Program-made: the position numbers and the translations under genes | DNA from: Octopus vulgaris | Lineage: Eukaryota | Assembly: GCA_951406725.2 (NCBI GenBank) | Contig: OX597814.1 | Span: 50,406,001-50,470,000 of the forward strand | DNA: 64,000 nucleotides | Direction of reading: 5' to 3' | The notes under the pieces: generated by a model | Seen by the model: the letters and a program-made list of their open reading frames with translations, nothing else | What the model was told of the DNA's origin: nothing | Database searches by the model: none | In this document: positions 1-64,000 of the stretch, in pieces | Layout: every line of letters begins with the position of its first letter | Position numbering within the stretch: the stretch's first letter is position 1

Positions 1-1131
1 TAACATGTTTCAGTTCCTGAAATGAACTTTATCAAAAAAAGTTATATATAAAAAAAGACAGCTCATGCCGTCAAACACAAGAAATTCATTTATAATACAC
101 AACGGAGTCAGACATCTTAGAGTTCATGTATAGTTGATATATAGTTCATGTATAGTTGATATATAGTTTGAAGTATATGTTCAAAGTGTTCGATGCAGTG
201 GCCCACGGTGGCGATACGTATTCAATACAAAAAACAGATCAAAGTGGTGGAAAGCGGTCAATACAGAAGATTGATGTTTCCGAAAGAGCGAGGAATTCAT
301 TTTTACCTTAAGCAAATGTGATGACCCATGGTGGATGTTCGCTGGGTGGTTCTAATGAGTTTTTGTGAAGTGCTCGGTTTTATAATGCTTGTTAGGTGGT
401 CAATCCAGCGTAGCGTGACGTCATCAACGTTTTGACCAATCGTTTCGTTAGGTGGCTTTAGTCAAGTAGAACGGGACGTCATCATTATTTTGACCAATCA
501 CTGCATTATAACTGCCTCTTGTTTGTTTCCTGTTTTGACCAGTCGCTTCGTTAGTCAAGCAGAACGGGACGTCATGCAGATTCTGCCCAATCACGACTTA
601 TAGCTACATTAGATCTGCCCCCTGTCTGTACTTGTTAGGTGACTATTCAAGCAGAAAAGGACGTCATCAATATTCTGACTAATGACTGTCCCCTGTTTGT
701 ATCCTGTCCATTCTAGCTGAGCTAGACGTCATCAACTTGTTGACCAATCAGAATCGGGTCTGACCCATAGCTGTATCGTATGTATCAGGGTCAGATTTGC
801 ACGAAAGAATTTTTTTCCTTTTTTACTTAGGCATATTTCCGTCAGAGTGAGTGTCTGTTTGAAGTAGCGGCCGTGGTGGAATTTTGCTTCTACTTTTCGG
901 AGGACTTATCTTTTGTTTTAGTATTCCTGGCCCAGGGTGTTTAAACTTGGTCTAAATTTTTTTATGAAATATAGTTCTTTATTTTGGCGTTGTGTGAAGG
1001 TTGCATTGTCACTGAATTTATAGAGCGGGTTAGTTGTAAATTTCGGATTTACATTTCCAGCACATCTATCTATGTGTCCGCTGACCGGTATTTTGCGGTA
1101 ATCAGGGTTTCTAATTTGTGATTTATGCACC
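1..1131 (-). mobile_element. 5'-truncated Penelope-like element: GIY-YIG endonuclease C-terminus plus 3' pLTR-like region (left boundary uncertain)
   Basis: ORF 918-1131 reads VHKSQIRNPDYRKIPVSGHIDRC...FTQRQNKELYFIKKFRPSLN, matching the PLE endonuclease end (H...H...E..I....P.LN). It abuts (TA)n at 1135-1149. Confidence 0.75.
416..748. promoter_or_regulatory. Array of five CRE/ATF-like + CCAAT modules in the PLE 3' region
   Basis: GACGTCAT at 417, 475, 568, 660 and 725, each followed after exactly 11 nt by CCAAT (CTAAT once). Function is inferred only. Confidence 0.55.
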
Positions 1132-2518
1132 GCCATATATATATATATAGACATCATACATGCACATAAATAAACGTATATATGAGTATGTGTATGTCGG
1201 TAGGTGGTGAATAATAAATGCAATAATAAAAAAAAGAAAACAAAAAATTAGCAGGAGAGACACATACGCGAAAACACACATATACATGCATACACTTGCA
1301 TACATACATACATACATACATACATACATACATACATACATACATTAATAAATCTTCGAGGCCCTACAAATGGTCAAGGGCACTGCCATCCCCCTGGCAT
1401 TTGACTATATTATTTCGGAAGTTTCAGTTATAGAACATGAGATTCTAACCATCATCATTTCAACATTTATTCTCACTCACTCACTCCGGCCTGGAAAATT
1501 GAAGGCAACTTTTACATAGTTTTTGCCTAACTTTAACTTGTCATAGCAATCTACATAAGAAAATTGATATGATTACTAAATGGAATTTAGGAAAAAATAT
1601 ACCTGGTTATGATATTGTATAAAGAGGTGATTAACAAATGTATCAAAGCTGATGTGATGGAATCTTCGTTCGTTCGATAAATTTGGTGTCTTGACATTAA
1701 GTAGACATTATCATTTCGTTTATTCGCATGAATCTACAATGTTCTCTTTGCAAGAAGTGTAGTATAATTTTTCATATCTCATGTTCTATATTCTTCTTGT
1801 TTGTATTTCTATTTGAATTATAAATTTGCTTATTTAATAGTGCCACTAGTTAAAAATCGATTTTGGTAAGTAATTTCAATGTTTAGGTTATCTGACAGAA
1901 CGACCTCAGCAGAAAATTGAATTGATGTCTAGGGAATAAAATAAGTTTTATTTTATACCATTAACAGTTAAGGCTAAGGTGCATCCTTAGATGTTAAGCT
2001 TATCAACCAATTGTTTCCATTTTGTCTAGCCAAGAAGTAACATTCACCTTCAAAATTGGAAAACATATGCATAATTTCTCGCTTTTCTCCAACAACAAAA
2101 TGGCTGAACCAACTCGAAATTGTGTTAAAATAATTCTTCGTAAACGTTGCTTTCCATTATACAGATGGCTTAATGTTTCTGAATTTTATTTGTAAATTAT
2201 CTTATATATTTTTTTTTTACTCTTCTGTATTTTCTTATTTCCTGTAATTTTTTTACAGTAGTTTTCAATTCACTTAGTTTTATGCTAACTTTAAAAAACA
2301 TTGTTTTTATCTAAATGTAGTCTATAAAAGAGTATTAAAATAAACAAAGCTTGAAATATACTGACAATTAAAATAACCAGCGGAAATCTTAGAATTCCTT
2401 GAATTTATACGGATGTGCGAATGCATTGAATATATCACAAATATATTTACTTTTGTCATTCTTTCATTGTGAGTTGTTCCTTGTAATAACACTTAACTGT
2501 TAATATTTTTATATATTA

Positions 2519-2730
2519 AGGCGGCGAGCTGGCAGAAACGTTAGCACGCCGGGCGAAATGCTTAGCGGTATTTTGTCTGTCTACTTTCTGAGTTCAAATT
2601 CCACCGAGGTCGACTTTGCCTTTCATCCTTCTGGGGTTGATAAATTAAGTACCAATTGCGTACTGGGGTCGATCTAATCGACTGGCCCCCTCCCCTAAAA
2701 TTTCGAGCCTTGTGTCTGGAGCAGAAAAGA
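2519..2730 (+). mobile_element. tRNA-derived SINE, family A
   Basis: Head GGCGGCGAGCTGGCAGAA, B-box GAGTTCAAAT, body GTCGACTTTGCCTTTCATCCTT..GATAAATTAAGTACC (resembles the Meta domain, from memory). About 11 copies in the window. Confidence 0.9.
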
Positions 2731-2756
2731 ATGTTTTTAAATATTATTTTTATATA

Positions 2757-2968
2757 AAGTGGTGAACTGGTAGACTCTTTACCGCCCTGGATGAAATGCT
2801 TAGCAGCGTTTCTTCCGACTATATGTTCCGAGTTCAATACTGTGGGATCGACCTCTGCCTTTCATCTTTTTGGAGTCGATAAAATAAGTACCAGTTGAAC
2901 ACTGGGGTCGATATAATCGATTTACTCCCTCGCTTGAATTTGTTGTCCTTGTGCCAATATTAGAAACT
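2757..2968 (+). mobile_element. SINE family A, diverged tandem copy
   Basis: Same head and body motifs as 2519-2730. Confidence 0.85.
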
Positions 2969-4199
2969 AATATTTTTTTTCTGTATTTATAATTAAAATG
3001 ATTCAATGACGAATTAAAATTCTTTGCTGTAGACATATATGATCAGTCTACTTTTGAAATGTTCTATTCCATGTATTATAAAGATTCGGATCTTGTGAAA
3101 ACTTGTTTTTTTTTAACTTATTTTTCTTCGGATTCTTCTCGAGTAAGCGTTGTACATCAAAAACACTAGGATTATCTTGTGAACATCGCAACTGTTAGAA
3201 TGCAGGATAACACTTAAATATCGATTAGATATGAATAAATCTCTGATAAAAGATATCCCCTATCAAATTTAGATCAAAAATTAGATCCGAAAATTATGTC
3301 TGCCAGTTTCTCAAATCTGCAGCTGCATATCAAAATTCGATGTAATTTTTACACTGCAAAAGTAATCTATGATAATATAGCCGATATGCATATATATCAC
3401 ACACTTTTGATCACCACCTAATCACCAAATGCAGAATCTATTAAACCATTACTATTACTATTACTGCACCACTCAAATTATCAGGCCACTGCATAATTAC
3501 GACTACCTACTACACATCCATATTCTACGCAACGCCTCTCCTTTCTCCAAAATCCAAGAACACTCCCTGTTAGCTAATTAGTTGGGGTTTTTGACTATTT
3601 AACGCAAACTCTCCAAGGCCTTAAATGTTGTTCATCATTGAAACGTAGTGACAGTTAGGCAGGTGGCAGAAATCAAAATTCTAGGTATGTACTTGGGCAT
3701 TCCTCGTACAACCAATGTTTATGAGTTCAAAATCATTTAAATTGCCTGTAACCTACGTATGTGTGCTGCAATGAAACTTACCTTGAACACTGCCTACAAT
3801 GCCTGGTAAAATCACATACTTCTAACAATTGAGACGTTTTTACTTCTTACTGCAATTCATGCAATTCTACCATACACCTCTGTATATCTTATAGTCTGCA
3901 ATTTTTCTCGCCTGCCCTATTGTGGCTTATTTTTCTTTTTCCTTCCCAAAAGAATTGCCACCAAGTTGCATATTTCTCTTATTGGCCACTCCTTAATTAT
4001 AATGGTTATATAAGCAATACATCCACCGATGTGTTGCTACCTGACAGCATTCAACTCCACAATGCCTAAAATGTGCAAAACTCCGTGAAAACGCTTTTTC
4101 GCCGTTCCATCAGTCTCACTATCACGTATGAAAAACCAAGCCAAGTCAAGTAGGAATGCCTCGACGCAGGAAACAAATCTTCCTCATAATATGTCCTAC

Positions 4200-4845
4200 A
4201 GTTCATATTGCGTAATTTAGTTCTAGACAATTATCTTAAAATCCAACAAAATAAATATCACTGAAAGATGCTGTGCCCTAAGTCTGCTCCGTTCGAATTG
4301 TCTAGCATAAACAACAACACGTTGTACGCACACAGCAAAGCTCCAGCAACACTTTCATGTACCTCTCCACGTAACTCATCACAACATATATATTAAACGC
4401 CAAATTCGAAAATACCAACTCAACAATAATCTACCATTAACTTTGGGTAAAACACTACTTTGAGTTTCAAACTCAAATACAGCAAGAAATATGATCCCAA
4501 CTCCAATTGTCATACCTTTTTCACATCAATCATTTCAAAAGTGAACACTCGTTTTCGTTCATTCTGGACGACACCAGTATGGCTTCTGTAAAATATTATC
4601 TACAGATCACCTACGTCACTCATCAGTTTTCAACCACCCTGAAGAAACTTGACGTAAACAATATATTCAGTAAAGAATTTGACCGTATATGATAGCAAAC
4701 CTCCTTTGTGGGCTTCATCCAATTTTCGCTTTTTATTTAAAAGCTTCTTGTGAAACCAATCCATCTTATTGGGTGCAAACAGGGATCCTTTTGACTCATA
4801 CTCCACTAATTTTAGTGATCTACGAATGCTTAGTTATGACAGCTA
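4200..4845 (+). pseudogene. Possible highly degraded PLE reverse transcriptase remnant
   Basis: Weak motifs only: DNYLKI, FILDDT (YIDD-like), ETNPSY. Many stops. Confidence 0.25.
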
Positions 4846-5139
4846 CTCTCTCTCTCTCTCTCTGTTGTTATCTCCATCTCTCTTTCTCTCTCTCTCTGTT
4901 GTTCTCTCCATCTCTCTTACTCTCTCTCTCTCTCTCTCTCTCAAGCAGCCTAGATACATCCAGTTGAACATGCACAGCTTTCACAAATAGCCTCTTTTTA
5001 GTCATTCTCTAATGGGGACTTGACAAAGTTTTCTCCTTCAAAAGACTCACTCACTACATATGTCATTAAAGCACCTCATCTGACCACGGACAACACACAA
5101 TGAAAAAATTCAAAATCACGACGAAAGATAGTTCCAATA

Positions 5140-6440
5140 AATTGTGATGATCTACCTCGTGTAGAAGATGCTTTCCGAGGACATGAAGCTGTGGCTGGAG
5201 CAAAGGTTAACAAGGACAAGTCCAACGGTTTGCGCGCCGGCACCTGGAGGAACAAGCCGATATCGTCCAGTGTCGTCGGACACTGGAAAGATGGTCTTGT
5301 TAAGTTGCTTGGAGTTTGGTTCGGTTCAGACTCCCAGACGGAGAAGAATTGGAGCGAGGTACTGGACAAGGCGAAGGGCCATAGTACGGAAGTGATCCGG
5401 AAAGTCTCTGTCCTTGAAGAGTAGAGCGGAGGTGGTGCAGATGTTTATAGCATCTGTAATCACCTACCGCCTGTCCGTCGTGCCTTGCTCCGATTCTTGG
5501 CTAAGCAAGCTGGAACGACTCATATTCCGCTTTCTGTGTTGAGGGGGAAAGCTACTTGTGAAGTGCTCCGTGTGCTGCCAGGAACCGCTAAAGGGTGGTC
5601 TGAGGATGCCCTGGCTAATGATGCGCAGACATGCGTTGAGGCCGAGACATCTCTGGTGCCACCTGGAGGGTGATAAGGTGTGGAGTCTGCTGGCAGAGGA
5701 ATTCTTGCCGCGGCCGGCCTCGTTGGAAAGATTTAAACCCGGTCTCATTAAAAGACGTGATCTGACTGAATGGCAGATGGAGTGTCGTCAAGGCACTCTG
5801 GCTAATCCACAGGACGGGCAAGGCTGGCTGCGGGAATACCACCTCGGTATTCTATAGAGGGCTGGTAGAAGGAAAAAACGACGACGTCTTAGGAAGGGCT
5901 CTGGAGTTCAATGAGAACCAACTTACCAACCTGTTCCGAAAAACCTTCAAGCCGGGGTATTTAGATAATTTCAAAAAATCCCTGGCTTGGCAGTGTTACA
6001 GGAATGCTTTACCTGTTCGCGATAAGTTATCTAGACACGGTATGGCAGTGCCACCGACGTGTCCAAGATGCGAGCAAGACAGTGAAACTGTCCAGCACGC
6101 TTTTGTACAGTGTCGGCAACTTTCCAGTTTGATAATTTATGTGGAACACGTGTTGTCGCATCTAAGACGAGTGCAACTGTCGGTTAGATCTATAATAAAG
6201 ATGATACCGCCAACTGGACTGCCGAAGGAAGGTGAGGCTTGTTTTCTCTGTACGGTAGGAGTGTTGAAAGAGTGTATATGGAGAACAAGAATGGAAGGCT
6301 TTGTGACAGGGTCCTACATATCCGGCCCTGGTTTGCTGGTTTACTTCAGATACCATCTAAAGAGCAAGATAGGGCTGGAAAAGAGGACCCTGTCAGTTAG
6401 AGTATATGAACAAAGTTGGAAGGAATATGAACAAAGATGG
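5140..6440 (+). mobile_element. Tx1/L1-clade LINE ORF2 remnant (RT C-terminus + zf-RVT), frameshifted
   Basis: GAKVNKDKS, VKLLGVWFG, PLKGGLRMP, and the CPRC-EQDSETVQH-AFVQC zinc knuckle. Confidence 0.85.
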
Positions 6441-6441
6441 A

Positions 6442-6745
6442 ATATAGATTTCCAACAAACAGGATACTCCATTATAATTTGCTAAAAAATTATAATGGAG
6501 TATCCTTATGTTGGAAGTCTATATGGTCGTACGCATCCGAGGAGAGCGGTTTATTTCAAACTGATGTAATGTTTGCATTGATCGATTGGATGGAGCCGCT
6601 TGAAACAGCCGTATTGCATTGATACCTGGACATACTTGTTACTTATTTTCTTTTCATTCACCTAACTTCGAGTTGTGCGCATAATACTGGACAGACTTCG
6701 TGCCTCAACTTAAGTCCCTAATTCAACTGAATCTTAATTATTTCA
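6442..6745 (+). mobile_element. Non-coding PLE pLTR-like fragment with 5' fold-back and HHR
   Basis: Inverted repeat 6442-6480/6487-6524, then an HHR, ending at (TA)n. Confidence 0.6.
6533..6617 (+). ncRNA. Type I hammerhead ribozyme motif
   Basis: GCAT-CCGAGGA-GAGCGG...CCGCTT-GAAAC-AGCC-GTA-TTGC. Stem II has 6 bp; stem I has a T-T mismatch next to the core. Confidence 0.65.
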
Positions 6746-7157
6746 TATATATATATATATGTGTATGTATGTATGCATGTATGTATGTATGTATGTATGT
6801 ATGTATGTATGTATGTATGTATGTATGTATGTATGTATGTATGTATGTATGACTATATAAGATAATCAGTTTCTAGTAAATAATACAGTTAAGAATACTA
6901 CCAAACAGAATTCATAAAGAGACCATAATAATATATAGTAGCAAGAACGAAGCAAAAATGAGGTGGAGAAGATTAATACAATATACAAAGAATAATTTTT
7001 AAAATGAAGAGAGTTTAAAATGAAGATCTTCTCGTAAACATAATATGAAAAATTGGGTAGAAAAGTTTTCTGGAATTTTCATAACTGAATATGATATTAG
7101 TACTAAAGCTCTGGACTGGAAAGGCAGATGGAAGTTGCAATATTTAATATATTCTGT

Positions 7158-7380
7158 AAGGCGGTGAACTTGCAGAATCGTTAGCACGCCAGGCTGAATG
7201 CTTATCGGTATTTCGTTTGTTTTTACGTTATGGGCTCAAATACAGCTGAGGTCGACTTTGTCTTTCATCCTCTCGGGGTCGACAAAGTAAATACCAGTTG
7301 AACACTGAGGTCAATGTGATCGACTTAGCCACCCTCCCACTCCCAAAATTGTTGGCCTTGGGTCAAAATTTGAAACGAAT
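7158..7380 (+). mobile_element. SINE family A
   Basis: GGCGGTGAACTTGCAGAATCGTTAGC head and conserved body. Confidence 0.85.
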
Positions 7381-7572
7381 ATCAAGGTATTCTAGCGATT
7401 TATTCTCAAGGAAATGATTTACAAGTTTTGTTTTTCTCTCGTTCACGTAAGGATAAACAACAATTCTTCAAGGCTTAGGTCGCACCTTACCTTTCCTACA
7501 TCATAAGGCATATTTGGTTCCAAAATAAACTTACTTAAGGAGGTTGAGCTTTCCTTATTCCTTTATCTAAAT

Positions 7573-8239
7573 CAGTGATTGTCAATCATTTTTTTTTACC
7601 TATGGACCCCTTTGATTCCTATTTTATTCTGATGGACCCTCAAAGCCATTCGAAGTTGAAAAAATCCTACTGTATTTATATACTCTTTTACTCTTTTACT
7701 TGTTTCAGTCATTTGACTGCGGCCATGCTGGAGCACCGCCTTTAGTCGAGCAAATCGACCCCAGGACTTATTCTTTGTAAGCCTAGTACTTATTCTATCG
7801 GTCTATTTACCCGAACCGCTATGTTACGGGGACATAAACACACGAGCATCGGTTGTCAAGCGATGTTGGGGAGACAAACACAGACACACAAACATATAGA
7901 CACACATACCTATATGTATACATATATACGACGGGCTTTTTGCAGTTTCCGTCTACCAAATCCACTCACAAGGCTTTTGTCGGCCCGAGGCTATAGTAGA
8001 AGACACTTGCCCAAGGTGCCACACAGTGGGACTGAATCCGGAACCGTGTGGTTGGTAAGCAAGCTACTTACCACACAGCCACTCCTGCGCATATATTAAA
8101 TAATATTAAGGATTATATTAAAACATCGTTCAAATATTTTGTGTGTTGTAAAAATATAACCAGTTTCTAATATAAATTTTAGCAGCAAAATCTTATATGG
8201 ACCGCTAAGTGTCACGTGGACCCCAATTGAGAACCAATG
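7573..8239. mobile_element. hAT (Charlie-like) MITE interrupted by a SINE
   Basis: Ends CAGTGATTGTCAA / TTGAGAACCAATG; 8-bp TSD-like ATCTAAAT / ATTTAAAT. Confidence 0.7.
7682..8090 (-). mobile_element. tRNA-derived SINE, family B (bipartite, central microsatellite)
   Basis: Head GCGCAGGAGTGGCTGTGTGGTAAG, then CCTTGGGCAAGTGTC, tail CAGTCAAATGACTGAAACAAGTAAAAGAGTAAAAGA. Confidence 0.9.
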
Positions 8240-8849
8240 ATTTAAATGATTAAGCGCGGTTATAAAATCAAGATTTAAAGCCGGTTGTGCAAGCTCGTAT
8301 GTAAGAGTGAATCATTTCTGTATCTACCGAGAATCTATAAACTAAATTTTTCCTGAGGCATTGGTAATCCTACGGACACTTTTTAGCATCTCTAGAATTG
8401 CACAACCGTTTGAATATATTATTAAAAGGTTTGATAGTGCAGTATTTTATATTTGAACTATTATAACTGGTAATTGTTGAACCAGCAGTCCTAACAGTTA
8501 AGTGAGTCACCAGAGATTTATTGGTATTGCTCCCGGTATCTTCTTATTATCACTAGTACTATTACTACGGCGATTAACATTATCAATATTATTGCCATAG
8601 TTTCTAATATTAGTATAGTCATTCCTATAGTTTCTTTATCAATTTTGTTTCTACTTTTCTTATGCGTATTATTTACTGGAAACTGATCATCTTAACATAT
8701 AGTGAATTGTTCTTTCTGTTTAAATAATTCAGCAAATTTTCTGTCATCTTTTATCATAATATTTAACTCCTTTCTCTCTACTAACATTTCAAAATCTAGT
8801 AGCACTTTTCAATAGTGTCTCCTGTTGTCGGTAACAATCCTGTATAATA

Positions 8850-8985
8850 TATTATGTCTGTGTTTCTGCTTGTATTTGTCCCCACACCATTGTTTGACAA
8901 CCGATGTTGGTGTGTTTACGTCCCCGTAACCTAGTGGTTCAGCAATGAAACCGATTGGATAAGTACCAGGCTTACAAAGAAAGTA
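8850..8985 (+). mobile_element. SINE family B, 3' half fragment
   Basis: TTGACAACCGATGTTGGTGTGTTTACGTCCCCGTAAC...AAGTACCAGGCTTACAAAG. Confidence 0.8.
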
Positions 8986-9132
8986 CGTGGACATTCCGGT
9001 CTCCGACTGAAGAGGCAATTGGCTGCGAATGGTCCGTGTTTTGTTCTATTTGCCGTTGTCGTGCTAGCGTCCTTTCTTCCGCATGTTGTGTTTTGACGGT
9101 TTCCGTTTGTTGTATTTTTTCTGTTCTACCTT

Positions 9133-9177
<45 letters not shown>

Positions 9178-9609
9178 AACGTATATATGTAATATAGATA
9201 CACACGTTTACATATGAGTGTGTGTGTGTGTGTGTGTATAGGGATGGATAGATAGATAGATAATATTAATGTAATATTTGAGGATGAGAACCCACGCCTA
9301 GAAATATGCAGTATTATATAAACATATGTATTCACGTTCGTGTATAATAAACATACATATATCTACGCATACGCATACACACTAACAAAGACATGTTAAT
9401 ACGCATTTATAGACATAGATATGAATACAAAAATATATAAATTAGATAACTCACACTCATATATATATAGATACGTAAATACACACATACTTAGACATAC
9501 ATTTATATGCTTATAGGAACACGTGTACGAAGGCGAATTTATAGAGAGACACTCACGCACACACATTTCTTTCTTCCTTCTTTCTTCTTTCTTCCCTCTT
9601 CCTTTTTTC

Positions 9610-11030
9610 AACTCTGCTTTTACAACTGTGTCACTCCAGAGGACTGGAAAATTGCCAGTGTCGTCCCCCTGTTCAAAAAAGTTGATCGCACATCAACTGT
9701 CAACTACCGTCCAGTCAGCCTTACTAGCTGCATCGCCAAATTGATGGAGTCCTGTGTCAGAGAAACACTCTGGAAATTTTGGAGCTCTCACAACCTTATT
9801 CGACCCTCACAATTTGGTTTTATCCCTAACTCCAGCTGCTATAGTCAACTCATCGTGTTTCTTGAGGACATCACCCGAGTTACTCATGGCGGCTCGTGGG
9901 TGGATGCTGTCTGCCTTGATTTTGCCACACAAACGACTTATAGTAAAACTCTCTGCAATGGATGTAAAGGACGATCTCTATAACTGGCTGAAGTGCTTCA
10001 ATCTAGGTCGGAAAAAGGTATATACGGTTCTAGGACATCATTCTTCACCCTATAGATGATTTCTGGTGTACCACAGACCACAGGGATCCGTTCTTGGACC
10101 CTTACTGTCTGCTGCATGTATTAATGATATAGATCCCAACTTGAGGAATGTTACGGAGCTGAAATATGCAGATGACACCAAGCTGTACCTCGAAATAAAA
10201 AGAACAGATCCTATGCGCTATAGATCTCTCTTGCAATCTGGATACAATGCAGCAATGGATCTTTGACTGGCAGCTCAAGCTAGCTATGGACAAGTGCGTC
10301 ACCATGGATTTTGGGGGGAAAAATCCAGCCTTTACATAATCTCAAGAAGTTTTGTAGCGGACGTGATCTGGGCATTATTGTAAACAACTATCTGCGTTGG
10401 ACAAACCACATCTCTAACATTGTCAAGAAGGCTGAGGGGGTGCTAGCACCACTCTGTAAGACCTTTGTCAGCCGCCCCCCAGCTATCTATTTAAAATTGT
10501 TTTCAACAATGGTACGTCCACAATTTGAATTTGCATCACGTGTCTGGAACCCCTATCTTGCTCAGCATATATATATCTCCTGGAAACTGTTCAGAAACGT
10601 GCAACCAAACGAATACCCGCCGTCAGACATCTGCCATACTTTGAACGTCTTGCTACCCTGGGCATGGATACATTGAAACCCAGACGTGTGGCATCTGACT
10701 TGGTAGACACCCACAAGATTATCCACCATCTTTCCAGCAACAACGTTGGGCACCTTTTTGAATTCCATATGACAAATACTCGCGAACATGCTTGTGAAAT
10801 CAAAAAACAACACAGCACCCATGTCTTTCGGAAAGATTTTTTCACGCTGAGATTTGCTAAAGCATGTAATAAACTATCCGCATCAGTTGTTAGCTGTTGA
10901 GACATCCTTCAAAAAGCTTCCATGCTTCCTGAAATCTGCTAACAGTACACCTGATGGTCTTTCTTTTCTTTTTTTTTTTATATATTTGTAGTGCACCTGA
11001 GCACTGTATACAACACTTTTCTTCATTATT
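9610..11030 (+). mobile_element. CR1-clade LINE, 5'-truncated, frameshifted RT
   Basis: PEDWKIASVVPLFKK, NYRPVSLTS, QFGF, PQGSVLGPLL, YADDTKLY, RDLGI, VRPQFEFASRVWNP, FFTLR. Confidence 0.9.
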
Positions 11031-11551
11031 ATATATATATATAAATTTTACTATCATATATCTGAATTAAATGTATTTGTCAAGTCTTACCAAACGGCAT
11101 GCCTTTTCATTTCCATTTCAATCTATACCTATCTGCTCAAGGAGAAGCCATTCCTAGCCGCTTCTGAAAAGGAGTCTCAACATCACATGTTCAACTGCGA
11201 CTCAAACCGAAGTTTTAGTGGCTTTTAGTGGTGCATACTTTTTAGTTTAGATCACCTGACGAAAACTCCTTGTATACTTTATATAAAATGTCTATGTATT
11301 CAAAAGGTTTCCGAAATAAACATGCGCTTCACTTTAATAGCTTCGATGGAGCTCTAGGATGTAGCACAGGCATTCAGCTCTTAATGCACGACTTCTTACA
11401 CCTGAAACAGCTGTAAGATGTTGAACTTGATTACGTGATTCCTCTTTCTTTGTCCTTCATTAATTAATGGTATGCTCTATGAAGGAGGTGAGCTGGCAGA
11501 ATATATAAGGTATATATATAAATCTATGTATCAGAATATATAAATCTATAA

Positions 11552-11720
11552 AGGCGGCGAGCTGGCACACCGGACAAAATGCTTCGCGGCATTTCGTCCT
11601 TTGCGTTTTGAGATCAAATTCCGTCGATGTCCATTTTTGTCTTTTATCCTTTTCGGGTCGCTGTAATCGGCTTACCCTCTCCTCCTGAAATTGCTGGCCA
11701 TGTGCCAAAATTTGAAATCA
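11552..11720 (+). mobile_element. SINE family A, internally deleted
   Basis: Head and body motifs; an extra head fragment near 11484. Confidence 0.8.
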
Positions 11721-11810
11721 ATATTATACTCTGTATTCATACGTTTATGAGGTGGTGTGTATTTGTGTATGTATAATGCGCACGTACGTATGTAAGTATG
11801 TATGTATATA

Positions 11811-12520
<710 letters not shown>

Positions 12521-12952
12521 ATAAATGTATGTATGCATCTATGTATGTATGTATGTATGTATGTATGTATGTATGTATGTATGTATGTATGTTTGTATGT
12601 ATGTATGTATGTATGTATGTATTTATGTATGTAACTAAGTCGTGTGTCAGTATACGTTCAGAAATGTATATTAGGTAATTGAAGAAAGTAAAATTGAGAA
12701 AACTAACAGGAAAAATATATAATAAGAGTACCATGAGATTACCATGGAACATAAGTTGCTACAAGAGATAAAGTGGAAGTGGAGTAATGTATGACCTCTA
12801 CCACTTACATAAAAAGTGCAAGAGAAGGCGTCCCTGCTATCAAGATAGTTATATTGAGTACTAAAACATATGAGGCTGTTGATTATAAACGAATTGATTG
12901 AAATAATAGGAAGGAGAAAGAATATAGATTTTTTTCCTATAATGGTTATAGA

Positions 12953-12953
12953 C

Positions 12954-13026
<73 letters not shown>

Positions 13027-13072
13027 CATACATACATACATACATACATACATACATACATACATACATACA

Positions 13073-13104
<32 letters not shown>

Positions 13105-13230
13105 CATACATATATACATACATATATGCATACATATATATACATACATATATACATACATATAGACATACATATATGCATACATGTATATATGCACATA
13201 CACACACACATACATACATACATACATACA

Positions 13231-13262
<32 letters not shown>

Positions 13263-13470
13263 CATACATACATATATGCATACATGTATATATACGCATA
13301 CACACACATACATACACACATACATATATACATACACACATACATACATACTTACATACATATATACATACATACGTACGTACATACGATCTATGTATGT
13401 TTGTATGTATGTGTGTCTATGTATGTATGTATGTATGTATGTATGTATGTATGTATGTATGTATGTATGC
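12953..13470. repeat. Compound (GATA)n/(CATA)n/(TATG)n microsatellite
   Basis: Directly visible. Confidence 0.95.
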
Positions 13471-14439
13471 GTGTGTATTTCTCTCTCTCCCTCTATATCG
13501 ATATGTGAGAAAGACAGAGAGAGAGACGGTACAAATACTGTGGAGAAAATATATAACCACACACAAAACGATAAACAAACAAGCACTAATAAAGATAACA
13601 AAACCAAAATAAAAATTAAAAATAAAATAAAAATCAATGAATAAGAAGGAAAGAAATGAGGAGAGAAAAGAAAGAGAAATGAAAAGTAAACCTAAACAGA
13701 GAAAGTGGGCGATTATGATGGAGGTAGGGTGTGAGAAATAAAGCACAACCAAAGCCAACACCATCAGAACTAAACGCCCCTTCCTCACCAATGCAGAAAA
13801 GTAAAAAAACAAACATAGAACCTAAAACGTAGAATTAAATATATAACAAAAGACCACATCATGCATAAAATCTAACGAAGAGAAAATTAAAACTAAGATA
13901 CTTTGTTAAACATGAATTCCCTTTGGACGTCATTCCAACACTTTTGGGATCTATTTTTGTGCTTTATATTACAGTTTTTATAGCTTTATAGTTATATCTC
14001 CTGTCTGAAATATTATTTCTGCTAGGGAGTGTTTGTGTGTCTATGCATTTATATATATATGTTTGTGCGCACACGTCAGTGTGTATGTATGTGTGTGTGT
14101 ATACTTACATGTATCTTTGTGTACGCATCCGTATGTATATAAGTATATAATACACACACACATACACATTCACGGGCAACATACAGAGGCAGTTCCATGT
14201 AGTGCTTGAGAGATGGGTGTGTTGCCAGTATTTGTTGTTGTTATTGCTGTTGTTGTTGTTTAGCCCAAGGTCATCTCTGACCACGCAGACACATGGTCCA
14301 AAAGTATTCTACTCATGAGGAGCACGTCTTTTCTCTGACTGAATTTGGTCTAGTTGTATAACGCCAGTCTCATTCATGGAAGTTATGGCTGCTATTTCTA
14401 GCGATTCAAGCAACAACGATAGTCAATGGTATTACTCTT

Positions 14440-14988
14440 TTACTTAAGGAGGTTGAGCTTTCCTTATTCCTTTGTCTAAATCAGTGATTCTCAATCATTT
14501 TTTTACCTATGGACCCCTTTGATTCCTATTTTATTCTGATGGACCCTCAAAGCCATTCGAAGTTTTAAATATCCTATTGTATTTATATACTCTTTTACTC
14601 TTTCACTTCTTTCAGTCATTTGAATGCGGCCATGCAGCAGCACCGCCTTTAGCCGAGCAAATCGACCCCTGGACTTATTCTTTGTAAGCCTAGTACTTAT
14701 TCTATCGGTCTCTTTTGCCGAACCGCTAGGTTACGGGGACGTAAACACACCACCATCGGCTGTCAAGCGATGTTGGTGGGACATACACAAACACATCAAA
14801 CATACACACACTCATACATATATATATATATATACATATATACGACGGGCGTCTTTCAGATTCCGTCTATCAAATCCACTCACAAGGCTATAGTAGAAGA
14901 TACTTGCCCAAGGTGCCACGCAGGGGGACTAAACCCAGAACCATGTGGTTGGTAAGCAAGCTACTTACCACGCAGCCACTCCTGCGCC
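14440..14988 (-). mobile_element. SINE family B carrying about 150 bp of the 3' flank of the 7682-8090 copy
   Basis: 14440-14588 aligns with 7531-7680, and homology stops at the SINE head. Confidence 0.85.
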
Positions 14989-15065
14989 TGATAGTGTTTC
15001 TTCTTCTTCTTCTTCTTCTTCTTCTTCTTCTTCTTCTTCTTCTTCTTCTTCTTCTTCTTCTTCTT

Positions 15066-15485
15066 CAGAATGCTTAGCGACATTTTGTCCGTATTTTTCG
15101 TTCTGAGTTCCGCCGAGGTTGGCTTGCTCTCCCATCCTTTCGGGGTCGATGAAATAAGCACCAGTTGATTGTATCGATGTAATTAACAATCCCCCTCCCC
15201 TGAATTTTCAGGCCTTTTGCCTATAGTAGAAAGGATTATTACTATCGCTGTTGTTGTTGTTGTTGCCGTTAACGTTGCTGCTGCTGCCACTACTGCTGCA
15301 GTTGCTGTTATGAAGGCTGGCAGAATCATTAGCACGCCGGACAAAATGCTTAACGACATTTCGTCCGTATTTACGTTCTGAGTTGAAGTTCCGCTGCGCC
15401 CGACTTAGCTTTTCATCCTTTCAGTGTCGATCAAATAAGCACCAGTTACGCACTAGGTAGGCCTTGTGCTTCCAGTAGAAAGAAT
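15066..15485 (+). mobile_element. Two SINE family A copies (15066-15240 and 15314-15485)
   Basis: Conserved B-box and CATCCTTTC..GTCGAT body. Confidence 0.8.
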
Positions 15486-15500
15486 TATTATTATTATTAT

Positions 15501-15579
<79 letters not shown>

Positions 15580-15580
<1 letters not shown>

Positions 15581-16310
15581 CGCTAGTGCATGCTAATTTC
15601 GTTAGCAGGTATTGTATCTTGAGGTTTGGAGGCAAATTTCCTGGAATCTCAAAATCTTCCTTTAGATTCTTGCAGAATGATACTTTCCTGCAGGTCGACA
15701 ATGCGGAGTTTCAATTCCAATTTCCTTCAGTTTTTTAGGTAGCATTTTGACTATTGTACCAGGTGCACCTATTGCTACAGGAATAACTGTTGTCTTGGTC
15801 TTCCACAGTCTCATCAGCCCTATGGCTGAATTCTGCTATTCTCACTTTTTTCCATTTCTTTCGTGTCGATTCTATCATAAAGAATTGCAAAATCTATGAT
15901 CTCGCATTGTTTATTTTGACTCTATAATCATGTCTGGTCTTTTTGTCCCAATAGTATGGCCAGTTTTTATGGGGAAGTTTCACAAGATTTTGTAATACTC
16001 ATTTTCTATCACAACCTTTAGGTCTTGCTTATACCATTTTATTGTTTTGAAGTCACATATTCGACTAACTATTCAAATGCACTCTTTTGCCTACACAGTC
16101 ATATCTGCGCTTATACGCTTTTTGTGCTAATATACTGCACTCACTCAGAACGTGATTGATACTCACGGGCTTCATATAGAATTCCTTACTTGTTCTCTCT
16201 AGATTTGCTAAGTCAGATTTTGTCCAATCTACAAAAGCTGCTGAGTATCTAAGTAACGATATTGCCTCCTCCCCACAAAATTTCATGATTTTTGTCTATA
16301 GTAAAAAGGA
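15580..16310 (-). mobile_element. R4/Dong-type LINE fragment (restriction-like endonuclease region), degraded
   Basis: SINHVLSECSILAQKAYKRRYDCVGKRVH, RPDMII, IDFAI. Flanked by (TAG)n and (ATT)n. Confidence 0.75.
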
Positions 16311-16424
16311 TTATTATAATAATTATTATTATTATTATTGTTATTATTATTTAGCATTATCATTATTGAGTGAGAGAGCAGTGCATGCCATCAAAATAAC
16401 ACTGGGATGAAATATACGAAGGTA

Positions 16425-16746
16425 GGTCTTGACAGATACGTTTATATCGTTTGGGACAGTCATATCAATGAGGAGGCATGTTCTTTGTCTGAAGTCTTTC
16501 AATATGATGTCTGGCCTATTCGCGTCTATCTTTCTGTCAGTTTGAATGGTGAAGTTCCAGAGGAGTGAGAGGTGGTCATTTCAAGCACTGGAGGTGGTTT
16601 GTGTTCCCACCAGTTTTTTTCATGGGGCAAATTCAGGTTTTTGCAAATTACCCAGTGAATATATTGTGCAGCTCTATCATACCTGTTGAGATACTCTGTA
16701 GGCGCTAGAAGACTGCACTTGGAGACAACATGATCAATGGTTTCAT
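16425..16746 (-). mobile_element. Second R4/Dong fragment, same family as 20035-21989
   Basis: NETIDHVVSKCSLLAPTEYLNRYDRAAQYIHWVICK; closely similar to 21250-21570. Confidence 0.9.
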
Positions 16747-16748
16747 TA

Positions 16749-16814
<66 letters not shown>

Positions 16815-16818
16815 GTTA

Positions 16819-16861
<43 letters not shown>

Positions 16862-16869
16862 CATCATTA

Positions 16870-16946
16870 TTCAGTAGTTTTATTTATATAGCGTGCTTTC
16901 ACTTCATTACCGAGCGCAGCTCTGTGTGCCTTAGTTATGTGCTGTG

Positions 16947-16950
<4 letters not shown>
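16870..16950 (-). mobile_element. L2/CR1-like 3' tail fragment in (ATT)n
   Basis: Reads ...GTGAAAGCACGCTATATAAATAAAAC then (AAT)n. Confidence 0.5.
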
Positions 16951-17003
<53 letters not shown>

Positions 17004-17082
17004 CATCATTATTATTATTTTGATTTTTGATTTTGATTTTTCTAGTTTCAGCTAATGAGCTGTGGCCATGCTGGGGCACCGC

Positions 17083-17128
<46 letters not shown>

Positions 17129-17206
17129 GCTGTTGTTGTTGTCGTTGTCGTTGCTGCTGTTGATGTTGTTGCTGATGTAGTCAACATTTTGTTGTTGTTG
17201 TTGTTA

Positions 17207-17410
17207 AAGGGGGAGATGGCAGAATGGTTAGCACGCTGAACAGTAAGCTTAGTGGTTTACTAGTTGTCCGTAGTTACGTTCTGAGTTCAAATTCCGCCGC
17301 AGTCGACTTTGCTTTTCATCCTATCAGGGTCGATAAAATAAGCGCCAGTTAAACACTGGGGTCGATGTAATCGGCTCACCCTCCTCCAAAATGTTAATCC
17401 TTGTGCCTAC
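17207..17410 (+). mobile_element. SINE family A
   Basis: Head, B-box and body motifs. Confidence 0.85.
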
Positions 17411-19538
17411 AATAAAAATGAATTTTGTTTTTCTTGTTATCGGATGAATGTTGTGATCATTTGAGTGTTCTTAATGCTATTGGTGGTAGTGTTGGTTCTT
17501 TTTTATGTTGGCGCTGCTGCCTCTGCTGCTGCTGAACTGCTGCTGTTGCTGCTGCTAGGGATGTTGCTGTTGCTGGTGGTAGTGTGGGAGAGTTGTTGTT
17601 GCTGTTAACGAATTTAATGTTTCTGTTGGTGTTGGATTGGTTGCCATGGCGTAGAGTGTCGAAATACTTTGTTGACTAACGATGGTTGTGGTGGTGATTG
17701 ATGTGAGGTTGAGTGTTTGTCGTAATTGGTGTTATTGTTAGTGGTGTCGACGATGGGAGATACAGTGGGGCGGTGACAGTGCCAATTTCACTTTTTGTAG
17801 ATACATACATACATACATACGCGCACACACACACATACATACATACATACATATGTAAATACATACATACATACATACATACATACATACATACATACAT
17901 ACATACATACATACATACGTACGTACATGCATACATACATATGTATGTATGTATGTATGCTTGTAAGTATATACGAATATATATAGTAAAGATACGAAGT
18001 TATGATAATGCAATTAATTACATATCTTTATTAAGCAATTACAATCGCTTCGATAGTTAGCGGAACCATTTGGTCATGTTATGTGCTGGTTTATACATAT
18101 AAAAGAAAAATATGAAAATACATGCAGTAATCGATGAGGGCATCACAAACCATCTGTTTGGACCAATTATAATACAATTATTAAAGTTTATTCTGAATTA
18201 TCTCCCATGAATACGGTCATAGATAATAAGACCAGAATATCAGAGTTATAACTGAAAGAGCAATCTGTCTCTTTGTTGTGAAAATATTTGTATAGATAGA
18301 TAATGAAGTGAATAAGTATAACTGTTCCTTCCATTTGCTCAAGTAGAAATCAATCAGTACTGGTCGTCAAATTTATTGTTTACATTTGCCATCCACGAGT
18401 TTCTCAAATTTATTATTTACATGTATACTAGTTGAGACAGGGCTCAAATCCTTACAACTACTTTCCTTTTCTCACATTTCAAGCTCTGTGTATAATATAT
18501 AAACGTCACAGCACACTCTGTTGCTGAAATTAATGAGCCTATGATATCTCATTTGTTGATGATGAAAGTTTCTTTAACCGGCCTTATGTACCGTACCAAT
18601 ACATGTTACGAATATATATATCTTCATCCGAATGGAACACTGAGTTTAGTCAGTAAAATTATTATGAATGTTCGATTTTCTGAATAGGACCTTCAATTCA
18701 CAGATGAAGATACTGTTTGGGGAAATAAATGACATACAGTATTTAATTTCGTCTCTCCATAGTAGCTGTCCGATTCCTGTCCTGAGTTAATGAAATAATA
18801 CCAGCAGTATAATGGTGTTGAATGTTGACCTAATTAACAAAAGAAACCAAGTTATCTTGTACAGATATAAACAATGAATTTATGAGTCAATAAGCAAAAT
18901 TTCTATGTGGTTACTCATAAAAAAGCGCTCCAGATGAATGAATATCTGTAGACCATGCTATGGTAGCCTCTGTTGAACTATTAAGAGAACTTTCATGCAG
19001 TCTCTGGACCTGCTGGAAGTAATAACCGAGGCTTCTAAAAACAAAACTCTACAGTCTCAGAGAAGAAGAAATAATGGATTATGTAACTCAAGGTACACTA
19101 ATCTTGAATGAGTGTATGTTCATGCCTAGAAAACTTTCGGCTCAAAACAATAATAGCAATAAGTAAATTCATTACGAATAAATAATTTCATGAGTCATTT
19201 TTTTTTCACTTTCACGTTTCTGAGGTCGACAAATCATCAAAGATCAAATTTCTGTTTGACACTATAAATGTTTGTTTAGTGTATTAAATAGAAATATATA
19301 TCATTGACCGAACCTTTCGATATATAGAGAGAGAGAAAGAAGAGAATGAAACATGAAATTTCATTTTGCATACATTTTTGTTATTTTCAAAATATACTTT
19401 TTAAACACTCTCCAAATAAAAAAGATAATAGAATTTAATTGCAAATCTAAACATAAGGATGCATAATTTGTGTTTATGGTGAGAAGTAGCAATACATAAT
19501 TTTTCAACTTAGATTTGAATTAAATCTACGTGTCATGG

Positions 19539-19590
<52 letters not shown>

Positions 19591-19595
<5 letters not shown>

Positions 19596-19772
19596 GAGAT
19601 GAGGAATTATGTACATTATTTACATCATTTACATTTGACGGATATTTGTCATCTTGTTTGTTGTTAACACAACGTTTCGGTTGATATACCACACAGCCTT
19701 CATCAGGTGTCTTGGGGAAATTCCAAACCTGGTTTCTCATTACTAAGGTATTTTTCGAGGTTATTATTATTA

Positions 19773-19838
<66 letters not shown>

Positions 19839-19903
19839 TCACTGCTTGGAATCGAACTCGGAATCTTGGGGTTAGTAGCCCGCGTTCTTAATCACTACGC
19901 CAT
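19591..19903 (-). mobile_element. tRNA-head + (AAT)n + HHR element (inverted left arm)
   Basis: Minus strand: ATGGCGTAGTGATTAAG..GAGTTCGATTCC..GTGACC, then (AAT)n, HHR and tail, ending at (TA)n. Confidence 0.85.
19666..19711 (-). ncRNA. Minimal type I HHR
   Basis: GACAC-CTGATGA-AGGCTG...CAACC-GAAAC-GTT-GTGTT. Confidence 0.8.
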
Positions 19904-20034
19904 TTGAGTTCGATTCCAAGCAGTGACCTGAATAATAATAATAATAATAATAATAAGATCATGGAGATCCACACTAACTAATAATAATAATAATAATAAG
20001 ATCATGGAGAACCACACTAATAATAATAATAATA

Positions 20035-21989
20035 AGATCATGGAGAACCACACTAACTCTGAACAGTGACAATGAATCCCTAAATGCTGGTGATGTAAAA
20101 ATTTCGTGTGGCATTTTCCAGGGTGACTCACTGTCACCACTCCTCTTTTGTTTATCCTTAATACCTCTCTCAAAGCTGCTCAATGACGCGCAGTACGGGT
20201 ATAAAATGTTTGATAAAAATATAAATCATCTCAGTTACATGGATGATTTAAAGCTTTATGCAAAAAATGACCAACAACTCAAGGGCTTACTAGCGATAGT
20301 CAAACAATTCAGTGACGACGTCAGAATGCAATTCGGCCTCGATAAATGTGCAAAGGCTACCTTTATCAAAGGAAAAATGACAGAAACATCTAACGTTAAC
20401 CTTGACCAGCAGAATGTCACAAAAGAACTAGACCCAGCGGAGAGCTACAAGTACCTAGGGGTAATTGAAGGGAACGGAATAAGGCATTCAGAGATGAAGG
20501 AAAGGATCAGGAGAGAATGCTATCGAAGAGTGAGAGCAATACTCAAGACAGAGCTGAATGCAAGAAACAGGATCGAAGCGATCAATGCATTAGCCATACC
20601 AGTCGTGACTTACAGTTTCAATATTGTTAACTGGTCAATTACTGAAATATGTCAGCTCGACAGAAAAATAAGGAAACTGTTGACAATGCATAGAATGCAC
20701 CACCCTAAGGCAGATACAGAACGACTCTATCTGCCAAGAAAAGAGGGAGGCCGTGGTCTTTTACAACTGGCAATAACAATGAAGATCGCTACAATTGGCC
20801 TAGACACCTACCTGAAAAACTCTGAGGACTGGATGTTAAAACTTGTCTCAAAACATGAAAACAAAAAAGCATCATACTCAGTCACAAAACAGGCAAAGGA
20901 ATATCTAAGTGAATTCCGAATACAACCAATTTCGGAATTAGAGATAGACATACAAGAAACAAGCACAGAAAAAGCTAGGCGCATGAAAACCCGTGCCAAA
21001 ACTGCGGCCTTAGATATTCTGAATAATAAATGACAAGAAAAACCTCTCTATGGCAAATGCCCAAAGAGAGCGAATAATGCAGATATCGACAAAGCCCTGA
21101 CCCATCAATGGCTAATGGCCTCTGGCTTAAAATCTGAAACAGAAGGGTTTATCATAGCAGCTCAAGATCAATGCCTACCAACAAGAAACTACCAGGCCAA
21201 CATATTAAAGAACGGCAGTAGCCCAACATGTCGTGTATGCCGACAACAAAATGAAACCATTGACCATGTTGTCTCCAAATGCAGTCTTCTAGCGCCTACA
21301 GAGTACCTCAGTAGGCATGATAGAGCTGCACAATATATTGACTGGGTAATTTGCAAAACCCTGGATTTGCCCCATGAAAAAAACTGGTGGGAACACAATC
21401 CACCTCCTGTGCTTGAAAATGACCACATCTCACTCCTCTGGAACTTCACCATTCAAACTGACAGGAAGATAGTTGCAAATAAGCCAGACATTATATTGAA
21501 AGACTTCAGACAAAGAACATGCCTCCTCATTGATATGACTGTCCCAATCGATATAAACGTATCTGTCAAGACCTACCAAAAACTGAGCAAATATAAAGAT
21601 CTTGAAATAGAAATCAGCAAAATGTGGAAGCTGAAGACTAAAACAATACCTGTTGTCATAGGTGCCCTGGGAATGATAGCGAAAGGGACTGATTGCTACC
21701 TAACTCAGATACCAGGAAACCCCAAAATGGCAGAAATTCAAAAGATAGTGCTCATGGGAACTGCTCATATCCTACGCAAAATACTCTCTATGTAATCCCA
21801 AAGTTTAAAACAAACTTTTTTTTATTTTTTATTTTTTTATTTTTTATTTTTATGTATTAGACATTCACTAGTACAACACCAACAAAAAAAAAAAAACCCC
21901 AAATATATGGCACAGAACTTCCAACCTGTTGTCTCTTGAGGTCTCTGGGTGAGACTTGGACAGACATAAAGCAAAAGTCAAACATAGAA
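20035..21989 (+). mobile_element. R4/Dong-type non-LTR retrotransposon, 5'-truncated, well preserved, inserted in (TAA)n
   Basis: Single frame 20035-21795 with one TGA at 21031: GIFQGDSLSP, YMDDLK, YKYLG, GGRGL, CRVC..H..C, RHD, KPDI..D..K..KY. Has a 3' UTR and a (TAA)n tail. Confidence 0.92.
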
Positions 21990-22070
21990 TAATAATAATA
22001 ATAATAATAACAACAACAACAACATCGAAAAATGTCTTAGGAATGAGAACCCAGGTTCGATTTCCCTAAC

Positions 22071-22114
22071 ACACCTGATGAAGGCTGGAGGGTATATCAG
22101 CCGAAACGTTGTGT
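22071..22114 (+). ncRNA. Minimal type I HHR
   Basis: ACAC-CTGATGA-A-GGCTG...CAGCC-GAAAC-GTT-GTGT; palindromic AACGTT stem III. Confidence 0.85.
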
Positions 22115-23625
22115 TAACAACAAAACAAATATCAGTCAAATGTAAATAATGTAAATAATGAATATAAACATAAAATACTAAACCTTATCCACCACGTCAA
22201 TAATACTATTTAGAATTTAGTTGCCAAAATAAACAAATGAACGTGTAATCTGATACCTCTAAACATGCCAAGATAACATGTCTACATTTTCAAATATTCG
22301 TTTGAATAAATTAATACTGCTTCTCGCGAATGTAAAAGTATTTGCATTTTCTTAAAATTGAGTATTCACCAATTATCTGAATCTTCAATTGAGCATTATT
22401 CATTATAATACATAGCTACTGGCTATACGAATACCCTTCTTCCTTATTAAATATTTAGACAAAAATTAACATTAACATTTAACAAATTATGTATAAGTAA
22501 AACAACAGAATATGTTAATTAATTACTCCAAAATTAAGTACCCACCAAACTCGAGCCAAATCGATTGTTAATGTTGCCTCTTGTCGAAATATTTGGATCA
22601 ATACATGGTACAAGATCAAGATAAGTAAACAAAATGTGAACTGCCTATGCCTTGACTTTGTACACAAGACAGAATCCAGAATATACAATATTTACAGCGA
22701 TGCTTTATCTGGGTTTGTGCATACATAATGAGCACTGTTGTATTTAGCTTTCTTACTTGAGCCATATCAAAGTCTATTAACATTATACCACATATATGCG
22801 GTCACATATTCTAGAGCAAATGTCGTATAGGCAGTTTTAAGATACTCTAAAGCAATATTTCAAGAGTAGCCACATACAATAAGCAACCATATTAGCTAAG
22901 TACTTGGTATTGAATATTAAAATTAAATTAGCTGCCATAAATTTTCCTTTGAGACGAGATTAAAAACCGAGAAAATATTTTTAAACAGTAATAATTAATT
23001 GACATTTTATTTCATTACAAAAGCTGAAGGTTTAGAGGTTAAGTTTGTCATTAAAAATTTGTAAAATGCTTCTTTGTGACTGTTTTAAACATATATTCCC
23101 TGGTCATTTTAAGGTTATAAGGTCACCATTTGTTTGAGCAGAATGATATCAGAAGCTATTTAGTTCTTTTCTTTTATTCCTTTTTGTTTTTAAAATAAAA
23201 TGACCTTTCGATTTCAAAATGTAAAATAGCAGTTGAGAGCGAAGGCTTTGTGAAAAACAGCATCAGCTTGAACAAGCAGAATAAAGTTAAGACTAACAGC
23301 TCACGCTATTGATCAGTCTCAATAACATAATTCAATTATTAAACTATAAGCTGACAAATTGAATTGCCTGTCAAATTAATTAGTAAATGATTACTATAAA
23401 TCACAAGTAGGTTGGTAATCTGGAAAGGATGCTAAAATTAGCAACTCAAGAATTCTTAAAGAAAGAGAATTAAATATAAGATAGAATATTTCTGTTGCTT
23501 GATCATTTAGCAAAATTCGCAAACGTCGCGGTCATTTTGTATAGAGAGTGACTCATATAGCCTAACGGGAAGTAACGTCCGTTTTAAATTGTTGTACTAT
23601 ATCGCGCTTAGAAAAAAACAGAAAG

Positions 23626-24300
23626 AGGCGAGCTAGTAGAATCGCTAGAACGTCGGGCGAAGTACCTTACGCTAATTGTTCTAGTTCTTTACGTTCTTAG
23701 TTCAAATCCCGCCGAGATCAACTTACCTTTCATTCTTCCGGAGACAAGCATTGGGTCAACAGTATCGACTTCCTCTCTCCTCCAAATTGCCTAAATTAGA
23801 AACTGTTATTAGGAAGTAAGAAACATTTTGTTGTTCCTCATAATCAAAAGCATTGTAATAACCATCCAATTGCAGAGAAATCCACTTGCTTGCAAGCATT
23901 TATTTCACCGGAAACCTAGTCCATATGCTATAGTATAACCTGGAGGCGGTGTAAAGTCAGTGTAGTATTTTAATTATTACATAGTTGTGAAATACTAGTA
24001 CTGACTAAATGCAACATTCAGCTGAAGGAATGAAACTATTTCGACAATGTAAAATTTTGCCATTTTACTGTCCTAGTTTTCCAAGAGTAACGTGTTTTAT
24101 TATAGGCACAAGGCGGCGAGCTGGCAGAGTCCTTAGCGCTTCGGGCGAAATGCTAAGCGGCATTTCTTCCGCGATCTCAGCTGTGCCTCTTCACCCTTTC
24201 AGAGTCAATAAAATAAAGTACCAGTCAAGTACTAGGATTGATATAATCGACTTGCCTCCTCCCCTCGAAAGTGCTGGTTTCTGACAAAATTAGAAAAGAT
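23626..24300 (+). mobile_element. Two SINE family A copies (23626-23800 and 24111-24300)
   Basis: GGCGAGCT(A/G)G head and body motifs. Confidence 0.8.
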
Positions 24301-24849
24301 TTATAGATGCATGGCAATTTATTTGCAAAGGAAGAAATAATCGATTGAATTGATTACGTCCTTAAGTCTTTTGTTTCGTAAAAAAACTAAGAGGATAGCT
24401 GATACCGTATGAGATTTTAATTCAGCACATAGAGGAATGCAAATTGATATTGTAAGGCCTTTAGTCCAGAAGCTCTACCACTCTTGTCATGTCCCTTACA
24501 TTCGGCACATCCTAATAAGTTATATTTCTCTTGACTAAGCATAATTTTTAATGTAACTACTAAAATAGACGAAATCAAATTCAAGTGCTTCTAATACATT
24601 TTTCAACAACAAAAGAAAGGTAGAATCAGCTCAAACGAGAATTAAAATCACAATTTTTTTAGTTTTGAGTACTTTAGCCTACTAGCCATCGTCCTTCGTT
24701 TGTAAAGATTTTCATGTTTGCACAAGACTATGCATTTGTAGAGGAAAGATTTGTAGGTTGTCGACTGAACCTGATTTTATTTATTTTATCGATCCAAAGT
24801 TTGTTCGAGATTGAATCGAGTGGTGAGAGGCAACTAAAGAATTGTTTTT

Positions 24850-25035
24850 AATAGAAGCGCAGAACCTGAAATTTCAGAGTACGATAGTGGTCGGTTGTAA
24901 TCAACCCCAGTATTTGAGTGGTATTTCAGTATATTCTCTCAAGGGGAATAAAAGGTAAAGTTGACCTTGCCTAATTTTGAACTCTAAACATAAAAAGCCG
25001 GAAGAAAAACTTTAGAAGTATTTCTTCCTACGCTC
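24850..25035 (-). mobile_element. Old SINE family A copy
   Basis: Reverse complement of the body (AAAAGGTAAAGTTGACC..TTTGAACTC). Confidence 0.6.
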
Positions 25036-25516
25036 TAATTATTTTATCAATGCAAAGTATTTAGTCCGAGACTGTTCAGTTTTTGTAGTCAACGACTTAA
25101 CAAAGGCCAGAAAAAAGTAGGATTGCAAATAAACAGCTATAAAGTGATAAAAATGAGCATACACATTACATATATACATATATAAATACATACATACACA
25201 TATCTATATATATATATATATAGTAATAATAAAAGGGTGAAATTAATTAATTAGGGATAATTATCAATTACACCAAGTAGATTTCGGTATGTAAAAGCCC
25301 CATTCGAGGAAAATTTAAGTAATACTAAGTAATTAAGGGTTTAGCAACGAATTGCCTCACCAACACACCGAATTTAGAAATAGCAGTCAAAGAGATATAG
25401 CTATTCCTTCTACTAAAAGGGGGATCTCAGCAAAAACACAGCACTTAAAAGGCAAACACAGACAGGTAAGAAAGAAAGAATGAAATGACGGCAATCCATC
25501 ATGCAATTTTAAGTTA

Positions 25517-25608
25517 CCTACGGACGTACGTTTCGAGATCAAGTTTTAGGATATCATAAGAATTAGAAAATTCTACTTTACCCAGACTTCTTCTCTCATC
25601 GGCGCAGG
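25517..25608 (-). ncRNA. Type I HHR, inverted unit
   Basis: Reverse complement of the array HHR. Confidence 0.85.
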
Positions 25609-26518
25609 ATACTACAATTGTGAATAATTGTATATTAAATTTTGAGATACTAGAATGCGTCATCTCAACTCAGTGTCAGAGCGAGCCAAAGCGTGACCAG
25701 TACCACGAAATTCAAAGTTTGAATGAAAGTTTGTGTCACCAGCCCCCTTCCACCCGCGTGTAGCCAAGACAAAATGCTGTGGTCATTTACTGGGATAAAA
25801 TATGGTTATCAGTAATAATAAAAGGGTGAAATTAATTAATTAGGGATAATTATCAATTACACCAAGTAGATTTCGGTATGTAAAAGCCCCATTCGAGGAA
25901 AATTTAAGTAATACTAAGTAATTAAGGGTTTAGCAACGAATTGCCTCACCAACACACCGAATTTAGAAATAGCAGTCAAAGAGATATAGCTATTCCTTCT
26001 ACTAAAAGGGGGATCTCAGCAAAACACAGCACTTAAAAGGCAAACACAGACAGGTAAGAAAGAAATTCTTACCTGTCTGTGTTTGCCTTTTAAGTGCTGT
26101 GTTTTTGCTGAGATCCCCCTTTTAGTAGAAGGAATAGCTATATCTCTTTGACTGCTATTTCTAAATTCGGTGTGTTGGTGAGGCAATTCGTTGCTAAACC
26201 CTTAATTACTTAGTATTACTTAAATTTTCCTCGAATGGGGCTTTTACATACCGAAATCTACTTGGTGTAATTGATAATTATCCCTAATTAATTAATTTCA
26301 CCCTTTTATTATTACTGATAACCATATTTTATCCCAGTAAATGACCACAGCATTTTGTCTTGGCTACACGCGGGTGGAAGGGGGCTGGTGACACAAACTT
26401 TCATTCAAACTTTGAATTTCGTGGTACTGGTCACGCTTTGACACGCTCTGACACTGAGTTGAGATGACGCATTCTAGTATCTCAAAATTTAATATACAAT
26501 TATTCACAATTGTAGTAT

Positions 26519-26610
26519 CCTGCGCCGATGAGAGAAGAAGTCTGGGTAAAGTAGAATTTTCTAATTCTTATGATATCCTAAAACTTGATCTCGAAACGTA
26601 CGTCCGTAGG
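26519..26610 (+). ncRNA. Type I HHR; further copies start at 27108, 27696, 28285, 28874 and 29463
   Basis: CCTGCG-CCGATGA-GAGA...TCTC-GAAAC-GTAC-GTC-CGTAGG. Predicted cleavage after C26604. Confidence 0.88.
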
Positions 26611-29600
26611 TAACTTAAAATTGCATCATGGATTGCCGTCTTTTCATTCTTTCTTTCTTACCTGTCTGTGTTTGCCTTTTAAGTGCTGTGTTTTTGCTGA
26701 GATCCCCCTTTTAGTAGAAGGAATAGCTATATCTCTTTGACTGCTATTTCTAAATTCGGTGTGTTGGTGAGGCAATTCGTTGCTAAACCCTTAATTACTT
26801 AGTATAACTTAAATTTTCCTCGAATGGGGCTTTTACATACCGAAATCTACTTGGTGTAATTGATAATTATCCCTAATTAATTAATTTCACCCTTTTATTA
26901 TTACTGATAACCATATTTTATCCCAGTAAATGACCACAGCATTTTGTCTTGGCTACACGCGGGTGGAAGGGGGCTGGTGACACAAACTTTCATTCAAACT
27001 TTGAATTTCGTGGTACTGGTCACGCTTTGGCTCGCTCTGACACTGAGTTGAGATGACGCATTCTAGTATCTCAAAATTTAATATACAATTATTCACAATT
27101 GTAGTATCCTGCGCCGATGAGAGAAGAAGTCTGGGTAAAGTAGAATTTTCTAATTCTTATGATATCCTAAAACTTGATCTCGAAACGTACGTCCGTAGGT
27201 AACTTAAAATTGCATGATGGATTGCCGTCTTTTCATTCTTTCTTTCTCACCTGTCTGTGTTTGCCTTTTAAGTGCTGTGTTTTTGCTGAGATCCCCCTTT
27301 TAGTAGAAGGAATAGCTATATCTCTTTGACTGCTATTTCTAAATTCGGTGTGTTGGTGAGGCAATTCGTTGCTAAACCCTTAATTACTTAGTATTACTTA
27401 AATTTTCCTCGAATGGGGCTTTTACATACCGAAATCTACTTGGTGTAATTGATAATTATCCCTAATTAATTAATTTCACCCTTTTATTATTACTGATAAC
27501 CATATTTTATCCCAGTAAATGACCACAGCATTTTGTCTTGGCTACACGCGGGTGGAAGGGGCTGGTGACACAAACTTTCATTCAAACTTTGAATTTCGTG
27601 GTACTGGTCACGCTTTGGCTCGCTCTGACACTGAGTTGAGATGACGCATTCTAGTATCTCAAAATTTAATATACAATTATTCACAATTGTAGTATCCTGC
27701 GCCGATGAGAGAAGAAGTCTGGGTAAAGTAGAATTTTCTAATTCTTATGATATCCTAAAACTTGATCTCGAAACGTACGTCCGTAGGTAACTTAAAATTG
27801 CATGATGGATTGCCGTCTTTTCATTCTTTCTTTCTCACCTGTCTGTGTTTGCCTTTTAAGTGCTGTGTTTTTGCTGAGATCCCCCTTTTAGTAGAAGGAA
27901 TAGCTATATCTCTTTGACTGCTATTTCTAAATTCGGTGTGTTGGTGAGGCAATTCGTTGCTAAACCCTTAATTACTTAGTATTACTTAAATTTTCCTCGA
28001 ATGGGGCTTTTACATACCGAAATCTACTTGGTGTAATTGATAATTATCCCTAATTAATTAATTTCACCCTTTTATTATTACTGATAACCATATTTTATCC
28101 CAGTAAATGACCACAGCATTTTGTCTTGGCTACACGCGGGTGGAAGGGGGCTGGTGACACAAACTTTCATTCAAACTTTGAATTTCGTGGTACTGGTCAC
28201 GCTTTGACACGCTCTGACACTGAGTTGAGATGACGCATTCTAGTATCTCAAAATTTAATATACAATTATTCACAATTGTAGTATCCTGCGCCGATGAGAG
28301 AAGAAGTCTGGGTAAAGTAGAATTTTCTAATTCTTATGATATCCTAAAACTTGATCTCGAAACGTACGTCCGTAGGTAACTTAAAATTGCATGATGGATT
28401 GCCGTCTTTTCATTCTTTCTTTCTTACCTGTCTGTGTTTGCCTTTTAAGTGCTGTGTTTTTGCTGAGATCCCCCTTTTAGTAGAAGGAATAGCTATATCT
28501 CTTTGACTGCTATTTCTAAATTCGGTGTGTTGGTGAGGCAATTCGTTGCTAAACCCTTAATTACTTAGTATAACTTAAATTTTCCTCGAATGGGGCTTTT
28601 ACATACCGAAATCTACTTGGTGTAATTGATAATTATCCCTAATTAATTAATTTCACCCTTTTATTATTACTGATAACCATATTTTATCCCAGTAAATGAC
28701 CACAGCATTTTGTCTTGGCTACACGCGGGTGGAAGGGGGCTGGTGACACAAACTTTCATTCAAACTTTGAATTTCGTGGTACTGGTCACGCTTTGGCTCG
28801 CTCTGACACTGAGTTGAGATGACGCATTCTAGTATCTCAAAATTTAATATACAATTATTCACAATTGTAGTATCCTGCGCCGATGAGAGAAGAAGTCTGG
28901 GTAAAGTAGAATTTTCTAATTCTTATGATATCCTAAAACTTGATCTCGAAACGTACGTCCGTAGGTAACTTAAAATTGCATGATGGATTGCCGTCTTTTC
29001 ATTCTTTCTTTCTCACCTGTCTGTGTTTGCCTTTTAAGTGCTGTGTTTTTGCTGAGATCCCCCTTTTAGTAGAAGGAATAGCTATATCTCTTTGACTGCT
29101 ATTTCTAAATTCGGTGTGTTGGTGAGGCAATTCGTTGCTAAACCCTTAATTACTTAGTATTACTTAAATTTTCCTCGAATGGGGCTTTTACATACCGAAA
29201 TCTACTTGGTGTAATTGATAATTATCCCTAATTAATTAATTTCACCCTTTTATTATTACTGATAACCATATTTTATCCCAGTAAATGACCACAGCATTTT
29301 GTCTTGGCTACACGCGGGTGGAAGGGGGCTGGTGACACAAACTTTCATTCAAACTTTGAATTTCGTGGTACTGGTCACGCTTTGGCTCGCTCTGACACTG
29401 AGTTGAGATGACGCATTCTAGTATCTCAAAATTTAATATACAATTATTCACAATTGTAGTATCCTGCGCCGATGAGAGAAGAAGTCTGGGTAAAGTAGAA
29501 TTTTCTAATTCTTATGATATCCTAAAACTTGATCTCGAAACGTACGTCCGTAGGTAACTTAAAATTGCATGATGGATTGCCGTCATTTCATTCTTTCTTT

Positions 29601-29753
29601 CTTACCTGTCTGTGTTTGCCTTTTAAGTGCTGTGTTTTTGCTGAGATCCCCCTTTTAGTAGAAGGAATAGCTATATCTCTTTGACTGCTATTTCTAAATT
29701 CGGTGTGTTGGTGAGGCAATTCGTTGCTAAACCCTTAATTACTTAGTATTACT

Positions 29754-29854
<101 letters not shown>

Positions 29855-29864
29855 ACACAAGCAC

Positions 29865-30065
29865 ACTCGCGTGGTAAGAAGTTTGCTTCCCAGCCACATG
29901 GTTCTGCGTTCAGTCCCACTACATGGCACCTTGAGCAAGTGTCTTCTACTTTAGCCTCAGGCCGACCAAAGCTTTGTGTGTGTGTGTATGTGTGTGTGCA
30001 TGTGTGTGTGTGTGTATGTGTGTATGTGTTAACTTGTTTCAGTCACTGGACTACGGCCATGCTTG
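29865..30065 (+). mobile_element. SINE family B, partial
   Basis: GTGGTAAGAAGTTTGCTTCCC..GGCACCTTGAGCAAGTGTC; an inverted tail piece at 30032-30065. Confidence 0.75.
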
Positions 30066-30415
30066 GGATTTAACCTCTTTCTCAAAAGAAAGCATCCATT
30101 TAAGCTGGATGAAAGAAATACTCCTACAGCATGACGGCTCTTTGCAAATGTTCTCTTCCACTGTGGAACTTCGACCCATGTTAAACTAGTCACTCTCACC
30201 CATCCTTCAGAAAATTTACCCAAATCTAAACATATCCATTGAGAATTGGGGATATTCTAGCTCACTCGCTTAAGTAAATCCGGGTTTGCTGGTTTAGAGT
30301 GTTAAGAGTCCACGTGTTGTTATTCGGAAGGCGATTCTTATATCAGCAGTAGTCGTCATGGTGGTTATATTAGTGATGATGTTGGTTCTGCTTGCGATAA
30401 CGGAACAAAATTTAA

Positions 30416-30510
30416 TATTATTATTATCATTATTATTATTATTATTATTATTATCATTATTATTATTATTATTATTGTTATTGTTATTATTATTGTTGTT
30501 GTTGTTGTTA

Positions 30511-30567
<57 letters not shown>

Positions 30568-31190
30568 TCATCAACATCATCATCATCATCATTATTATTA
30601 TGTCAAAAAAGCAGTTTGGGAAAGATGCGAAAGTTTTGAAGACAAACTATCAATCTTCAAACTTGATATATTTCTTGTGTTTCTGCATTATGACTAGCAA
30701 ACTCACAAGTGGTAACATCATCTAAGGCCATCTACTTATGTTATGGCTTCCATTTCGCCATCACTCTCATCACTACCATCCCATCATCATCATCATCATC
30801 GTCGTCGTTAACACCAACGCTTCCACCATCATCATGATCGACGTCAAAACAGAAAAAAGAAAAATGTCGTTGAACTTTTTTCTTTTTTACATATCTTTTT
30901 TTTTTATATTTTTATATGGTTGCATTTTGTCTTGTCTCTTTGCTTCTTTTTTTTATTATTATGGATTAGCTGCTCAGCGTAGCAATCCCATCTTATTTTA
31001 AGATCAAATACCTATGTAGCGCAAGAGACTCTAAGACCTAAAAAGTAAAATAAAGAAAAATATACTCCCATAAAGTCCAAAAAATAAAACATATCTCCCC
31101 TTTCAATGTGAACATCCAACTCATTTCTTTCTCTCTTTTTCTTACATCTATATGCTATATATTGTTGTTCTCCTCCTCCTCCTCTTTCTT

Positions 31191-31280
<90 letters not shown>

Positions 31281-31420
31281 TCTATGACTACTAAAATTAT
31301 CGTTGTTGTTGTTTCTGCTACTTTTGCAACAACAACTATTATTATTGTTATTATCATCATCAACAAACAATCATCAACATCATCATCATCATCATCATCA
31401 TTATCATCATCAATATCATT
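30416..31420. repeat. Trinucleotide microsatellite clusters (ATT/GTT/ATC/TTC)
   Basis: Visible at 30416-30600, 30783-30808 and 31170-31420. Confidence 0.9.
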
Positions 31421-34400
31421 ATTTTGTGGCTTTAAGCAATCTCGGTTGTAGCTCGACCAACATTTCACATTTGCCTCGAATGGCTGCTGAATCTCTTTGG
31501 AAACGTAAGAAAGATTGCTTAAAGCTATTTCAGAATGCAATGCTATTCTCGTGTGAACCATGTACATAGACTGGCTTTGTGAAACTCAATTAGATTAGTT
31601 TTACTGGCAAAAAAAATATGTAAAATGAAAAAAAAAGGCACATCCACATACAACTGACATTTAAAGCAGAAAAGAGTTATGTGACCGCTAGTGCACATAT
31701 GTGTTACGGACGGTAGATTGAGGGTTAGATAGGAAAGCAGAAGAATACTCAGATACTTAGATAGATAGATTGATAGAGAGCGAACGAGCGAGCGAGAGAG
31801 AAACAAAAACAATTTTCACACTTACATATGAAAATGTTTTCACGTTTGCTATATTTATACTGAAAAAGGAGAAAGAAAATATCATTTTAGATTGTTTTTC
31901 TAGTCTGTGTTTACCCTCGAAAAATCTAATTTTAGGGTAACAAATAAATTTGTTTGGAAGTACACAGAAAATCAAGCCCAGATAAGGAAGATGGCTGCTC
32001 ATTAGCTTCAGGTAACACATTGAAAGAAAAAATTGCACATTATTGGCCCTGTGTTATCTATGTTGTTAATTTCAATTATTTATATTACGAATAATATATT
32101 AAGAAGGAGATTGATAAATTTAGCATTCAATTCAAATCCTGTCCTTTTTTTGTGTGGTTTTGCTAACTTGCTAGAGAACTCCATTGAATAATTGCCCTCG
32201 ATAGTTTCTTAGATGTCCAGTAATGAAATAAAATAGCTCAGGTATAATTTATATTGCGATTGAGAGAAAAACATTGCAGAGAGGATTGGTTACAAAATAT
32301 TTTTGTAAAAGTTTTGCCACAATAAAGTATTCTTTTAATAAAATTATCTCACCAAATTCTACTCTTCTAAATTTATTACAGTGAACTCTGAGTTGATTCT
32401 AGAGGCATGACTTCTATCATACTTACTCATATATTTGCAAGCGCGTTCGCGTGTATTTACATTCTTACGAAATATACGTCTTTAGACAATTTTAACGTAC
32501 ATCAACATAATTTTTACATTTAAGGTTCGATTTATAAAGTTCGATTTCAAACAGGATTCAATCTGACTTCGACTAGTGAAGTATGAATAGCGATATAGTA
32601 ACATGGAACCTACACATTTTGTTCTAAACAAATATTGTCATACCCAGGTAACTACAAACTCGCTATGCCTCAAAATAGGTACTAAAGTTGAAAGTGAATG
32701 CAATACACATTAGTCGTGAAAGACAGAAATTGCCAAACTGAAAAATTACGAAATGATACATTTTTAAATCTTTATTATTAAGAGATTGTATAATTGGAAG
32801 GACATTTGTTAAAACAAGAATTTTAAAAAATACTTGGATCTTATTTAAAGTCAATGAGTTATCCCATTTATGCTCTAGATACATCATATGGACTGGAGAA
32901 AATGTTTACATAATACAGAGGAAGTATAATGAAAGATATTTGAAAGAGAAGGTCCTAAGTTACGTATATAATAACGTTTAATATTTTTGATAATACGTCT
33001 ATTAAAGATGATGATACTATAGCGTCAAGAAATTCACAAACCATATTTCATTTTCTCTGCAGAGTGATCAAAGTTTAAACACATCAGTATATAACTGGAA
33101 GTAGATGCAAAGTATTTTTAGGATAAATATAAAATATTTTAAAATTTTAGTAAACTAAAACTTGTTACTACTGCATTTTGAAATTTTGAATTTTTTTTCT
33201 TTGAATTATTCTTCCATGTAAATAAACAATTTATCATTGCAGGGCTGAGCACGAAGCAGAAACACCTTATAATCAGTTCAAAACCTTCAGTCAACGGGCA
33301 GCTATCATACTGTAAAAACAGTCTAAGTTTTAATAGTCCCTACGGTAGATATTGATTGATGAAATGCAATATAATAAACAGAAAATCTATTGATGCAGTC
33401 GGTTGCTTTATTTACACGCATTTTCTTTTTGTATAAAACTATCGCCAACATCCTTCCACCCAGAACAACCTTCACCACCTGAGCAGTAAAATTATTTTAT
33501 CTTTTCATCAAAATCACTGTGTAACATTTCAGAAAAAAAAAAAATGTTTATACAGGTTTTTAAGGATTGATCCCTGGTTGAGATATTTATTTTTAATTTT
33601 CTTTTTTTTTTTTCAAATCAGGATTAGTTTTGATGTGTTGAAATAAAGACAAAAACAGTTGTTTTACCTAACTTTTGTATATCTAAATAGTTTTCCATGT
33701 ATCTGACCTACAACTTGAAATTTGTAATCTCAATAGCTATAAGACTGAAGTTTTTTTGTTGTAAATAGAAATGAAATAAAAATGTCTGTCTGTCTCCTAT
33801 TACTTATCTTGGAGCAGGAGTTAAGCCGGGTATTGTGAAATAATTTCATTTCACTTACACTACAAATGATTTGGGGAAAATGCATCACCGTCACAATTTC
33901 TCATTTTCCCTCCCAAGTGATATAGAACTTTCACGTCTATTAAAAAGAAACTAATAATTCTTTTGTTTTTGCAACTTTCACTGGAGAAGCTGATGATCTA
34001 CTAAAGGGGGAAAATTGGAAAGCCGGTTTCGATTTGAAATTTCAAATCGAAATTTCACTTTACTAGTAATACTACATTACTTTTGTTGTTTCATGCATTC
34101 ATTTCAACAACAGGAGAACGGTTTTGAGTGTATCATTATGTTTTATCGGTGGTTTTAAGAGATTACTGTAAAATTCATTAAGATTTTGAATATGTTGCGA
34201 GTTCTATTTGAAAGATGATTTTTAAAAATTGCAAGGAAAAATTCTCGATAGGATGTTTCCCAGATGTTACATGAATATAATAGTTTTAAGAATCAATGTC
34301 TAATCTCACAAAGTCCATTGATAAAACAAGCATACGAAATCTGAAATATCTCGGTCGTCTAACGAAAACAAAGATGGGGGGAAAGTATAAAAGTATATAA

Positions 34401-35291
34401 TTATCCTCTGTTATATACACTCAAACAAATACAATCTATGACTGATACTGTTATATAAACATTTACTCCCACCATCCAGTTGACGTATGTTAGTATTGAA
34501 GATGAAAAATGATGTAGTTTCCAGAAAATAAAAAGACTTCTAGAGTAGCTTCCTTAAATTTCAGGATGAAATCTAGGGTGATTTTTAAAAGATCAGATAA
34601 TTCTTAAGGCTGGAAGAATGGAAACAATTGCCTGGAAACACAGTGATGATAGCCACAGATTCGAACGCAAAGTCCATAATCTGATAAGATCAAGAAAAAG
34701 AGAAAGAATTTAGTGTTAAAATCCGCACAACACCAACACATTTACAAACGAATTACGTGCACAAACACACATTTCAACCACTCATAAAAAAAAATCCCAA
34801 ATGAATAAAAGTTAGGGATATAATTCCCAAAACAAAAACTAATGATGGATTTTAGTTGAATCGAGTTTTAAATAAATAACTAGAGACTTTACCTAAAATA
34901 ACTGTACTGTTTCTCCTCTCCCAAAACTTTACAGCTGATAATCCACTAAAAGAAAGTTCTAACAAAAATCATCGATTTAAATTTATATGTGTATGTGTGT
35001 TATGTATTATATAAGTATGCATGGAATGTATATATATATATATATACAAGCGTGCACACACATACATAAATATATATATACATATATATGTATATATATA
35101 TACATATATACACCTATATAGAAACAGAAATATATATTGTATATGGATTATAGATATATGCATATATAGATGCGCACACACATATATAAATATATATATA
35201 TATACATATATGTATGTATGTATATATATATATCAGTATGTAATACATGTATAATTTTATTATATATATATATATACATGCATTTACACAG

Positions 35292-35332
<41 letters not shown>

Positions 35333-35371
35333 CAAATATATATATATATTTATATATATGCATATTACATA

Positions 35372-35442
<71 letters not shown>

Positions 35443-36305
35443 TGTGTGTATTTGTTCTTGCATTTAAAAAATGGAAAAGCACGAACATCATTTACTTTTA
35501 TGTACGTTTAAGAAACAACTTAGTTTAAAAACCGATAAAATAAACTGAAAACAACAGTTTTTTTGTTGAAAAAGCAATTTATCTTCAAATGTTTGGATTG
35601 ATTTTGTTTGGATTTTTTTATGAAACTTTTTTTTCTTTCTCAGTCTAGGTTAAACCAAACGGAAAAATACTGAAGAGAAAAATGAAAGAAACATTTGAGG
35701 GCAGATTATTTGTTCGTATTGTTTTGTGAATTGTTTTTTGTTTGTTTGTGTTTTTTTTTTGTCTTTTTATATGAGAGTAAGTACATGTGCTATAAGCAAG
35801 TAGTGAATAAGAGGAAGGAATGGACATGGGGAAAGGGGCTGGGGAATTGAAATCTGGAGAGAAGAGGAAAACGAAAGAGTAATAGGAACCACACACACAC
35901 ACACACACACACACGCCCCCACACACACACAGATATAAACACTCATGACGTACATGCTTCTGTGTGGTTGTGTAAGTTACATAGGAGAATGTATTTATTC
36001 ATGCATATATATATGTACATATATGTGTGTGTGTGTGTGTATGTGTGTATACATAGGAATATATATATGTATATGTAAATGTAAACACACATATATATAT
36101 ATATACACATGTATACATAAGTATATGTTTATATACTTTATATATATGTTTATATACTTTATATATAAGTAAATATAAGTACTTATATTTATATATAAAC
36201 ATATATTGTTATATTTGTACATATACACACAGACACATATTAATGTATATATGTGTGTATGCATGTATGTATATAATGTATATCGCTAATCTTTGCATAT
36301 ATACC

Positions 36306-36555
<250 letters not shown>

Positions 36556-37360
36556 TATGTATACACACATGCACATACACTCACACACGCATATACATGC
36601 GTATATGTATGTTCTCTCAATCCGATCGCACGAAACCTTTCATTCCTCCCATGTATTCCCGCTTACATTCGACAAATATGCACACACCCATAAACACCAC
36701 ACACACATACACACGTTTACACACACACACACACACACGCATTCACACTCGCATGCGCACAAAGAGACGAGTACAGTCGCACATATGGTCGACTGCACGA
36801 AGCCTTGAATTCTGCCCATGTATTCTTGTTCACCTTGCCTATGACACACAGACACATATTCGCGCATGCACACATATACATATGTAGGTACGTGTGTATG
36901 TAAATCGAGAGAATGGGTGAGGGGTTTTGCCTGTATGTGTATTTAAGTTTGTGTGTATATGCCTGTGTGTACGTGTAATGTGTATGTAAATCTGAACGTG
37001 CGAGTACATGCATGCTACGTTTCATGGTACCTCTGTATGTTTGTGTACATGTATGTGTATATACACTCGCATACAGACATATATAGGCTACATACATAAA
37101 TACATAAATCTAAATACTAACATAAACACACATATACATACATACATACATACATACATACATACATGCACATACATACATACATACATACATGCATACA
37201 TACATGCATACATACATACATATATACTTACACACGTACATACATACATACATACATATATACTTACACACGTACATACATACATACATACATATATACA
37301 CACATACATACATACATACATACATACATACATACATGCATACATACATACATACATATG

Positions 37361-37477
37361 TATTATTCTTATACCAGAATGTTGTTGAAAGTGACTTCGA
37401 AGTGTCGGCCAGATGATGGTTTAGCTGGCCGAAATTTAGAAGTCACTGTCAACAAAATTATTTTATATAAATAATAA
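37361..37477 (+). mobile_element. Fold-back element with a truncated HHR
   Basis: Arms 37361-37412 and 37425-37477; GATGA-TGGTT..GGCC-GAAA..GTC. Related to 45790-45886. Confidence 0.55.
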
Positions 37478-37549
37478 ATTTGTACTCTACAAATTATATA
37501 AATTATTTGTACTCTACAAGAGTATAGAGTAGCCCATGAGATTAATATA

Positions 37550-37620
<71 letters not shown>

Positions 37621-37793
37621 TGTTTGGTTTGAAAACCCCACTAGAATGGGTGAAAGCGCTAATGATCTAAGTGATATGATATATATATAAAAAATGTAAT
37701 ATATAAATAAATATCTGTAAATATAAACCATCCGATCTTCTGAGTACCTCATTTCTTCTAATATATAATACCTGTACATCATCTCCAAACCTT

Positions 37794-37874
<81 letters not shown>

Positions 37875-38041
37875 GTCCCGGTTGATTCGGGGTTAACCCA
37901 GTAAGTAAGGTACTCAATACATAGCAATAAAATTAATTTATTATATAGAAGGAGCTTCTACAGGATATACTGTTTCATTCAAGAGAAATTTAGGAAGCAC
38001 ACACGTACATACATACATACATACATATATACTTACACACG

Positions 38042-38075
<34 letters not shown>

Positions 38076-38081
38076 CACACA

Positions 38082-38114
<33 letters not shown>

Positions 38115-38222
38115 GCATATACATACATACATATGTATTATTCTTATACCAGAATGTTGTTGAAAGTATGAAGATTTCTCTTAATGATACAGTACTACTG
38201 TAGAAGCTCCTTCTATATAATA

Positions 38223-38263
<41 letters not shown>

Positions 38264-38699
38264 TGTATATATACCCGCACTCTCTCTCTCTCACACACAC
38301 ACATTAAAATACTAATGTTGTGACGACTATAATTGAAGGTGCAAATGAGCAAGTGATGTAATTAATAGGAGAGGAGAGAAGACTTTAGAAAGAGAAAGAG
38401 AAAGAGGGACAGAGAGAGGAAGAACTGGGTGGATATCACGGATATCTTAGGAGTGAGTTGAAAAAAATGATAGAGTAGCAATAAAACATATTTATAGAGA
38501 GAGAGAGAGTAAGATGTTGCAAGCAATGCTGCTGAGGAAGAAATGTATAACACAACCATTTCTGTTTTACTTTAAGGTTTCTACCTACTATTATTTCCCG
38601 ACTGGAAGAGAAACTTTAGGGAGACAGGATGACAGCATGCATTGTTGTATGTGTGCATGTATTTGTGAATGTATACGCGTATATGCCTATGCGTGTGTG

Positions 38700-38735
<36 letters not shown>

Positions 38736-38826
38736 TACATACACATATGCATGTGTGTGTGCGTATGTGTATTATATTATATACATATATATATTATATT
38801 ACATATATATTATATACATTTATATG

Positions 38827-38874
<48 letters not shown>

Positions 38875-38955
38875 GTGGACACTCTCATACACACATTATA
38901 TATGTATCTATGAGTGTGTCTGTATGTATACACACATATATATGTGTGTTGTGTG

Positions 38956-38999
<44 letters not shown>

Positions 39000-39255
39000 T
39001 ATGTATATATATATATGTAAATACTTATTTGTATAAACGTATGTTTGTACATATATATATATATATATACACATATGCATATATATAAACATATAAGTAT
39101 CTATATATGTATGCATATGTATGCGTGTGTGTGTGTGTGAATTTGTATAAATAAATATATATGTATGTGTTTGTGTGTCTGTATGTGTACATGCGAGTTT
39201 ATGTACGTATCTTTGCGTGTGTTTATTTGATGCATGTGTATTTTTTTTCCAACAG

Positions 39256-39448
39256 TCCCACGGAATTGCATCACGAACTGACAAGCTGATATTTCCATGC
39301 AAGATAAGAACTTCCAAAGAAGGTATAACCTCATGAAATATTGATGCTATATGGTTTCAACCACGAGGCAGCACCAGCAGAAGCAGCATTAGAAACATCA
39401 CCACCAACAGCAGCAATCATGCTGGTGTTTTTTACAAAGATTGATTCG
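39256..39448 (+). other. Candidate non-coding or 5'-UTR exon
   Basis: Poly-T + CCAACAG acceptor and TCG|GTGAGT donor; stops in all three frames. Confidence 0.25.
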
Positions 39449-41034
39449 GTGAGTTTTCTTCGGAATCGGAACTGTTCTCCCAAGTGTTTAGATTCGGTTG
39501 GATTTATGAAATCTGTTCGTTTGTTTGTTTATGACTTTGGTTTAATGTACAGAAAAACCATCTGAGACCCTAAAAACCGGTATATATGCTGGAGAGATAA
39601 AAAGCAAAAGAATTATATGTGCGAGTATACACGCACACTCCACAAACCTATACGATAGGCAAAACGAAATATTATTTAATTTATGCATTTACTTGCTGTC
39701 AATCAGACTTCTTTCTTATACAGATTTAGCTGATTTTTTCCTTGTACTTAGCGTGTATGTGCGCGCGCGCGACCGTGTGTGTATGTCATGTCCCCAGTGA
39801 AATTTGAACTGATGCAAGTATTTTACTGTATTTCTCTTTAAACTAGAAAATACGTTGCCATTTTTTTTTCGATGTTAGTTTTTACAAACTTTTCATCATT
39901 TTTATCAAATTTTGAAGAAGTGAAGAAAACTTTAATGACAGAAATATTTCAGCGAAAGATAAATTACTTTTCTCTTTAATTTAACAAGCATGAACATTTT
40001 GATAATGTTACTCTTATTTTCATTTAAACACAGGTCAGTCCTACTCTGGCACGTAAGCAGTCAATTGAATGCCTATAGTCAATCTTGAAATCAGTTGCTC
40101 CATATTTGTATTTTATAAGATAGTCTATGTCCATGACCTTTTCCTGGCTCTCCTAGGCATCAATATTTAACATGTACATCTGTAGATTGGTGGCTTCTGC
40201 CAAAATATATACATATAAATACGGCGGTGAAGATAAATCATGTTCGAAGTGATGAGACTGGAGTTGAGACACGGTAAGGATAACCGAAAGATGGATAGGG
40301 CATTTATTTCCGAGTGAGGAAGATATGTAACTTGTTAGCTCAGAAAAGTAGAGGCCTTCATAGTAAGAATAGAAAGCAGTGAAGTAATAGATATTTCGTG
40401 CAGCCTGCTGGTAATTTAATGCATTGAATAGTCATCTTTGGATCAGTCTATGTTGTTATTGCAATGGTTAGCAGTTTTAGTAACTTCGACGCTTTTAGTA
40501 AGATGTTATTCACAGTTGAAGCGGGTAAGGTACAAGAAGGTTTACTTGATATGTGTGATGAGTGAGATTTTGTGCTGTTAAAAGACACAAGGCTATCATA
40601 TTCCCATTGAATGATTTTTCAAACTCTTTGTTGCTGTAGGTAAAGGAAGAATGGCGTGAGACACACAAGTTCAGTGTGAATACTGTCTGGGCGCAGAGGG
40701 TAAACGATTAAATAATACATCATCTGTATGACAGTGTTAGTTGCCAGAAGTGCAGGTAACTTTATGTTTAATGTGCAGAAGGAAATGTACGAGAAACATT
40801 GCTGAACCACGAGGTACATCATACGCCAAGTTAATTGAATGTCAGTGGTGATGAGCACGTCGGTACACACTGCAATGGTACGGTCTGACAGAAGAGCTTC
40901 AGTGCCTAGTTCAGGACCATGTTGCGCAATTTTTTATTGTATGTTGCTTCTTTTCAGTTGTCTGGCTTCTTATGTTTATGCGTCCAGTGACGTACGAAAA
41001 GTCTCATATTTAAACTGCAACAATCGAGTCCTTT

Positions 41035-41834
41035 ACAGTTCTATATTTAAGAGATGAGCAATTATGTACATTATTTACATTATTTACATTCGACGGATAA
41101 TTGTCCTCATCTTGTTTGTTGTTAACACAACGTTGAAAGGCCTCTCCGAAAAGATACAAAAGATATGCGGCCCATATGACATCATGACAGTATTCAAGAA
41201 TAATACAACACTTTACAAATATCTTCTTCGAGTAAAACCACCAATAGAAGAGAATATGACCAAAGATTGCGTGTACTCCATCCCATGCAGCTGTGGTAGG
41301 TTATACAAAGGCGAAACATGCCACCCACTCAAAATAAGGGTAAACGAACAATGCAAAGCGAGGAGATATTGATAAACCGGGTATAGCTGATCATGTATGT
41401 AAAAATGGAGACCACCTCCCCCTGAGGAATGAAGTTAAAATAATAGACAGAGAACAACACTGGAAAATACGAAAACTAAAAGAAGCAGTACATATGCTAG
41501 GACACAACAACCTTCTAAGCAGACCGAGTGCAGATATGAGCAGCATATGGGAACCGGTGTTAAGGAAGGATAGGAGATTATTAGATTTATAAGCCTTACA
41601 ATTCACACCATAATTGCCCATGGGCATATGGTGTAGTGGTTAAGAGCGCGGGCTACTAACCCCAAGATTCCGAGTGCGATTCCAAGCAGTGACCTGAACA
41701 ATAGTAAGAACAACAACAACAATAACATCGAAAAATACCTTAGGAATGAGAACCCAGGTTCGAAATTTCCCCAAGACACCTGAAGGCTGGAGGGTTAACA
41801 ACAAACAAGATGAGGACAAATATTTATGTAAATA
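41035..41834 (+). mobile_element. 5'-truncated Penelope/Poseidon-type PLE: inverted tail, GIY-YIG ORF, tRNA-like module, deleted HHR
   Basis: CVYSIPCSCGRLYKGET...IADH...VKIIDREQHWKIRKLKEA, stop at 41590-41592; TSD AATCGAGTCCTTT at 41022 and 41835. Confidence 0.9.
41622..41695 (+). promoter_or_regulatory. tRNA-derived sequence (Pol III A/B boxes), not a functional tRNA
   Basis: A box TGGTGTAGTGG, loop GGG-CTACTAA-CCC, B box GAGT(G/T)CGATTC; acceptor and T stems are mismatched. Confidence 0.8.
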
Positions 41835-42858
41835 AATCGAGTCCTTTGGTATAGATTAGTATAGTATAAATTTGTATAGTATAGTACAATTTGTAGTAAA
41901 CTTGTATTTAGCTATGTTATCAAAATCAAAGCTTTCTTTTGTTGCTATAATGTTAGCTAATTGATGTTATATACAGTTTATAGAGTCTGATTTTTAGTAG
42001 TGGGATGGAGATAGTGTTTCGAGGCGTTCAAATACAATGGTGATACAATTTGGAAGAAATAACTCCACCTGACAGTTCAATTATTGTTGTGGTGTCTGTG
42101 TGTGCCGGAAGTTTAAATGTATTACATGACATTGATCACAGAATGAGAATAACCACAGAGAGGTGTATTTTCCGAGTTGTAAGCTCATCATGGTCGAAAC
42201 AAGCAGTCATGCCAGATAATGCATCTATAAGAATTAATGTTTTGCATAACTTATTGCAGCAGTCATTCTTTATTCAATAGAACCAAACTAGTTGAATAAA
42301 AGTGTTTTGTGTTTGTAAGAACAAATGCATTTATACTGTTGTATTTCTTATTTCTAACCATATTTCACCTCATCTGACATTGAAAGCAGAAGTTATAAAA
42401 ACTCAAAAATAAAAACTTAAGAATGCCACCCACACTATATTTTTATGTATTTATCACTTTATACCGATGTCATCATTCACACAGATGCAATAAACCTCAG
42501 AAAATTTGATTTCCTTGTGGGTTCTCGTAGTTTTAGTCATTCCATTTAAATAAATCTCGATTGCAAGCTGGAACCATTCCATCTAGATTACAACATCTAT
42601 TGCTTTGAATGACACGATTTTCCTCTTCCTCTCTTCGATGAATGATACGTTGGGTTACGGCAATCAGTTCTGTTGATCCATTTATATTAAAGGGGTTCCC
42701 ATTGTCTCCATAATTTCTATAGAAATCAGTGAACTGTACTCTTTTACCGCCCTAGATTAGTGTTTAAATATATGTGTGTATGTATAAGCGTGCGTGTGTG
42801 TGTATACGTATGTATGTATATGTGTGTGTTTATATGTAAGTGTGTGTGCGTGTTTGCT

Positions 42859-43880
42859 TCTATATGCCCTCATTCCTCGCAATGAAGGCCTCCTCGCATT
42901 GAAAATCTTCCTCGATCTTCGTCGTAATAATCAATCTGACACCTCTATCCTCCTCTGTTTGGCTGAACTTGTCCTCTCCTTAAGTTGCTTCTCGTTCGCT
43001 AGGCAATTTTACCATCAGGTGTCGGGAGTCTGCATGGGAGCGGAAAGGAGTCCAACTATGCGAACCTGTTTTTCGGCTATGTTGCGGTCCAAATATTCTT
43101 TCAGTTCACCGATCCCACTCCCGAATTATACGGTCGTTACACTGACGACTGTATCGGTGCGATCTCACACCCCTGCCAGCATTTCGACTTCTTCCTCTCT
43201 TTCATCAAGTCCTTCCATCCATCCCCTGAATTCTCTTGCTCCGTTTTCAACAACTCTGACAACTTTCTCGACATTTCTGTTACCATCCACCACTCTTCTC
43301 TTGCCACCGCTCTCCACTATAAATCCACAGGCGCACACTCTTATCTCAACTTCTCTTCTCACCCTAGCCACTCCAGATTGTCCATTCCTTACTCTCAGTT
43401 CTGCTGTCCCTGCCGCCTCTGTAATGACAAACAATGACTTCGAGACATTCCCTCCTAATGGCTTGCCACTTCACCCAACTAGCATACCCCACCACTATTA
43501 TCCAAATTACCCTCGCCTGTGCCCAATCTGCTGACCGTGCATCTACTCTCGCCCACCCTGCTTCTGGTCCACCTTTATCCCTCCCTTTCCTCCTCACGTA
43601 ACACCCCTTCACCCTACCACACTAGCACATCAGTTTGCATGCTTTTCGCCGACACCAGTCTGACCCTTTCACCTCCTACATCTTCCTCAACCCACCCCAT
43701 CCCCTCCTCTAAACAGGCCCATAACCTACGTAATCTTCTGGTCCATAGCTTCTTCCCCACTCCTGGAGCCCAACTTGGCTACTTCCTTTGCTTTCGCTCA
43801 CCCTGCAACACATGCCGCTACCTCCCCAACCTCAGTAACACCCACCACCGCTCCAAGAACATAACTAATTCATTCACCTA
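42859..43880 (+). mobile_element. PLE reverse transcriptase remnant (Neptune-like), frameshifted
   Basis: LYALIP..EGL, FYHQVSGVCMG, YANLF, RYTDD, and a CFRSPCNTC Cys motif in the RT-EN linker. Confidence 0.85.
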
Positions 43881-43925
43881 CTCTCTCTCTCTCTCTCTTA
43901 TTGCCTGTACATTAGTCAATATATA

Positions 43926-44000
<75 letters not shown>

Positions 44001-44736
44001 AAGAAGAATCAGCAGCAGCAATTATGTAGTAGCAAATGCAGGAGGAGTTACGATAAACAGATGTTTATATTATTAATTCTTATGTACCTTTTACCATTAC
44101 TGTTGCTTTGGAACCCTGCATTGTATGTTCCAAGTGCATTTGGAACGCATCATCAAGGAAAACTTTTACTGCATTAAGTTACAGAAAGCTAATGTTAATA
44201 GTTGGGTAGATGCCTTTTCATAATAATAGAATAATTAGGAATATCATTGACAAACCCATCATCGGTAGAAAAGAGATTTCCAACTGAAGAACTGAACATT
44301 TGACAGATATAAATTGTATCAATTTAAATATACATCCCAGGAAAACTGACAATAACCATATATGCATCGACAATTTCACAGTAAACCAAAATTAAAAAAA
44401 ATTCTAGAAGTAGGAAACTTAATGTAACATCGTTTAATCATCCTTACTCACTGCAAATTAAAAGTACCTCGTGACCATTCATTGACATCTTAAAGAAAAG
44501 CTTTCAAACCCAACAAATGCCACAAGATATTCAATATAACTTCTACTAAACTATCGTACTCGGCTACACTAAATTTAGCTAACGACATAGCAGCTGAAAA
44601 ATACCTCGTTTATTTCCGTTTATCACCGTTTCTTTGGCGCGTAACGTCAAAATCTGGATGACTAGTCAAATCAACCAATAACACAAGTATATTGTGCAAT
44701 AAATAATCACTATATTTTACTTTCTTCCTACTAAAC

Positions 44737-44783
<47 letters not shown>

Positions 44784-44859
44784 AAAATGTGACTGTCTGA
44801 ATGTGTGTGTGTGTGCGCGCACGGAGGCGACATGTATATGTCACAGGATTGCGAAAATT

Positions 44860-45400
44860 AGTGTTACATACTCGAGAAGTATGTCAGTCCAGATTGGAAT
44901 ATTACAAGAAACAAATTTCCCTGTGTATGAGGCTTTTGTCCTTATGACCCTGCCAAATGGGTTCGAAACGTGGACAACCTACGGGAATCTAATAAAACAG
45001 TTGCAGAGGCTTCATCGGTATTTGTACGTAACACATCCTCAACACCAAATGGTCACCTTACACACCAGATACTGTTGTACTTGAGAAATCTGGCAAGCAC
45101 CAAAATTGAGAATAGAATAATTACGAACCAGAACCAGAAAGGTTGGTCTCGTCATGCTGTCTGAATAGATGGAAGGATACTTAAACAGATTTTTTATGGG
45201 AAATTGACCAGAGAGAAAGGCTACAGCAAACAAAGTGATTTAAGGATGTGACAAAGAACAATCTTAAATCGTTGTATATATTCGTTGACCACTGGAATGT
45301 ATTGACTAAAAACCATGCATCTGGAATTGAAGCGCAATGTGTTTGACTGATTTCTTCTCTCAAGAGTTGGATCGCTCAACCAGCTTAACTCACATAAACT
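44860..45400 (+). mobile_element. RTE-clade LINE C-terminal remnant
   Basis: VYEAFVLMTLPNGFETWT..LQRLHR; WSRHAV resembles W.GHV. Confidence 0.6.
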
Positions 45401-45724
45401 AGGAAGTGGCTCTCAAGATGAAACTGCTGCCACATCGTTCGAAGGATATTTTTAGCAAGTGTGGAATAATTTGCAACTCCACTGGATGCCTGACTAGGAT
45501 GCTACAATACATGAAACCACAACTCAACCGGTGATGCAAGTAGACAGACAGTTAGAGTGTTACATTTGCGAGTTTGCAGAACGGAAGCTGAGCTAAAGAC
45601 CCACCTACATGTGCATGGTCACGCAAGGTTCAATGAAGGGATGGCATTCATCTGCCAAGAATGAACAATCAGTATTGTAAGACAAATGCTAATAATATTT
45701 TTTTAATACAGTGACAAACACACA

Positions 45725-45762
<38 letters not shown>

Positions 45763-45789
45763 ATATATATACACATAACTTTATCATTC

Positions 45790-45886
45790 TTTTACAAGAA
45801 GAATAGTGACAGTGACTTCGAAGTTTCGCCCTGCTAGCCTTCATCGGTCGAAACTTCTTCGTGGTTACTGTCACCACTTCTAAAAG
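45790..45886 (-). mobile_element. Fold-back element with a truncated HHR
   Basis: Minus strand CCGATGA-AGGC..GGC-GAAAC-TTCGAA-GTC inside the GTGACAGT...ACTGTCAC hairpin. Confidence 0.55.
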
Positions 45887-45888
45887 TA

Positions 45889-46453
45889 TTGGGTTGTTCA
45901 TAAAGTTCGTGCCGATTTATTGTAGCTTACCTTTCGACTTATTTTAGAACATGGTTGAGTCCATAAAATAGGATTTGACTACACATCCATTCAGAGCAAA
46001 GTTTAAGCTTTCTTTTCGTGGAAGAAGATTTATGTTCCTATAGCTTGTGTTAATTCTGTAACCCTTTAAAATGGAACATAAGAAAGTTCATTTTCGGCAC
46101 TTGATGCTTTGGGAGCCTGACACAAATTGCTGCATCTCGGCTGGATGTGTTACCCCACCCTCCATATTCCCCAGATATTGCTCCTTCGGATTTCTACTTA
46201 TTCCGGTTTCTGCAGAATAGTCTTAATGGTAAAAATTTCAATTCCTTGGATGACTTAAAAAGATACCTTGATGAACTCTTTGTCATGAAACCACCTCAAT
46301 TCTGGGAAGAGGGTATTTTCAAGTTAAAGGAAAGACAGAGACGCATTGTGCAACAAAACGGTTTATATTTGGTTGATTAAAAATGTAATGGCAAGTATTT
46401 ATTGACCTTTTTCTTTCCTTTCAAAGTCGGCACGAACTTTCCGGACAATCCAA
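45889..46453 (+). mobile_element. Internally deleted mariner element
   Basis: TIRs TTGGGTTGTTC..AAAGTTCGTGCCGA / TCGGCACGAACTTT..GACAATCCAA; TA TSD; HPPYSPDIAPSDFYLF motif. Confidence 0.92.
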
Positions 46454-46595
46454 TACAATTATATATTACGTTTATATATAAGTTTGCAAGATTCTTGATG
46501 CGAAATCATGCATTGAAACATATATTGATATACTTGAGGACGGTCGTATTTTGCCAATCAAACGCATGCACTTTTATATTTGGTCTTCACTTCAG

Positions 46596-46635
<40 letters not shown>

Positions 46636-46969
46636 GTTGTTGTTGTTGTTGTTGTTGTTTCTTTGTCAAAGGTGTTTTATTACACATCCTGTAACCTCTT
46701 CAGCGACTCTTTATCCAACGTGTCTCCTCTTGGTCTGCTTATCCTATTTTTGTCTTTCTGTGATATATATCCTTATGTGCGCATGCATTTGTGCCTGTAT
46801 CTGTGTGGGTGGGTGTGTGCGTGTGCGTGTGTGTATGTGTGTGCGCGCGAACGCATGTACGTGTGTCTGTGTTTAGTGTGTTTTGTGTGCATGTATACAG
46901 GCTTGTTTGCTGCGCTGTTTGTACCCGCGTCTCTTATTTATTTATTTATTTATTTATTTTATCATTTGT

Positions 46970-47170
46970 TTATTACCCTGCGCGCCTAAGCAAAAGCAGG
47001 GTATTGTAATCACTCGTCTTTGTCAGATTGTCTGTGTTTTTGCAAAATTACTACAAAACGGCTGAACGGATTTTCACCACATTTGGCAGAAATACTCATT
47101 GGTTGAGTGGCTCAAAATCATAAACATTTGGTTTGATTATCTTATTTTTTTTAAATAGAACTTACAAATT
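46970..47170 (+). mobile_element. HINE/DINE-1-like (non-autonomous Helentron) 5' part
   Basis: TTATTACCCTGC...GCAGGGTATT subterminal inverted repeat, GTCTG-like stretch, CGGATTTTCACCACATTTGGC core. Confidence 0.55.
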
Positions 47171-47734
47171 TCCTGATAAGCAAGTGGTCATATTATTTTG
47201 CTCACTTTCTTTTTCATAGAAATTGACCCTCGTCAGCGTGTGTATAGATCATGCGCGCAGACACGTGTGGGTACATACATACATACATTCATACATACAT
47301 ACATGTATACATACATACATACATGTATACATACATACATATGTGACTGTGTGCGCGCGTGTAAACGCGTGTCTGTGTGTGCGTGTGTGTGTGTGTACAC
47401 TGATGAATTCGAAGGTTTCGTTTATTTACGAGTTGATTTCTTAATTTCATCAGAGTATAAACACTAATGATACTTAAAATAATGATGATACTTAAAAAAA
47501 AGCAAAATTCAGTTCAATTAAAAAGCATGGGTAAGCAACGCATTGTAAGCTATACTATAATTTGCGAAAAAATGTATCTGCGCGCAGGGTATGCATCGTC
47601 CCTCCGATGCCTTTTTTTTCCATTTATTTATGTTTCTCATTTTGCTTTCAGTATGTGTGTGTCTTGCGTGTGTAAATATGAGTTCATGTATTATACCGTT
47701 TGTATTTATGTCTTTTTTCATCTTATTCTGTCTT

Positions 47735-48340
47735 TAAGTCATCAGGTTACGTAGTGGAGTGTTATTATTCCATTCATGATTTCTGTTGAGGTCCGGTCTG
47801 TCTATTATGTTGTGTGTGGCTTCTGTAATTTGACTAAGTGTCGTGACTGTTCTACGTTTTGATAATATTTTAACATCTATGTTATTAAGCGGGCCTCCAT
47901 GTTCTAATTGAGCTTTTCTCCTCCTTGAGTTCCTGCCATTTTCATCTACCCGTTCACCTATACTAGGTGCTGTCTCCCCAATGTATGTCGTTGTCCTGTT
48001 TCTGCACTGTCCCTCAGTGTGCCTTATACTATAGACCACTCAGTAGTTTATAGTATAAAATACGGACATAAAACATAAATTTCGTTCCTGGAATTTATGT
48101 AGTCATTGAAGGCTCACAAGTTCTTTAACAGAAATAGTTTTCCAAGAGAAATATTGAGCATCTTTTTGACCCATTAATACAGTTTGGTTTGGATGTTGTA
48201 GTTAATCCCTTCATTAAAGTTGAAAGGTTAGTTGAATGTCTCTTATTACAGTACCTAAAAGTCGAAGAATGGTCGTTATTTCTAGCATTAAATTTTCCTC
48301 TCACTCCTCCGATATAACGCTTGGTTTCTGTTCGACTATT
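47735..48340 (-). mobile_element. Degraded PLE GIY-YIG fragment
   Basis: VYSI..C..TYIGET..RVDE..VKILS..ITEA..IDRPDLN. Confidence 0.8.
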
Positions 48341-50559
48341 GCCATAGTTCTCTGATACCTGTGCTTCATAAACAACGGTGGATATATCGCATTTCTGCTT
48401 TAGAGGACATTTAGATTTGTCTCTACATGAGCATCCAGGGCAGGCTTGAACTTATAAAGGTCTGTACGAATAGCTGCTGAACAGAAACCAACATAATACC
48501 CTTTCCCTCTATCATATTTTCCATTTTTTAAAAATATTTATTCAGCCTTATTTATACGTTGGTTCTAAAGGTATTCAATGCACACCGTTCAACGTTCCGA
48601 ATTCCAGACTTTCCACGCTGCTTGATAGTTATCAATCCTCCAAACCAGCAATATGTACTAGTAGTATACTGGCGTTGATTTCAGCGATTACACTTCAAAA
48701 TATGTCATCTTTCCATTCGAAAAAAAAATCAATGTATTTATTTAATAACTAGTGTTTCAATTTCAACTTTTCAACTAAAGTTTCTCATTAATTGCGTTCA
48801 ATTAAATACAAATTACCGAATAAATTGTCCTGTAGTTACAATGTATTAAATACTTCCTATTAATCTACTTTCACTGGGAATAGTTTCTTTAAGAGCGTCT
48901 GAAACAAAAACATATAATTAACTATTAAGTAACCTGCCATGCATGAGTTAGACTAATTGGTTGAGAAATTTGAACTATTATGATTTTTGTAAAACAATAA
49001 ACCTTTTCGCTTTTAATGTTCTTTCAATGGCTTAGTTACTAAGCTAATTTGACCAACTGCTGTTTTTAGCTATTATTACAATTGCAAAACAGCTTCAAAC
49101 CTATTTCTTGCGTTCGTTATTTGTTTAATGATATAATAATCATTTAACAGAAACAAAGTCGTCTGCCAAGGCGAAAAAACAATATTTTTGAAATGAAGCT
49201 CGATAACTTCATTCACTTCACCTAGAGACAGAACATATGACGAATATAATTGCTGCAATCTCGGTCTTCTCATAAATGTCACATGAACGATTTTCTGATG
49301 ATTTGAACTGTAAGCAACATATTATATGTATGTGAATATTATGCCTAAAATACAGTGGTTCTCACAACTATTTTCACTTATTGAAGGATACAAACAATTG
49401 AGTGTATATAATTCCTTATATGCACACACCTTTCGAACTTCCATTTTCCACTTGTACCTATATGGATACTAAATGTATCATGTTTAACCAAAGCCTAAGA
49501 AGAATAAAACTGTCTAGCATTAGTAACATTTGTTATTACCGATGAAAATAACAAACAGTAAAAGACGCGGAGAAACTCAAAAATAGAAAATATGGATAGA
49601 ATTGAATTACCTCAGCCACAAGCACTGAAAGTGCGGATAGAAAGTACTTTTGAATTTATGATATTAAGTAATAAAAATATAATCTAAAGAATTAATCTAG
49701 AGGGTTGCCTTGGAGTAGAAACTAGCAGAGTTTACAAGAAAATTTATTCAATAAGATTAACCATTAGATTCAACCTTCATATTAAATTAACGAAATTAAT
49801 GTTCAGAAATAGCAACAAAACTTGAATAAAGAACTTCACCTGAATGGCGGAAAATTATGGATATTTTCAGAAGCATAAATTAATAAAAGGAGATTCAAAT
49901 ATACATTAGTTCTTATCTCTTTCAGAAAATTACAAGAATTAATAGGAACAGTTATCCAAAATAGATCGATTTTAAATTAATGTTTTATCATTTCACTGTG
50001 CAATTCTCGTTAATGTATATTAATGTCTTACCTATGTAATTTGGGTGCAAGACTTTAATTTGTGCCCGTATTAGTGTTCAATCTGTTGTAAATATTTGAG
50101 CCATGATTCTGGGGTTTTTTTTGTTGGGGTATAACTTCTTCCCTTCTTTTCCGGATGAAAGAAAAGGCAAAGCACACAGATAATGGTCGTTGACCTTTCC
50201 ACTTGCAATAATCCATAAAATATATTACAATTTTAAAACATACAATTAGTAAATAATAATCAACTGATGCATTTTCGAATGTTTCAACTTACACTACTAT
50301 TAATTACTTTCTGTGGAAACTTTATACTTTACAATCACCATGGATTTTCTTTATTTACATATGTTACTATAAAGAACAGACTAATCGATATTTCTTTACC
50401 AAAACCTACACAATTTCCATTCAATTCACGTTCTGAATGAATAAGCAAAACTATAAATGGGGAAACAATGTATCTGATATTTCCTCGTTTCGAACTTTGA
50501 TAATTTAGGCGCAGATGCGACAGTTGGCGCATCGTGTCTATAGATGCAGACGTGGATGC

Positions 50560-50935
50560 ATAGTAAGAAGATTGCTTCGCAATCACATAGTTCACGGTTC
50601 AGTCTCATTGCATGGTACCTTCGGTTAGTATCTTCTAATACAGCTTCGGGCCGACCAAAACTTTGTGACTGGATATAGTGGACAAAAACTGAAAGTGCGT
50701 CGCATATGTGTGTTTGTGTGCATGCATGCATGCTTGTATGTGTGAGTGTTTCCCACCACTTGACAACTGGTGCTAGTGTATTTAAGTCCCCGTAACGTAT
50801 CGATTCGGCAAAAGAGACTGATGGAACAAGTACCAGGCTTTTAAAAATATAAGTACTGGGATCGATTCGCTCGCCTAAAATTCTTCAAGGAATTGCTCCA
50901 GCATGATCCAATTACTGAAACAAGTAAAAGATAAA
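50560..50935 (+). mobile_element. SINE family B, diverged
   Basis: Head, body and ACTGAAACAAGTAAAAGA tail. Confidence 0.8.
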
Positions 50936-51342
50936 TGATAAAAAGAAAATCTTAAATCATTTCTTATAGGATTTCAGTTTATGAAACTCTGATCCCTATG
51001 CAAGCAACGTTTGAATATTTCTGAAAATATGGATACTATACCGAATAATGGGAGAGAACAAGAGAAAATTCTTGTTGCCCAGTTGTACTATGAATCTCTC
51101 TACAACATAATTCAGAGCTGCCTAAATTATTATGATGTTAGTTTATCAGCTGAAGGATCGACCGTGCCACACTCTTTAGTTATATTTTTTAATACAGCGT
51201 AAACTTAGACCAGCTCCCAAAAAAAGTGTTCATAATATTAGACATAACATACTTACATACAAGACCTTTCTGCACCCATACATACACACACAAGTGAGTC
51301 TACAGGGTGCGAAAAACATTCCGTGTTTTCAAAATTATATAT

Positions 51343-51726
51343 AGGCGCGGGAATGGCTGTGTGGTAAGTAGCTTGCTTACGAAGCACATGGTTCTGGGTT
51401 CAGTCCACTGCATGGCACCTTGGGCAAGTCTCTTCTGCTATAGCTTCAGGCCGACCAAAGCCTTGTGAGTGGATTTGGTAGACGGAAACTGAAAGAAACC
51501 CGTCGTATATAAACTCTTTTACTTGTTTCAGTCATGTGACTGTGGCCATGCTGGAGTACCGCCTGTAGTCGAGCAAATCTTTGTAAGCCTAGTGCTTATT
51601 CTATCGGTCTCTTTTGCCGAACCGCTATGTTATGGTGACGTAAACACACCAGCATCGGTTGTCAAGCGATGTTGGGGGGGACAAACACAGACACACAAAC
51701 ATATAGACACACACACACACACAGAG

Positions 51727-51787
<61 letters not shown>

Positions 51788-52180
51788 TACGACGGGCTTT
51801 TTGCAGTTTCCGTCTACCGAATCCACTCACAAGGCTTTGGTCGGCCCGAGGCTTTAGTAGAAGACACTTGCCCAAGCTGCCACGCAGTAGTACTGAACCA
51901 GGTACCACGTGGTTCGTAAGCAAGCTACTTACCACACAGCAACTCCTACGCCTATTCATATACATATCTATGAATGTGTATATGTTTGTGTATCTGTGTT
52001 TATCTCCATCACTGCTTGACACCCGATGTTGGTGTGCTTGCGTCGCAGTAACTTAGCGGTTCGGCAAAAGAGACCGATAGAATAAGTACTAGGCTTAGAA
52101 AGAATAAACCTTGGGGTCAATTAGATCAACTAAAGGCGGTGCTCCAGCATGGCCACAGTGAAATGACTGAAACCAGTAAA
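51343..52180 (+). mobile_element. SINE family B with an antisense family B copy (51513-51952) in its centre
   Basis: 5' half at 51343-51510, 3' half at 51960-52180, full minus-strand copy between. Confidence 0.88.
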
Positions 52181-52249
52181 AATATAACTTTCCATTCTTC
52201 ACTATATATATATATACATATATATATATATAGAGTTTTATTTCTTCAT

Positions 52250-52334
52250 TTCTCTGAAGAGAAGATTTCATTGTTTTACGCCATTTTATTCATTTGGAAT
52301 AATACCAATGGCATCTTCGAAACATGTGTCGGAA
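52250..52334 (+). ncRNA. Type I HHR
   Basis: TTCT-CTGAAGA-GAAGAT...ATCTTC-GAAAC-ATGT-GTC-GGAA. Confidence 0.85.
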
Positions 52335-52708
52335 CTATATATCGTTGCTATTATGTTAAGCTGTTGTATGTCCAAATTTGGCCAAATGCGTTTTTTTTTC
52401 AATATTTATTTTTTCTTACAATAGCCGGTTCTTTTGGTCAAACTATCGTATCTCCAGCTTCAGATGCCAAGATATCAAAAATTGTCAAAGTGTGGTCAAC
52501 GATTTTGCTATGGATTTTGCTATGAATAAAATTGTTTCACCATTCCATAGCAAAATCGTTGAACTACACTTTGACAATTTTTGATATCTTGGCATCTGAA
52601 GCTGGAGATACGATAGTCTGACCAAAAGAACCGGCTATTGTAAGAAAAAATAAATATTGAAAAAAAACGCATTTGGCCAAATTTGGACATACACGTTTAA
52701 CATAATAT

Positions 52709-52814
<106 letters not shown>

Positions 52815-52872
52815 GAAATATTAAAATTACTAATATAAAAGAGATTACGGCATATTAATATGGCGATAACAA

Positions 52873-52912
<40 letters not shown>

Positions 52913-52966
52913 TATACATATATATATACATGGAGTTAAACACAGATGTTATTCAAATTCTTTTAG

Positions 52967-53051
52967 TTCCGACACATGTTTCGAAGATGCCATTGGTATT
53001 ATTGCAAATGAATAAAATGGTGTAAAACAATGAAATCTTCTCTTCAGAGAA
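52967..53051 (-). ncRNA. Type I HHR, inverted copy of 52250-52334
   Basis: Reverse complement with an intact core. Confidence 0.85.
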
Positions 53052-53294
53052 ATGAAGAAATAAAACTCTTCAATAAGACATTTTAACAGAATATGATGGA
53101 TATGTATAGTGATCACTATACATTATTTATATATATTATACAAAATATTTCACATAAACCCTGAGTTTCTACCTTTAAAATCAAGGTATTACGCCCTTTT
53201 TACTTGTGTGATTTCTTGCTATTCTGGTAACTATTTATCTATTTTTTCCGTGTTAATTGTAAACAAAAGGGAAAATACACACATATATTTATAT

Positions 53295-53371
<77 letters not shown>

Positions 53372-53492
53372 TATGTATCATTTTGGCCAGCTATCTACGA
53401 GCGAGGAGTAATACCAATATTGAGAACACACGCTGAGAAATTTTCTAGATATTAAAAAAATTCCTCTTATAAACCGGAAAATACTTTAACAC

Positions 53493-55185
53493 TACGAGGG
53501 TCGGCTGACTAAGATGCTCCCATAGAACGTGACCAAATGAGGTTTATTTTTCAACATAGTCCCCCTTGCGATCCACACACTTTTTCTATCGGTGTTGCAG
53601 TGCTTGGATTCGATTGGTGGAGAAGCTTTCATCCTGTTGATCAAAAATGTCACCAATAGCAGATATGATGTCACCAACAGCAGATATGACGTCACCATTA
53701 CTGCGATGCTGGTTCTCAGCCAAGGGTTTTTCCTGTTGAGAAACAGATGATAGTCATTTGGGGCTCATTCAGGAGAATAGGGAGGGTAATCGACAAGTTC
53801 AAAGCCACAGTTATTCACAGCAGCCATTGACTCCAGAGATTTGTGTGCTGGAGCATTGTCCTCATGAAACAAGACATCTTACTTCAGTTTTCTTCTTCGT
53901 TTGGTCTTGATAGCCTTTTGTTACCGCCTCAGCACGTTGCATAGTACTCACCATTGATGGTATGGTCTGTTTCATCATAGTTAATAAAATCAATGCCTTT
54001 TGCATCCGAAATAGATTTGAGGCCATAACCTTCCTGGCGGATGAAACAACCTCCTTCTTTGGAGTAGGTGATGAGGAGTGTTTCCATTGCGTGGATTGTC
54101 TCTTTGTCTCTAGCTCAATGTGATGAACCTAACACTTATCCTTGGTTAGGATACTCTAAGGGAATCAGCTGAAATCAGCACAATCAATGCCAGATTTTTA
54201 CCTTGATGAGATCAGTCTAGTGCGCTTTTGATCAGGTGTCAGAAGACGTGGCATCCACCGAGCAGAAAAGTTCATCAAACCAAGTTCAGTTTGCAGAATA
54301 TTTTCAAAACTCTCACGGGATATGATAATAGCATTGCCTATTTGATATAAAAAAATGACAATAGCTAGGAATTAGATTCGGAACCGGCATTTTTCAAGTT
54401 TACCATTCTTCGAAAATACGAAAACCATGACAGTGTATATACGCACACATGATTAATACAAATACAAAATCTGATAGTGCCTAGGGCCTTCAAAGTCATT
54501 GTCATGCAGGGATTTTCAAAGAACGTAAGTTCAAATGCATCTGTATTCAAGACGAAACCTGATAAAATGGCATTCCTGTTTTATCCCAGTAATGTTAAAT
54601 CAATCAGTGTGTACATACATTTACCACCCCACTACCTGTTTTAGTGTCGTTCTATATATAAATGGGTACACATGTATTCATTTGCAAATGATTTAAGGAC
54701 AGTGTATGGCAAATGAAACTTTAGGCCTATTTGAACACTTAGACAATTTTGTTATTTGATTCCATGTTGTATCACAAATTTCACAGGTTATTATACAATC
54801 TATCAATTTTTGTTATACTTAGTCAATCACCTGTCATCCATAAGCATGTGGTGAACCTGATCGATGTTTTCCTCGGTGGTGGCAGCTGCAGGACGTCCAG
54901 ACGCTTGGTCACCTTCAAGATTCTACCTTTCTTAATTTCAGCTGACCACTTTTGCACTGTTGATAAAGCTGGAGGACTAATCCAATTTTCTACAGGTACT
55001 TGATAATACCACGATGCCAAATTTTGTTCAAATTTAAGAGAAGTCGCTACTACTTACTTTTGAAATGCTGTTTGAACAGTGAGATGTTAGTATACTGGAA
55101 AGAAACAATGCAGTTATTAATAAAAGGAGTTGAAATTAATGCATGCTAGATTTCAGTTCTTGCATCATTCTTTCATAGTTATCTT
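53493..55185 (-). mobile_element. Degraded mariner element interrupted by a duplicated local segment
   Basis: TACGAGGG terminus; STVQKWSAEIKKGR resembles a mariner HTH; insert at about 54360-54822. Confidence 0.7.
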
Positions 55186-57280
55186 CTGAATATTTGCATG
55201 CTATCTATAAGTGAAACAACTCAGATCTTTTCTTATATATTGTAACATGTTCTAGCTTTACAAATAGCTTTCGTGAACTGTTTTAATCATTTGAACCATC
55301 TGACATATTTTGCTTATAAATTCCATTTTAATGGATCGATTAAAAAATTAAAAAGTGGACATTTATATTAAATCTTAAAAGTTTAGGTTCTCAACTTATC
55401 TCCTAAGATTTTCTGTACAAAACAAACTCACACAAAAATATCCGAGAAAAATTAGTAGCATCAAACTAGAATTATTGAAACTAGAATTTAATTCTATCCA
55501 TGCATTTAACTTTTATATTAAATAATGCAACCTAGTCGAATATTGGAAAAACTATTATATAGACATAATAATTTGGATGTTTAAAATTCTATTATAAAAT
55601 TAGCTAATTTACCTATTTTATTAGATATTGAAGTAGTTTGGGGTTTCTCAAAATACTACTTAGCTGAAGAACCCAGCATAATCAATCTGATTAATGTACC
55701 ACTTACAGTACTTACAAATATTTTATTTGCACATAATAATTAGCTAATTGTAAATTCTTTTTTTATTTTGCGGATGAAAATTTTGCTGATAGCTGCGTTT
55801 TCGAGGGTCTGTGGCATAAATAAGTAATACATTTCATTTGTTTATAAACAAAACAGTATCTGAATAACTGATGTATCTTTTACTTAGTTTATACACTAAG
55901 ATTTTTTAAAACAGGTGTTTAAATTAAAAAAACAACTTAGTCAAATTACGTTCCACAGCAGGATTTACTATATTTTGAATGTAATTTAAATCGCAATAAC
56001 TCCAAACTGCGTTGTCTAAATAACTTTTCACTAAATGAAATATTTTCCCGAAATCTTTTAAAATGCTACCATATTTGTACAAATTTTGTTGTGCTCTACC
56101 TGCTATTATGCAGGAAGAATCTCAGTGGCAAATGGCATACGTATGTGGAGCACGTTACTCACAATAGTCTGAAATACGTCTAGCATTCACAATTGTGGCT
56201 ACCGGTTGATTAAATCAGACGGAGAATATTGAATAAATAACTGACTTACATTTTTAAAACGCTGGTAACTAATTCGAATACAAGAAAAATCTGAATTTCC
56301 GTCTTGTGGTGGACTTCTCAATTCAACAAAATTAATTTATTGCCAAGTTACCAAACAAAACTGCGACGACCATATTTTTCCAATTAATATATTTCTGATA
56401 AGGGTTGCATACATTTTGCAACTGTTTCGGCTCCTTCTTGCTTCTATACAATTTTTTTCGTTTTCTTGAAAAATATTTTTATCTCACCAATCAATCGAAA
56501 ACGTGAAAATGTTTGTGGTATTAATCTAAGAAAATATCAAGATTTTTAACGGCTACTTTCTCAGCCGGTTTAGGAAAAATATCTGATGTTTCTGTCTAGC
56601 ACTGATTATATTTTCGGTTGGGAATTCCCAGTGAATAGGTGATGACTGAAACACACACTGAAGATAACTATTCATAAATACATAAAAGTGTTACTGTCTT
56701 TTCATTAACAAAAAAAGGAAAGAAAAAATAATTTCATAGAAAGACAACAGGAACTGCAGAGCAACTTCAGAGATACGACTATATAATAAATAGATAATAG
56801 TCTTGATAGATATATTTCTTAAAACTGAGAAAAATACAATATATTAATATAATCTTTTACTGAAGGTGTAGTATACACTAAGATATGGCTACTTATTCAA
56901 TAAACAATATACATGATCAGATATAGTAAAAATTATATATTTAGATATGTGTATGTATATGTAAATATGTGTATAACTGGAAATATATAAATATATTAAC
57001 ACATACGTTTGTGTGTGTTGGTGTGTGAGTTTGTGTCTACAGATTATAGAAACTTCTTACCTATATTTAGTTTGCACACAGTTCCAATAAACAACATCTG
57101 TACTTTCTGATGACGATTCGACACGTCAGTGTGTTACGTATCTCAGTTCTTCTAGAACTGAATGTGCCAGCTAACTCTCATGTATAGTCAGAGTTGTAAT
57201 ATTTGTGCTTTTTTCTTTCTTTCTTTATTTTGTTTATTATTATATATATTTCCAAAAGCACTGGTGATATAAGAAATGAC

Positions 57281-57750
57281 TATAGCAAGGAATTGAGCTT
57301 AGATTTCGGAATCGGCATTTTTCAAGTTTACCATTCTTCGAAAATACGAAAACCATGAGAGTTTATATGCGCATAAATGATTAGTACAAATACGAAATCT
57401 GACAGTGCCAAGGGCCTTCACAGTCCTGTTATGCAGGGATTTCCAAATGAACGTAAGTTCAAATGCATCTGTATTCAAGACGAAACCTGATAAAATAGCA
57501 TTCCTGTTTCATTCCAGTAATGTTAAATCAGTCAGTGTGTACATACATTTACTACCTCACTACCTGTTTTAGTGCCGTTCTATATATAAATGGGTACACA
57601 TGTATTCATTTGAAAATGATTTAAGGACAGTGTATGGCAAATTAAATTTTAGGCCTATTTGAACACTTAGACAATTTTGTTATTTGTTTCCATGTTGTAT
57701 CACAAATTTCACAGGTTGTTATACAATTTATCTCTTTTTGTTATACTTAG
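57281..57750 (+). repeat. About 460-bp direct repeat of 54360-54822
   Basis: Colinear, roughly 90% identical by eye. Confidence 0.9.
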
Positions 57751-58861
57751 GGGATTTGTTTCTTACGATGGGGAAAGAATTCAGTCTAAATGTAAACCAT
57801 AATTGAGAAATTACTTAGCAGAATATTATAATGCTTTCAACAAACAACCTAGCATTACTATGTGTTTATTTACTTTCGTCATAGGCAGCACAATAAAGAA
57901 GAAGAAGAGCAACAACAACAACAACAATGCCAAGAGAAGGAAGCAGAGGAGGAGGGGAGGAGATGGAGATAAAATAATTTGCTCATGGTGGTCATCTTAC
58001 CACACACAGCAGCTATGCTGTCACCATTAAATTGATGTGAAATCAAGACAAACTATAATAAATATACAAGCTCTAATGAGATCTAGTCGGCATTCCACTG
58101 ACAATAACTTGTTTAATGCCACAAAATTTCGTTTTCCATTACAGAAAGTGTATCCATAAGGGAATTTATTCTCTTACGTCAAACGGAAAGAATTCAAAGT
58201 GTAATCTTCACGTAGGAATTATCTTTATTACTGAGAAATCGGATGGCTGCTAATCGTCAACAAATACGATATTTCGGTGTCAGACAAATTCTCGTTAGTG
58301 AAAATTTGAACCTAATATGCATCAACTAAATCGCTCAAGCACCAAGTCTGTTTTATTGTACCCAAACTCAGATATAACTACAAATCAAATGCGGATAAAT
58401 ACAGCAGATATATTTATTAAGAAATACAAATCACAATTCAAATCATGTCATGTCACGTGATTGAAAGAATAACTCAGACAGCAAATTTCACCAACAACTT
58501 TAAGACAGGTGTTATTTAAATGCAAAATTCAGAAATAACCACGTTTCTAAAATAAGCAAGTTAAACGTTGCATTCACCAACGATTGTAATCCACTTCCGT
58601 ATCTAAAACAACCAATGAAAATTATACATCCACTAACGCATGCTGTTAGGTGCAAAATTATGATATTACACATTGCCTCCCCTTGTGAAAATGTATAAAG
58701 TGAGTTACTTTTAACGTAATTTGTAAATCATGCTTGTATGTATATATGCATGAGTGTATGTATGCATGTATGCATGTTTGTATGCATTCTTGCATGTATA
58801 TTTGTATGTATGTGTGTATGTTTGTATGTATGTATGTGTGTGTGTGTGTGTGTGTGTGTGA

Positions 58862-59810
58862 TTGTTCAGTTTATTTCGAGATTTCTTGTCAACAGAGAAA
58901 GAACCGGTTTCTAACCCAGATCCAAGGCTTCTTCATTGGAATTTCAACATCAACAACAGCATTTTTATTTGTACGTATATATGTATGTGTGTATGTGTGC
59001 AGATTAGTATGTTTTGTTTTATGTATGTATTCTCATGCATATAGTTGCATATCTAGACATGTTCATATATATTTAAATGATAAACTTCTGGAAAGTTTTA
59101 CAGATTTTTTACAGTGGATTGGATCTGTAGTCTTCAAATTAGCTTTCTCCTTTCTGGCTTTCAAAAGCCTAATTTCTCAAGATTGGTATTTAGTCAGTGT
59201 GTTACGTATCTCAGGGCCCCAATAACTACAGGTGCAACCTGAACTTGAAACCTGGATAGAGTAACTGCAGATTTCTCAATAGTTCAGCGTAGGTATTCTC
59301 GTTTTCACTGATCTTCAACTACGTATGCTCGTCTCTTCTATTTTTTAATTATTATGAATCTTCCACTGAGGAGGGAGCTGGTTTCCAATAAGGATACAAA
59401 GCTCCATCTTTAAGATGTAGTTAACGCAGACAAATTCACGTTTGGAACTTGAGAAAAGTCTTCATTATTTTTACTGTTCCACTCACAGATGTTACTTGTA
59501 ATGTACGAATTAGCCGGTCGATTTCTCTTTCTGAAAATCCCATTTCCCATTACCCAGATTCTCTTTTAATCAGTTACTAACAAACCAATTATTATTGGTA
59601 TGTATATAAATTCATAGTCTGGATATAGATTCTGGAGGTTTTGAAACATTTGTCCATAGATATCCTTTTTTTTTTTCATGGATTTTCAAAGATATATTTA
59701 TAACTGCAGGGCAGCTGACCTCTGTGATGGTACATATCTTTGCCCCTTTGTCCCAAGCAACAATATCCAGCCTGTTATGTTTACATTTGACAGACGTTTT
59801 GATAGGATAT
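58862..59810 (-). mobile_element. Two related REL-endonuclease LINE 3' ends (58862-59160 and 59350-59810)
   Basis: HNRLDIVAWD..ITEVSCP; C-termini RLIRTLQVTSVSGTVKIMKTFLKF* and RLQIQS..KICKTFQKFII*. Confidence 0.7.
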
Positions 59811-59815
59811 GTATG

Positions 59816-59849
<34 letters not shown>

Positions 59850-59915
59850 TGTATGTATGTATGTATGTATGTATGTATGTATGTATGTATGTATGTATGT
59901 ATGTATGTATGTATA

Positions 59916-60087
59916 GGCACAGGCGAGGCTGTGTAATAAAGAGCTTGCTTCCCGAGCACATGGTTCTGGGTTCAGTCTCTCTATGTGGTACCTTGGGCAA
60001 TTATCTTCTAATATAGCTTTGGGCTGATGAAATCCTTAGGAGTGGATTTGATAGACGGAAACTGAAAGAAGCCCGTCGTACATACAT

Positions 60088-60135
<48 letters not shown>

Positions 60136-60455
60136 GTATATATGTATGTATGTATGTATATGTATATATATATATAAAGGGAAAGTTTACGAAAATAAAC
60201 AAAAGACGAAGGCAGGTGGAGTACAAACAAACAAAAGTATTAGTATAGCGCTCAGGAATAGAAAAAGTCTTTTACGTTTCGAGCCTACGCTCTTCGACAG
60301 AAAGATACACAGAAAAAAACAAGGTGAGAAACAAGGAGAGAAAAAAATGCGTGTAGGAGCTAACGATTTATCATGAGACATATATTATATATATACACAT
60401 ATGTATATATGCTCCTGCATGACTGCAGTCTAATGATTGAAACAAGTAAAAGATA
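59916..60455 (+). mobile_element. SINE family B with a PLE-tail insert (60177-60375) in its centre
   Basis: 5' half at 59916-60080, tail at 60410-60455. Confidence 0.8.
60268..60305 (-). ncRNA. Minimal HHR-like motif with a core substitution
   Basis: TCTTT-CTGTCGA-A-GAGC-GTAG-GCTC-GAAAC-GTA-AAAGA. Confidence 0.65.
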
Positions 60456-60478
60456 AACGTACATATGTACGTGTATGT

Positions 60479-60529
<51 letters not shown>

Positions 60530-60775
60530 CATTATGTAAATTAAGTATAAACATCATAGCATATAAGCACGGCATTTAACGGCTCGATTATCAATGCATC
60601 GTTATACTCCAATTCATCATGAAATTATTACAATATTATTACACTGCAATAGATTCTGGTGGAATAAATTTGCATGTTTATAAAGAATTGGTAGCTAAAA
60701 CGATATTTAGGAGTAACGTATTTAGAAAAATGCATTAGCAGGAAGGCCAGACATTTATAAATGATTACAGCTGTA

Positions 60776-61097
60776 GGTGAAGGCACGGGGCTTAGTGGTT
60801 AGGGTATTCGGATCAGGATCATAAGGTCGTAAGTTCAATTCCTGGTGATGCATCGTGTCCTTGAGCAAGACACTTAATTTCACGTTGCACCAGTCGATTC
60901 AGCTGGTAAAATGAGTAGTATCTGCTTTTCAAAGGTCCGGTCTTTTCACATTCTGCGTTAAATCTCCCTGAGAACTACGTTAAGGATACACATGTCTGTG
61001 GAGTGCTCAACCACTTGCATGTTAATTTCGCGAACAGACTATTCCGTTGATCGGATCAGCAAAAACCCTCGTCGCTGTAACCGACGGAGTGCCAGCA
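60776..61097 (+). mobile_element. tRNA-derived SINE, family C
   Basis: GGCTTAGTGGTTAGG A box, AGTTCAATTCC B box, GTGTCCTTGAGCAAGACACTT central domain. Confidence 0.8.
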
Positions 61098-61150
<53 letters not shown>

Positions 61151-61284
61151 GAAATTAATTTCCTGTTCATCAGACATACAGAAACTCAGATATATTTTCT
61201 GCTGCTTAAAATAAAGCATATTACTCTACCACTGGTATTTGAGTACTCTTTTTCCACCTTGTTTCACATTTATGTGTTTACTCC

Positions 61285-62264
<980 letters not shown>

Positions 62265-64000
62265 ACCGTGTCCATGGTTTTCTTCCTCTTTTTCCTTCCT
62301 CTTAAATCTCCCTTTATAGATAGATAGATAGATACATACATACATACATACATACATACATACATACATACATACATACATACATACGTATGCACATATG
62401 TACGTATATGTCTGTATATTTCGGTATTGTACTTATCTATCACATGACTTATCTAAGACTGCAGATTGAAAATGAAACAGTAACTTCGTGGAAGAGCAAT
62501 TTTAGCCTTCTAAAGACACACAAAATCTTTTAAATTCACCTTTTTGTTCTTTTTGACATGTTAAAGTATTCAGACCCACTTGTAATGGGAACTGTGTAAG
62601 TGACCAAGTTGCAGGGGAGCTTCGAAAACTTTTATATATCAATACATAGACGGGAACTGTTTGTTTTATATGGGTAATCTTCCAAAGTTATTTTAGATCA
62701 TGTAAGATATATTGCTTTTATTTTCGAACCCTTGACACTTCATAAATAAATTCTATTGCTACAAAATATTCAAAAAGTGAATACAATACATTGTGTCAGT
62801 TCTTAAACTTTTAATATCTATATATACATATATATGCCCTGTTTTCAATGAGCGTTAAAATTGCCGAATAAATTATGTAGAGTATAGTTATATCTATTCT
62901 ATATGTATTCGGCCAGTGCTTTCTACCGATAGTTTAAATTTCATGAATACATGATTTAGGCTGAATAGTTGAATACTCCCTATGATTCAGTCATTGAAAA
63001 ACATTGCAATACTCACCCAAATGTGGGCTTTAAGAGTCCAATAAAGAAAATTGAGTGAACAAGCTCAAACACTAGCCATAACATAAATAATGAGGGAAGG
63101 GAGATAGTTCACAAGCTTAGATAAAACAAGATATTAAAATGTTTGCAAAATGCACTAAGTATAACTCATTCAAACACCATTGGCAAAGCTTCATCTCCAA
63201 TCCTTCTAGCATGTGGTTGTGTTAAGTGTTTTTATGATTTTGTATGTATTTTATATGCGTATGCCTATTTATATAAGTGTGTGGTAAATTTGTAGCGTTT
63301 TCCTTTCACTGATACTTGAAATTAGTATTACGGATGCAGAAACGGCACTTAAAACTACCCTCCTTCTGCAGGTAATATTAAGTGCATCTTATGTACCCAC
63401 AGTGAACAAAAAGAAAGGAATTCCTCACAGAATTTTTGCTTGTTTACTGCACTCATGATATTTTTCTGCTCTGCTGAGGGGCAGATAATTTTCTTCTGTC
63501 ATTCTAGTGAATTTGAGATCGTTTGGATTCTTTGATATGGCACTTATTAGGTCTTCGAAGATTATTTTCGTAATGTTACCGACACATCTTATTAAACACT
63601 TCTTGTGACAAGTAGCTTGTTTTGACTATAGTTTTGTTTAAAAATTTAATGGAGACTATTAAAATAATATAAGCAATTAAGTTAATATTTTTTATGTTCT
63701 GTATGAAGAACGTTCACCGTCTCCACTGCTTAACTCTCAATTTTCGTTCGGATTGTTTCTTGGAATTTTTTTCCTGAAGATAGCTGTAACATTCGGATAT
63801 ATTAAAAACAAAGATACAATATATTATGAAAAGCTATCATAAAAACATATTATGTTCAGTAACTTATAGCAGTTACAGGTTTGGTGGGCATATGACAGCA
63901 ATATGATTTGAGTCTGATGTCAGGTTGAATCAAATTCTTTTCAGATTTTCACCAATGATTTTTGTCAACTTTTATCTTCGTGCTATATCATTAATTTGAT

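Follow-up and report, generated by a model that had tools for sequence, protein, structure and literature searches.

A tRNA-like head in the terminal repeat of a coding Penelope element of Octopus vulgaris: separate SINE or by-product?

In the window analysed here, a 64,000-nt stretch of Octopus vulgaris DNA, two short copies of one sequence stand head to head at positions 19591..22160, each with at least part of a tRNA-like head and a hammerhead motif. The original prediction saw in them an ORF-less SINE mobilised by a Penelope-like element (PLE), the alternative being an extremely 5'-truncated PLE. The locus thus raises the question of whether these copies represent a SINE in its own right or a part of the coding element that mobilises it. 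The best explanation, which as a whole we hold with about even confidence, is a single Penelope-type insertion comprising two head-to-head copies of the Penelope terminal repeat (pLTR), later split by a LINE.

Structure of the arm pair

The long (tailed) arm occupies 19591..19903 on the minus strand and, as originally described, begins at the tRNA A box, namely one base ahead of it, at tRNA position 7. It consists of the tRNA-like head (19835..19903, with the A box at 19902-19892 and the B box at 19857-19849, recognised by sequence and by alignment to genomic tRNAs), an (AAT)n spacer (19761..19834), an ORF start containing a hammerhead, and the tail. Here the family tail is short of its final ~12 nt, and the arm adjoins an (AT)25 microsatellite (19542..19591), the (TA)n tract noted earlier at the left end. 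The short arm lies on the plus strand and starts at 19906, just 5' of the B box, again as described. Its 5' piece (19906..19956) carries the B-box half of the head and (AAT)n, and its tail-less 3' piece (21988..22160) carries (AAT)n, an ATG at 22043, and a hammerhead at 22070-22115 with a predicted cut after 22110. The two arms are complementary at 100% over 51 nt, and only the minus arm has the tail. The pair shows no recognisable target-site duplication (the best candidate, of 8 nt, is at chance level) and no minor alleles common to its two arms.

The view of the locus as free of PLE coding sequence did not hold, as each arm contains the start of the Penelope ORF. In the minus arm, the first 49 codons (19594..19740, from the ATG at 19740) are open in this copy and correspond to the N-terminus of the family ORF. 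They overlap a minimal type-I hammerhead (19666..19711, minus strand), which has a GUU triplet, a predicted cut after 19671, and one broken pair, a mismatch, in stem II. The cores in both arms (19706 on the minus strand and 22075 on the plus strand) do have the GUU triplet and the palindromic AACGUU (15.2-16.2) of the original prediction, as well as an extra base after A9 and the G10.1-C11.1 pair. The hammerheads were identified by motif, against the features given in PMC4209133; Rfam searches in gathering and E-value modes gave no hammerhead match here, and single-strand folding gave z of -0.35, -0.65, and +1.33 for the hammerheads and the head, none of them significant. The 3' ends of the copies in the genome do not coincide with the predicted hammerhead cut.

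The plus arm is discontinuous, with a LINE, absent from the original prediction, at 19957-21987 within its (AAT)n. This secondary, 5'-truncated insertion on the plus strand retains the C-terminal half of the reverse transcriptase (RT), a CCHC finger, an endonuclease of the PD..D..K type that reaches 21795, and the 3' UTR. It has one in-frame stop, at 21031, and an 18-nt stretch in three slipped copies at its 5' junction. Its relatives are inserted into (TAA)n at 22 of the 22 loci displayed (25 were fetched). Judging from its sequence, the insert is Dong/R4-like: it combines RT, a restriction-like endonuclease, and a (TAA)n target, as do the R4/Dong-clade LINEs described in PMC7998251. A search of solved structures matched R2 proteins only and gave no solved relative for the endonuclease half.

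The coding element and its tRNA-like head

The arms are the pLTR of an abundant coding Penelope/Poseidon element. Its unit runs from the head through (AAT)n, the ATG, the hammerhead, the tail, RT, and GIY-YIG to the stop codon, a hairpin, and the head again. The endonuclease end runs into the tRNA-like head at 29 of 30 unselected loci, and the head stands immediately 5' of the ORF at 7 of 30. When 26 copy pieces are read by column majority, the ORF runs for 835 codons from the ATG inside the pLTR. It contains a Pfam match to RVT_1; GIY-YIG motifs were recognised by eye in the coding end, and Pfam searches with coding-end fragments gave no GIY-YIG match. There are 139 homologs of at least 813 aa, and of the 120 listed almost every one has the same domain set; the best named relative is an Anolis protein of 836 aa (40% identical), and the N-terminal stretch of an 847-aa homolog from another source also matches the family ORF. 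Contigs from four other organisms cover the endonuclease end, the head, and the hammerhead, and some span the junction. The window itself holds a second insertion of the family (41035..41834, plus strand), flanked by a 13-nt target-site duplication (41022-41034 and 41835-41847). It comprises an inverted tail piece (41035-41134), the GIY-YIG coding end (41135-41592), a hairpin (41605-41632), a tRNA-like head from 41622, and then a degenerate pLTR.

These features assign the family, on sequence grounds, to the EN+ PLEs of the Penelope/Poseidon type: a single ORF with a PLE-type RT plus a GIY-YIG endonuclease at the C-terminus, pLTRs in partial tandem or inverted arrangement that hold the ORF start, a one-sided tail of 30-40 nt, and a minimal type-I hammerhead in the pLTR. 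Of 78 pairs, 71 join a long arm to a short one; in the unselected samples the figure is 55 of 61. The 3' ends of copies fall into two groups ~35 nt apart. Target-site duplications of at least 10 nt flank 45 of the 78 pairs, versus 5.5% of shuffled pairs, and minor alleles are common to the arms of one insertion fourfold as often as to random pairs.

The inverted pLTR layout is already known. Anolis PAc (PMC11167929), Adineta Pen2/Pen2a (PMC3846280), and D. virilis Penelope are likewise described as having a single ~835-aa ORF, with RT and a GIY-YIG domain at the C-terminus, whose start lies within the pLTR, a minimal hammerhead in the pLTR, an inverted 5'-truncated pLTR, a 30-40 nt one-sided tail, a target-site duplication, a palindrome at the pLTR 5' end, and partial tandems. 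The octopus family differs from them in a tRNA-like head that carries A and B boxes in the place of the promoter and in a coding strand largely without TTTT, whereas the promoters described for the other three are of Pol II type (TATA/Inr, intron), with tRNA unmentioned in the relevant parts of these accounts. Literature searches found no tRNA-headed pLTR and no Pol III Penelope. SINE families of octopus include OK, OR1, OR2, and Twin.

The head aligns best, among genomic tRNAs, with tRNA-Arg (z of 7-9, against a set of only 30 tRNA genes for 6 amino acids); the A box of the minus arm has one change, at G19. Neither ARAGORN nor Rfam calls a tRNA at the head, and the tRNA of the original prediction is retained as a tRNA-like head on the basis of the motifs and this alignment. 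The family thus has the A and B boxes of a tRNA-derived SINE head, though not one callable as a tRNA. A hairpin (-14.9 kcal/mol, z of -2.0) is located at the same place as the head start.

5' ends of the copies and the question of a separate SINE

When the 5' ends of 86 arms were placed on the consensus, as the original prediction had proposed, 58 fell at -20..+7, 22 within the head, and 6 ran on into the ORF. The 27-nt peak window therefore holds 58 of the 64 at-risk arms, defined as those reaching the head start (91%, versus 19% expected; P ~1e-35), with a background loss per nt of 0.8% within the head, compared with 0.2% upstream of it. This sharp peak rejects random truncation. An ordinary Penelope truncated at random and to an extreme degree from its 5' end, irrespective of the head, would agree with the coding-linked copies, which are variably truncated across >1 kb, and opposed minimal hammerheads 100-700 bp apart have already been attributed to truncated PLEs (PMC4209133); with nine-tenths of the at-risk arms in so narrow a window, however, this explanation is very improbable here.

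The peak cannot separate a SINE from a by-product, because the RNA start of the coding element would yield the same 5' ends; such a pile-up at a tRNA head is not in itself proof of a separate SINE. An independent tRNA-derived SINE, transcribed by Pol III from its own head and mobilised in trans by the Penelope protein, would account for the peak and for exact-match counts that climb from 35 at the ORF start and 830 at the endonuclease end to 2965 at the B box and 8081 at the hammerhead-tail. A few short copies that are not fold-backs carry the inverted loop of fold-back arms (L108, L126, and L149), and non-autonomous Penelope derivatives are described elsewhere (MRC1, PMC8557442; retrozymes, bioRxiv 10.64898/2026.07.22.740005). 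We nevertheless consider a separate SINE improbable. The head is part of the coding element, and the inverted loop is present also in coding-linked copies (L046 and L146). A comparison of 62 short with 48 coding-linked arms revealed neither diagnostic variants nor an age difference: the short arms have no private variant at >=12%, and divergence is alike (5.4% for coding-linked versus 5.5% for short arms). The non-CpG substitutions common to both classes are third-position changes, with one at the free hammerhead position N7, so that the common variants keep the reading frame. An internally deleted master family was rejected, as the candidate has only 2 copies. In addition, the PAc template, as described in PMC11167929, requires ORF sequence past the priming sites, which solo arms do not have. 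Since the short arms did not separate from the coding-linked ones as a lineage in this small sample, an independent SINE is unsupported, although a young short-only sub-lineage could escape 62 arms at ~5% copy divergence. From the original idea of a Penelope-mobilised SINE, the Penelope machinery that made the insertion, the tRNA-like head, and the 5' peak remain; the SINE separate from its partner does not, the unit being the partner's pLTR plus its first codons.

Tens of thousands of copies (an estimate) make the octopus arms comparable to the SINE2 group of tRNA-derived SINEs, which have an A/B-box head, 5' ends at the head start, and a LINE tail at the 3' end. The octopus copies share the head and the position of the 5' ends but differ in that their 3' end appears to be an internal PLE priming site and their body consists of coding 5' sequence of the partner itself. 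Chlamydomonas MRC1 (PMC8557442) and animal non-LTR retrozymes (bioRxiv 10.64898/2026.07.22.740005) are likewise short, bear a hammerhead or pLTR, and depend on PLE enzymes. They are described as forming their own families, often in head-to-tail arrays, whereas the octopus copies start at a tRNA-like head, showed no separate lineage, and are solo or head-to-head, with isolated short tandems only. Schistosoma Sm-alpha and Sj-alpha (PMC6765202) also combine a Pol III-type promoter with a hammerhead that follows it; according to that review they are tandem, with a canonical active hammerhead and no coding parent identified, whereas the octopus unit belongs to a coding element, as its terminal repeat.

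Origin of the arms and the possible role of Pol III

The reading that we prefer, with a confidence close to even, is that the short arms are by-products of the coding element's RNA, which is probably started by Pol III at the tRNA-like head. This RNA would begin ~2-7 nt upstream of tRNA position 1: where a template jump leads into the head, the junction is at -6/-7 (L325/L331, L328, and L383) or -2 (L327), and copies that continue into the ORF start at -2 or -4 (L333 and L389). The protein would start cDNA synthesis from within the RNA, at two positions a little beyond the hammerhead, in the manner shown for Anolis PAc. A cDNA begun in the 5' pLTR would reach the RNA 5' end after only ~250-300 nt and yield a SINE-like arm, similar to strong-stop cDNA, and two such cDNAs, primed from both cut strands, may join head to head, either by short homologies or by fold-back at the hairpin. 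As they are without ORF sequence beyond the tail, most solo arms would leave no further copies. In the weakest step of this scheme, Pol III would have to transcribe the whole 2.6-kb coding unit.

The absence of TTTT from the majority coding strand hints at Pol III. The majority reading has no TTTT on the sense strand in 2590 nt, with 4.6 expected from base shuffling (P of 0.004) and 3.2 from synonymous permutation (P of 0.02); codon use accounts for the lack of GGGG (P of 0.28). A control Penelope family without a tRNA head carries 6 TTTT across 820 codons, where 6.3 are expected, with many others in the UTR, a comparison that rests on one control family and in which the avoidance is modest. 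Real copies contain 26 TTTT runs in 90.7 kb, and one TTTT, ~90 nt past the tail, is common to 6 of 31 copies (4 of 35 exact matches), with the sequence continuing beyond it. Of the 30 genomic tRNA genes, 23 are followed within 40 nt by a T4+ run. No recorded RNA was listed as containing the element. In raw RNA reads, taken from three runs that belong to a single study, transcript starts do not pile up; coverage tracks copy number on both strands, and 72-77% of the reads on the element run on into unrelated sequence, a pattern that carries no promoter information. The Pol III step would also require that an uncapped RNA be translated, an unexplained point against it.

The same Penelope origin might be combined with a 5' end that has another cause: initiation by Pol II, stalling of the RT or its fold-back at the hairpin, or RNase-P-like cutting. 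The head would then be left over from a captured SINE and play no part as a promoter. The hairpin at the head start overlaps the 5' peak and could itself generate it, many junctions are perfect fold-backs, and the common TTTT is read through in those 6 of 31 copies. Other Penelope elements are described with Pol II-type promoters and with palindromes at the 5' end of the pLTR (PMC3846280 and PMC8557442), and the former of these accounts has such palindromes, as well as solo pLTRs, in elements without tRNA heads. However, the inferred start is followed, after ~10-14 nt, by A and B boxes spaced as in a tRNA, many 5' ends fall in or past the hairpin loop and not at the stem base, the jumps enter at purines -6 and -2, and the majority unit is without TTTT while the control family has it. 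On balance, we regard this possibility as doubtful.

By-products started by Pol III would have a wider meaning. Pol III is not known to make retroposons other than short non-coding ones. We suggest, tentatively and with less than even confidence, that a coding Penelope swapped its promoter for a tRNA-derived Pol III cassette, purged terminators from a 2.6-kb strand, and makes thousands of strong-stop SINE-like copies. If so, the coding element and its "SINE" would be contained in one transcript, which would offer a direct route to Penelope-dependent SINEs; if Pol III is not used, this would be an ordinary Penelope family carrying a captured SINE head. A coding Penelope with A/B boxes at the start of its repeat, no TTTT in its majority coding strand, and a countable record of its RNA 5' end makes Penelope transcription and the formation of inverted pairs testable on a natural fragment of ~300 nt.

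The head-to-head pair and its coding parent

The feature consists of a minus arm (19903-19591, minus strand) and a plus arm (19906-22160, plus strand) that are joined at their heads. Each contains, in order, a tRNA-like head, an (AAT)n stretch, a minimal hammerhead stretch, and an AT-rich end. The longer 3' end is that of the minus arm, which abuts an (AT)25 microsatellite. The paired arrangement, the hammerhead cores with their GUU triplet and AACGUU palindrome, and the adjoining microsatellite are present as originally predicted, and the hammerhead features of both arms agree with the minimal PLE hammerhead list in the available text of PMC4209133. The pair is real, albeit partly misdescribed: PLE coding sequence was said to be absent, and the minus arm carries 49 codons of a Penelope ORF. 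Neither a tRNA nor a hammerhead was called in the pair by ARAGORN and Rfam. The best alignment of the head is to tRNA-Arg (z 7-9, against 30 genomic tRNA genes), a set that spans only six amino acids and therefore does not fix the donor as tRNA-Arg. The window pair shows no TSD, and no minor alleles are common to its two arms. A second B-box-like stretch is found just past the ATG (22053-22062 and, on the minus strand, 19732-19723).

Searches of the octopus's own 2.8-Gb genome with 23-25-mers returned 35 exact matches for the ORF start, 830 for the endonuclease end, 2965 for the B box, and 8081 for the hammerhead-tail (controls, 0). The head follows the endonuclease end in 29 of the first 30 such ends, the ORF of near-full copies starts at an ATG within the repeat, 5' of the hammerhead, and 26 copy pieces, taken by majority at each column, give a single open frame of 835 codons. 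The N-terminal stretch of this frame is kept in an 847-aa homolog from another source, and its best match among named proteins is an Anolis protein of 836 aa. Judged from sequence, these features identify the arm unit as the terminal repeat (pLTR) of a coding Penelope/Poseidon-type element. A second window copy (41035-41834), with a 13-nt TSD, has GIY-YIG coding sequence running directly into the same head, which also lies immediately 5' of the ORF in 7/30 loci picked by ORF start. Many ORF-start copies (L365-L394) keep just the first 100-400 nt and then revert to pLTR or stop, six of them ending at +105 to +119, which suggests short templates or jumps shortly beyond the tail.

A LINE in the (AAT)n spacer

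The plus arm harbors a LINE (19957-21987, plus strand) whose coding sequence covers the C-terminal part (half) of an RT followed by CCHC and a PD..D..K endonuclease, with one in-frame stop; solved-structure relatives of its product are R2 proteins. Its family has 1640 candidates in the genome. Among 25 loci fetched, (AAT)n ends all 22 displayed, and none of the other 21 displayed has a Penelope repeat behind it, which indicates that the LINE is a later insertion into the (AAT)n of the arm. It has its (AAT)n target in common with Dong elements, described as (TAA)n-targeting in the available text of PMC7998251, and may be one of them. Further Dong-like fragments occupy the (AAT)n spacer in pLTR copies at two other genomic loci (L013 and L029), so insertions have landed there repeatedly; another fragment of the window's LINE family, 94% identical, lies beside (ATT)n arrays at 16421-16747 (minus strand). 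At the LINE 5' junction (19957-20052), an 18-nt RT-internal stretch occurs three times with (TAA)n between the copies, which looks like repeated template/target slippage. The window also contains copies of another tRNA-type SINE-like repeat (~17215-17400, 23619-23730, and 24107-24216), with A-box- and B-box-like stretches and a common tail.

5' ends of the arms and the polymerase

The first 90 of 100 listed B-box matches, with the window's own two excluded and 4 duplicates removed, gave 86 arms. Of their 5' ends, 58 fall at -20 to +7 of tRNA position 1, 22 lie within the head, and 6 run into the ORF (one classed by eye); this is the sharp peak at the head start that the original prediction had expected of an independent SINE. 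Of the 64 arms that reach the head start, 91% end at -20 to +7, whereas 19% would be expected from a background rate of 0.8% loss per nt (P about 1e-35), and loss upstream of the head is 0.2% per nt (29/30 arms, one duplicate excluded). Ends at -20 to -9 are mostly alignment run-on via fold-backs. Template-jump junctions and ORF-continuing copies (loci L325/L331, L327, L328, L333, L383, and L389) enter the head at -7 to -2, which would place the template 5' end 10-14 nt upstream of the A box. A Pol III start is expected at such a distance. A hairpin could make the 5' peak without Pol III, and its position does overlap the start at the head; RNA reads show nothing distinguishing on the promoter.

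A Pol III template was expected, ahead of counting, to be free of TTTT. Over its 2590 nt, the majority sense strand contains no TTTT, whereas base shuffling predicts 4.6 (P 0.004) and codon-aware nulls predict 3.2-3.5 (P 0.02). In a control Penelope family that lacks the tRNA head, TTTT occurs 6 times in 820 codons, against 6.3 expected, and the 3' region holds numerous T5-T8 runs; runs of T4 or longer occur within 40 nt downstream of 23/30 genomic tRNA genes. However, real Penelope copies contain 26 TTTT runs in 90.7 kb, and a site ~90 nt beyond the tail is TTTT in 6/31 copies (4/35 exact matches) with sequence going on past it, both of which count against Pol III, as does the lack of any explanation for translation of a Pol III-made coding RNA. 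Transcription of the Penelope coding unit by Pol III is possible, though somewhat less likely than not. The control family (L294, 746-3205 oriented, and L273-L297) is very young, with 98-100% identity and an open 820-codon frame, and its T-rich 3' region ends beside (AT)n. RNA reads across L235:694-740 repeatedly skip a 45-nt segment whose ends are GT..AG on the antisense strand of the ORF; a deletion variant or splicing of an antisense transcript may account for this.

Literature searches found neither a report of a pLTR with a tRNA head nor one of a Penelope element transcribed by Pol III. The available text of a retrozyme preprint (bioRxiv 10.64898/2026.07.22.740005) does not mention tRNA or Pol III, and that of PMC7761336 and PMC13343379 adds nothing on Pol III with hammerhead repeats. 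A Pol III-type promoter and a hammerhead, the combination considered for the octopus arms, are paired in schistosome repeats, according to the accessible part of the review PMC6765202.

Independent SINE or Penelope by-product

PMC8557442 and PMC3846280 already describe pLTRs in inverted and solo form, tails, and 5' palindromes, and opposed hammerheads have been ascribed to truncated PLEs (PMC4209133). Comparison of 62 short arms, which lack a coding part beyond the tail, with 48 coding-linked arms revealed no short-arm-private variant at 12% or more. Non-CpG substitutions common to both classes are third-position changes of similar frequency, the commonest shared indels (among them some of 3, 9, and 18 nt and several out-of-frame ones in 3-6 arms) occur in both, and divergence is the same (5.4% and 5.5%). 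An internally deleted master was considered as a SINE source, and the candidate has just 2 copies.

The 3' ends of the arms are bimodal, and 71 of 78 classifiable pairs (82 in all) combine a long, tailed arm with a short one (55/61 once 17 loci selected by score and the two in the window are left out). A TSD of at least 10 nt flanks 45/78 pairs versus 5.5% of shuffled pairs, and, over 81 pairs, arms of one insertion have minor alleles in common 4 times as often as random pairs do (53 in 8854 sites). The bimodality matches the Anolis element PAc, in which, in the available text of PMC11167929, reverse transcription is primed at two internal sites that set the tail and the template requires ORF sequence past them. 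In the octopus element, priming within the 5' pLTR of the coding RNA would yield a short cDNA halting at the RNA 5' end, so that the short arms are probably by-products of the coding element. Of the proposed SINE with a PLE partner, the Penelope origin, tRNA-like head, and 5' peak stand, whereas the equal divergence and the lack of private variants speak against an independent lineage; the feature is a variant Penelope element and not a new class of SINE.

Follow-up and report, generated by a model that had tools for sequence, protein, structure and literature searches.

Penelope-like elements (PLEs) of the Penelope/Poseidon type are the closest described relatives of the octopus family presented here. 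In the accessible parts of the sources, PAc of Anolis (PMC11167929) and Pen2a of Adineta (PMC3846280) each encode a reverse transcriptase (RT) alongside a C-terminal GIY-YIG endonuclease (EN) in one open reading frame (ORF) of about 840 amino acids. Both have a hammerhead that overlaps the start of the ORF, as is stated directly for PAc (PMC11167929), together with an inverted truncated pLTR, an optional tail of 30-40 nt and partial tandems. The promoter of Penelope/Poseidon PLEs is given, in the portions of this literature that were available, as TATA/Inr-like or as "likely in the pLTR", and those portions mention no tRNA head.

Pol III promoters have been placed only in short non-coding retroposons in the literature surveyed, as far as its accessible text goes. 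Sm-alpha and Sj-alpha of Schistosoma are short repeated elements in which a Pol III promoter is followed by a hammerhead, but they are non-coding, and the available sections describe no autonomous element with the same promoter (PMC6765202). The TRIMp3 elements Cassandra, Helenus and Ajax carry a tRNA- or 5S-derived Pol III promoter within their terminal repeat; they are, however, non-autonomous LTR elements of less than 1.3 kb, and their autonomous partners must use Pol II according to the part of the source at hand (PMC10886601). In the octopus family the coding element itself bears the head, and it is a PLE with pLTRs in place of the non-coding body and two LTRs with PBS and PPT that characterize TRIMp3. 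Metazoan retrozymes are likewise short non-coding repeats with type I hammerheads, but they consist of tandem, circle-forming units, and the text available to us leaves a tRNA promoter, SINEs and Pol III unmentioned (PMC7229834).

The analysis began from a window of 64,000 nt of Octopus vulgaris DNA (contig OX597814.1), meaning the whole stretch that was read. Table 1 lists the relevant features. The focal insertion is a PLE copy, probably of the Penelope/Poseidon type, that is dead and truncated at its 5' end. A first-pass annotation had described it as one insertion bounded by a 13-bp TSD, and the two flanks do form an exact pair: the word AATCGAGTCCTTT occurs at 41022-41034 and 41835-41847 and at no other place in the whole window. 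The inverted copy of the element's own tail, also claimed, is present in a layout like that of PLEs in the accessible parts of PMC8557442 and PMC3846280. The GIY-YIG ORF ends at 41592 as annotated (stop codon 41590-41592), but of the 838 codons of the family ORF only the final ~150 survive, and these are thrown out of frame where 8 nt are missing after 41358; Pfam returned no match for the two focal ORF pieces. The tRNA-like sequence reported beyond the ORF was borne out. This head begins 29 nt past the GIY-YIG stop, and when compared with one tRNA type, the genome's own tRNA-Arg(ACG), it reaches an alignment score of 63 that none of 1000 shuffles attained (maximum 40.5). In the focal copy the A box has one change and the B box is mutated (GTGCGATTC versus consensus GTTCGATTC). 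ARAGORN reported 0 genes in the window and left the head unscored, and neither tRNA nor hammerhead was among the Rfam matches listed for the window, for locus L013 and for 311 nt of L036. The AAC/AAT repeat and the internally deleted hammerhead are both there, the latter lacking 3 nt of its core and a further 21 nt comprising the 3' strand of stem II, GAAA and the cut site. The spacer region 41726-41780 contains GGTTCGAAAT, another word that resembles a B box.

Table 1. Positions of the PLE-related features in the window
Feature	Position	Strand	Remarks
Short arm without ORF (head, AAT, predicted hammerhead, tail)	19592-19906	-	Same family as focal copy
Second arm of the head-to-head pair, AAT repeat interrupted by a LINE	19906-22167	+	
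Left TSD, 13 bp	41022-41034	+	Exact match to 41835-41847
Inverted 5'-truncated pLTR end with extra 30-40-nt PLE "tail"	41035-41134	-	
3' fragment of PLE ORF (linker and GIY-YIG endonuclease), frameshifted	41135-41592	+	RT (YVDD) joined in other copies
3' UTR spacer	41593-41621	+	Final 7 nt and head start make up the snap-back axis
tRNA-Arg(ACG)-derived head, without acceptor stem	41622-41692	+	A box 41629-41639, B box 41674-41682
AAC/AAT microsatellite	41697-41725	+	Length varies between copies
Conserved spacer with predicted ORF start codon 41746-41748	41726-41774	+	Family consensus: frame open through hammerhead and tail
Remnant of predicted minimal type I hammerhead that has lost core and cut site	41775-41798	+	Intact form at window 22060-22112
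pLTR tail	41794-41834	+	End is the first of two family 3'-end zones
Right TSD	41835-41847	+	Exact match to 41022-41034

The annotation had also argued that the same order of units recurs at 19.6-22.2 kb and is hence a family trait. The recurrence is real, but this locus alone does not tie the head to the ORF because it is a head-to-head pair of ORF-less arms; that link is supplied by a genome survey. Its second arm contains a 5'-truncated LINE at about 19957-21990, which we take from its motifs to be Dong/R4-like. The AAT repeat of the pLTR has been struck repeatedly by insertions of such LINEs (window 19957-21990 and loci L021, L035, L058 and L241), and the PLE therefore seeds targets for another retrotransposon.

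The family was characterized in a genome of 2.8 Gb in 227 contigs. An EN fragment gave 2875 first-look candidates genome-wide, 40 of which were scored, and a consensus was built by walking upstream from EN through RT to the N-terminus. It comprises a single open frame of 789 codons, or of 838 when read from an ATG in the pLTR via the hammerhead and tail, and encodes an RT (Pfam RVT_1, E=2e-10) with a C-terminal GIY-YIG endonuclease. Homologues have one common domain set, and a PDB search produced weak RT matches only. An 847-aa relative (P0001) is 57% identical and its N-terminus reads through likewise. The consensus matches an "uncharacterized" Anolis protein (P0014), which we infer to be PAc, with 37.6% identity over 793 aa and 482 bits, and the local Neptune-like ORF with 33 bits, both being pairwise scores. 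The unit opens with the head and (AAT)n, followed by the ATG, the minimal hammerhead and the tail, then by the RT-EN ORF and another head. The hallmarks of PLEs are present as pLTRs that derive from partial tandems, an inverted 5' copy and a one-sided tail. By these membership features the element is an EN+ PLE, probably of the Penelope/Poseidon type. The minimal type I hammerhead of the pLTR is a prediction made by eye against the accessible part of PMC4209133, with CUGANGA, an unpaired base, a stem II of 5-6 bp, GAAA, a palindromic ACGU and a stem I of 5 bp in the consensus.

Identity to the consensus is 85-95% for individual copies. The 30 protein matches that were fetched all come from the same family, at 85-95% identity, and no intact copy was found among them. 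TSDs of 7-14 nt flank 12 of 27 copies. An 800-kb sample of unselected DNA contains eleven loci, which extrapolate to about 38,500 loci genome-wide, with a 95% range of 19,000-69,000 that is wide because the random sample comprises 800 kb only.

That the head belongs to the coding element follows from a survey of 97 ORF-selected loci, reduced by 9 duplicates and by 15 without the EN 3' end to 73 copies. The head lies 3' of the ORF end in 69 of the 73; two of the remaining four retain pieces of it and two have lost it by deletion. Heads are also found 5' of the ORF, inside 5' pLTRs. Contigs from the organisms labelled E and F span the ORF-head junction; for those labelled B and D no listed piece spans it, and depth is continuous. 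The head has no TSD of its own, and throughout 864 kb of unselected DNA all strong head matches adjoin either the AAT-hammerhead tail or an inverted arm. Since the genome is dense in SINE-like repeats, a SINE nested by chance in the focal copy alone could be imagined, but this reading is refuted by a junction common to 69/73 ORF copies and spanned by contigs of two other organism labels, in agreement with the first-pass annotation.

The family is dominated by short copies, which relate closely to the ORF-bearing ones. The 71-nt head consensus is identical between 69 long and 37 short copies. When 66 long copies are set against 26 short ones, the 186-nt tail has no fixed difference either, nor is there any over the 257 nt in all. 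The two groups are of equal age (5-6.5% non-CpG divergence), and both end in two 3' zones about 35 nt apart, as do the reverse-transcription starts of PAc in the available text of PMC11167929. This divergence is near that of the O. vulgaris SINE/LINE burst at JC 0.065 reported in PMC13282606, in the accessible part of which no mention of hammerheads was found. Because consensus and age are common to short and ORF-bearing copies, the short form appears to be the element's own pLTR rather than a distinct SINE lineage; its copies are best read as a product of that pLTR. In common with SINEs they have a tRNA-derived head with A and B boxes. They show neither a separate lineage sharing only the tail nor a LINE-type tail and insertion footprint, and have instead the PLE tail, hammerhead and inverted arms.

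It would be quite improbable, by comparison, for the short form to be a tRNA SINE lineage that was independent, had master genes of its own, borrowed PLE enzymes and was later taken up as a pLTR through template switching. Such a history would suit the dominance of short copies, since 9 of the 11 loci in the 800-kb sample have no ORF side and 2 have one. It would also suit a PLE leader that resembles a fold-back scar (P=0.04 with the 5-bp core) and two tail positions, both at one CpG, whose frequency differs between long and short copies (p<0.01). Yet a separate lineage sits poorly with equal age and 257 nt free of fixed diagnostic differences, and the tail of the short copies encodes the N-terminus of the PLE ORF in frame. 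The DNA examined yielded neither a head-less sister PLE nor another SINE with the same head, and beyond the core the scar loses its significance (P=0.13). A fossil fold-back origin of the PLE leader was rejected for this last reason. The annotation's proposal of a PLE that captured a tRNA promoter into its pLTR as a PLE-SINE hybrid is supported with two refinements: the capture is upheld by the 69/73 linkage and the A and B boxes, whereas Pol III activity is a matter of inference, and the short copies appear to be the element's own pLTR and no independent SINE family.

The 5' ends of copies point to a candidate start site. Among copies reaching the start of the head, 52 of 56 stop there and do not run into the ORF. 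In the head-selected set of 29, the 5' end falls within -24..+6 of the head in 27 copies, and the other 2 enter the ORF. The tail-selected set of 58 comprises 25 copies with an end at -24..+6, 2 that run on, 13 that start within the head and 18 whose head could not be scored. At the rate of truncation seen inside the ORF, one per 281 nt (28 copies), about 10% would be expected in an interval of that size. Loose contig ends cluster at +2 and -7 in 4/4 runs of four other organism labels. Because 52 of 56 copies stop at the head start, it is likely the RNA 5' end, and the 3' UTR spacer at 41593-41621 is likely the start-site zone. We put at about 70% the probability that the tRNA-Arg-derived A/B-box head acts as the internal Pol III promoter of the element.

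The head could also be a passive passenger in an element transcribed by Pol II or by read-through, in which case the pile-up of 5' ends would arise from cDNA snap-back on a 5-bp GC-rich palindrome. Many short copies are in fact head-to-head pairs with their axis at -7, the mark of cDNA snap-back, and the start zone is one of only 3 GC-rich sites among the 51 such 5-bp snap-back sites in the consensus. A second hot spot with microhomology lies at +17 (7/58 copies), and other PLEs have Pol II-type pLTR promoters in the accessible parts of PMC8557442 and PMC3846280. However, single-arm copies without an inverted arm likewise start at the head, and the GC-rich snap-back site within the ORF was passed by 11 of the 12 copies that reach it, copies which were chosen for length. 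A passenger would also leave unexplained that both boxes of the consensus head match their consensus despite a decayed acceptor stem, and that the sense strand is without TTTT. We judge the passenger reading unlikely, if somewhat less so than the independent SINE. That the 5' end stems from RNase P trimming was rejected, since the acceptor stem is unable to pair and templated leader bases form part of the axis. RNA-seq of organism C (three runs and one contig set, all unstranded) showed no start site at the head and no GT-AG joint among the matches listed; depth rises toward the tail and tracks copy number, and these unstranded data were not used as evidence of expression.

With the head as an internal Pol III promoter, RNA would start 1-10 nt upstream of it. 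If it behaves as PAc does in Anolis, the protein of the PLE would nick DNA and prime reverse transcription at the tail, which lies about 120-165 nt inside the ORF. Where priming takes place at the tail closest to the RNA 5' end, head-to-tail copies of ~250 nt would result, often doubled by snap-back at the cDNA end, and the short copies would therefore be SINE-like products of the element itself. Priming at a downstream tail would give the ORF-bearing copies, which are mostly truncated and include the focal one.

Copies that join a pLTR to the ORF bear on how far such RNA extends. Among 35 of these, 10 extend as far as the head start. Six of the ten have their 5' end there (binomial P 2e-4), and the other 4 run on into an upstream EN, as the passenger reading would allow. 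The script scored 3 + 3 of the ten and 4 were reclassified by eye, so that the six head starts comprise 3 from the script and 3 by eye. One of the six extends 910 nt into the ORF, three have a second pLTR after an internal deletion, and two share an ORF breakpoint and may not be independent. As 6 of 10 start at the head, head-initiated RNA likely enters the ORF, and the 4 that pass the head indicate templates that started further upstream or were circular. Loci L378 and L381 (contig C29) and L380 are internally deleted two-pLTR derivatives that run from the head start, and two of them share a break 166 nt past the tail. Derivatives with this common break are possibly a small non-autonomous subfamily.

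RNA polymerase III normally makes short non-coding RNAs only. The 2,654-nt sense unit contains zero TTTT runs, and the opposite strand 30. The number expected on the sense strand is 2.75 when synonymous codons are shuffled (P 0.031), 2.6 when dinucleotides are (P 0.042), 4.7 when single bases are (P 0.008) and 5.4 when codons are resampled (P 0.002). In the same genome, a Neptune-like PLE that is young and head-less has 15 TTTT in 2,151 nt (11.1 expected). Per kb, decayed copies of the family have 0.44, the Neptune-like PLE 7.0 and several LINE ORFs 1.4-2.7, and some short LINE pieces are also without TTTT. The absence of TTTT is suggestive only, because the strand is A-rich and the comparison is without a Poseidon control. 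Taken with the six of ten junction copies that start at the head, it means that Pol III may transcribe the whole coding element. The element might then be an autonomous coding retrotransposon transcribed by Pol III end to end, in which a tRNA-Arg promoter would give a 2.7-kb uncapped RNA purged of TTTT, an 838-aa RT-endonuclease and tens of thousands of SINE-like short copies, making it its own LINE and SINE in one. We put this larger proposal forward tentatively, with the odds somewhat against it. Two points speak against it: Pol III RNAs are uncapped, and a three-codon frame lies upstream of the main ATG. Should the full-length RNA indeed be made by Pol III, the family would be a natural test case for the translation of uncapped RNA.

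The tRNA-headed coding PLE is real, family-wide and not found in print. By carrying a likely promoter within its own repeat, a coding PLE could lead straight from autonomous element to SINE-like family, with no need for a SINE to arise separately. PLE promoters have been little studied, and the head supplies a precisely mapped candidate start site. The annotators did not recognize the design as standard, and we concur insofar as no tRNA-headed PLE was found in the accessible parts of the literature searched, including PMC3531059, PMC9223172, PMC8967140 and PMC6962438; one may be recorded in Repbase or Dfam, in subscription journals or in supplements such as the repeat library of PMC13282606. 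Neither tRNA nor Pol III was found mentioned in the available text of PMC13343379.

PLE ends may account for some of the repeats that are annotated as octopus SINEs. The tRNA-derived octopus SINEs OK, OR1 and OR2 have heads of tRNA-Arg origin. Reportedly described by Ohshima and Okada in 1994, they resemble the short form by description in having a tRNA-derived head, a high copy number and, probably, a host from the same group. One of these three names may already cover the short form, the likeness being one of description and not of sequence. OR2 is listed as a CORE SINE in the portion of PMC4758252 at hand, and no published link between OK, OR1 or OR2 and PLEs was found in the accessible text of the literature searched.

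Several other repeats were observed. Loci L317-L336 belong to a very young Neptune-like PLE family with copies 96-99.8% alike and an open frame of up to 717 aa; it has a T-rich 3' UTR and its own hammerhead-like motif, is without a tRNA head and often ends at (TA)n. Decayed Neptune-like GIY-YIG fragments from two PLE insertions occupy window positions 47734-48451 (minus strand). At least three further tRNA-like SINE families with unrelated bodies are represented by L113, L126, L134, L142 and L352 and by window positions 60783-60848. Finally, more than 20 sites matching tRNA-Arg(ACG) are clustered at G000:C2:211887742-211907142, many of them about 206 nt apart.
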